The translations under genes and the position numbers were made by a program. Positions 1 to 64,000 of a stretch of 64,000 nucleotides of DNA are shown piece by piece; position 1 is the first letter of the stretch; every line of letters begins with the position of its first letter. The notes beneath the pieces were generated by a model, which saw nothing but the letters and a program-made list of their open reading frames with translations, ran no database searches and was not told the origin of the DNA. The stretch lies in assembly GCF_009914755.1 (NCBI RefSeq), contig NC_060938.1. One strand, given 5' to 3'. This stretch comes from the human T2T-CHM13v2.0 reference genome, Homo sapiens.

Positions 1-418
<418 letters not shown>

Positions 419-2309
419 TTATGAGCAAGCAGGCTTTCTCCATTAATACCACATTTTCATGGTATTGAATAACTCAGGTTGAACAGTCTTTCCTGAAGCC
501 TTTCTATTCTTCCCACTCCTAATACGATGGCCTACTTTTTTGGGGTTTTTGTGGGGAAGGGACTGGTGTATCATTGTCAGAGAAAAGAGAAACCATATTT
601 AACCAGGGCCTTAGCAGGGCATGAGCACAGTCACAGCCACTTGCTCTTGACCTTGTGCTTTGATTTCAGTTTAACACTTCTAAATTTTTGTACTGCTTCC
701 TCATTCTCCTCTTTTGCCAGGCTCTGGGGAAGATATAGTTCATCGACCTTTTTAAGAGTATCTCGTTTTCTTTGTAGCATCATTTCCCTTTCTAATGTGC
801 AGGAGAAAAGAAGTACCTGCTTTCAGACTTGCCCTCTAGCCAGGAAAAGCACTAAGCCTTTGGTGCAAAGGAGAGGAAACTATTTGGTATAGAAATACAG
901 AAAAATTTCCATAGATTTTTGTTAATAAGCTGCAATCTGTTGTCTTCCCAAAAAAAATGAGGTATATTTGAGAAACATCTTCTTGAGAGGTCACTTTGGT
1001 CTCTATAGAATGTTTTCTCCTGACATTTTCTTCTGTGCTAGTATCTCATGCTAAAATGGTGAAATTATTTTTTCTCATATTCTTATGTGAACCAAATTAA
1101 GGGTTACTCGTGTCTATTTTTTCTCAAAATGGAAATGTTTTTTATTATAAAATCCATGCTCTTTGAAAAATTCAGCCTGTATTGAAGTACATAAAATACA
1201 AAAATGAAAGTCATTTTGACTCCCACTCCCCAGAGATAATCACCGTGTACAGTTAATTCCTTGTTTAAAACGAGAGAAGGCAACATTTGATCACAGCTGT
1301 GTGTGCCTCACTCTGCCTGGGGATGGCCTGTGGTGATTCATGGACTCATGTTCTCTGTTCACATTACTCAGGTTGGTAAGAATTGCCAGGTAGAGGAAAG
1401 GGGAGTGTTTTGCATTGGGCTGATTTAAAATTATTTGATTAACTGGGCTGCTATTTTAGGTTTGTCCTTATTAAATACTTACTGTATCATGGTGGGCTAT
1501 TTTTCATACTTTGTTCATGTTAATGTTGTTGCCCAGCCTCTGATGGATTGATTTACAGCAGCCAAACACATGAAAACAAAAGCAAACCCTCACCTTTATA
1601 GAGAGTTTCATAATTTATAATTAGGAAGGAGTGGGTATACTTGCCATGAAGACCACTGCCAATATATCCCTGTGCTGATATGGGATGGGGTTCCTCTTGA
1701 TCAGCACCAAAGATTGCATGCTGAACATATGGAAAGGAAATTGGACGAAAGAAGGGTCAATGACCGCTGTTTTCAGATGTGGCATGGAAGAGACTGATAC
1801 TGGGGAGGAAGCGGCAGGGTCTCACTCCTTAGCCATGTGTATTTAAGAAGAATGAACTGTGAAGAAGTTGATGATGATCTAAAAACAGAGCCCCAAAATA
1901 GTACATAGAAAGTTAATTACAACATTGGTTATTTGAGAGTGTTGGGGACGTGGGTGGTTTTTATACTACTCTGTCTTTGAATTTAAAATAGTTTTCAAAA
2001 TAAAATTTGAAGATTAAAGAATTAACCAGATTTTCTTTTGTCTATATGAGATGCATGCAGTCGTTTTTAGAGATGAGTTCCATCCCCACTTTGAATCTGA
2101 AGTATTAGAAGAGGCATGCTCTGGTGGACAGTGGGGAGTTAGCAGATGGAAGGGGATTTAGGGAAGGGACTGGACATTCTTCCTGCAAGATGGAGCAGTA
2201 AGAGAATGATGAGAGCTTTTAGATTCATGAAAAAGGTGACTCTAGGAGGCTTAGAATGTTCCAAAGGGGCACTTCAGCTAATAGTCATATTCAGAAGAGT
2301 GTTGTCTGG

Positions 2310-2490
2310 TTTACACAAACTGAAACTTAGGGCTTTGAATCAAGAGTCTCAGCTTCTACTTACAAGATAAGCAGTTTTGGGGAAGTCAGCCACTGAACCT
2401 GTTTCTTCATTTGCAAAATGAGGATAATAAAAATACCTATCTCAGGGTGGTTGTGAGATCAGTTGTATAATGTATGGGAAAATGCTTTAA
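2310..2490 (+). mobile_element. MIR fragment
   Basis: Core ctgtttcttcatttgcaaaatgaggataata. Confidence 0.7.
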
Positions 2491-2847
2491 ATTTTAATTT
2501 TAATTTTAATTTCCAACCACTATATAAAAGTTGCCATGATTGAAATAAACAAAAAATTGATAAGCAAAATAAAACTTACCTGTTTAAACATTTATTCATT
2601 CAAAAACTCATCAAGTATCAACTAAATGTCAGACATTCAGTAATGACTGAGATACTGCCCTGATGTCAAGGAGCTTGCAGTAAAGCAGGGGAGCCAAATA
2701 ATTGCAATATCTGCCTTAAGTGTGGTAACAGAGCATCACAGTTGGGATGATGCATTATTGGTACCATATTGTTGTATGTATAGGCTGTTTTGGCAGCACA
2801 GAAGAGGCATCTGCCTCACCCTAAGATCAGAAAAAACTTCCCAAAGA

Positions 2848-3153
2848 GGCCAGGCACAATGTCTCTCACCTGTAATCCCAGCACCTTGGGAGGCCTAGGC
2901 AGACGGATTGTTTGATCTCAGGAGTTTGAGACCAGCCTGGCCAACATGGCGAAACCCTGTCTCTACAAACAATACAAAAGTTAGCTGGGCGTGGTGCCGC
3001 ATGCCTGTAGTCCCAGCTATTCGAGAGACTGAGGTGGGAGGAACGCTTGAGCCTGGAAGGGCGGAGGTTGCAGTGAGCCGAAATTGCCCCATTGCACTCC
3101 AGCCTGGATGACAGAGCCAGACCCTGTCTCAAAAAAAAGAAAAGAAAAAAGAA
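2848..3153 (+). mobile_element. Alu (J/S-type)
   Basis: Dimer with A tail; TSD TCCCAAAGA. Confidence 0.95.
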
Positions 3154-3447
3154 GTCCCAAAGAGAGTGAGCTAGACATTGAAAAGGTTCTAAGCAAAGGA
3201 ACAGCATGTGTGAAATGGCAAGGCTTTTGGTGTGTTAGGTTATTTGGGATCGGGGGAATCTTAAAGCTTAAAAATGGAGTTAAGTTTCTTAGAATGAACA
3301 TGCATTTTATGATTTTTTAAAATTGGTTTCATTTTGTTGAATTTCAATTATATGATTGTGATGTTTTCAGGATTTTGGTTTGAATTAAACAAAACTGGAG
3401 CCACAAAATTGGAAACAATACAATTTTTTTTAAAATGTGTAGGATCT

Positions 3448-4850
<1,403 letters not shown>

Positions 4851-5008
4851 GGCATTTTTAAGTGGGTTCCAGACAAAATCTGAGTCCACAGAATTAGTAC
4901 TTTGAAATAGAAGTCCTACAAAACGAACCCTAAGAATATGAATGCCATGTGCAATAAGGGATTTCCTGGTGAAGCGTTTTTAGCTGAGAAAAGCCTACTG
5001 TTTACACA

Positions 5009-5022
5009 GTGCCCTCTGGTGG
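5009..5022 (-). promoter_or_regulatory. CTCF core motif
   Basis: Reverse complement CCACCAGAGGGCAC fits CCASYAGRKGGCRS at every position. Confidence 0.65.
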
Positions 5023-6854
5023 TCAGAAGATGCTGTGCTGTCTCGTTAGGATGAATGGATTAAAATGTACTTTTCCTCCTCTGCTTCTGGAGAGGGAGAG
5101 AGGAATATTCCAGAAGCCACTGTGTTCCTTCTGCTTTCTGTGTGGGTAAGTTCATTTCTTAGAATATAATGCAACTGAACTACAGGAACATCTCACTTAT
5201 TTGTAAGTTATTTGGTTGGCAACCTCAGCTATCCGGTGCCTTGGCCTGATGCAAAAGAGGAAGGAAATATGATCGCCTGTCAGCAAAATTCAGGAATTAA
5301 AACTTTACATCTTATGAGCATTTCCCTAGATCTTCAGAAGATGTTGTGCTCCCTCTTTAGGATGAATGGATATGTAGATTCAATTTTCAATGAGTTTTTG
5401 TCTAATTTCACAGCCAAGAAGAGATTGAAATGGTGGGCCACAGGAGATCAGCACACCTTTCAGAAGTGACAGTTGTTGGCTTGCAAGTAAAGAGACAGAA
5501 AAATACTAACTAGCCAACAAAGCCCAATCTCCAAAAGCATAACAGTCTGAGGCCATTTTGTGTAGGTGCAAACCCTTGCAAATTTGAACAACTACTATGT
5601 TTCAGCAAAACATAATTGTTTCAGAGGAGAAAACAGCCAGCCGGGTGATGCTATATGTGTAGGCTGCAGTTAGAGTAGTATGAAGAGCCCTAGACCAGGA
5701 TTGAGGAGACCAAGGTCTTATCCTGACAGCCACTAAAACTAAATGTGACTTTGAACATACCACTTAACCTCTTAGGGCCTCAGTTTGCTTTTTGATCTAT
5801 AAAGCAGTGGGTTGAACTTGATCATTTCATAAAATTCTATAAACTGTAATTATGACATTAATTTTTTTTAAATTGTACTGTGCTTGGATTGAAAAGGCAA
5901 AGGAACATTTGTCATCTCTAATTTATTTAAGAGTCCTCTGAGAAGTATGATTATCCCAATTTTATAGATGAGAAAATTGGGCTTAAAGAAGTTCCCGCAT
6001 AGCTAAACTAGTGGTAGAGTTTGTATTCAAACAAACAGTATATGCTCTCTGGCTTCTTTTTTAATTCCTTCACTTGACAAGCACATATTAAGTGTCAACT
6101 ATGTGGGAAGAGTGTGCTAGGCACAAGGAAAACAAAGGCCATTAAGCCTTGTCCCTGTCTTTGAGGCTTCAGTACAGTAGGCATTGCTGTATCACACTGC
6201 TCCTTGGATCTCTTGTCAGTGCTAATGATACAAGTAATACTACTGCACTGTTAGGCTTAATATATAGCTCCATTATGTCTTTAGGGTGTGGGTATAAAAC
6301 TAAGCCACCATTTATATTATTGTTTCTATGGGAATATGTGTTTCAAGTTCCAAATAAATTAAAAATAAAGTTTTAGGATATAACCCAGTTATAATTGCAG
6401 AACTTCCTGTACTAAGTACTGAATTTGGAGTCTAATGCACAGCCACCAGTGCAGATAGTGCATAAAATTTTCTAAACTTGATCGTGTTTGTCACTTAAGT
6501 GCGTTGAAATAAAACCTCTTATCTTTGGGAGCCTCTACAACTGGTTATTCCTGGAAGTTTCAAGGAGAAACCTAGAGAATGTAATAGAGATTGGACCCTA
6601 TACCCTGCAAGATGGTATTCTAGGAAAGAATTTTGCCAATGTGACATTATTTTTATAGATGGCAGAATCTTTAAGGTCATGATCTTGGGCTTAGAGTCAT
6701 ATTGCCTGTGTTCTAATCCCATGAAGTCCTCTCTTTGTGATATTACAAAGGTTATATAACACTGTATGCCTCTGTTATTTAATCTTGAAAATGAGTCTTA
6801 TAGCAGCATCTACTTTGTAGGGTTTGTTACGAGGATTAAATGCTAAAATGATAC

Positions 6855-7065
6855 TTATATATGCATACATACACATAAAATGATACCTATATATGGATAC
6901 ATACACAGATATGCACACATACACACATACATGTATATACATACATGTATATATGCAATATATGTGTGCATATCTCACACATATATATTGCATATATCCA
7001 TATATATCCATATGTGTATATGTGTAATGTATCTGTGAGAGATATATATACATCTCCCTATACAT
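6855..7065. repeat. Degenerate (TA/CA/TG)n microsatellite inside a MIR
   Basis: About 200 bp of alternating purine-pyrimidine dinucleotides. Confidence 0.85.
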
Positions 7066-7412
7066 CTGCCTGGAATAGAGCCTGGCATATAGTGAGACAT
7101 AACAAATGTTAGCTATTCATATTATTATTGTATTACAGTTGTCATTTACTCTACTTTGATAACCTTCATCTACCAGTCCAGTAAAGCAAATCTACCTTCT
7201 GTCCTGTTACATTTCCAGCCAAGCTGCTGTGTACCCTCCTCAATTATTTACATACACATCTATATAAATACTCGAAATGCCTCACCCTTGCTTTCTGTTT
7301 ATCCTACTCATTCATCAAGGCTTTACTCAAATCCTACATCCTTCCTAAAGCCTACTATTTTGGTATAATTAACGCTTTTCTTCTAAACTCTTGCTGAACT
7401 TTATTCAATATA

Positions 7413-7733
<321 letters not shown>

Positions 7734-9256
7734 TAAACTCCTCAAATTGTTTCTTGGTTTCAAATTTAATCCCTCATATACAGTTATCTCTATTGTACAC
7801 CATCCTTCTCCACCCTCCATTTCAATGCTCTATCCAGTGTTAGGAACATTATGAGTATTCAATAGATTCTGATATTCTGATGTTAAAATGTAAGAATCCT
7901 TTCATTACATTTTAGACTTTTAAAATACTCTGTAATCCTCAAATCCATATGCATACATACATTCAACCTATAAGACATAGAAATAGGTAAAAGGAAACAT
8001 ATATACATAAATCTTCCTTGAGATCCAGAGGTAATTGTAAGTCAGAGATTGGGGTGCTGAATTGGGACTGTGATGCTAGGCTCTCTAGACTTTCACTGAG
8101 GCTAAGCGAATCATCTTCAAATGCCTCATTGGTGCTGCAAGTCTGTGACACAATTTAGAGGGTGATTATTTGCCTCACAGAAACACTTTAAAATTCCTTT
8201 AAGTTACTTCTTTATTCATTGGATATGCTTATTTATAGACCCTTAAATTATCATTTACCAAGGCTGGAGCAAGAGAAACTTCCAGCAAAACTGTTATTTC
8301 CAATTTGAGAGATCTAGCAATGGAGGAAAAATATTTCTGAAATCTTACTATGTCAGTGAGAAATTTACTGAAATAGCTTACACAGTATAACTTAGGGAAC
8401 ACATCTATTGAATAAGACTAGATTGACATGTATGGATAAAGCCACATTACAGATAAAGAATTCAGATTGGGGTAATCACTTGCTCAATAGCATCCAACCA
8501 ACAAACCCTGTATTAAGGACTCATGCCCTGTCCTTGTTTAGTGTTCTTTCCGGAAGACCATACTGTATAGTACCAAGGAAGTGCCATATATAGAGGTTAT
8601 TACTATCTGGGTGGTCAGGAGTCCTTAGTCCTAGTATGTGCTTCAGCACAGTTAACTATACCCTGATACATTAAAAACCATGTATCTTTGCCTTCTATGG
8701 AATAAGAATGTTAGACTAGATTAGATCTCTCTAAGCTCTAAAAATGTATGATTAAATTACTTAATATGCTTAATGTGCTTGGTGACTGTTTTTAAACTTG
8801 AGATGAGCCGTTAAACTTTTTCAGACTAAAATTTTAAAAATCCAGTATAAAACTTTTTGGATCACCTAACTCCTTAATTCTTGCTAGAGTTCTGCACAGT
8901 GGGTATCCTTCTAGCCTTAGTGTAACTCTTGGCATTATATAGCTTGTTTTCCTTATCCAAATGACATTAAGTCCTTTGAGTCACATTGGAGGTTCTGCTC
9001 TCAGACCTGAGCCCTTGACTTCTAGTTGTGCTAAACTTGTCCTACCAGTGATGCAGCTAGTAGTACAAACAAAAGCAATCACAGATTTCAGTCGTAAAAA
9101 CAAGAACAGCTGAAATACAAGCTGTCCATTTACTTAAAACCTTTTATAGGCTTTACTAGAACATAAAGTTCATTAACTTTTTTTGGCAGCATTAATAAAG
9201 AGGTCAAAAAAATGAAAAAAGAGCAAACTCCTCTTGGAATTTGAGTGAAATTATAA

Positions 9257-9580
<324 letters not shown>

Positions 9581-9712
9581 TCAAAAATTTTTAATGAAAA
9601 AATTATCTTCAAGAGATAAGCTAAAAGTCTCACAGGAATTTAGATCCCTCCTCCCCTGCCGCATACTCCTCTACCTGTTTTTGGTGTAGTAATCCTTCTT
9701 AAAGCTTTTCTG

Positions 9713-10030
9713 GGCTAGGCACAGTGGTTTATACCTGTAATCTCAGCACTTTGGGAGGCTGAGGTGGGAGGATTGCTTGAGCCCAGGAATTCGAGACCAG
9801 CCTGGGCAACATAGCAAGACCTCATCACTACAAAAAATATACAAAAATTAGCCAGTCATGGTGGCGTATGCCTGTAGTGCTAGCTATTCAGAAGGTGTGA
9901 GGTGGAAGGATTGCTTGGAGAATGAGTACCCATATTAAAGCAGGAACAGAATGCTATTGAGGACATTCTGAGCTATGATGGCACGCCAGCCTGGGTAACA
10001 GAGTAAGACCCTGTCTCAAAAAAATAATAA
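9713..10030 (+). mobile_element. AluJ-like carrying a 51-bp non-Alu insertion
   Basis: Dimer interrupted at 9915-9965; TSD AAAGCTTTTCTG. Confidence 0.93.
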
Positions 10031-11401
10031 TTAAAATTTAAGAAAAAAGCTTTTCTGAATGAGGTGTAACAAGGACAGAGTTTCTGGTACTAATGTGTCA
10101 ATGATTGCTATTATAAGTTACTGTGCCTAAAATCAGTTTTACTCAGAACTTGGACATTTGCATAATAATGTTACTTAAACTACAATTCTAGGTCAGCCTA
10201 AAAACTGTTGTGTTAGGATTAAAAATTAGACACAGCATTTGTTCAGCTTCCATTTGTTCAGCTTCCAGCTCTATAGGGGGAATATAGGAGTATAAACATG
10301 GATGCAGTGGGATTCACACTGTGATCCGTCTGACTGAGAGCACTTGTTCTTTCTACTACAGCATGATGCCTTCTTCTGTAGAGTGGGCGCTTTGCAGAAT
10401 ACGTGTTGAATGAAATCACTGATCTAGGAAAAGTAAAAATTCCTCAAATGAATACAGAATACTTGTGCTACTGCTGATGATCAACACTTTATACAGTGCC
10501 TGGTATACCAAAGGTAGTCAGTAAATGTTTGTTGAATGAATAAATGTGCATTAAAATGCTATAAGTGCTCTTATTTAAATGTTTTAGTGTTTTATGTTAA
10601 TAAAAGAATATGTATTTTTACTCAGTTGAATTGTGACTATAGCTATAGATGTGCCTATCATATTGATCTTCTATGTAGTTGTATTAATTTTGGTTGCTGA
10701 TGATAAAACTGCTGCTCATCTAGATAAGAAAGGGTCTTTGGAACTTCTGTGCTCTTTATATCATTATTTCAAGCCTGGACTATTTAATACTTGAAAGTTT
10801 TTATAGATTAACTACTGGCTTTCTAATGGACTGTTATTTGGAAGGAAATTTTAAGGTTATCAACTCAAACTTACCTGATGCTTAAATAAGCATCACCACC
10901 ATTACAACATCCACTATTACTTTCATTATTACATGCCAAGCACGATGCATTTTACACATTGCCTCTGTGAATCCTCATATATGATACTGTATTTGAGGTA
11001 TTATCCCTACCTTTTCAGTTCAGGAAACTTAGGGTCAATGAGGATAAGCAAGTTCCCAAAAGTGGCAAAGCTAGATAAGAAGCCAGGTCTGTCTGATCCT
11101 AGGCCCATGCTCTTTTCACTTATTATACTGTCCTCAATAGCATTCTGTTCCTGCTTTAATATGGGTACTCATTCTCCAAACAAGTTTGTTTCATTCTTGA
11201 ATTACTCTTATTAATAGAAAGTTTGGTTTTTTAGAAATAATACCTATCCCTCTGCCTCTTACTCTATAGTTTATTATTTATTAAATGTCTCTCTGAATCC
11301 TAGAAAAATGACTATAGACATAGAAATTTCATCCTACTTAAAACGGGCTTGGGTCAACATTTTTGTGTATTTTTTTCATCTTTTTTCCCCCCACCTTTTG
11401 A

Positions 11402-11965
<564 letters not shown>

Positions 11966-12669
11966 TAAGACTCCTTTTTTTACTAGGCATTCAAATGAGA
12001 AGTAACTCATTAATGACTATCTTTGTGCATACATTGCTTTTTGTATTTAGATACATACTGAACATGATTCCTCACAGCTTTTTACAGATACCTGAGTTAC
12101 AGAGGTTTGAAATATTGTACTTACTTGAAACTTGATCTGGCTTCCAGAAAAGGTGCAGTGGTTGCAATTTTAAGAAGGCAGCAGGTTTCATCATAAGCCA
12201 TCTTCATTTCACCAGTCCTGTATCTCTGGCTATGGAATTTTATGTCTTAGAGGTGGCAGGATGGGCATATAGGTAGTAAAAGGGGCGTATGACCCATATG
12301 TGATCGCTGAGGAATGGATAAAAAGCAAATAGAAGTACGTAAACGTAGATACCCTTAATTACTACTACAGAGCTTGAAGAGTGAACATTTTATTTCTCTA
12401 AACAGCTTGTTACATGTTCTTTTTAAGTTCAGTCAAATTGCATAGGAACTTATTTTTAAGTAGAAGATAGATTCTGAAGCTTTATGTATACGGATTAAAA
12501 ATTGAGGCTAAAATTTGATCTTATTTTAACTTTATAATATGATAGGATTTCTAGTGCTTTTAATACTTCCTCTCCTTTCTTCCTTATCCAAAGTCAGCTC
12601 CCTACACTAAAAATACTTAAATGCCCACTAATATTGTCTAATGTTAAATGAAGAAAACTAGTTGCAGAG

Positions 12670-12705
<36 letters not shown>

Positions 12706-12915
12706 TGATACCATTTAGGTTAAAAAACACAACAAAAGCAAAACTATGTGCCTGGCATCTCATAGGTACTCAATATGCTAACTATGTACATGTGCATCTC
12801 AACAAATCTGAAGGTATATAATCCAGAGTGTTTGGAGGGGTTACCTCTGAAAAGAGGTGTGTGATCTGAGGTGTGTTTTTATTCTATATGCCTCTATGTT
12901 TGAATTTTTTGCTAC

Positions 12916-14926
<2,011 letters not shown>

Positions 14927-15270
14927 TCCTTCAAGTATTTTTAAATTAATGTCTTTTTTTCTGTTCAAATTTAGTGTACATGTTCCCCCCAAGAGTTGTA
15001 ATGAAACTAAAACTGTCTTTTGCTTTTGATGCCTTTGTTCAATATGAAAAGCCTGAATAAATGGCTGGATGTCTTCATCTTCAAATTTAAAAAATGATTC
15101 AAGTATATATTATTGAGTTTTATTAGAATGGAAAGCTCTTAATTTCTTGATTGTAATAGCAAAGTCATGCAAGTCACAAATCATGATAAAAGTTAATTTT
15201 GTCAAGTGCTTTTCTATATCTTGTTTGACTTTAATATTTTTGTTTTACATAGGTCTCTAATTAACAGAAG

Positions 15271-17412
15271 ATGGCAAAGCCCAGCCACAGCAGCTATGTC
15301 CTTCAGCAGCTAAACAACCAAAGAGAATGGGGTTTTCTCTGTGACTGCTGTATTGCAATTGATGACATTTACTTTCAAGCACACAAGGCAGTTCTAGCTG
15401 CCTGTAGCTCCTATTTTAGAATGTTTTTCATGAACCATCAGCATAGTACTGCACAACTGAATCTCAGCAACATGAAAATTAGTGCAGAATGTTTTGATCT
15501 CATTTTGCAGTTTATGTATTTAGGAAAAATTATGACAGCTCCCTCCAGTTTTGAGCAGTTTAAAGTGGCAATGAACTACCTACAGCTATACAATGTTCCT
15601 GACTGTTTAGAAGACATCCAGGATGCAGATTGTTCTAGTTCAAAATGTTCCTCTTCTGCTTCCAGCAAACAGAACAGCAAAATGATATTTGGGGTAAGAA
15701 TGTATGAAGATACTGTGGCTCGAAATGGCAATGAAGCCAACAGGTGGTGTGCAGAGCCAAGTTCAACGGTAAATACACCACATAATAGAGAGGCTGATGA
15801 AGAGTCTTTACAATTAGGTAATTTTCCTGAGCCACTATTTGATGTATGTAAAAAAAGTTCCGTGTCCAAATTATCTACTCCAAAAGAACGTGTGTCAAGA
15901 CGCTTTGGGCGGAGTTTTACCTGTGATAGCTGTGGATTTGGCTTTAGCTGTGAAAAATTATTAGATGAGCATGTGCTAACCTGTACTAACAGACATTTAT
16001 ACCAAAACACAAGATCTTACCATAGAATAGTAGATATTAGAGATGGAAAAGACAGTAACATCAAAGCTGAATTTGGTGAAAAAGATTCTTCCAAAACATT
16101 TTCTGCACAGACGGACAAATACAGAGGAGACACAAGCCAGGCTGCTGATGATTCAGCTTCAACCACTGGAAGCAGAAAAAGTAGCACAGTGGAGTCTGAA
16201 ATAGCAAGCGAAGAGAAAAGCAGAGCTGCTGAGAGGAAAAGGATTATTATTAAGATGGAGCCAGAAGATATTCCTACAGATGAACTGAAAGACTTTAACA
16301 TTATTAAAGTTACTGATAAAGACTGTAATGAATCCACTGACAATGATGAATTAGAAGATGAACCTGAAGAGCCATTTTATAGATACTATGTTGAAGAAGA
16401 TGTCAGCATAAAAAAAAGTGGTAGGAAAACTCTAAAACCTCGAATGTCAGTAAGTGCTGATGAAAGAGGTGGTTTAGAGAATATGAGGCCCCCTAACAAC
16501 AGCAGTCCAGTACAAGAGGATGCTGAAAATGCATCTTGTGAGCTGTGTGGACTTACAATAACCGAGGAGGACCTGTCATCTCATTACTTAGCCAAACACA
16601 TTGAAAATATCTGTGCATGTGGTAAATGTGGACAAATACTTGTAAAGGGTAGGCAGCTTCAGGAACATGCTCAACGATGTGGCGAGCCCCAAGATCTGAC
16701 CATGAATGGGTTAGGAAATACTGAGGAGAAAATGGACTTGGAAGAGAATCCTGATGAGCAGTCCGAAATAAGAGATATGTTTGTTGAAATGCTGGATGAT
16801 TTTAGGGACAATCATTACCAGATAAACAGTATCCAAAAAAAGCAGTTATTTAAACATTCTGCCTGCCCTTTTCGATGTCCTAATTGTGGCCAGCGTTTTG
16901 AAACTGAAAATCTAGTGGTTGAACATATGTCTAGCTGCTTAGATCAAGATATGTTTAAGAGTGCCATCATGGAAGAAAATGAAAGAGATCACAGACGAAA
17001 GCATTTTTGTAATCTGTGTGGAAAAGGATTTTATCAGCGGTGTCACTTAAGAGAACACTATACTGTTCATACTAAGGAAAAACAGTTTGTTTGTCAAACA
17101 TGTGGAAAGCAGTTTTTAAGAGAGCGTCAGTTGCGACTGCACAATGATATGCACAAAGGCATGGCCAGGTATGTCTGTTCCATTTGTGATCAAGGAAACT
17201 TCAGAAAACATGACCATGTACGGCATATGATTTCTCATTTATCTGCTGGTGAGACTATATGCCAGGTCTGCTTTCAGATATTCCCAAATAATGAACAGTT
17301 GGAGCAGCACATGGATGTTCATCTGTATACATGTGGAATATGTGGAGCAAAATTTAATTTGAGGAAAGATATGAGATCACATTATAATGCCAAGCATTTG
17401 AAAAGAACCTGA
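15271..17412 (+). CDS. ZBTB1: Zinc finger and BTB domain-containing protein 1, long isoform (713 aa), encoded in one exon
   Basis: N-terminal BTB domain (LCDCCIAID...[13 protein letters not shown]), UBZ-type CPNC...HMSSC motif and five C-terminal C2H2 fingers; acceptor ttttacatAG at 15251-15252, 18 nt before the ATG; protein recognised as ZBTB1. Confidence 0.98.
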
Positions 17413-18386
17413 GTGATTTTCTACTGTACTAATGTTTAGATGATAGCAGATAAAACACCAAAGCAAAGGATATGAGCTATTTAGGAATTGATTATATAAG
17501 ATGATTTGTTAGAAACAAATTTCAAGGCCCTTTTAACTTTAATATTTTTGTTTAGGATTTTAAGTATCTACATTTAGGTATTAAATGTTTATCATTTTTG
17601 TTGTTTCTTAATAGAATTATTTGTTTTTAGTTTTTCTTAGCTATGATTAAAATTTTTAAATGTAGACTACAAGCGGTTGTTACCCATTCAATGACTATTA
17701 AACTTTAGTTTTTCATCAATAAGGTGATGACTTCACTATTTCTATGTGTTTTTTTTTTTTTAAGGTTATCCTGTGAAATTTTAAACCCAGAATCATTGGC
17801 CATTTCTGTTTAAATTTTAAAAATTCCTTAAGTAATTATTTGAAACTATCCCGTTTGCTTTTAGTGAGTTAACTACTCTTTATTCCCCCTTATTAATGAA
17901 ATTCATATTCTTAAATTGACAAGCTTATTAGGCAAGTTAGGTGCACTGAATCTAACCTTTAAGGTTGACATGGGCTCAAACTTGGCCTAAAAAGATTGAT
18001 GAACCTGAGGAAATTTTTATAAATGAATATTTCCTATAATTGATAAAATATTATCATTTAATTATCACATTTAAAACTTATATTAAGTGTAAATTCCAGT
18101 GGCTTTACCTCACTTGAAAAATTAGTGGGGATAAGCCATTTTGTTTTGTGATATTAAATTTAACTATGATAGTTAATTAAAAAGACATATCTTGTATTCA
18201 TTAAAAATATTTTAATTTAAAATATTCTGATTTCTAAAGTGTGTTAGCTTATCAATTATTTTTGTTTATAAATAGACTTTAATAGCTCTCTAAGAATATG
18301 ACCTCTAAAGGAAAAGATGATTTTTTACAATACATACTTCTGGAACTTTGAGATTTGAGAAAGCTTCCATGTATATTGATAAATCT

Positions 18387-18397
18387 AATAAAATAAA
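18387..18397 (+). terminator. Overlapping AATAAA poly(A) signals for the long ZBTB1 isoform (another at 18694-18699)
   Basis: AATAAAATAAA about 1 kb after the stop codon in an AT-rich, repeat-free 3'UTR. Confidence 0.55.
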
Positions 18398-19571
18398 GAG
18401 ATCAATTATAAACCTGGTTGTTCTATAAAAGTAGAGTGCACAAAAAAATGTCTTGTGTTTTATACTGTCTAAGATTTGGAGGAAATGTGGCAAATTGCAG
18501 TTTATCGCCATATTTTATTATCATTTTTTTCTGTAAAAGACTATAAAACTTGAGGATTATAAAATAATCACAGAGTATATCAATGGAAACAGTTTATCAT
18601 TTTTTCAGTTAAAGTAGTAGTATTGTTAGTTGTTGCTGACACAGGGTCTACATAATTACATGTGAATTAAAACATTGGCAAAACTGACCCACCAATAAAC
18701 ACATCTATTGAATAGAATGCCTTTTAATGTGAATTACTTGCAATGTAGTACCCTTTTCATAATGAAAGGGATTTTAATTAACTCCTAATTTTAAAAATAT
18801 AAATTTGTGATTCTGAACACTAATAGCATTGCTCTTTTTGTTCACATCATATTTAAAATATGCAAATCATATTTTGTATACAATTTACATAAAAGAACAA
18901 GTTGCCAAAAGAACTGAGAGACATACTGGTGAGTACAGATTTAGTTGAAAGCATTAGAGCACCATGTGAGCTCAGATTTGTGGGGATATGTTGAAGTGTT
19001 AAGTAAGGATAGGAACAGCACAGGAACCAAGTGCAGAATTCAAATAACGGGAAGTAGGCAGGGGACGGGTAGAATACACACAAAAATTAAAAATTTAACA
19101 GCAAAAGCAGGAAAAGTGATTCATCTTACCCTTACTTAGATACAATAGTTTATCAAGTAATTAAATTTGAAATCCAACTTAAAATGAAATGTGGTATGTA
19201 TATTACTGATAGGAACCAGATAAAAGTTCTCTAACCCAGAGACCATCAGAGAGTGGTATAAAGAGATCAGATAAACCAAGTTTCCAAACTACAGTATATA
19301 GTATCATAATGGACATAATTTATTTGAGATCACTTTTTTCGTGACTCATCAAAATTTTTCTTGCAGTGGCTTTCCCCATTGTTAAAGAATAGGGCTTTTT
19401 CTAAATACTACCACTTTTTGAAGAAACGATTATCTATTCCATTAGGAAGGGGGCTTAATTTAGTCTTTTGATATGTACTAACAGCTAACAATTAGCAAGC
19501 AAATATATAAACTTTACTCTCTAATTTTACATGACTGAGATGTTTATAGTTTTAGAAAGCCATACCTCAAC

Positions 19572-19883
19572 TTATTTTTTATTTTATTTATTTATTTTTC
19601 TTTTTTGAGACGGAGTCTTACTCTTGCCCAGGCTGGAGTGCAGTGGTACAATCTTGGCTCACTGCAACCTCCACCTCCCAGAATCAAGCAGTTGTCTGCC
19701 TCAGCCTCCTCAGTAGCTGGGATTACAGGCGCATGCCACCACGCCCGGCTAATTTTTGTATTTTTAGTGGAGACAGGGTTTCACCGTCTTGGCCAGGCTG
19801 GTGTTGAACTCCTGACCTCGTGATCCACCGGCTTCAGCCTCCCAAAGTGCTGGGATTACAGGCATGAGCCACCGTGCCCGGCC
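19572..19883 (-). mobile_element. Alu (S-type)
   Basis: Antisense dimer; TSD ACCTCAA. Confidence 0.95.
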
Positions 19884-20526
19884 ACCTCAATTTTTTTTTC
19901 TGAGTTTCATGTTACACAGAACATACCTTTTTGTTTTGGAGCTAGCTACAGGGAAGCACAGGCTTCTCTAGAGTGGAATGTACAATTCTTATCAAGGCAA
20001 AAAGTTAAAGACTACTTGCTTTTTAAAATTAGGGAGAATGAAAAATATCCAGCACTTTTCCCCAGCCCAGTTCCCTAATATCTCCTTCCTCTCCTGGGGC
20101 AGAGCTGCAGAGCTGTCATTCCTTGCTGTTGCTTCTTGCCCTCCCTGGGTGTGAAGGTAATGAAACAAGTGTGTTGAAGCTGCCAGATCTTCTGCCTTTG
20201 TAACTTAGGTGTTCAGGTTCCAAATCTAAAAATGAAAGGAGAATCTACACAGATATATAGTGGAATCAAATTCTCTTTCTGTCTCATGAACACCATGAGA
20301 CTCTTTTGCTTTGGCCCTTTTATTCTACACAGCAAGAAAACCCAGAGGAATGGTTAGCAAGCTTGCCATCAACTATAGTACAATACAACTTGCATGTTCT
20401 ACGATTCCTTAGTAAACAGGACTAAGAATCTCAGAAATTAATAGAGCACAACCAAGGCAGCAGTAGATTAGGACTCAGAAATGCGTCTTCATCTCCCCCA
20501 TGTTTTTAAGGTAAAAATATTCAGAG

Positions 20527-20820
20527 GCCAGGTGTGGTGGTTTGCATCTGTAGTTCCGGCTACTCGGGAGGCTGAGGCAAGAGGATTGCTTGAGTCCAGG
20601 AGTTCCAGACCAGCCTGGGCAACATAACAAGACCCTATCTCTAAAAAAAAAATTTGTTTAATTAGCAGGGCATGGTGGCATGCAGCTGTAGTCCCCAGCT
20701 ACTCAGGAGGCTGAGGTGGGAGGATCAATAGAGCCTAGGAGTTCAAGGGAGCAGTGAGCTATGATCATGCCATTACACTCCAGCCTGGGTGACAGAGTGA
20801 GACTCCATCTCTGAAAAAAA
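20527..20820 (+). mobile_element. AluJ-like
   Basis: Dimer with gaggattgcttgag and ctatgatc. Confidence 0.93.
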
Positions 20821-20979
20821 TTAGAAATGACGCACATGGGTTAAATGGTATATGGCAAACTAACAGTTTGAGTATGGACAAAAATTCAATTAGAAGAAAG
20901 GATCCCAGAGGGGCTAATAATTTAAAAAAAAAAAAAGTTTGCTAGAGCAGTCAGGACACTAATTAAAAGGAAAAGTAGA

Positions 20980-21654
<675 letters not shown>

Positions 21655-22479
21655 TTAAAAATAATATGACTATAATTATAGAATGCCTATGGAACAATTT
21701 TATGAACATGCCAAGGATATGCCTAAATAATTGAGATTTTTGTAAGTAATGATGAGAGAGGAAAAAGTAATTGAGATATTATCTTTTATATTCTAAAAAA
21801 AAGTAGGAAGAGAAGCTGGTGGTGGTTGACAACTTTTTCCCTGGTTAAACAATACTCATTTCTCTAAGTCAGTAGTTAAGGAACTTTGTATTTAATAAAT
21901 TTCTGGAAAATCTTCCCCAAAACCAGTTTAGCCATTGTAATATTTAAATTAAACATAAAACTTGTGTCGTTGTTAACAAAAAGCCAAATCACTACCAAAA
22001 GAAAAAAATCTGAGTGTATGTGCACACATGGTTAAGAATAAAGAAATCTGGTATACCTAATTTTAACTGGGTTTTTATCATGAATTAAAAGTTAAAACAT
22101 TTTTCTTTTCTTTTTTTTTTTTTTTTTTTTTGCCATTCATCTATTTTGATCAGTTAGTTCCTCAACTTTCCTTACTACTCCCATCTCCTTTGTAACATAT
22201 ACTTCTCAGTAATAAATGGCCAGTGCTCTCCAGACATCCTAGCATCAACAACTTCTGGGATTGCAGGGTACCAAAAAGCTCTGGGGGAACATACCCTTGT
22301 AGAATCCCTCCCACATCCTTGATAACCTGAGGTGCAGTAAACTGGGGATGATAGGATGAATGCCAGGAAACTAAAACAAGTAGGGTTATATTTGGTGTTA
22401 AGAACTTGAAATTGCATCCCATATTTGGAAACCCATGATCCATCCATCCTAGGGCTCTCACTTAATAACCCCAGCATCC

Positions 22480-22700
22480 ATTTATTTAGCACTCTCTATA
22501 CTCTGCAAAGTGCTCTACATACATAATTTTAATTAATCCCCACAGCCTTATGAGGTAAGTATCATACTAATTTTCCAGATGGGGGACTGAGGTTCAGAGA
22601 GATTATTTTTCCTAAATCACACAGAAACTATGTATCTTAGAACTGGAGTTTGAACCTAGGTTTCTGACTTCTACATTCCTGTACTCCACCTATCAAGAAG
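22480..22700 (-). mobile_element. MIR
   Basis: cagatgggggactgaggttcagagag...ggagtttgaacctagg. Confidence 0.7.
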
Positions 22701-23256
22701 TACAAAGAAGGGCCTTTTCAGCCTAGAAACACATGTGATAAAGCTCCTATGAGATTGTGCTCCTTGTTCATCTGTCATCTGCTGTGCTGGTAAGGTGGCT
22801 AGTAATAGTGGGTACCCAATTAACATGCTGAATAATGTGAAAACGTGAGTGGAAAACAAAACTTTATTTAAATGGTTGATTCAGAATGATGTTTTAGAAA
22901 TAAATATTAAATGCTGTTATGTTTTGATTTTCCTTCATTTAAACTTAAAACAGTTAGTGGTACTGTCAGCCTTTTTGAGGGGCCCATAGTAGGTGGGCTC
23001 AATTAAAAATTAATTTGAATTCAACTTCCACATTTCTATGTCTGTGACCTTTTCTTCCTTTATTTCCCCTATTCCTGTCCTTTATGTTTTAATCTCTCCC
23101 GCCAATCTCCATTTCCTTTTATTGGTTATAAGACTGTTGAGTTGAAGGACTCAAATCATTTGAAAATAAATATTCCCAAGAAAAAGCAGGATAACAGAAT
23201 AACCAGTTTCCTCTTTTTGCCTTAACAGATTATGTGGATAAGAAATTCATCATCTT

Positions 23257-23556
23257 AGCCAGGCACAGTAGCTCATACCCATAATCCCAGCACTTTGAGA
23301 GACTGAGTTGGGAGGATTGCTTGAGCCCAGGAGTTTGAGACTAGCCCTGGCAACACAGCGAAACCCCATCTCTACAAAAATTTAAAAATTAGCCGGGCAT
23401 GGTGGTGCATGCCTGTAGTCCCAGTTACTTGGGAGGCTGTGGTCAGAGAATTGCTTGAGCCTGAGAGGTCAAGGCTGCAGTGAGCCGTGGTTGTGTCACT
23501 GCACTCCAGCCTGGGCAACAGAGCGAGACCCTGTCGCAAAAAATAAAAACAAATAA
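23257..23556 (+). mobile_element. AluJ-like
   Basis: Dimer; TSD AAATTCATCAT. Confidence 0.93.
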
Positions 23557-24084
23557 ATTCATCATATCTTTGACTAATAAACAGAAGAACCCCCTTCCCC
23601 AGTTACCATAGGTGATTGATTTGATTAAGATTTATAGAGCAATCTAAGTTTGCCTAAAAACAAATGTTGGTTAGTCTAGCCACTTATAATTCAATTTCCC
23701 AAAATACCTATGGATTTTTAGGGTAAACTTATAGAGACAGTTTTACTCATAAAACAAATGAAAGATAATTTCAGGAAATGACACATAGCTGCATAACCAC
23801 CCTAACCTAGCAGCAAACTTTAAAAAAGGTTATTTAATGGTTTAAGTGAAACAATCTCCCTCAATCTAATATTATTTTAACTTTATGCGTCTATTACCTT
23901 ATTTCTATACTACTATGTTAAACCTACTACTTTAATGATCTGGCTACCGTCTGCCAAATGTCACTTTTCAAGTGAGAACAGAAGAATGAGATTGTGAAGA
24001 TTCTGTGGACAATGTCTATATAATCATTTAAGTGTTAAATATAAACTAAATGACAATAGCAGCTTGTAAATTAATGCTAATTCT

Positions 24085-24382
<298 letters not shown>

Positions 24383-25627
24383 TAATGTTAATTTTGAACA
24401 AACTTAATATCACTTACATTTATATGCACACAATTGGTTGAATTTAGCATTAAGAAGTTTAAATCTTACTTAAGTTGTTCTCTTATTCAGGAGAACCAAA
24501 TCACTGAAGTCAATTAGTAGTGTCAAAATTGCTCATTCTTTCCATCAAAATCTACCACAGATCACTAAGGGACAGAAAGCCATTATAATTTCTCATTATC
24601 CATCTCAATTGCTGACCAAAAAAGATAGTATGAAGATTACAATTAAATACTTGGCTCTGAACTGAACATATCAATGTACTAATCATTATTGTATTAAGTG
24701 AAAACACAGGAATGTCTAGGGCCAAGGGATGACCAAAATTTAAAAGATTATTTCATATCAGAGTCAGGGATATTAATAATTTTATGTGAGAAAATTTGCA
24801 GTTTGTTTTCTCCTATTTGAGGAAGGAACAGTTAATTATACAGCTTAAAAAGCCCCTACTTACTTAAAAAGTTAACATGTTTTTATTCTCCTTAAACTAA
24901 CTGCTCATATCAAACACAATCAGGAGAGCTCATTTTTAGATGATAGAAACATTAATTCTAAGCATCCAGATTATGAACCATCTTTTTTTTCAAATGCTTA
25001 TGTTTAAAAAATTTTAAAAAAATTAAGGATCTTATTATGAGGGAAAAGCACTGTTGCCAAAAATATAATTTTACTCAGAATCACTAGGGCAGATTAGGAG
25101 GCTTATAAGCCTAGGAATTTGCAGGAAAACCCCTCCTCTTCTTTTGTGCGTGTATGTGTGTGTGCGTGTATGCTTCATTTTCATTTGCAGAGTGGCTGAA
25201 GACAGTAAAAAGAATATGAACTTTAAAAAAATTGTTAGATTTATGTTTCAATCAGAGATTTGTCATTAACAAGTTAAAGTACATTGTAAAATCATTTTAT
25301 TTGAAGGAAAACACTTCTTAACTGCTTCCTTCCTCCCTACTTTCCTCTATTTGTCTGACCCCTATCTTTTTTTATGTTATATATTTATATGTCCTGCTGA
25401 TAGATTAATAAGAACATCTTATATTTGAATGGTACGAGTTACATTCGGGAAATAATTAAATTTAAATTCTAGGGGCTATGCTTGTGTTTCTATTCTCTGT
25501 TCTGTTAACAGTGTGTTGGCCTAGTGCCAAAGCCAAGAAATTCTGATCTAAGAATTATGTTGTATCTTGTAGAGCAGTCAACTTGTAATATTATTTTTCT
25601 TGAGTTTTGTCTTTTTCTGTGTGGCAG

Positions 25628-25664
25628 TGGTGAAATAGGGCCTTCTAAACCTGTGGAGAAGTGA
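25628..25664 (+). CDS. ZBTB1: ZBTB1 alternative last exon, coding part (SGEIGPSKPVEK*), giving a 644-aa isoform
   Basis: Internal donor CAG|GTATGT at 17168/17169 joins acceptor ttttgtctttttctgtgtggcAG (25626-25627) in frame: 632+12=644 aa, the length I recall for the short ZBTB1 isoform. Confidence 0.85.
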
Positions 25665-27426
25665 GAGATCTGAATTTGGAGAGGACATGGGGAAGAATCA
25701 ATCTTCAACAGATAATCTTTAAGTACAGACCCAGGAATATCAGATCTGAAGTGGCACCATCTTTTCTGTCTTCCTGACAAACTTCCATCAACCCAAAAAG
25801 TTCCAGTTGCAAAGATCCAAGAAAACTCAGTAAAGATCACTTTGGAATCACTTTGTTGTAACAAAATTGATTCATGGTGACTCTAATATTTGTGTAAATC
25901 TGCTGAAGAAAAGTAACTAGAAAATTCATACAACATCAGTGGTTACAGCTATACTAAAATAAAACTTTATATGCTAATTATCTTCAAGGGTCTTTCTAAA
26001 ATAAAAGGGGTTGTTAGGCTACTGCAAATATAAAGAGACATAATCACAAATCTATTTATATAGATATAAATAATTCTAAACTTAAAATCACTAGAATTAT
26101 AGCTTAAATATTATGAAATGTACTTAGTCAACTTAAAAACTTACACCAAAAATCTGTAGTTTAGAGTGTAAGAAGTAATGGGTACAGAGAAAAAAAATTT
26201 AAGACCAATATTTTAACAGGATAATTTGGTTATTACTCACTATAGTAAAACACTTGCCCTTCTTCCTTTTCCACTGTATATGCCAGTCACAATCTTGATC
26301 ATTTATATGAATGAAACTCCCTTTTAAACCTGTTAACTTGAAGGAGAACAGAAATGGTATTACTTCAATAGTGGTAGATTTCCACAAATCAGACACATTA
26401 TTTTCTTCTGAACTTGGCAATATAACCTAATAAGGCAGAATAAGTTTCTGTTAAAATACTTATTCTCAATATTTATGTATAAACCATGCTTCTCAGCTTT
26501 CAAATTTCAAGATAAAATTTAAGTATTCAGTAAAATGATGGTTAACATGTTTTAAAAAATCTTTAATGGAGAAGTTAAATATTTGGTGAGATTTTAGTCT
26601 GGCTATAAATGCTTTGTTTGATATATATATGTGCACATATATATATTACTTAACCATATGAATTTTATTTCCTTATTCTGAATATACTTGTAGTTTTACT
26701 TCTTTCTGTTTATGTACCCAATTCCTTATGATTATTTTGTTTCTTCTGCAATATCAAGATGTTATTTATTTTGAGAAATGCTTATTTTTATGACTATTTA
26801 TTCCAATGTTTTAACAAGAAGCACAGAGATTTATAGTATTCTTAATAGTATGTGCAGAAGTTACATCATTTAAAAAACCCTTGCTGTAAAGTAGGATAAC
26901 TTGAATATTCATTCTAATAATTAGACTAAGTGAAAATCTGAGAAAGAGTTAATTGCAATGTGATAGTGGGTAGAAAGGAGAGAAAAACCCACTGAAGGGT
27001 TCAAATACATGTGAATTCTACTGCTTTAAGAGAAATAAAACAAATAAGCCTAGGGAAATATTAGAGTCTAAAAAACCCTAGAGTTAATCTCTTTTGGGAA
27101 CATAAGGAGGTATACAGAACTGCAGACCTCTAAACATAAGTAGGAAAAAGAAAAATAAAAGAATATTACCAATAATTAAAGGTGCCAGATCAAAATAGTA
27201 ATAAATCAACAAATAATTTTTGATTGACTGGTGGAATTAGATTTACTAAATAAAAATGGCTTAAATTTTGACTGTACTAACTATAAATGTAATGAATTAT
27301 AATAATTATAAATGGTATAAATGCATTCTACAATGTGATTATTTTCTGTATTTTAGTATATAGTATAAAATGGAATTATTGGGTTAAAGTACTTTTATTA
27401 CATTTCTTAATCCATTGTTTTTACCT

Positions 27427-27432
27427 AATAAA
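27427..27432 (+). terminator. Poly(A) signal for the ZBTB1 alternative last exon
   Basis: AATAAA followed by U/GU-rich sequence near the end of an Alu-free AT-rich block (24400-27690). Confidence 0.5.
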
Positions 27433-27692
27433 ATTTCCTCCTCTATATTCCAAAGTTAAATTGTCTGTATATTACTTTTATTTATACTGTATTTTTTCCA
27501 ATCTGGCCATTTAAAAAAATTATTAGTTTGAAAATTATTAACTCCTTCCATCCTCTAATACCACAATAATAAAGTATCTGATATAGCTAATTATGATGTT
27601 CTCAGGTAGCTTAAGATGTGCACAAAGAGAATTAGCTAAAATTCTTATTGCCAGATCCTGATTTCTTTCAATATAGAAGAATGATCTGTTAC

Positions 27693-27950
27693 TCAGCCTG
27701 GAAAGTAGTGCCAAGATTATAGCTCACTGTAACCTCAGACTTCTGGGCTCAAGGGATCCTCCCACCTTAGCCACCCTAGTAGCTAGGACTATAGATTCCC
27801 ACCACGATGCCTGCTAATTTTTAAAATTTTTTGTAGAGATGGGGTCTCCCTGTGTTGCCCAGGTTAGTCTTGAACTCCTGGGCTCGAGTGATCCTCCTGC
27901 CTTTGTCTCCCAAGTGCTGGGATTACAGGTATGAGCCACTGCATCTGGCC
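27693..27950 (-). mobile_element. AluJ-like, truncated
   Basis: Antisense Alu body. Confidence 0.88.
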
Positions 27951-29192
27951 TGGATTTCCTTCTTAATACACAAAGAAATAATTATTTATAAATATCCATT
28001 GATAAAGTGTTTAGCTCTTTCAGAGGCTTAATTCATTTTTCAAGTAAACACAATTTACTGTCAGAGAAATAACTACTTTGCCAGTATAATTCATTTTTTT
28101 TTCAGTTTAAGAATTAAATAAGTATTAACAATAATTGCATATTGAATCTGATTCTCCAAGTATAGGACAGCCTCACTTCTTCCAGATTATTTCAATCTAT
28201 TCCACAAGGGTCTATAAGGTTAGCACTAAAAGTTGAAGTAGGTATAATTTGTCTGCTATTGTCATAGATTAACTTCTCTTTTGGAAAAAGCCTTCCAGGT
28301 TCAGGTCTCTTACCCTTCCATACCAGGCATGGAAATGTCTTACCCCAGCCTACTGTGTATCTACAGCTTAAGTGTAACTTCAAGACTGAATTTTTTAAGA
28401 CTCAAAGAAACAAATGGCAAGTTTTTTCCTGTAGTGATAGGTGAAGAAATATTTTAGGACACAGCACTTTGTAAGAATTATAAAATGGCAGTATTTATAG
28501 AGATCTTAAAGATAATCATTAGTTGAATTTCAGTTTGCTCAAGGGCCCTCAAATTAGAGGCTGTTATTCCATCTTTTCTTCAGGCCAACATTATCTCCTT
28601 AAGATAATCTACAACCCTTGTGAAGGTTGTTCCTGGGTAGAGACTGAGAGGATTTTAGGAAAATTCACGAGTTGGGGTTTTTTTCCCTAGTAATTCTGCA
28701 AAAATGTATTATTGCTCAGTCTCCTTAGGGCAGGTCTAACACCCAGGCACATAGTTTTAGGCCGTATCTTATTCACCTTTGTATCTCTAGTACAAATATT
28801 TTCAGATATGAATTTGTTTCAACTTTTGGTCTCTGCAGTGTCATTTAGTACAGAAATATAAGAGGTAGGCAGTGTATCTTCCTACTATAAAGAAAAAAAC
28901 TAAATTTTTTTTTTGTTAAATAATGTGTCTCAGGTCACTTTTAATAAATACTAAGCTAGTGATTTACTACTGCTTTCCAGGCACTCTTCTGGGTGCTAGG
29001 AATTAATTACAGAGGATTTGACATATGTTAAAGCTCTTGTTTTTTCCACCATTTAATCTGTGGAGCCTTAGTCTTTGGATTTTAAAAATACTTTGAAACA
29101 CCCTAGTATTTATAATCTGCCAAAGAGAGAGTTCACTTGTTGAAAATCAGCAATAATTTCTATGTAAGACTAATAGACTTTGTTTCAACTGT

Positions 29193-29857
29193 TGATATGG
29201 TTTGGCTGTGTCCCCACCCAAATCTCACCTTGAATTGTAGCTCCCATAATTCCCATGTGTTGTGGTGAAAGATAATTGAATCATGGGGGCGGTTTCTCCC
29301 ATACTATTCTCGTGGTAGTAAGAGCTGATGGTTTTATAAGGGGAAACCCCTTTTGCTTGGTTCTCATTCTCTCTTGCCTGCTGCCATGTAACTGGTGGTA
29401 GTGAGTAAGATCTGATTTTTTTTTCAGCATCCAAAATCTTTTTATTAAGAGGGTAGGATCCAAGGTTAGTTTTTGTAGCCTCGGCTGGCCTGTCGGCCTC
29501 TGATGCACTCGAACTTCCAGCCCTTGGAGCAGACATAGGGTTTGGTGTGGCTGTGCGGGGTTCCCGGGCCTTGCTGAAATGCTGGTACACCTTTCGGCCC
29601 TTGCAAATACTGGAGAGCAGGACAGTACCGCAGCCCTCGGGGGAGTCCAGGGGCAAGATCTGATGGTTTTATAAGGGGAAACCCCTTTTGCTTGGTTCTC
29701 ATTCTCTCTTGCCTGCCGCCATGTGCCTTTCGCCTTCTGCCGTGATTGTGAGGCCTCCCCAGCCATATGGAAGTGTGAGTCCACTAAACCTTTTTTTCCC
29801 TTATAGATTACCCAGTCTCGGGTGTCTTTATCAGCGGCGTGAAAATGGACTAATGTA
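29193..29857 (+). mobile_element. THE1C-like MaLR solo LTR with an internal ~80-bp duplication and a nested retrocopy
   Basis: Starts TGATATGGTTTGGCTGTGTCCCCACCC, THE1C-type GGTTTTATAAGGGGAAACCCC, ends GGACTAATGTA; 5-bp TSD ACTGT/GCTGT. Confidence 0.92.
29417..29654 (-). pseudogene. 5'-truncated processed pseudogene of ribosomal protein L18
   Basis: Minus strand encodes [13 protein letters not shown]...KVYQHFSKA, then a frameshift, then [19 protein letters not shown]...ASRGYKN*, matching the RPL18 C-terminus; 3'UTR, AATAAA, poly(A) tail and TSD AAGATCTGAT (29407-29416, 29655-29664). Confidence 0.93.
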
Positions 29858-30277
29858 GCTGTTAATAGTCAAGTTCTCAAAATCAATTGTAAAAGCACAG
29901 TAAGGAAACTTAGAAAAATTACTGATAATTCTACCTTCTAGATAACCAATTTTGATGCATTTTAAATCTATATTAGATTATCCTACATATAAGAAGATAC
30001 AAGTTTCATATATTTTATTCACTTAATTATACCAAGAACATTTTTCCGTGTCATTAAAAATCTTGTAAACCATTTTTACGGCTGCGTAAGAATTCATCAT
30101 ATGCATGTACTATAATTTAGGTAATCTCTTATTTTTGGATATTTAAACCATTTCCTTTCTATTATCATTAACATAAATAATACTACCTGCATTTTCTATT
30201 ATTTCCTTAGAATAAATCCCACAATGAGTAATGCTAAATAAAAGGCATGATCATATTTAATGTAAAGAAAAAATATT

Positions 30278-31823
30278 GGCCAGGTGTGGTGGCTCACTAC
30301 TGTAATCCCAGCACTTTGGGAGGCTGAGACTGGTGGAGAGCTTGAGCTAAGGAGTTCGAGACCAGACTGACCAACATGGCAAAACTCCATCTCTACAAAA
30401 ATACAAAAATTAGCCGGGCTTGGTGGTGCATGCCTGTAGTCCTAACTACTCCGGAGGCTGAAGTGGGAGGATCGCTTGTGCAAGCTGTGAGCCTGCCACT
30501 GCATTCCAGCCTGGGTGACACAGCAAGTCCCTGTCTCTTAAAACAAACAAACAAATTTTTAAAAACCCAAAATACAAATACAGTGTCTTTTTTGGGAAAA
30601 GCTTAGGATGCCTCTTAAACTATGGAACATACAAAACACAAGTTAGGGCAGAAAAAAATATACATGGCTAATGAAAATGTGGGTATAATTGCTACTGTGG
30701 TTTCAGAAACCTGTGTTAAAGATGAATGTGGTGGTCAGATTGCAAGATGTGTTTGTAATATCTGGGCACAGAGGTAGCACAGTTATTGTGCAAAAGAAAC
30801 TATTCCTCTGAAGCTCTAATTTTAGTGATTCTATGTGAGAACTCTGGCCTGCTTGCTCTTTTGCAATCTTGGTTTGCTTGAGGTGTGTTGAGGGCTGACT
30901 GAATGCAAGAGATTTAAAGAATTTGTGTTTCTCACATTCTTTGTTTCAGTTGTAGCTGAGACTGTATCTCTAAGTCATATATCATCAGTTCTACAAAGAA
31001 TATGCATTGCTTCCAGCCCACTAATTCCCTTTTCTAAAAAAACAAAGAAAAGAAAAGAAAGAAAGAAAGAAAAAGAAGGAAAGAAAGAAAGAAAGAGAAA
31101 GAAAAGAAAAGAGAGAAGAAAAACTCAGGCCTGTAATCCCAGCACGTTGGGAGGCCAAGATGGGCAGACAATTTGAAGTCAGGGGTTCGAGAACAGCCTG
31201 GCAAACATGGTGAAACCCTGTCTCTACCAAAAATATAAAAATTAGATGGACGTGCTGGTGCACATAAGTAACCCAGCTATCTGGAAGGCTGAGGCACGAC
31301 AATCTCTTGGACCAAGGAGGCAGAGGTTGCAGTGAGCCACTGCACTCCAGCCTGGCGACAGAACAAGACTCTGTCTCAAAAAAAACCAAACAAATACCCC
31401 CCACCCCCAAACTACACAAAAGACAAGAATTTCCAAGAATAAAATCAAGAGATCTGTACTCACAATTTATGACAGTTTCAATTAGAAAAGTCTGGGTTTT
31501 ATCCTTGTTTTCCTAATATTTTCTTTTCTTTTTCTTTTTTTTTTTAGACAGAGTCTTGCTCTGTCGCCCAGGCTGGAGTGCAGTGGCGTGATCTCAGCTC
31601 ACTGCAACCTCTGCCTCCCGGATTCAAGCAATCCTCTGCCTCAGCCTCCCAAGTAGCTGGGATTACAGGCGCCCACCACCAGGCCCGGCTAATTTTTGTA
31701 TTTTTAGTAGAGACAGGGTTTCACCATCTTGGCCAGGCTGGTCTTGAACTTCTGACCTCGTGATCCACGCGCCTCGGCCTCCCAAAGTGCTGGGATTACA
31801 GGCATGAGCCACCGCGTCCAGCC
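30278..31823. mobile_element. Alus at 30278-30555(+), 31125-31395(+, preceded by (GAAA)n 31036-31122) and 31519-31823(-)
   Basis: Recognisable Alu bodies and tails. Confidence 0.92.
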
Positions 31824-32637
31824 TTTCTAATATTTTCTTTAAAACGTCCCCTTTTTCAAAATTTTTTCAAATTCATGGAAAAGAGGATAGGAATTATGGT
31901 TAAAATTAGTACTAACTGATGACATTAACCGATTAATAACCAATTATGTTCTTAAAAACTGGAAATGATATACACCACTAGATAAAATAATCTTAAATGT
32001 TCATTGACTTTATAGAATTCTCTCAACATTACTTTTTGGTCACAGATAACTTCTGGGTTGACAAAAGCTTTTCTCCAGCGCCATTTCATACAGCTTTTAC
32101 ATGGCTGCACATCACTAGCCTGCTTTAAAGGACGGTGCTCCCAGCCCAAAGCCTCAGGAAAAAGACCATGGCTCAAAAAGCTCTGAGATGTATCCTATCC
32201 ACCTGAAGAGCCTATTGCTTGCCTGTATCCCTCCCTTCTAGTGACACTAATCTTCTGTACAGAAATCCTAGTCCAGCAAACATTGCTCTCATCTTCGCCC
32301 ATACACAACCTATGTAAAGAATGGCTTTCCTACTCTTTGCTGGCGAACTTCAGCTCCCGGATTAGGCATGCCACCTCTTCCAGGTAGCTCTCAGCAACAC
32401 ACTTTTCCATCAGCCTGGGTGTGCCCCTCTGTGTTCCCATGGCGCTTTGCTTTCAGCGCTTCTCCCAAATTATGTTTACCTGTTTATTAGACTCTCCACC
32501 TCTGAAGACCAGGCCATTTCATTTGGCTTTTTACTGCCACGTAGTAGGTACCTGTTCAAGCTTGATGGAAGGACTTCCCCAGCCTCCCCACACATATTAT
32601 GTAAAGTGATCGCTGTCTTTGCTTCCTCCTGGAGACC

Positions 32638-32904
32638 ATTTATTTTATTTTTTTGAGACGGAGTCTCGTTCTGTCGCCCAGGCTGGAGTGCAGTGTCGCA
32701 ATCTCGACTGACTGCAACCTCTGCCTCTCGAGTAGCTGGGACTACAGGCGCGCGCCACCACGCCCGGCTAATTTTTGTATTTTTAGTAGAGACGGGGTTT
32801 CACCATGTTGGCCAGGCTGGCCTCGAACTTCTGACAGCAAGTGATCCACCTACCGCGGCCTTTCAAAGTGCTGAAACTACAGGCATGAGCCTCCACACCC
32901 GTCC
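32638..32904 (-). mobile_element. Alu with internal deletion, CpG-rich
   Basis: Antisense dimer missing a segment between GCCTC repeats. Confidence 0.93.
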
Positions 32905-33333
32905 AGGAGCCCATTTATATGGGAGCCTGCTTCTAAAGATTATTACCTGGTGCCAGGGTATTTTCCAGACCTGTCCTCACATTCCTGTTAAACAGGAGGA
33001 AGTGAATCGCGCTCCTTTTCATCTACCTTCTCGGAGGGTTTATGCCTCCAATATTAACCTCAGCACAGCCAAAGAAAATCATTCCATTCCATTGAGCGGA
33101 GTCAGAAACATGACTAGGTCACGATCACAACCCCGTGTGTGCCAGGGTGACCGAGACTGGGTGACTTTATGGTGTTTCAACGTGTGGGTTTTGACTGATT
33201 ATATTATGGGTTTTCCAGTCAAAAACTCAAAGCAGTGGATAAAGCACTTGCGACCTAAAATAAGCAATGGAATGAACAGGAAGGCGAAACCAGAGTTTAA
33301 AGCGGCAGGACAAACAGGAAAAAGGAAGAGTGA

Positions 33334-33776
<443 letters not shown>

Positions 33777-34159
33777 CCAGCCAGGCAGTTTTAATCGAGC
33801 GCTCACAACCACTGAGACGCAGTGAAGCACCCACCATAAAATCCCAGGAGGCCGACCGCCGGTTCAGACTTTTTCTTTTCTTTAATCCCCGTCCAAGGGA
33901 TCCGCCCTCACCCCCCACCCCAGCCACCCCAATTCCCTATTCCCTCCCCTTGGACGGCGCCGGGGAAAACAAGCTGCTCGAGCTTTATTTCTTCGGTGCA
34001 ACCAACTCAGAATGAATTCCTCCGCCCCTGCGTGCTCAGTGAGTCGGCACCCTAGCAGTGAACTGCATTTAAAACCTCAGGAATTGAGCGAACTCTCCCA
34101 GTGGCTCTCCTCACCGGGATCCCCTTCCACGCCTCCTCCCCGTGCCGCGCCTCAGTCCG

Positions 34160-34590
34160 CACTGCTCATTGGCCGCGTGCCCTGCCAATCCGATGCACGT
34201 CGGCTAGGGCAAAGACCGCGAAAAAGCGCGTACACCTGGCTCTGGGAGCGCGCGCCTAACGCCAGCCAGCAGCAGGAGGCGCGCGAGGCACCACGGCCTG
34301 GCGGCCGAGAGTCAGGGAGGAACCTCATTTACATAACGGCCGCCCCTCTGTCTCCTGGCGGGGGCCGGAGTCCCGCCCCTCGTCCAACTTGAAATCTGTT
34401 GGGTCACGGGCCAGTCACTCCGACCTAGGCAAGCCTGTGGTGGAGCTGGAAGAGTTTGTGAGGGCGGTCCCGGGAGCGGATTGGGTCTGGGAGTTCCCAG
34501 AGGCGGCTATAAGAACCGGGAACTGGGCGCGGGGAGCTGAGTTGCTGGTAGTGCCCGTGGTGCTTGGTTCGAGGTGGCCGTTAGTTGACT
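34160..34590 (+). promoter_or_regulatory. HSPA2 proximal promoter
   Basis: ATTGG 34168-34172, CCAAT 34185-34189, HRE-like CACGT 34196-34200, D-box-like TTACATAAC 34329-34337, GC boxes, TATAAG 34508-34513 about 140 nt before the ATG. Confidence 0.75.
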
Positions 34591-34647
34591 CCGCGGAGTT
34601 CATCTCCCTGGTTTTCCCGTCCTAACGTCGCTCGCCTTTCAGTCAGG

Positions 34648-36567
34648 ATGTCTGCCCGTGGCCCGGCTATCGGCATCGACCTGGGCACCACCTATTCGTG
34701 CGTCGGGGTCTTCCAACATGGCAAGGTGGAGATCATCGCCAACGACCAGGGCAATCGCACCACCCCCAGCTACGTGGCCTTCACGGACACCGAGCGCCTC
34801 ATCGGCGACGCCGCCAAGAACCAGGTGGCCATGAACCCCACCAACACCATCTTCGACGCCAAGAGGCTGATTGGACGGAAATTCGAGGATGCCACAGTGC
34901 AGTCGGATATGAAACACTGGCCGTTCCGGGTGGTGAGCGAGGGAGGCAAGCCCAAAGTGCAAGTAGAGTACAAGGGGGAGACCAAGACCTTCTTCCCAGA
35001 GGAGATATCCTCCATGGTCCTCACGAAGATGAAGGAGATCGCGGAAGCCTACCTGGGGGGCAAGGTGCACAGCGCGGTCATAACGGTCCCGGCCTATTTC
35101 AACGACTCGCAGCGCCAGGCCACCAAGGACGCAGGCACCATCACGGGGCTCAATGTGCTGCGCATCATCAACGAGCCCACGGCGGCGGCCATCGCCTACG
35201 GCCTGGACAAGAAGGGCTGCGCGGGCGGCGAGAAGAACGTGCTCATCTTTGACCTGGGCGGTGGCACTTTCGACGTGTCCATCCTGACCATCGAGGATGG
35301 CATCTTCGAGGTGAAGTCCACGGCCGGCGACACCCACCTGGGCGGTGAGGACTTCGACAACCGCATGGTGAGCCACCTGGCGGAGGAGTTCAAGCGCAAG
35401 CACAAGAAGGACATTGGGCCCAACAAGCGCGCCGTGAGGCGGCTGCGCACCGCTTGCGAGCGCGCCAAGCGCACCCTGAGCTCGTCCACGCAGGCGAGCA
35501 TCGAGATCGACTCGCTCTACGAGGGCGTGGACTTCTATACGTCCATCACGCGCGCCCGCTTCGAGGAGCTCAATGCCGACCTCTTTCGCGGGACCCTGGA
35601 GCCGGTGGAGAAGGCGCTGCGCGACGCCAAGCTGGACAAGGGCCAGATCCAGGAGATCGTGCTGGTGGGCGGCTCCACTCGTATCCCCAAGATCCAGAAG
35701 CTGCTGCAGGATTTCTTCAACGGCAAGGAGCTGAACAAGAGCATCAACCCCGACGAGGCGGTGGCCTATGGCGCCGCGGTGCAGGCGGCCATCCTCATCG
35801 GCGACAAATCAGAGAATGTGCAGGACCTGCTGCTACTCGACGTGACCCCGTTGTCGCTGGGCATCGAGACAGCTGGCGGTGTCATGACCCCACTCATCAA
35901 GAGGAACACCACGATCCCCACCAAGCAGACGCAGACCTTCACCACCTACTCGGACAACCAGAGCAGCGTACTGGTGCAGGTATACGAGGGCGAACGGGCC
36001 ATGACCAAGGACAATAACCTGCTGGGCAAGTTCGACCTGACCGGGATTCCCCCTGCGCCTCGCGGGGTCCCCCAAATCGAGGTTACCTTCGACATTGACG
36101 CCAATGGCATCCTTAACGTTACCGCCGCCGACAAGAGCACCGGTAAGGAAAACAAAATCACCATCACCAATGACAAAGGTCGTCTGAGCAAGGACGACAT
36201 TGACCGGATGGTGCAGGAGGCGGAGCGGTACAAATCGGAAGATGAGGCGAATCGCGACCGAGTCGCGGCCAAAAACGCCCTGGAGTCCTATACCTACAAC
36301 ATCAAGCAGACGGTGGAAGACGAGAAACTGAGGGGCAAGATTAGCGAGCAGGACAAAAACAAGATCCTCGACAAGTGTCAGGAGGTGATCAACTGGCTCG
36401 ACCGAAACCAGATGGCAGAGAAAGATGAGTATGAACACAAGCAGAAAGAGCTCGAAAGAGTTTGCAACCCCATCATCAGCAAACTTTACCAAGGTGGTCC
36501 TGGCGGCGGCAGCGGCGGCGGCGGTTCAGGAGCCTCCGGGGGACCCACCATCGAAGAAGTGGACTAA
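34648..36567 (+). CDS. HSPA2: Heat shock-related 70 kDa protein 2 (639 aa), intronless CDS
   Basis: [17 protein letters not shown] start, Hsp70 signatures ([14 protein letters not shown]), HSPA2-type [11 protein letters not shown] loop, GPTIEEVD C-terminus; true ATG is 34648 (ORF-track start 34585 is a TTG). Confidence 0.99.
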
Positions 36568-37011
36568 GCTTGCACTCAAGTCAGCGTAAACCTCTTTGCC
36601 TTTCTCTCTCTCTCTTTTTTTTTGTTTGTTTCTTTGAAATGTCCTTGTGCCAAGTACGAGATCTATTGTTGGAAGTCTTTGGTATATGCAAATGAAAGGA
36701 GAGGTGCAACAACTTAGTTTAATTATAAAAGTTCCAAAGTTTGTTTTTTAAAAACATTATTCGAGGTTTCTCTTTAATGCATTTTGCGTGTTTGCTGACT
36801 TGAGCATTTTTGATTAGTTCGTGCATGGAGATTTGTTTGAGATGAGAAACCTTAAGTTTGCACACCTGTTCTGTAGAAGCTTGGAAACAGTAAAATATAT
36901 AGGAGCTTAAATTGTTTATTTTTATGTACTACTTTAAAACTAAACTGAACATTGCAGTAATGTTAAGGACAGGTATACTTTTTGCAAACAAATGCATAAA
37001 TGCAAATGTAA

Positions 37012-37017
37012 AGTAAA
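37012..37017 (+). terminator. Proximal non-canonical HSPA2 poly(A) signal AGTAAA
   Basis: AGTAAA (with CATAAA at 36995-37000) followed by a GU-rich tract; no AATAAA seen nearby. Confidence 0.55.
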
Positions 37018-39030
37018 GCTGAAATTGATCTCAAAGTTACTGTCTTGGAGTTTTCAATTTTCCTTCCTTTATATTTTACCCATATTCGTCTTTTAAGATG
37101 TTAGTATGATGTGAAATTTATCTAACCAATCTTGTTTAATTCCCAGATGAGGGTGCTGCCTTGAATTCCAACAACTTAAGGGGAGAAGAATCTGGGTAAA
37201 CTTCACCCACCCTTAAATACAGAAACCTGACTTGGGGTCTTCCTAGTGTACTCACACTCCTACAACTTAAGTGTCCAAATGAAAATTCACCTGAATATTC
37301 CAGGAAAATATGAGCTATATTCTGGGGTTAAATGTAAAATGAGCCTTTAACAAAAGCTGGGCAGAAGTTGTCTTATAATTGCCAAAGGAAATATGGAAAC
37401 AAATTAATTTTGTGACATACAGGAGCCTGAAACAAGAGACAGCAGGCAAGCTTTCAAGTGACTTAATAGTGAGTATAAATTTAGTCAAACTTGTTTAATT
37501 TTCTAGTAAAACAGCTCAACTTCTGAGCTTATGGCAAATTCTAATAACATGTTTCCCGCAGTTAGAATTACTTGGGTAGGGAAACATAATTATTATTATT
37601 TTTTTCTGGTTTGGGGATCATAACGTTTTTGCAATACTTGCCTTAAATCACTACGATAGATTTCTTTTTTAAAAGGCAAACTGTACTAGATAGTCTTGTA
37701 TTTTGTTAATATACAACTTGTCCATTTTCCTCCATATCCAATTTGAGATTGTTATAGATAAGAATATTGCAACCCTTTGGTGATCCACTATCCTGGACTT
37801 AATCTTTAAAATTCACATCCTTCAGAGAAAGGAATTCATTTTTATTTTTTAGTGAAATGACATGACTACTCTTTTCTTACTCTCTTTAAGGAGAACTTGA
37901 GAGAAATTCAGTAAAACCAATAGGAAAATGCATAGTTAACCTAATGTTTTTACTGCACATAGACGTTTTGATATCTTTCCACATGATGCAGGTTTGCTTC
38001 ATGCTGCTCATAAGACAATAGTTATGAAAGCTTTATCTTCAATTTAGTAGTGGACCCATCTGTGTCATTCAGAGAGATTAATTTTATGAATAATGGAATG
38101 AGTAATAATTTTAAAACTAGCTAAGAAGTTAGCCTAAGAATACTGGCCTTTGGTAATGACCCTTTCATACAAGAGTTGACTCTTAAGTACACATAAGGTG
38201 TTTTTTTTTTTTCCTTTTTAGCAAGCCTCATTTGGGTAGGGGGGAGGAAGATAAATAGCCAACAGTGAAATTGCTTCAACATAAAAACCTTTTTTTTTTT
38301 TTAAAGGAAACTGCTTTTTATACTCTGAAAAGCTAAAGATAACTCCAATTTATCAGTGCTGGTGTCACATTGGTGGAAATTTTTCAGCAATGAGCATTTA
38401 AGGGTGTTTCATGGACTACAGGCATAAATATGTGACAAACTACTATGGTACTACAAAATCAGGTTAATTGTAGCTTTAGAGTGACGTTTACTGTGAGTTT
38501 TACCAAGATAATACCCATTCTGTTACCCTTTTATTAGTCCTTTATTTGTTGAAAGTGTTCATTCCTTGCTCTAACTTCAAAATATAATGGAGTCCTTCTG
38601 TAAATGCAGTTTGGTATGACTCATTTTAGACCTCACTTAAGAGATTAGTTTCTAAAGTATCAGAAAATGACCATTGGTAGTTTTTGATCCTACGGCCTGA
38701 CCTCCGGTAGCTTGCTATAATACTAACATCAATCTGGGCAGATACTTCATCTTCTATTTTGAAAAGTAATTTGTAAAACTCAAATTCTTGAGTTTTACAT
38801 TCTTGAGCATTCTTGAGAGTGTTTCTTATTTAATTCTCTCTTTTCAAATTTACCAAGATTTGCATATTACCAAGATAAAGCCACCAAAGTAGCCATTCAC
38901 TTTCCAGGGGTCAGTTGAAACTTGTAACCTGATAACTCCTGGGAACTCCTTAGCAGATGTTAGATCAGCCATAGTCAAATAACAGTGGAAAAAGTACTTG
39001 ATGTTAGGATGGGGCTAAATTACAGTTTAA

Positions 39031-39381
<351 letters not shown>

Positions 39382-39944
39382 TGAATGTTTGATTAACATA
39401 GTTGTCCCTGTTTTGAGGGAACAAATATAGACACCTGTCAAACGAAGACATAACTAGTTGTTTACAGTATTTGAGATGTGTGAAATTTCAAAACAAACTC
39501 ACTTTAAATTTTTTATAGTATTGATTTGATATGTATAATGAAAATGCATTAAAACTTGTACATTAGGAGATCTTAGTACAATTTACAACTGTTAATTTAA
39601 CATGTATGTGTAATATTATGTTACCCATTCAATATGTAATGGAGACTTAATGAGTATTTCTTTTTTATGTATAATCTTAAACAGTAATACAACCTGGCTA
39701 TCTAGATGAAATCAGAAAATCTATTTTTATGATTTTCCAATAGTGGACCTATAACATATTCTTACTTTTAACTGAATGTAGTTTATAAAGGTTGTGTTGT
39801 GAGGCATGCTCCTCTTGCTTTTGAACACGATTTAAATTGAAGTTTAAAAATATCTCACATCCGTATGTCACAACTGTTAAGGGAATATATATGTTTGGAT
39901 TCAGAAGCAGGAATATTCAATTGTGTAATGTATAAATAGGTGTG

Positions 39945-39950
39945 AATAAA
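39945..39950 (+). terminator. Distal HSPA2 poly(A) signal AATAAA
   Basis: First canonical AATAAA I found downstream of the HSPA2 stop, with upstream TGTA motifs. Confidence 0.5.
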
Positions 39951-40015
39951 CTTCTGAATTAGTTACAGAATTAGGAGCAGAATTTAATTCCTCGAGGAAA
40001 ATTTTGGATCTTTAG

Positions 40016-41846
<1,831 letters not shown>

Positions 41847-43569
41847 CTGTCCATTATCTTTTTTATAGAATTAGCATGAATTATATTCAGTTAATGTCTT
41901 GGACCTAAAATCTGGGACCAGCAATTTAGTTATATATTATATGCTCTTAGATAGTTATATGACCTTAAGTTTCTCTTAATTAGGAAAAAAAAAAATTCCC
42001 TCACAGGACACTTGGAGTTATCAAATATTTAGAAGTTACCTTCATCCCTACTAAATATCATCAATTGTGTTTATTCTTCTTTACAGGGACAATCATATTT
42101 CCAGTTTTGGTTGTGAGTTTCTAATGTCATTTAAAAAGAAACCTAACTGGTGAAAAATGTACCTTAGGAAATCGGTGGGTCACTTTTTAAAATAAGTACT
42201 GTAATGATTAAGAGATGTAAAAACAATCTTTTCTTCCTCCTTTTGTTTGGGGTAAAGTGATAGAGAAGTATAAGATTGTCCCTTCAGAGTTACTGAAACT
42301 TTCCTTTAAATATTATGTCCCTCTATCACATGCGAAATAACTTCTCCTTTAATTTTTAAGTAGTTATTGTTTTGGGCTCTCAACTTTTATTTTTACCTAA
42401 GTTTTGTACATTAGACAGCCTAAGTTTATTCTGTGATAAGATATATAGATCTTAAGTTTTCTATCAGCACTTCTCCACACATTATTGGGATGAACTGAAG
42501 AGGTTTACTGACCACTAGTGTGGTCTTCCCGGTAATGATTATGTAGTGATTGGATGCCATCCAGATTCCTTGGTCTGTCTGCATCTTTTCTTGAGCTTTA
42601 CCTCATTATTTCCCTGTCCTGTCCACCCCAAGTTATGTTCGCTACTTGGTGAAAAGCTCTTGGCATATGGGATAGTCTCCTTTTCAAGCGTGTCATCTTG
42701 TAGTAAGAAAGCCTTGCCTGCGGCCAGTATATAGGTGGGTTTCCATATACCTGGACCAACTGAACAGCTGCCAGAATGGACTCAAGTGAGCAGAACATGA
42801 ATCTAGATGATTACTATTTAATCACTGTAGCCAGTGATTGTGTATTACCAAGTAGTGAGACTGGGAGGGTGGGAATAGAAGAAGCAGTGGGATGACTACT
42901 GACATAACTTAAAAGTTAATGGGAGTATATATCCACTACTTATGAGCCTCTCATACCAATTAAGCTGTGGTGATACAAAAGAATATACTAGGCATTCCCA
43001 ATCATGTTGCATCATCTAGCATTGCTCACTTAGAGCTGGGAGGAAAAAAATCAGCCAGAATCAGCATTATCAACTCCGTTGCAAGAAGGAATTACAAGAC
43101 ACATGATTTGAAAAGTGTAAATGTAAAAATATCAATTGAATACCCATTGACACTAAGCAAGTTTCTTTGTTTTTGAGCAACACTAATTTTGAGTACTTAA
43201 GACTGGTGCTTTACACACACCACTCCAAAAATCCACATAACCCCTGATTTGGTGTTTTCAGAAGAAAGATCAGAATAGTCTTGTCCTAGATTCCACAGCT
43301 TGTTAAGCAGCACAACTGTTATGAAAACCTTATTTCCGTACCCATGTTCTCTTCCACGAGGCTACCCTGCTTCCCCACCTCAACCCTGCTCTCCCCATCA
43401 ACCTAGGTTCATCCTGGATTTGAACTTAATAATAGTGCTAATCATGAAAGTTAGGAAGAAATGGATCTTTCTTCCCTATAGGACTGAATGTAGTTACTCC
43501 AATTAAAACAGTAAAGTGAATAACTTCATGAAGTTCAAGGTTGGAATGCCATGAAGAATTATGCCCTGG

Positions 43570-44000
43570 GCGGCTTTACAATGGATAGGCCAATACGTCG
43601 CCACGGCTTTTAAGACTGGGAAACGGGGCACCAGGCTGGGCTTTAGAAATCGCTGGAGAAGCCTGGGTGCGGCCGCAGCCCGCGCGGCCTAGGACGGAAG
43701 CGACGCCCCGCCCCGCTCCGCGCCCCGGGCAGCCGTGTGCAGGCGCCTGCGGGCGGTATCCTCGGCGACGCCGTATGGCTGCCAGGGCGAGGCCATGTAC
43801 CGGGTGCCCGAGTTTTATGCGAGGAGGAAGCGGTTAGGTGGGCAGACCCCTTACTTGATGGATGTAAGTGCAGCCTTGGTCGCCCCCATACCCGGGCTGG
43901 GCGCAAGGCGGGCCCTGCTGCCCCCAACCGGCGCCGCGCCCCTCGCCCTCCTCCAGAGGCGGGTCGTCGCCTTCGCCCCGGGCTGGCGGTTCTCAAAGAC
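43570..44000. promoter_or_regulatory. PPP1R36 CpG-island promoter
   Basis: CpG-rich; CCAAT near 43590, CGGAAG ETS core, GC boxes, X-box-like 43756-43769. Confidence 0.85.
43795..43863 (+). CDS. PPP1R36: PPP1R36 coding exon 1 (MYRVPEFYARRKRLGGQTPYLMD)
   Basis: Kozak gccATG; donor GAT|GTAAGT at 43864. Confidence 0.92.
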
Positions 44001-44375
44001 ACCTGGCCATATTTGCCTAGAAAAAAAAAAAAACTCTGGTGTATTTGACAGATGGTCAGAATTGAATTCTGGCTCCCTGCGCAGGTAGTTAGATATTTAC
44101 GAAATCCCACCTCACCACCTCTAATTGGTTGGTTGCAAAATAGGGAGACCTACTGCGGGGGAAGCAGCCCCGCTCTGGATAGAAAGGCAGGTGGGTGCTA
44201 GCTTCCACGGTGAAAAGGGTGTACTTAACTTTTTGCCACTGCCTGTAAAGGGCAGGCTCAGTGTTGGAGCCCGGAAGTCTCCAGAACCAGACAGCTGAGG
44301 CTGTCCTGGGTATCAGTTTATTGTCTGAATTTCAATTAATTGGTAGATTGCTATGATGAGCTATATGTAGTCCCA

Positions 44376-44470
44376 ATTTCCTTCCTATCTTTCGCCCTTC
44401 CCTTCCTCCGCTGCTTCTTTCCTCTTTTCCTACTTTCCTCCCTTCCTTTCTCCCTCTCCCTCCTTCCTGC
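44376..44470 (+). repeat. CT-rich low-complexity tract
   Basis: About 95 nt almost purely pyrimidine, in PPP1R36 intron 1. Confidence 0.75.
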
Positions 44471-44718
44471 CGTTCTACTGAAGCCACACCTAAAATCAAT
44501 CAAAGCGATAAAATCCTAGCTTCAAGTTTAACGCTTTAGGATTCTACACTCTTACTGAAAGTGTAAAGAGGGACTAGTAGGAACCATTGTTTTTTGTTTC
44601 CTTCTTATTACTTAAAAGATGTGTTAGTAAGTAGGAATTATTGTTAAAGGTTTATTGTGGCATATGGATTGTAAATTGAGCTTTTAATTATTTTTGCTGC
44701 AATCATTTCGTTTTACAG

Positions 44719-44783
44719 CAGTTGGGATTACGATTAGGGATGTGGTACTGGAAAGATGAAACCAGAACTCTTGAATTCAGAAG
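44719..44783 (+). CDS. PPP1R36: PPP1R36 exon 2 ([21 protein letters not shown])
   Basis: Acceptor ttttacAG, donor AAG|GTAAAA, phase consistent with exons 1 and 3. Confidence 0.9.
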
Positions 44784-44959
44784 GTAAAATTTAACAACAC
44801 TTTATTAGAGTTTTTATAAAAATTACATGTGCCTGGGGGGAAAAAAAGCAACAGAAGAGTATAGAGAATAAATACCCACTGAACCTTTGCCATCTGGAAG
44901 GAAACAATCATTTCAGTGAACAGCCTTTCTCTGAACGCTTACCAGCTGCTTCACATGGA

Positions 44960-45550
44960 CCAGACACTGTGCTAATGTTTACCAACTCTTTGAAACAGCT
45001 GCATGTTAACCAATTTACAGATGAAGAAACTGAGGTTTCAGAGGGTTCAGCGACTTGAGGAAAATTAAGTGACTTAGCCCAATCACACAGCTCAGAGGTG
45101 ACTAAGATTATTTAAATGTAGGTCTGTTTGATTTACAGAGTCCATGTTTTTAATTATAAAATTGCCTTTTTGAGTTAGAGAAATATAGTTAACATTAATG
45201 GGAACATATTATATCTGCTGCAATAGATGGTGAATCTCACAAGGTAAAATTACTAAATTAGAAAAAACTGATTCTAATCTCTATGAAAAAAGACACTGAC
45301 TCTTACAAGTGTATAGCTAAATTAATACTAGACACTATCTGTTGTGCACTGATTGTGTGCCAGATATTTGCATATTTTTCCAATTCTTAAAACAACTGTG
45401 GAAAGTGAACATTAATGTCCTCATTTTATAGATGAAGAAACAAGGCTCAGGGAGATTAAGCAACTGAACCAAAGTCATACAGCCAGTAAGTAGCAGAACT
45501 GATAGTTTGAACCAAGATTTGTCTAATGCTAAAGCCCTTTTCATGTACTC
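44960..45550 (-). mobile_element. Two MIR copies (~44960-45150 and ~45335-45550)
   Basis: tttacagatgaagaaactgagg and ttttatagatgaagaaacaaggctcag cores. Confidence 0.72.
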
Positions 45551-45748
45551 GCTGTCTCCCTCAACTAGACAGTAAGCTCCTCAGTGGCAGGAACTATCTT
45601 ATTCATCCTCAGGTCTCTGGAGCCAGCTACAGAACTTCTTCAGTAGGTACTCAACAAATATTTATTGAGCATGTTCAAAGAATCTGCTAGATTCAAGCAG
45701 AGGAAGAATAGATGCAGGTGATCCATTAGAAGACTAGTTGTAGGATTA

Positions 45749-48242
<2,494 letters not shown>

Positions 48243-48850
48243 TCATCACAAATTTTAACAGATAGTTCAAACCTATCTGTTACAGATAGTTAGTTCAAAC
48301 CTATCTGTTCAAACCTAAGTCAGAGAGGACTCTTGAGCTGGAACATGCTTTTTCTGTCAGAGACAGTGCTACTGGAGACTTTTGTTACTCCAGTTGGTGG
48401 TGAAGAGGCCAGGCTGAGGCAGAGGTGGTTGAGAGTAGACAGTGGTAGGGATGGAAGCTGCAGAGGTAGCAGGCGTGTTCAGTGACTGCTCTCATACCTA
48501 GCAGGGCGAGATTAGAACTAGCCAGACAAGACAATTATGCAGCAATCCAAGAGGCAGGTGACTAGGACCCAGATGAGCTCTGGCAGGAGAATGGAAAGAT
48601 AAGCAGGGGTGGGGAGAGCCAGTAAGTGTGTGGAGTGGGTAAAGGGCAACAAGCTTATTTTTTTAAACGCATACTATTCGAGGTGCCCTGTAGGACCCCC
48701 AGGTTAAGAATCCAGTAGGCAGGAGTTTGGCCCTTAGGAGAAAGGCAAGTGCAAAATTAGAGTGGGAAGTGGAATGATTGAGGCCAGAACCCTAGGAAAT
48801 ACCTACTTAAAAAAATTATGAAATATATTATTTAAAATCATACTATTTAA

Positions 48851-49359
48851 CCGTTTTCTTGTTTGCCTAGAGAATACTCGCCAGTGGCGCTTGCAGCTAC
48901 AGCGTTTACCCCGAGATAACTTTGCCATGAAATGTCTCACTTTCCTTATTATTTTCTCATCATTCTAGTATATTGACTTTGGAAACAAAAGACATTCTGT
49001 TTATAGCATTCGGTTTTTAGTGGTATTTCCATTTACAAAATACAGTAATTGTCTATCGCTGAAAATTTCAAATCCTGGAAAATATAGCATTCCTACACAT
49101 GATGTTAACATCGTTCTCGAACAGTTGTTAGCCGAAGATTCAATTGATAAATAAGATTTTTCCGAAATAGACGATTCTGATGATTGAGATGATTCTGATG
49201 TTAGTTCTGTTGAGAAATAACTCTTAAGAATAGTTTTGTATTTTATTTTCATGTGGAAAAGCAGTCAGATTTGCTTCAGCCTCAAAGAGGGTGTGTATGT
49301 AAAATTAAATGAATGTTGGCAGTGAGCTACACTTTTCTTTTTTCTAAATAGGAAAAGGA
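48851..49359 (+). mobile_element. MER75 piggyBac-family non-autonomous DNA transposon
   Basis: TTAA TSDs at 48847-48850 and 49360-49363, degenerate ~14-bp TIRs, ~510 bp length, decayed PGBD4-like N-terminus (SNPGKYSIP...LEQLLAEDS...DFSEIDDSDD). Confidence 0.9.
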
Positions 49360-49369
49360 TTAAAAACAT

Positions 49370-51979
<2,610 letters not shown>

Positions 51980-52104
51980 TTACGGATCCATAGGGACTAG
52001 GTGAGAAGCAGCTTCAGGAAGGCTGTAGGGTATACATCAGATGACAGTGGTTACAGGTGAGAATCTGAGATAAAGATGAAAAAGTAGCAAAAATAGAGTA
52101 CTCA

Positions 52105-52742
<638 letters not shown>

Positions 52743-53629
52743 CAAAATAGAGTACTCTTATCAGTAGGTTTACCAGTGAATGAAGGAAAGACATAGTAGC
52801 CTTTAGTGGATCTGGGACTAAGGGAAGGTTTTGGGGATTTTTGTTAGTTTTGATTTAAAGGTAGGAAAATCTTGAGTGACTTTGTTATGGCAGAAAAAAT
52901 AAATAAACAGAGAAAGGAAGGTGGGACTGGGATCAAGATCAGAGGTCGGGGTTGGAAGAGAGAGCCGCGGCTTTTCCACTGGGTGGTGGGAAGGAGGTAA
53001 TGCAGACAGCTTGGGCATTTGGAGGTACAGGCAGGGATATCCATGCTGCCCTGCTTACTGAAAAGAAACCAGACCCTTCCAGGCTACTATCGAAAGGAGA
53101 GTCTGTTGTTAGTGGTGCTGTGGAACCGAACTCTTTTTCCCTGGGATTGCTGCTCTGCTTTGGGCTCGCTTACCAGGAACTGCTGCCACTGCTACACTGG
53201 GCTGGGCACCAGGGCTGAGGAAAGTTGCATTCACCAGAGCGGCCTGATCCAGATATGGGACCTGGATTTCCTGAAGTCCAGTGGACAGAGGAGACAGAGA
53301 AGGCTTCCCAAGGAAGGTGATATCTAAGCTACGACCTGAGGAAAAATAGGAATTGGCAAGGTAAAAGGCCATTTGATTTGGGGAGAAAGAGAGTGCATTC
53401 TAGGGAGAAGGAACATGGGCAAAGCCCAGACCTGCAAGGGCATGGGCCATAATGTGGGGACTGCAGGTGGTTCATTAGGCTGGGTATATGGTCCCAGACA
53501 AAGTAGATTTAAACCAGGGCCAGATTATAAAAGATCTTGCATACTGTGGTGAGGAATTGGAACTTTATTTAGATGGCACAGGGGAGTCATCAAAGCAGAG
53601 AAGTCACCTGTGATTAGAATTGCATCTTA

Positions 53630-53911
53630 GGCCCGGGTGTGGTGGCTCACGCCTGTAATCCCAGCACTTTGGGAGGCCAAGGCGAGGAAATACCTGAGGT
53701 CAGGAGTTCAAGACCAGCCTGGCCAAAATGGCAAAACCCCATCTCTAATGAAAATACAAAAATTAGCTGGGCATGGTGGTACGTGCCTGCAGTCCCAACT
53801 ACTTGGAAGGCCTGAGGCAGGAGAATTGCTTGAACCCAGGAGGCGGAGGTTGCAGTGAGCTGAAATCACGCCATTGTACTCCAGCCTGGGCAACAAAACT
53901 AGAATCTGTCA

Positions 53912-53947
<36 letters not shown>

Positions 53948-54270
53948 CGCATCTTAGAAAAGTGGCTGGGCCAGGCACAGTGGCTCACGCTTGTAATCCC
54001 AGCGCTTTGGGAGACTGAGGCAGGCAGATGGCCTAAGCTCAAGAGTTTGAGACCAGCCTGGGCAACATGGCAAAACCCTATCTCTACCAAAAAATACAAA
54101 AATTAGCCAGGCATGGTGGTGCACACCTGTAGTCCCAGCTATTTGAGAGGCTGAAGTGGGAGAATCATCTGGGCCCTTGAGGTAGAGGCTGTAGTGACCA
54201 TGATGGCACCACTGCACTCCAGCCTAAGCAACAGTGAGACCCTATCTCAAGAAAAAAAAAAAAAAAAGAA
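53630..54270 (+). mobile_element. Two tandem Alus (53630-53945, 53968-54270) within an L2 relic
   Basis: Two dimers with long A tails. Confidence 0.93.
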
Positions 54271-55963
54271 AGATGACTGGCTCAAAGATGGAAAATTGTT
54301 TGCGGGGAGATAAGACTGGAGGCAAGGAGATCAGTTAAGAAGCAGTTACAGAAACTCAGTTGACAGATGGCTAAAATTAGGATGGTGGCAGTGGAAAGAG
54401 AGGGAAGTAGCTTAAAAAGATTAAGAATTTAGTGATTAGTTAGCCATGAGGAGTGAGGGTGATGGAGGAATCAAGGAAGACACCATTTTCCAGCGTGAGC
54501 ACCTGGTTTGATGGTGGTACTTATTTACTGAGATGGAGGAAACAGGAGGTGGGAATACACAGTAAAGGGGGAATGTGTTTATTTTGGACAGACTGAGTTT
54601 GAGATGCCTCTAAGACAGCTGATTGACAGTGTTCAATAGACTGATGTGTCACTTTATAAGTCTGCAGAGAGATCTGAGCCTTGAATATAAATTTGTGTGT
54701 TATTGGTGCTAGTGAAGTAGATGGAATTATTCAGAGGGAATGAGAAGAATGACCATATGAAGCTCTGAGAGGGCCCTCATTTAGGGAAGGAACATGCCTC
54801 AGAAAAGGAGCTTTAGAAGGAGACCAATAAATTGTAGCCAGAGAGAGGGGAGGAAAATAGAGTGTCCTGAATCCAGACAATCTGTTTCATAAAGTAACAT
54901 CTTGATCTCAGGGGCATCAAGTTTTATCCCATCAACTTAAGACCCTGAAAGTTCTGAGGTTTCAGTCCTCTTCCACCTGGGGTAGGCCAACTTTTATACC
55001 CACTAGCCAAGAGGAGTGCTAGACTTCTAGGTATTCTGAAGCTCAGATCAAGAAAAGATGATCCCTTTCCCCTCCCCCAGCTTGAACTTCCTGACTTCTC
55101 TCCTGGTCAAATGAAACAGGAAATCTTACCCTCAGAGACAACCTAGCTCCCTACTCATAGGCAACTCTTGCCTTACTTTTGCAGATTGTACCCTGATGGG
55201 GATGACTATTAGAATACAACAGGATACCCTAACCTCCATGCAAGAAATGCCAGGGAAAGGGTGGCCATTATTTATTAATAGGTAGTTAAGGAAGAGCAGT
55301 GGAGAATGGTTTGAAGGGAGACCTGGGTTCACATCCTAGCTCTGCCCCTGACTAGATGGTTATCAGTTGTCAAGTTACTTAGCCTCAATAATTCTCAGCT
55401 CCTTAATCTATAAAATGAAATAATAATGCCTCGTGAGAAGTAAATGAGGGTGCTGGTATAGTTCATCAGCATGCATGCCCATTTCTTATTTGGTAAAGAG
55501 ATAATACCTTTACTCACAGGCATCATCTAGGTTGGCCCATGAGGCAGACTTTTCTCTCTGACATAGTACCTGCTATCCTTTCTCTTCTTGCTTCAAGTGC
55601 CCCTATTCCAAAGCTGGCAGAGAACCAGCAGTCTGCCTGAATGTTTGCCAAGGTCATGGACTCCCCTGAGGACATAAAACCAAGGAAACCCTACTCTTTC
55701 GTCATGGCCTGAGAGAAGACTCTCTGAGAACCATCAAAGAGGTCTAACTTGTGTGGAAGCCAAGAGTGGTCCAGCCCTCTGCATTTACGTGATGGATTCT
55801 AGAGAGAAAATATGAATTTCTTTCCTGTTTACTTCAAGGCAAGGGGAATGACATGATTATATTGTAATATTAGGGAACTACATCTACCTTGTACTCTGGG
55901 AGATAGTAGGAGGGTATAGGCTAGCTAGCCCAGACCGTGGTTTGGGCACCAATCAGAGGTTCA

Positions 55964-57168
<1,205 letters not shown>

Positions 57169-58561
57169 TGAATACCCAATTCTTGGAGACCAGTGATAAG
57201 AGCAGCACCAGAAAGAATGAAAAGCTTAGAAATCATCACTGGCCAACTTGGTGCCAGTCATCTTAAAAAAAAAAAAAACAAAGAAAAGAACAGTGGAAAA
57301 ATTGTAAAAAATCATTCCCTTGAGGTAATATTATGTACATGCTTTTGGTAGCTAACCTACAACATGAATATTGCCAGGCAGTTGGAGAAACTCCTGGAAG
57401 AAGAAGAAAGTACCAAGCTGACTTTATTACTGTCATGGGGAGGTATTTAACAAAATTTCTTTGTGGGATTTACCAAGGAAATAATAAAGTTCTCATTATT
57501 GATATCCATATTTAGAGAATGAATAAAGTTGAGGGGAAGTGCTTCTATTACTGCATCTGCACCTCAGCTTAACAGAGGGACACATAACTTTGGGCAGAGG
57601 GTAAACTTCGGCATTGTGTTATCAATGTGGCATTGTTATAACCCACAATGGGTTTGGCAGACACCACAGTTCTCCCAGAAAATGTACTATTTATAAGGCA
57701 GGAACCTCGTCCTGTTAGTCTTCAAAACACTTTTCTCTGTTTTTCTGTTAGCATTTGCTGAGACTCTCGAGAGTCTGTTCAATGGCTCTGATCAGAAACC
57801 ATCTTATTTTCAATGTCATAGCAATTCCTAACACATAGCAGATCGTCGGTATAGATTTGTTTGTTGTTTAATTGGGTTCCTTTGTTAGTCAAACTCATTA
57901 CGGCTTAGTAGTGCTTGTACAACATGCTAAGAAACTCTGAGTTAAGTAAAAGGTCCTGAAACCTACCTGGAGATGGAGATGGCTGAGGCCTTTAGAAGAG
58001 TCCACAGCAGTGAATACTGAGATTGCTGTTTGGGAGGCAGGATTGCCTGGTGGCTCAGTACTTGGCTCTGTGGCTAAAAACCTGGGCACCGCTCATGACT
58101 TTGCCAGTTGCTGTTATTTTAGTCAAGTCACTTAATTTCTTTTTAAGTTTCCATTTTTCTTGTATGTAAAGATGGTGATCATATTTTGTGTTAGAGTTTC
58201 CATGAGGGTTAAATGAGATTGTGCCTAAAGGCACTTGTCATATAACAAGTGCCTCAATAAATAATCTTTTGAAACTTACCAAGAGCTTTCTGTTTCTTAT
58301 GAAGTTACTACAATATTTTTCAGATATTCTGTGTGTGGTGGTATTCTGGAGATTGCTGATGGTTAGAGGCTGAATGTAAAGTCTGAAGTTTTAATTTTTT
58401 CTCTAGATAAGTGTTCCATATATAAATAGATGAATTGAACACTGCTGTGTCTCAGATCTGCTGATAATATATGCTAGTCCAAAGATTATGAGCTATGATA
58501 TGATTTGACTTGTTTTCCCCTGGAAAAGGTGAAGTCCCTAATTATCTCATTTTTATTGCAG

Positions 58562-58648
58562 TTTTACACCTGCAGCAGAAGTCAAGGAAAAAGGAAAGAA
58601 AGGCAAAGCAGTTCACTTTGCAGAAACTGATGGTCCAGCTTCAGACAG
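58562..58648 (+). CDS. PPP1R36: PPP1R36 exon 4 ([29 protein letters not shown])
   Basis: Acceptor ttttattgcAG, donor CAG|GTAGAT, open frame, RVxF-type KAVHF motif. Confidence 0.9.
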
Positions 58649-59167
58649 GTAGATTAACTTCCCAATCATGCCAGAGTTGCTGATAGCATCTCTCAGTGGA
58701 ATGGCTTCAGCCTTTACAAACTACGAAAATACCATTCCCATTATTCTAGGTCGCAATGCGAATACCCATCAAAGAAAGAACATGTGCTGTTTCAGCATTA
58801 TGGTGGGAATTACGATAGTCCCGATAAATGTATCCTGTTAACTTGGCTGTTAGCACATCTTCAACTTTTTACAGTTTTTTAAAATTTGAAAATGATAGGT
58901 ACACCAGAACAGATGATTTAAATGATCTATTTTGGATGGTATTTGTACTTACATTTTATATCAGGCAGTGAACATCCCTCTTGCCTTAATATAGTAAATA
59001 AAATGTTTAATAAAAAGCATTCCAAAATGATCGTACATCAAACAAAACCCATGTATGACACTCAGGCTCTTATTACTTTTTAATAAATGCTTCCTGCACC
59101 TCAGGATAGATTAAATACAACTAAAATATATTAAAACACTACTAGAAACTGTTATATTCCAAAACAG

Positions 59168-59265
59168 GTTGACAGATAAAAGACTTGCTGCAAAAGATGA
59201 TAAGTCAGCTAAAGCTGTAGAGAAACGAGGTCAACAGGGCACCATTACACTGGATGATGTTAAAT
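59168..59265 (+). CDS. PPP1R36: PPP1R36 exon 5 ([33 protein letters not shown])
   Basis: Acceptor aaaacAG (weak pyrimidine tract), donor AAT|GTGAGT, phase 2/1. Confidence 0.87.
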
Positions 59266-59282
59266 GTGAGTAACTGTTTCTT

Positions 59283-59375
59283 TATGCATACATAAACATA
59301 CATCTGTACATACATACATATATCCATACATAAACATCCGCCCATCTACATATAACATCCATACATAAACATATC
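59283..59375 (+). repeat. Degenerate (CATA)n repeat in PPP1R36 intron 5
   Basis: catacataaacatacatc... fills about half of the 171-nt intron. Confidence 0.8.
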
Positions 59376-59436
59376 TTGTGTGACTCTCTAAGGTAGCTCT
59401 TTGTCCCTCTCTCAATTGTTCATTTTCTCTTTTCAG

Positions 59437-59503
59437 TTGTTACTTTGCTTTTGCTACAAGATACTGAGATGCAGCGGATCTGTTCTTTTACAACATTTAT
59501 GAG
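59437..59503 (+). CDS. PPP1R36: PPP1R36 exon 6 (FVTLLLLQDTEMQRICSFTTFM)
   Basis: Acceptor ttttctcttttcAG, donor GAG|GTATCT, phase 1/2. Confidence 0.88.
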
Positions 59504-59798
59504 GTATCTATTGCTTATGAGTCATTTTAGATCTTTTATCCTTTATTTTTCAGTAACTTCATCTGATAAGTGATGACAAATCTGATTTTTAGAGGAAGAG
59601 CGTGAGGCTGGCTCTATGCAAGCCATCCTCTCAGGACCTAGTCACAAAGACTGCGACCAAAGAGTCAGGGAGAGGAAGCCAGAAGTCATGGGAACCCCAG
59701 ATAAAATCCCAGGGCAAGTAGTATGGAGAGCATGCTGTCAGAGTCTCACATGGACTGTGCTATTTTTATATAATAGTTAAAGGATATACCCATTTACT

Positions 59799-60300
<502 letters not shown>

Positions 60301-60407
60301 CTACTAGTTATGTTTGGCAGCCCCAGGATGTGCTAGGTGTGTGACTCTGGGTAAGTTTCTTGACCTTTGTAAGCCTCAGTCTCCTCAGCTACAAAATTGG
60401 GAAGTAA

Positions 60408-60908
60408 TTGTGTAATTGTGGGCCCTTTGTATGGCTATGCGTGGCTGTGCCTCACGTGGCCTCAGCACCGCGAACGCTCAGTGAGAGTTGGGTGCCCGAT
60501 GCCATTTGCACCCCTCCCCATTCCCTCTGCACACACATACAGGCTGCTTGTGGCAACTGCCTGAGACTCGGCCTGAAGGGCTCATTCCACCACAGGCACA
60601 CACTCAGCCTGACTGCAGGGCAAGTTCAGAGCTAGGGAATCAGTGCCCTAGAAGCAGCCCTCATTCAGTGCCCTGCTGGTGGAGGAGTTGATAGGTAAAC
60701 TCTTGAGATGTTTTCTACACTGTCTCCCAGAGTCACTGCAGGACTGAACTCCACTTAATTGTTAACAGCCTCTTTGTTGGCTTCCTTTCCTTTCCTGTCT
60801 CATTTCCCCACTTTCTTACTGATGTTTCCTGAGATCACTCCCAACTAAACTGTTCACTTTCAAGTATTTGGCCCAGTGTCTGTTGCTGGGGGAACCCAGC
60901 CTGAGACA
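60408..60908 (+). mobile_element. ERVL solo LTR (LTR16-like), adjacent to a MIR fragment
   Basis: TG...CA ends, typical 3' end ctgggggaacccagcctgagaca, pyrimidine-rich U5 region. Confidence 0.65.
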
Positions 60909-61279
60909 GGGAGTTATTAATATCTTGAAAAGAAAATCTGTAATGCTCACCCTCATCCTGCTCTTTAGGTATAGTTCAGTAAAGCAATGCCAGAGAAAGA
61001 ATTTCCATCTGGGGCCACAAAGAAGGCAGCAAAAGTCTTGAAAAATATTTAGAAAGAAAACAGTGACTTCTAGTTAAAAACAAATGAGAGAACATTGTAA
61101 ATCAGTGCAGCCTTTTTGGAGAGCAAGGCACATACACTCTGTGGTAGCAATTTCACTTCTGTCTATAATATTTTTAAAAAAACCAAATACCCACAATAGA
61201 AAACTAGGTAAATATGAGGTATAGAATATTCTATTCAGCTCTTTAAAAGAAAGACGGAAATCTACATATAATATCATAG

Positions 61280-61799
<520 letters not shown>

Positions 61800-62158
61800 T
61801 AGGATGGTGACAGAGGTAGGAGGAGAGAATTTTTACTTGATACATTTCTCTACATTTTTTAAACAATGGAAATATATTGTATAATAACTTTTTAAAAATT
61901 AAAATTAATTAGTAAGCACAACTATAAGAATTTAGTGTTTGACCTCTCCAAAAGTTTTACTTACAAAAACCAGATTTCTTAAATTTTTAAATATATAGTA
62001 GATATAATTTTAAGTGGTAAATTAGTTCTTTGATAGGCATGATAACATAGTTTTCTACTTATTCTTGTGTTGTGTGCTCATATATTTTTTATGAGAAATC
62101 TTACATTTGAAATAGGTTAGCATTGACTCTTTTTTTGTTGTTTCAAATCTCCCCATAG

Positions 62159-62257
62159 GAATAAGAATCTTGATAATTTCCTCATGGCATTATTGTACTA
62201 CTTATCCCATTACTTGGAAAAAAACTCACTGGAAAAGAAACCCAAAAGCTATATGGT
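62159..62257 (+). CDS. PPP1R36: PPP1R36 exon 7 ([33 protein letters not shown]); gene continues beyond window
   Basis: Acceptor ctccccatAG, donor GT|GTAAGT, open frame continuing exon 6. Confidence 0.88.
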
Positions 62258-62464
62258 GTAAGTAAGATTTTATAGTGTGCTTTAGAGTTTTATCACTGCC
62301 AGTATTAAAAGTAACTTTTGTCTAGGATAAAGAGATGATGGAAATTTTTAAATCTTTGAGATGTACTAAGACATTTTACATGGGAAGAGTGTGTCAGTTT
62401 TTAAAGCTCACTGGATAATTTATATGTGTAGTCCAGCAACAAAATATTCCAACTGACACAGACT

Positions 62465-62765
62465 AGCATTGCACAGTAATGAGATAATGAAAGCCATGTA
62501 TGTAATTTTAAATTTCTGGTAAACATATCTTAAAAATGTAATAAGATACATGTGAAATTAATTTTAATAGTGTCTTTTATTTAACCCAGTGATGCAAAAA
62601 ATATTATCATGCAACAGTAGTTGATATATCAAGTTATTAATGAGATGTGTTACTTTTTTGTAGTAAGTCTGGTGTCTATTTTATACCTATAATATATCTC
62701 AATTCATACTAGACACATTCTCAGTAGCCACATGTGGCTAGTGGCAACCATCTTGAAGGTGCAGA
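62465..62765. mobile_element. MER33-like hAT-Charlie DNA transposon
   Basis: Terminal tagccacatgtggctagtggc motif, AT-rich body with tttaacccag. Confidence 0.7.
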
Positions 62766-63539
62766 TATAGTTGTTGTTTGTGTGCTTTTTATGCTTACAA
62801 AGTTCTTGCTAAAGGGCTTGTAAGCATCCAATTAAAAAAAATCTAAGAATTAAAAAAATTAATATATTTGGCCAAAGTGGCATTCCACATCACAGGAAAA
62901 AAAATTCAAGGTTTCTTAGGCTACTTATAAAGAATTTAAATGCTTTAGCTTTAGGCAGAAGTGGCGCAGAGGTGTACACCAGGGCAAGAATCTGGGAACT
63001 CAGAATACAGAGCAGAACAATGCCTCTCAGCCTTGGTGACCTTTTGCAAGCCATGGAACTTTCCACACGCCAGGCTGCCCTCCCCAGTACGTGTGGAACC
63101 AACCCAATGATTTAGCTGTTAGGAATGCTGGGTAGAGTAATTAAGTTGTTGCTGCAGGATGTTTTCAAAATGCAAAACCCTGTATACAATCAAGCAGTTG
63201 GAAAAACATCTTATGGATAGAATAAATGTATCTGGATAGTTTTGTAAAGAACCAAATAAATAATTTAAAAACTCTTGTTCCTGTAAAGCCATCATAATAT
63301 ACAATATCAGTGTTATTTTGGGACTGTATTTCACAACAGGGCAGCCAGAGCATGAAATGTTTCTATGGTAGCAAGCAAAAGGGTTTAAAGCCAGCTGTGG
63401 ACTTAGAAGGTTTGAAGATTCTTACTATTTCCAAATGAAACGTAATTAGACATTTTTGGCACTTTGGCTTATTACATTTTTTTATCGTATTTCCTCTTCT
63501 GAGGCTTATTGCTAATCTGGCAAAAAGATTTGTTTAATT

Positions 63540-63849
63540 TCTTTTTTCTTTTCTTTTTTTTTTTTTGAGTTGGAGTCTGGCTCTGTCACCCAGGCTGGGG
63601 TGCAGTGGTGCAATCTCGGCTCACTGCAACGTCCACCGCTCAGGTTCAAGTGATTTTCCCACCTCAGCCTCCTGAGTAGCTGGGATTACAGGAGCCCACA
63701 ACCACGCCCAGCTAATTTTTATATTTTTAGTAGAGATGGGGTTTCACCATGTTGGCCAATCTGGTCTCGAACTCCTGACCTCAGGTGATCTGCCTGCCCC
63801 AACCTCCCAAAGTGCTAGGATTACAGGTGTGAGTAACCGTGCCTGGCCT
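63540..63849 (-). mobile_element. Alu (S-type)
   Basis: Antisense dimer. Confidence 0.94.
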
Positions 63850-64000
63850 ACTTTCTTAATTGATAAGAATAGATAATAAGACAGGTTTTCTAGTTGAAGA
63901 TGCACTAAACATACTAGAACACAGTGGTATAAGGTAGACTGTTCCTTAGAAGGAATCAGTTACTCAGATTGACAAAAACAAACCAATTGAAGCCTTAAAA

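What the first reader, a model, noticed from the sequence alone, without database searches (positions are those of the whole stretch)
29193..34650. THE1C LTR as a candidate DUX4-responsive alternative promoter spliced into HSPA2
Seen: a sense-oriented THE1C LTR ~4.9 kb upstream of HSPA2 with an intact TAATTGAATCA (29273-29283), two TATAAG boxes (29335, 29670) and a donor AGT|GTGAGT (29775). The later MaLR donor is degraded (GG|GTGTCT, 29822). HSPA2, although intronless in its CDS, has a clean acceptor ctcgcctttcAG (34641-34642) 5 nt before its ATG. Established: THE1/MaLR LTRs carry DUX4 sites and act as alternative promoters in testis, cleavage embryos, FSHD muscle and Hodgkin lymphoma. Inference: a primate-specific LTR-HSPA2 chimeric transcript.
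Basis: partly seen in the sequence, partly recalled or inferred. Interest (0 to 1): 0.75.

Follow-up and report, generated by a model that had tools for sequence, protein, structure and literature searches.

The report
Old LTR supplies HSPA2's alternative promoter
An ancient retrovirus-like repeat 4.9 kb upstream of the human heat-shock gene HSPA2 provides the start site and first non-coding exon of an HSPA2 transcript that is already in RefSeq, so the structure is real but ordinary, and control by the factor DUX4 remains untested.

Summary
Window 29193-29857 is a real, old solo LTR of the THE1 group of ERVL-MaLR elements. It has thousands of relatives, a 4-of-5 target-site duplication, and end-to-end homology to copies that papers name THE1B and THE1D.

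RefSeq NM_001387931.1 starts at 29704, 34 nt after the second TATAAG.

New details:
- The two TATA boxes are an 83-nt tandem duplication.
- An antisense RPL18 processed-pseudogene fragment (29417-29654) lies between the DUX4-like motif and the promoter in use, so the motif is 431 nt from the start site.
- The LTR has no poly(A) hexamer left.
- The LTR leader carries two out-of-frame upstream ATGs.

Age is about 25-60 My by divergence and 40-70 My by print. The subfamily is unresolved (B or C; my data lean B).

DUX4 responsiveness is untested. The motif alone is not beyond chance, only about 1% of bound THE1 copies are activated in print, and no paper found links HSPA2 to it. This is an ordinary member of a well-known kind, of modest interest.

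The parts
29193..29857 (+). Solo LTR of the THE1 group (ERVL-MaLR), sense to HSPA2. It includes an internal tandem duplication and a nested host pseudogene fragment. No retroviral gene is present.
   Evidence: 6776 and 4865 first-look candidates in the genome. 40 were scored in each search and all 40 matched; the non-self matches are 85-88% and 81-86% identical; both pieces match LTRs at places where papers name THE1B or THE1D; the own flanks match no flank of the relatives; neither flank is masked as repeat.
29188..29192 (.). Left copy of the putative 5-bp target-site duplication (ACTGT).
   Evidence: It matches GCTGT at 29858-29862 in 4 of 5 bases. By my own arithmetic the chance of 4 or more of 5 matching is about 0.016. 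The 5-bp expectation for ERVL/MaLR is recalled.
29858..29862 (.). Right copy of the putative target-site duplication (GCTGT).
29273..29283 (+). DUX4-like double-homeobox 11-mer TAATTGAATCA, inherited from the LTR family.
   Evidence: In one search, 19 of 29 relatives keep a match to the recalled pattern at the same columns, and 13 of 29 have the identical 11-mer.
29309..29391 (+). Unit 1 of the 83-nt tandem duplication. It carries the first TATAAG (29335-29340).
   Evidence: families D1, D3.
29392..29416 (+). Left part of duplication unit 2. It ends with AAGATCTGAT (29407-29416), the left target-site duplication of the RPL18 insert, and contains a GTGAGT at 29401-29406.
   Evidence: families D2, D3.
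29417..29654 (-). 5'-truncated processed pseudogene of RPL18: the last ~230 nt of the mRNA plus its poly(A), which reads as a T run at 29417-29424 on the + strand.
   Evidence: the insert matches three consecutive pieces of chr19:51609802-51610589 at 88, 92 and 89% with no introns between them; that place is RPL18; 21 mismatches over 229 aligned columns; flanking 10-nt direct repeat.
29655..29724 (+). Right part of duplication unit 2. It begins with the right AAGATCTGAT (29655-29664) and carries the second TATAAG (29670-29675), the box that precedes the annotated start site.
   Evidence: families D1, D2.
29704..29774 (+). Exon 1 (71 nt, non-coding) of HSPA2 transcript NM_001387931.1, wholly LTR-derived. 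It contains upstream ATGs at 29721 and 29767.
   Evidence: annotation. (uATGs; both are out of frame and overlap the main ATG); the RefSeq 5' end of WNT5A, in an LTR that print calls THE1D, aligns to about 29702.
29775..29780 (+). Splice donor GTGAGT, a family feature of the LTR.
   Evidence: In one search, 27 of 29 relatives have GTGAGT at the same columns.
29775..34642 (+). Intron of the LTR-initiated transcript. It contains the canonical HSPA2 start site (34539) and the upstream part of the CpG-island-like run.
   Evidence: CpG-island-like run from 33250 to 36449.
34622..34642 (+). Acceptor region: branch-point-like CTAAC (34622-34626), a pyrimidine-rich stretch, and AG (34641-34642).
   Evidence: letters; exon 2 of NM_001387931.1 begins at 34643. 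That this CTAAC serves as the branch point is my inference.
34643..37035 (+). Exon 2 of NM_001387931.1, with the coding part at 34648-36567. The RefSeq Select transcript NM_021979.4 is the single exon 34539-37035.

Best explanation
A THE1-group MaLR element inserted upstream of HSPA2 in an early simian ancestor and was reduced to a solo LTR. The LTR later gained an 83-nt internal tandem duplication and then an antisense RPL18 retro-pseudogene fragment inside the second unit.

The LTR's own promoter parts survive downstream of that insert. A TATA box at 29670 directs initiation at 29704, which corresponds to the family's native start site. The LTR's native GTGAGT donor at 29775 ends a 71-nt non-coding exon. 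The copy has no poly(A) hexamer left, so transcripts run on and splice across 4.9 kb to an acceptor 5 nt before the HSPA2 ATG. The result is an mRNA with the full, unchanged HSPA2 reading frame: RefSeq NM_001387931.1.

Shown: the anatomy, the family membership, the annotated exon structure, and that the promoter parts are inherited family features.

Inferred:
- The LTR promoter, and not some upstream start, drives the transcript.
- The isoform is minor or tissue-restricted.
- Its two out-of-frame upstream ATGs reduce HSPA2 translation.
- The acceptor is the old 3' splice site of the 5'UTR intron known in rodent Hspa2.

Which factor switches the LTR on is not known. DUX4 is one candidate among several.
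For: -: NM_001387931.1 has exons 29704-29774 and 34643-37035, with the same coding part as NM_021979.4.
- TATAAG at 29670 lies 34 nt before 29704, and the donor is AGT|GTGAGT at 29774|29775.
- among relatives, TATAAG is kept in 20 of 29 and 24 of 29, and GTGAGT in 27 of 29, so these are family features and not chance.
- the RefSeq 5' end of WNT5A lies in an LTR that Edginton-White 2018 calls THE1D. It aligns to own position about 29702 and has a TATA 29 nt upstream.
- Zuo 2023 places the THE1 start site upstream of THE1B position 204.
- 26 of 29 relatives have ATTAAA within 14 nt after the donor. This copy has no AATAAA or ATTAAA from 29704 to 29857.
- the acceptor has CTAAC, a pyrimidine tract and AG.
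- rodent Hspa2 has a 5'UTR intron that contains the proximal start site T2. The human canonical start (109 nt before the ATG, i.e. 34539) corresponds to T2, so the LTR-variant intron has the same topology.
- THE1 LTRs are documented promoters in testis, DUX4-expressing muscle cells, Hodgkin lymphoma cells and human oocytes. MaLR LTRs are said to carry a canonical donor in their consensus.
Against: - The evidence behind NM_001387931.1 (which cDNAs, which tissue) is not visible with these tools.
- The HSPA2 review (passages read) states that human HSPA2 has a single start site, no intron and one mRNA population. The LTR isoform must therefore be rare or absent in the cells studied there.
- RefSeq lists no functional element over the LTR. 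Its only two are at the canonical promoter.
- The second comparator failed: the RefSeq 5' end of IL2RB lies in a THE1-like LTR but does not align near 29704. So 1 of 2 comparators agrees.
- Two out-of-frame upstream ATGs, the first in the context GCCGCCATGT, overlap the main ATG. This argues against the isoform being an efficient source of protein.
- Orthology of the acceptor with the rodent intron end could not be tested, because no rodent sequence was available and the two primary papers are not held.
Confidence: 0.85

Rival explanations
1. One reading: DUX4 binds the TAATTGAATCA at 29273-29283 and switches on the LTR promoter. The LTR-HSPA2 transcript would then be made where DUX4 is present (testis germ cells, cleavage embryos, FSHD muscle).
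For: - The 11-mer is intact at the family's position.
- Young 2013: 32.9% of THE1C and 29.6% of THE1B copies are bound by DUX4.
- In that paper all tested repeat-initiated transcripts were also found in testis, and a THE1B-HEY1 transcript is DUX4-dependent.
- HSPA2 is testis-enriched.
Against: - Only 1.3% (THE1C) or 1.0% (THE1B) of bound copies were activated.
- The motif is 431 nt from the start site in use. The duplication and the RPL18 insert separate them, whereas the motif lies only 62 nt before the first, unannotated TATA box.
- This copy lacks 24 bases of the 5' piece that at least 80% of relatives have.
- The 11-mer pattern is not enriched beyond chance in the window.
- 'HSPA' occurs 0 times in the main text of Young 2013.
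- The HSPA2+DUX4 search found 6 papers, none about this by title.
- One FSHD study reports HSPA2 transcripts markedly down (total gene, not the isoform).
- Table S4 of Young 2013 could bear on this, but it is a closed supplement.
Confidence: 0.15
2. The LTR start is low-level, non-functional transcription from a decayed promoter. It was captured in annotation because the donor and acceptor happen to be good. It contributes little or no HSPA2 protein and is not under selection.
For: - The review says one mRNA population and one start site in human cells.
- Two out-of-frame uATGs overlap the main ATG, while the canonical 109-nt leader has none.
- The LTR is interrupted and has lost bases.
- No RefSeq functional element lies over it.
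- No paper mentions it.
Against: - It was accepted as a known RefSeq NM_ record.
- The 70-nt segment holding the TATA box is unusually well kept in both duplicate units. In 67 of 69 compared columns both units carry the base common in 58 relatives. That fits constraint, but also fits chance.
Confidence: 0.45
3. The LTR is an oocyte or early-embryo start site whose transcript runs through the canonical CpG-island promoter. Its main effect would be on that promoter (transcription-coupled methylation or interference) and not on protein output.
For: - Brind'Amour 2018 (passages): THE1 LTRs start transcripts in human oocytes, and LTR-initiated units that embed CpG-island promoters are associated with their methylation.
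- The canonical HSPA2 start at 34539 and the start of a CpG-island-like run (33250-36449) lie inside the LTR-variant intron.
- The review notes that HSPA2 promoter methylation modulates its expression.
Against: There is no expression or methylation data for this locus in any call. That paper notes the relation is harder to see in human oocytes. HSPA2 is not named there as far as the passages shown go.
Confidence: 0.07
4. The 5' end at 29704 is a truncated cDNA end of a longer transcript. That transcript would start at the first TATA box (start expected near 29369) or be read-through from ZBTB1, whose last exon ends at 27460.
For: The first TATA box has the native 62-nt spacing from the DUX4-like motif. 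The supporting cDNAs cannot be seen here.
Against: A TATAAG sits 34 nt upstream of 29704. An independent LTR-started RefSeq gene (WNT5A) begins at the homologous base to within 2 nt.
Confidence: 0.07

Closest known systems
THE1B-HEY1 chimeric transcript (Young et al. 2013, PLoS Genet; section 9 read whole)
   Same: A sense-oriented THE1 LTR upstream of a much older host gene supplies the start site and first exon and splices into the gene. [quoted passage not shown]
   Different: - The HEY1 LTR is about 40 kb upstream and splices via two extra exons to exon 2, which truncates the protein by 38 residues. Here one splice lands 5 nt before the ATG and the protein is unchanged.
- DUX4 dependence was shown for HEY1 by RT-PCR and 5'-RACE. 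It is untested for HSPA2.
- The HSPA2 LTR is interrupted by a duplication and an RPL18 fragment.
THE1B-CSF1R and THE1D-WNT5A LTR promoters in Hodgkin lymphoma (Edginton-White 2018, passages; solo-LTR review 2024, one passage)
   Same: THE1 LTR acts as alternative promoter, and part of the LTR becomes the 5'UTR. The RefSeq 5' end of WNT5A aligns within 2 nt of the HSPA2 variant's start.
   Different: Those are described as activated in tumour cells through NF-kB, AP-1 and Sp1 sites. For HSPA2 neither the tissue nor the activator is known.
Rodent Hspa2 (Hst70/Hsp70-2) distal start T1 with 5'UTR intron and proximal start T2 inside the intron (Scieglinska & Krawczyk review, passages)
   Same: Two starts. 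The distal one is spliced over an intron that contains the proximal start and ends just before the ATG. The human canonical start corresponds to T2.
   Different: The rodent distal exon lies about 350 nt upstream and is host promoter sequence with testis-specific boxes. The human distal exon is 4.9 kb upstream and derives from a primate LTR. Whether the acceptor is the same site was not testable.
LTR-initiated transcription units in oocytes (Brind'Amour et al. 2018, passages)
   Same: An upstream MaLR LTR with its own donor splices into a genic exon, and the canonical CpG-island promoter ends up inside the transcribed unit.
   Different: There is no oocyte evidence for this locus.

Membership tests
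THE1 group of ERVL-MaLR LTRs | Highly repeated, dispersed LTR-sized sequence. | tested here: met
   6776 and 4865 first-look candidates. 40 were scored in each search and all 40 matched (E at most 4.6e-59 and 2.9e-57). Hits lie on many chromosomes; 58 of 58 saved relatives have both LTR ends, with a median length of 361.
THE1 group of ERVL-MaLR LTRs | Homology to copies that print names THE1. | tested here: met
   Both pieces match LTRs in four places:
- Near CRH (THE1B in Zuo 2023 Mob DNA).
- About 46 kb upstream of HEY1 (THE1B at about 40 kb in Young 2013).
- At the WNT5A 5' end (THE1D in Edginton-White 2018).
- At the IL2RB 5' end (name recalled).
E-values range from 1e-14 to 1e-32. That these are the very copies the papers mean is inferred from their position and orientation.
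THE1 group of ERVL-MaLR LTRs | LTR termini and short target-site duplication. | tested here: met
   the LTR begins with TG and ends with TA where CA is expected (one base off). The flanks are ACTGT and GCTGT, 4 of 5 matching. The TG...CA and 5-bp expectations are recalled.
THE1 group of ERVL-MaLR LTRs | Restricted to simian primates. | not testable with these tools
   Print only (Zuo 2023; Pavlicev 2015 table 'Anthropoids'). No primate genome was available here.
   No named reference sequence is available, and building a consensus is barred. I used single copies that print names or implies.

One search, mean distance of the 29 nearest relatives to each:
- THE1B copies: 0.248 and 0.271.
- Presumed THE1C copies: 0.242, 0.269 and 0.309.
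- THE1D copies: 0.334 and 0.368.

LTR length:
- Relatives: median 361.
- THE1B: 366 and 364.
- Presumed THE1C: 379, about 376 and about 367.
- THE1D: 375 and 380.

The element is not THE1D. B versus C stays open, with length leaning to B.
LTR-derived alternative promoter / chimeric host transcript | Annotated start site inside the LTR, in sense, downstream of the LTR's TATA box. | tested here: met
   start at 29704; TATAAG at 29670.
LTR-derived alternative promoter / chimeric host transcript | LTR-borne donor spliced to a host exon with the host reading frame kept. | tested here: met
   29774 joined to 34643; coding part 34648-36567 in both transcripts; the donor is a family feature, 27 of 29.
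LTR-derived alternative promoter / chimeric host transcript | Direct expression evidence (capped 5' ends, junction reads). | not testable with these tools
   Reads and expression tracks are not available. Only the RefSeq record itself could be seen.
DUX4-activated MaLR promoters (Young 2013 class) | DUX4 motif in the LTR. | tested here: met
DUX4-activated MaLR promoters (Young 2013 class) | DUX4 occupancy (ChIP-seq peak). | not testable with these tools
   No ChIP data available. The prior from print is 29.6-32.9% of THE1B/C copies bound.
DUX4-activated MaLR promoters (Young 2013 class) | DUX4-dependent appearance of the repeat-initiated transcript. | not testable with these tools
   HSPA2 is absent from the main text. 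Table S4 (238 promoters) is closed. The print prior is 1.0-1.3% of bound copies activated.
Processed pseudogene (the nested RPL18 fragment) | Intron-less copy of spliced mRNA, poly(A) tail, flanking target-site duplication. | tested here: met
   three parent exon pieces are contiguous in the insert; the parent is RPL18; T run at 29417-29424 on the + strand; AAGATCTGAT on both sides.
Rodent-type Hspa2 5'UTR intron | Same 3' splice site as the rat/mouse intron. | not testable with these tools
   Only the topology agrees. There is no rodent sequence, and the primary papers are not held.

The most novel reading that the evidence does not exclude
A primate-specific LTR has rebuilt, on what would be the ancestral acceptor 5 nt before the ATG, the distal-start-plus-5'UTR-intron layout that rodents have natively and that humans are said in print to have lost.

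The resulting transcript has two out-of-frame upstream ATGs and runs through the canonical CpG-island promoter. It would act mainly as a regulator of HSPA2 in germ cells, oocytes or cleavage embryos, through translational damping, promoter interference or transcription-coupled methylation. It might be switched on by DUX4.
Probability: 0.08. Interest if true: 0.55.

Novelty: new member of a known kind. Interest (0 to 1): 0.3.

Why it matters
LTR-derived alternative promoters are a well-known kind, and this transcript is already in RefSeq. The gain is therefore modest, in three respects.

1. It corrects a statement still standing in the HSPA2 literature, that the human gene has no intron, one start site and one mRNA (review passages).
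2. It shows that the alternative leader is LTR-made, carries two out-of-frame upstream ATGs, and places the canonical CpG-island promoter inside an intron. That matters to anyone measuring HSPA2 expression, promoter methylation or translation in testis, tumours or embryos.
3. It gives a clean case in which a solo LTR that lost its poly(A) signal and was split by later insertions still supplies TATA box, start site and donor.

If DUX4 or oocyte activity were shown, it would add a fertility-relevant chaperone gene to those networks.

Tried and rejected
1. Naming the subfamily from print. An 18-base stretch of the LTR's 5' end was searched in all papers and found in 0. The HSPA2+THE1C search found 0 papers. 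HSPA2+THE1 found 2, both unrelated by title (listing only).

2. Naming the subfamily from single print-named copies. Single old copies differ from each other by 0.18-0.47, which is too noisy. The result is limited to 'not THE1D; B or C'. PAMR1 upstream gave no LTR. SPINK1, CD48 and TM4SF5 gave only partial ones, and those were dropped from the distance and length comparisons.

3. Dating from the best genome matches alone. This gave an own branch of 0.027-0.049. I rejected it as biased low, because those copies were chosen for likeness to the query. I replaced it with a cross-design: each half was measured in copies chosen on the other half (28 of 29 copies usable in each set).

4. The idea that the two duplication units were homogenised recently. 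They differ at 4 of 73 positions (2 of 70). I first thought this too low for an old duplication. In fact both units simply keep the family's common base in 67 of 69 columns and share no rare base in 0 of 69. No recent event is needed, and the idea was dropped.

5. A search for a shared internal (proviral) sequence next to the relatives. Of 55 downstream and 56 upstream flanks, 0 resembled 3 or more others. The few pairwise hits were mostly the same locus saved twice. The relatives are therefore nearly all solo, and no core gene was available or sought.

6. The bacterial-type promoter/terminator scan is irrelevant to human DNA and was not used.

7. The one-frame translation of the RPL18 fragment was not used.

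8. The broad six-term paper search was badly designed. None of its 20 listed papers contains HSPA2, so I replaced it.

9. The second DUX4-like 11-mer at 8749-8759 lies in a ZBTB1 intron outside any masked repeat and was treated as chance.

Full report
**What is there.**
I read 28900-30100 and 34000-34760.
- The repeat begins with TGATATGG at 29193.
- It ends with CTAATGTA at 29857.
- Its flanks are ACTGT (29188-29192) and GCTGT (29858-29862). That is a 4-of-5 match, which I take as the target-site duplication of a solo LTR. The 5-bp expectation for this class is recalled.
- Neither flank is masked as repeat in the annotation table.
- Neither flank resembles the flanks of related copies.

There is therefore no internal, gene-bearing part here. 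No retroviral gene is present, so there are no gene breaks to count.

The chromosome table lists two HSPA2 transcripts.
- NM_021979.4 is the RefSeq Select record. It is one exon, 34539-37035.
- NM_001387931.1 is placed as BestRefSeq. Its exons are 29704-29774 and 34643-37035.
- Both have the same coding part, 34648-36567.

It predicted the donor at 29774|29775, the acceptor at 34642|34643, and a start near 29700. All three are exact. What lies behind the RefSeq record (which cDNAs, which tissue) cannot be seen with these tools.

**Is it a real old virus remnant, and of what family?**
The LTR is split by a nested insert, so I searched its two sides apart and never joined them.
- The 3' piece (29655-29857) gave 6776 first-look candidates in the reference genome. 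40 were scored and all 40 matched. The 39 non-self matches are 85-88% identical.
- The 5' piece (29193-29392) gave 4865 candidates. 40 were scored and all 40 matched. The non-self matches are 81-86% identical.
- All 58 saved relatives (29 per search) have both LTR ends. Their median length is 361, and 47 of 58 fall between 357 and 368.

To tie this family to a printed name, I fetched places where papers name a copy. Each place holds one LTR, in the gene's orientation, that matches both of my pieces.

| Place | Printed name | Source |
|---|---|---|
| Near CRH | THE1B | Zuo 2023 Mob DNA, passages, |
| About 46 kb upstream of HEY1 | THE1B 'about 40 kb upstream' | Young 2013, section 9, |
| WNT5A 5' end | THE1D | Edginton-White 2018, passages, |
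| IL2RB 5' end | THE1D | recalled |

The element is therefore a THE1-group LTR of the ERVL-MaLR class.

**Subfamily.**
No named reference sequence is on hand, a consensus may not be built, and an 18-base stretch of the LTR occurs in no searchable paper. As presumed THE1C copies I used LTRs within 10 kb upstream of genes that Pavlicev 2015 lists under THE1C (table passage).
- ALDH1A1, ASB2 and CHN1 gave whole LTRs.
- SPINK1, CD48 and TM4SF5 gave partial ones, which were dropped.
- PAMR1 gave none.

| Comparator group | Mean distance from the 29 nearest relatives, both pieces | LTR length |
|---|---|---|
| Own nearest relatives | n/a | median 361 |
| THE1B copies | 0.248, 0.271 | 366, 364 |
| Presumed THE1C copies | 0.242, 0.269, 0.309 | 379, about 376, about 367 |
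| THE1D copies | 0.334, 0.368 | 375, 380 |

The element is not THE1D. B or C stays open, with a lean to B. A repeat annotation would settle it at once.

**How old?**
A solo LTR has no partner LTR to compare with, so I estimated this copy's own branch length from triplets of pairwise distances.
- With the best matches alone the branch is 0.027-0.049. That figure is biased low, because those copies were picked for likeness to the query.
- I then measured each half in copies picked on the other half, with 28 of 29 usable in each set. The branch is 0.052 for the 5' 116 nt and 0.095 for the 3' 130 nt. Without CpG sites it is 0.047 and 0.058. The relatives themselves average 0.074.
- Against the two THE1B copies, which were not chosen by likeness, the branch plus any subfamily difference is 0.116-0.119. 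In a second alignment it is 0.12-0.135 (my arithmetic from the printed distances).
- At a recalled neutral rate of 2.2e-9 per site per year these values span roughly 25 to 60 million years.

The nested RPL18 fragment gives a floor. It differs from its parent exons at 21 positions over 229 aligned columns: 20 transitions and 1 transversion, 8 of them of CpG-decay type. That is about 6-9% and tens of millions of years. The LTR must be older than its insert.

Print agrees. THE1A-D are found only in simians, so they arose after the split from tarsiers, within the last 70 My. They were active until about 45 My ago (Zuo 2023 Virus Evol, Results read whole). Two other sources give 'more than 40 million years' and 'Anthropoids'. 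Whether this particular copy is shared with monkeys could not be tested.

**Anatomy inside the LTR.**
The repeat finder shows an 83-nt tandem duplication.
- Unit 1 is 29309-29391.
- Unit 2 begins at 29392. It is interrupted at 29417 and resumes at 29655.
- 29320-29389 and 29655-29724 are identical at 68 of 70 positions.

The interruption (29417-29654) is the last ~230 nt of RPL18 mRNA on the minus strand.
- It matches three consecutive parent exon pieces at chr19:51609802-51610589 with no introns between them.
- It starts on the + strand with a T run, which is the poly(A) tail.
- It is flanked by the 10-nt direct repeat AAGATCTGAT.

The order of events follows from the structure. The duplication came first and the retro-insertion into unit 2 came second, since unit 1 is uninterrupted.

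I first thought the units too alike for an old duplication. In fact both units keep the family's common base in 67 of 69 compared columns, and they share a rare base in none. They are simply well kept. This could be chance or constraint, and I cannot tell which.

**The promoter parts are family heirlooms.**

| Feature at the homologous columns | Relatives that keep it |
|---|---|
| DUX4-like 11-mer | 19 of 29 |
| TATAAG | 20 of 29 and 24 of 29 |
| GTGAGT donor | 27 of 29 |
| ATTAAA within 14 nt after the first donor | 26 of 29 |

This copy has no AATAAA or ATTAAA anywhere from 29704 to 29857. Loss of the LTR's own poly(A) hexamer is a simple reason why transcripts run on and use the donor. That last step is my inference.

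The annotated start at 29704 lies 34 nt after the TATAAG at 29670. The RefSeq 5' end of WNT5A lies inside the THE1D-named LTR. It aligns to own position about 29702 and has a TATA 29 nt upstream of it. The IL2RB 5' end does not align there. So 1 of 2 comparators agrees. Zuo 2023 also places the THE1 start upstream of THE1B position 204. I conclude that 29704 is the LTR's native start site.

This copy lacks 24 bases of the 5' piece and 9 of the 3' piece that at least 80% of relatives have.

**The acceptor.**
Upstream of 34643 lie a CTAAC (34622-34626), a pyrimidine-rich stretch and AG.

The HSPA2 review (Scieglinska & Krawczyk, passages) describes the rodent gene.
- It has a 5'UTR intron.
- It has a distal spliced start T1, about 351 nt before the ATG.
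- It has a proximal unspliced start T2, about 116 nt before the ATG and inside the intron.

The review says the human gene starts at a single site 109 nt before the ATG, corresponding to T2. It also says the human gene has 'no intron(s)' and 'only one population of mRNA'. 34648 minus 109 is 34539, exactly the NM_021979.4 start.

The LTR variant therefore restores the rodent topology: a distal spliced start, with the proximal start inside the intron. My inference is that it reuses the old 3' splice site. This could not be tested, because no rodent sequence was available and the primary papers are not held. In any case RefSeq contradicts the review's 'no intron, one mRNA'.

**The leader.**
I joined the two annotated exons in memory.
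- The variant's 5'UTR is 76 nt.
- It has two upstream ATGs, at 29721 (context GCCGCCATGT) and at 29767.
- Both are out of frame with HSPA2. Their reading frames, of 81 and 205 codons, run past the main ATG.
- The canonical 109-nt leader has no ATG.

By the scanning model (recalled), the LTR-started mRNA should make HSPA2 protein poorly.

**DUX4.**
The 11-mer fits the recalled pattern TAAYBBAATCA. That pattern occurs twice in the window against 1.21 expected, and 35 of 100 shuffles gave 2 or more. The second match lies in a ZBTB1 intron outside any masked repeat.

The motif is 62 nt before the first TATA box. It is 397 nt before the second TATA box and 431 nt before the annotated start, with the duplicated unit and the RPL18 fragment in between.

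Young 2013 (passages; section 9) reports the following.
- 32.9% of 9,874 THE1C copies and 29.6% of 22,433 THE1B copies are bound by DUX4.
- Only 1.3% and 1.0% of the bound copies are activated.
- 'HSPA' occurs 0 times in the main text.

Of 6 papers holding both HSPA2 and DUX4, none is about this by title. One FSHD study says HSPA2 transcripts are markedly down (one passage, total gene). I put DUX4 control at about 0.15.

Other documented switches of THE1 LTRs are NF-kB, AP-1 and Sp1 in Hodgkin cells and unknown factors in human oocytes.

**A bolder reading.**
The canonical start and the beginning of a CpG-island-like run (33250-36449) lie inside the LTR variant's intron. In oocytes, LTR-started units that embed CpG-island promoters go with methylation of those promoters, and THE1 LTRs do start transcripts in human oocytes (Brind'Amour 2018, passages). 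Together with the upstream ATGs, this allows a regulatory role in place of a protein-coding one. I have no data for it.

**Is it in print?**

| Search | Papers found |
|---|---|
| HSPA2 + THE1C | 0 |
| NM_001387931 or ENST00000394709 | 0 |
| HSPA2 + THE1 | 2, both unrelated by title |
| HSPA2 + LTR + transposable element | 12 (8 listed, none on this by title or abstract start) |

Supplementary tables of promoter catalogues may list it.

**Verdict.**
- The chimeric transcript is real and already annotated.
- The element is a real solo THE1-group LTR of simian age.
- The subfamily label is open.
- DUX4 control is unproven.
- This is an ordinary new instance of a well-known kind. It has some tidy extra anatomy, and it corrects the HSPA2 literature.

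Noticed in passing
window 29417-29654 (minus strand): A 5'-truncated RPL18 processed pseudogene with poly(A) tail and a 10-nt target-site duplication is nested in the LTR. It differs from the parent exons at 21 positions over 229 aligned columns and still holds 8 CpG. Seven other RPL18-like retrocopies were saved as L002-L008 and not studied.
   Followed up: yes
window 29309-29391 and 29392-29416 + 29655-29724: An 83-nt tandem duplication of the TATA-box segment of the LTR. Both units keep the family's common base in 67 of 69 columns. Whether that reflects constraint is open.
   Followed up: partly
window 29721 and 29767: Two upstream ATGs in the LTR-derived leader are out of frame with HSPA2 and overlap its start codon. 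The canonical leader has none.
   Followed up: partly
window 29401-29406: A second GTGAGT lies in the left part of duplication unit 2, about 32 nt after where the first TATA box would start transcription. It could serve as a donor for transcripts from that box. No annotation uses it.
   Followed up: no
window 34539-34648: The HSPA2 review states that the human gene has no intron and a single mRNA population. RefSeq NM_001387931.1 contradicts this.
   Followed up: yes
window 8749-8759 (minus strand): A second match to the DUX4-like pattern (TAATTTAATCA) lies in a ZBTB1 intron, outside any masked repeat of 100 bases or more. It is probably chance.
   Followed up: partly
L078 (chr3:55539282-55539653), L080 (chr22:37634798-37635171), L083 (chr5, first 114 bases): The RefSeq gene 5' ends of WNT5A and IL2RB lie inside THE1-like LTRs. 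That of SPINK1 abuts one, about 114 nt below its 5' end. Only the WNT5A end aligns with the HSPA2 variant's start.
   Followed up: partly
window 33250-36649: A CpG-island-like run covers the canonical HSPA2 promoter, the first exon of HSPA2-AS1 (34115-34166, minus strand) and most of the coding part. Observed/expected CpG is 0.81-0.93.
   Followed up: no
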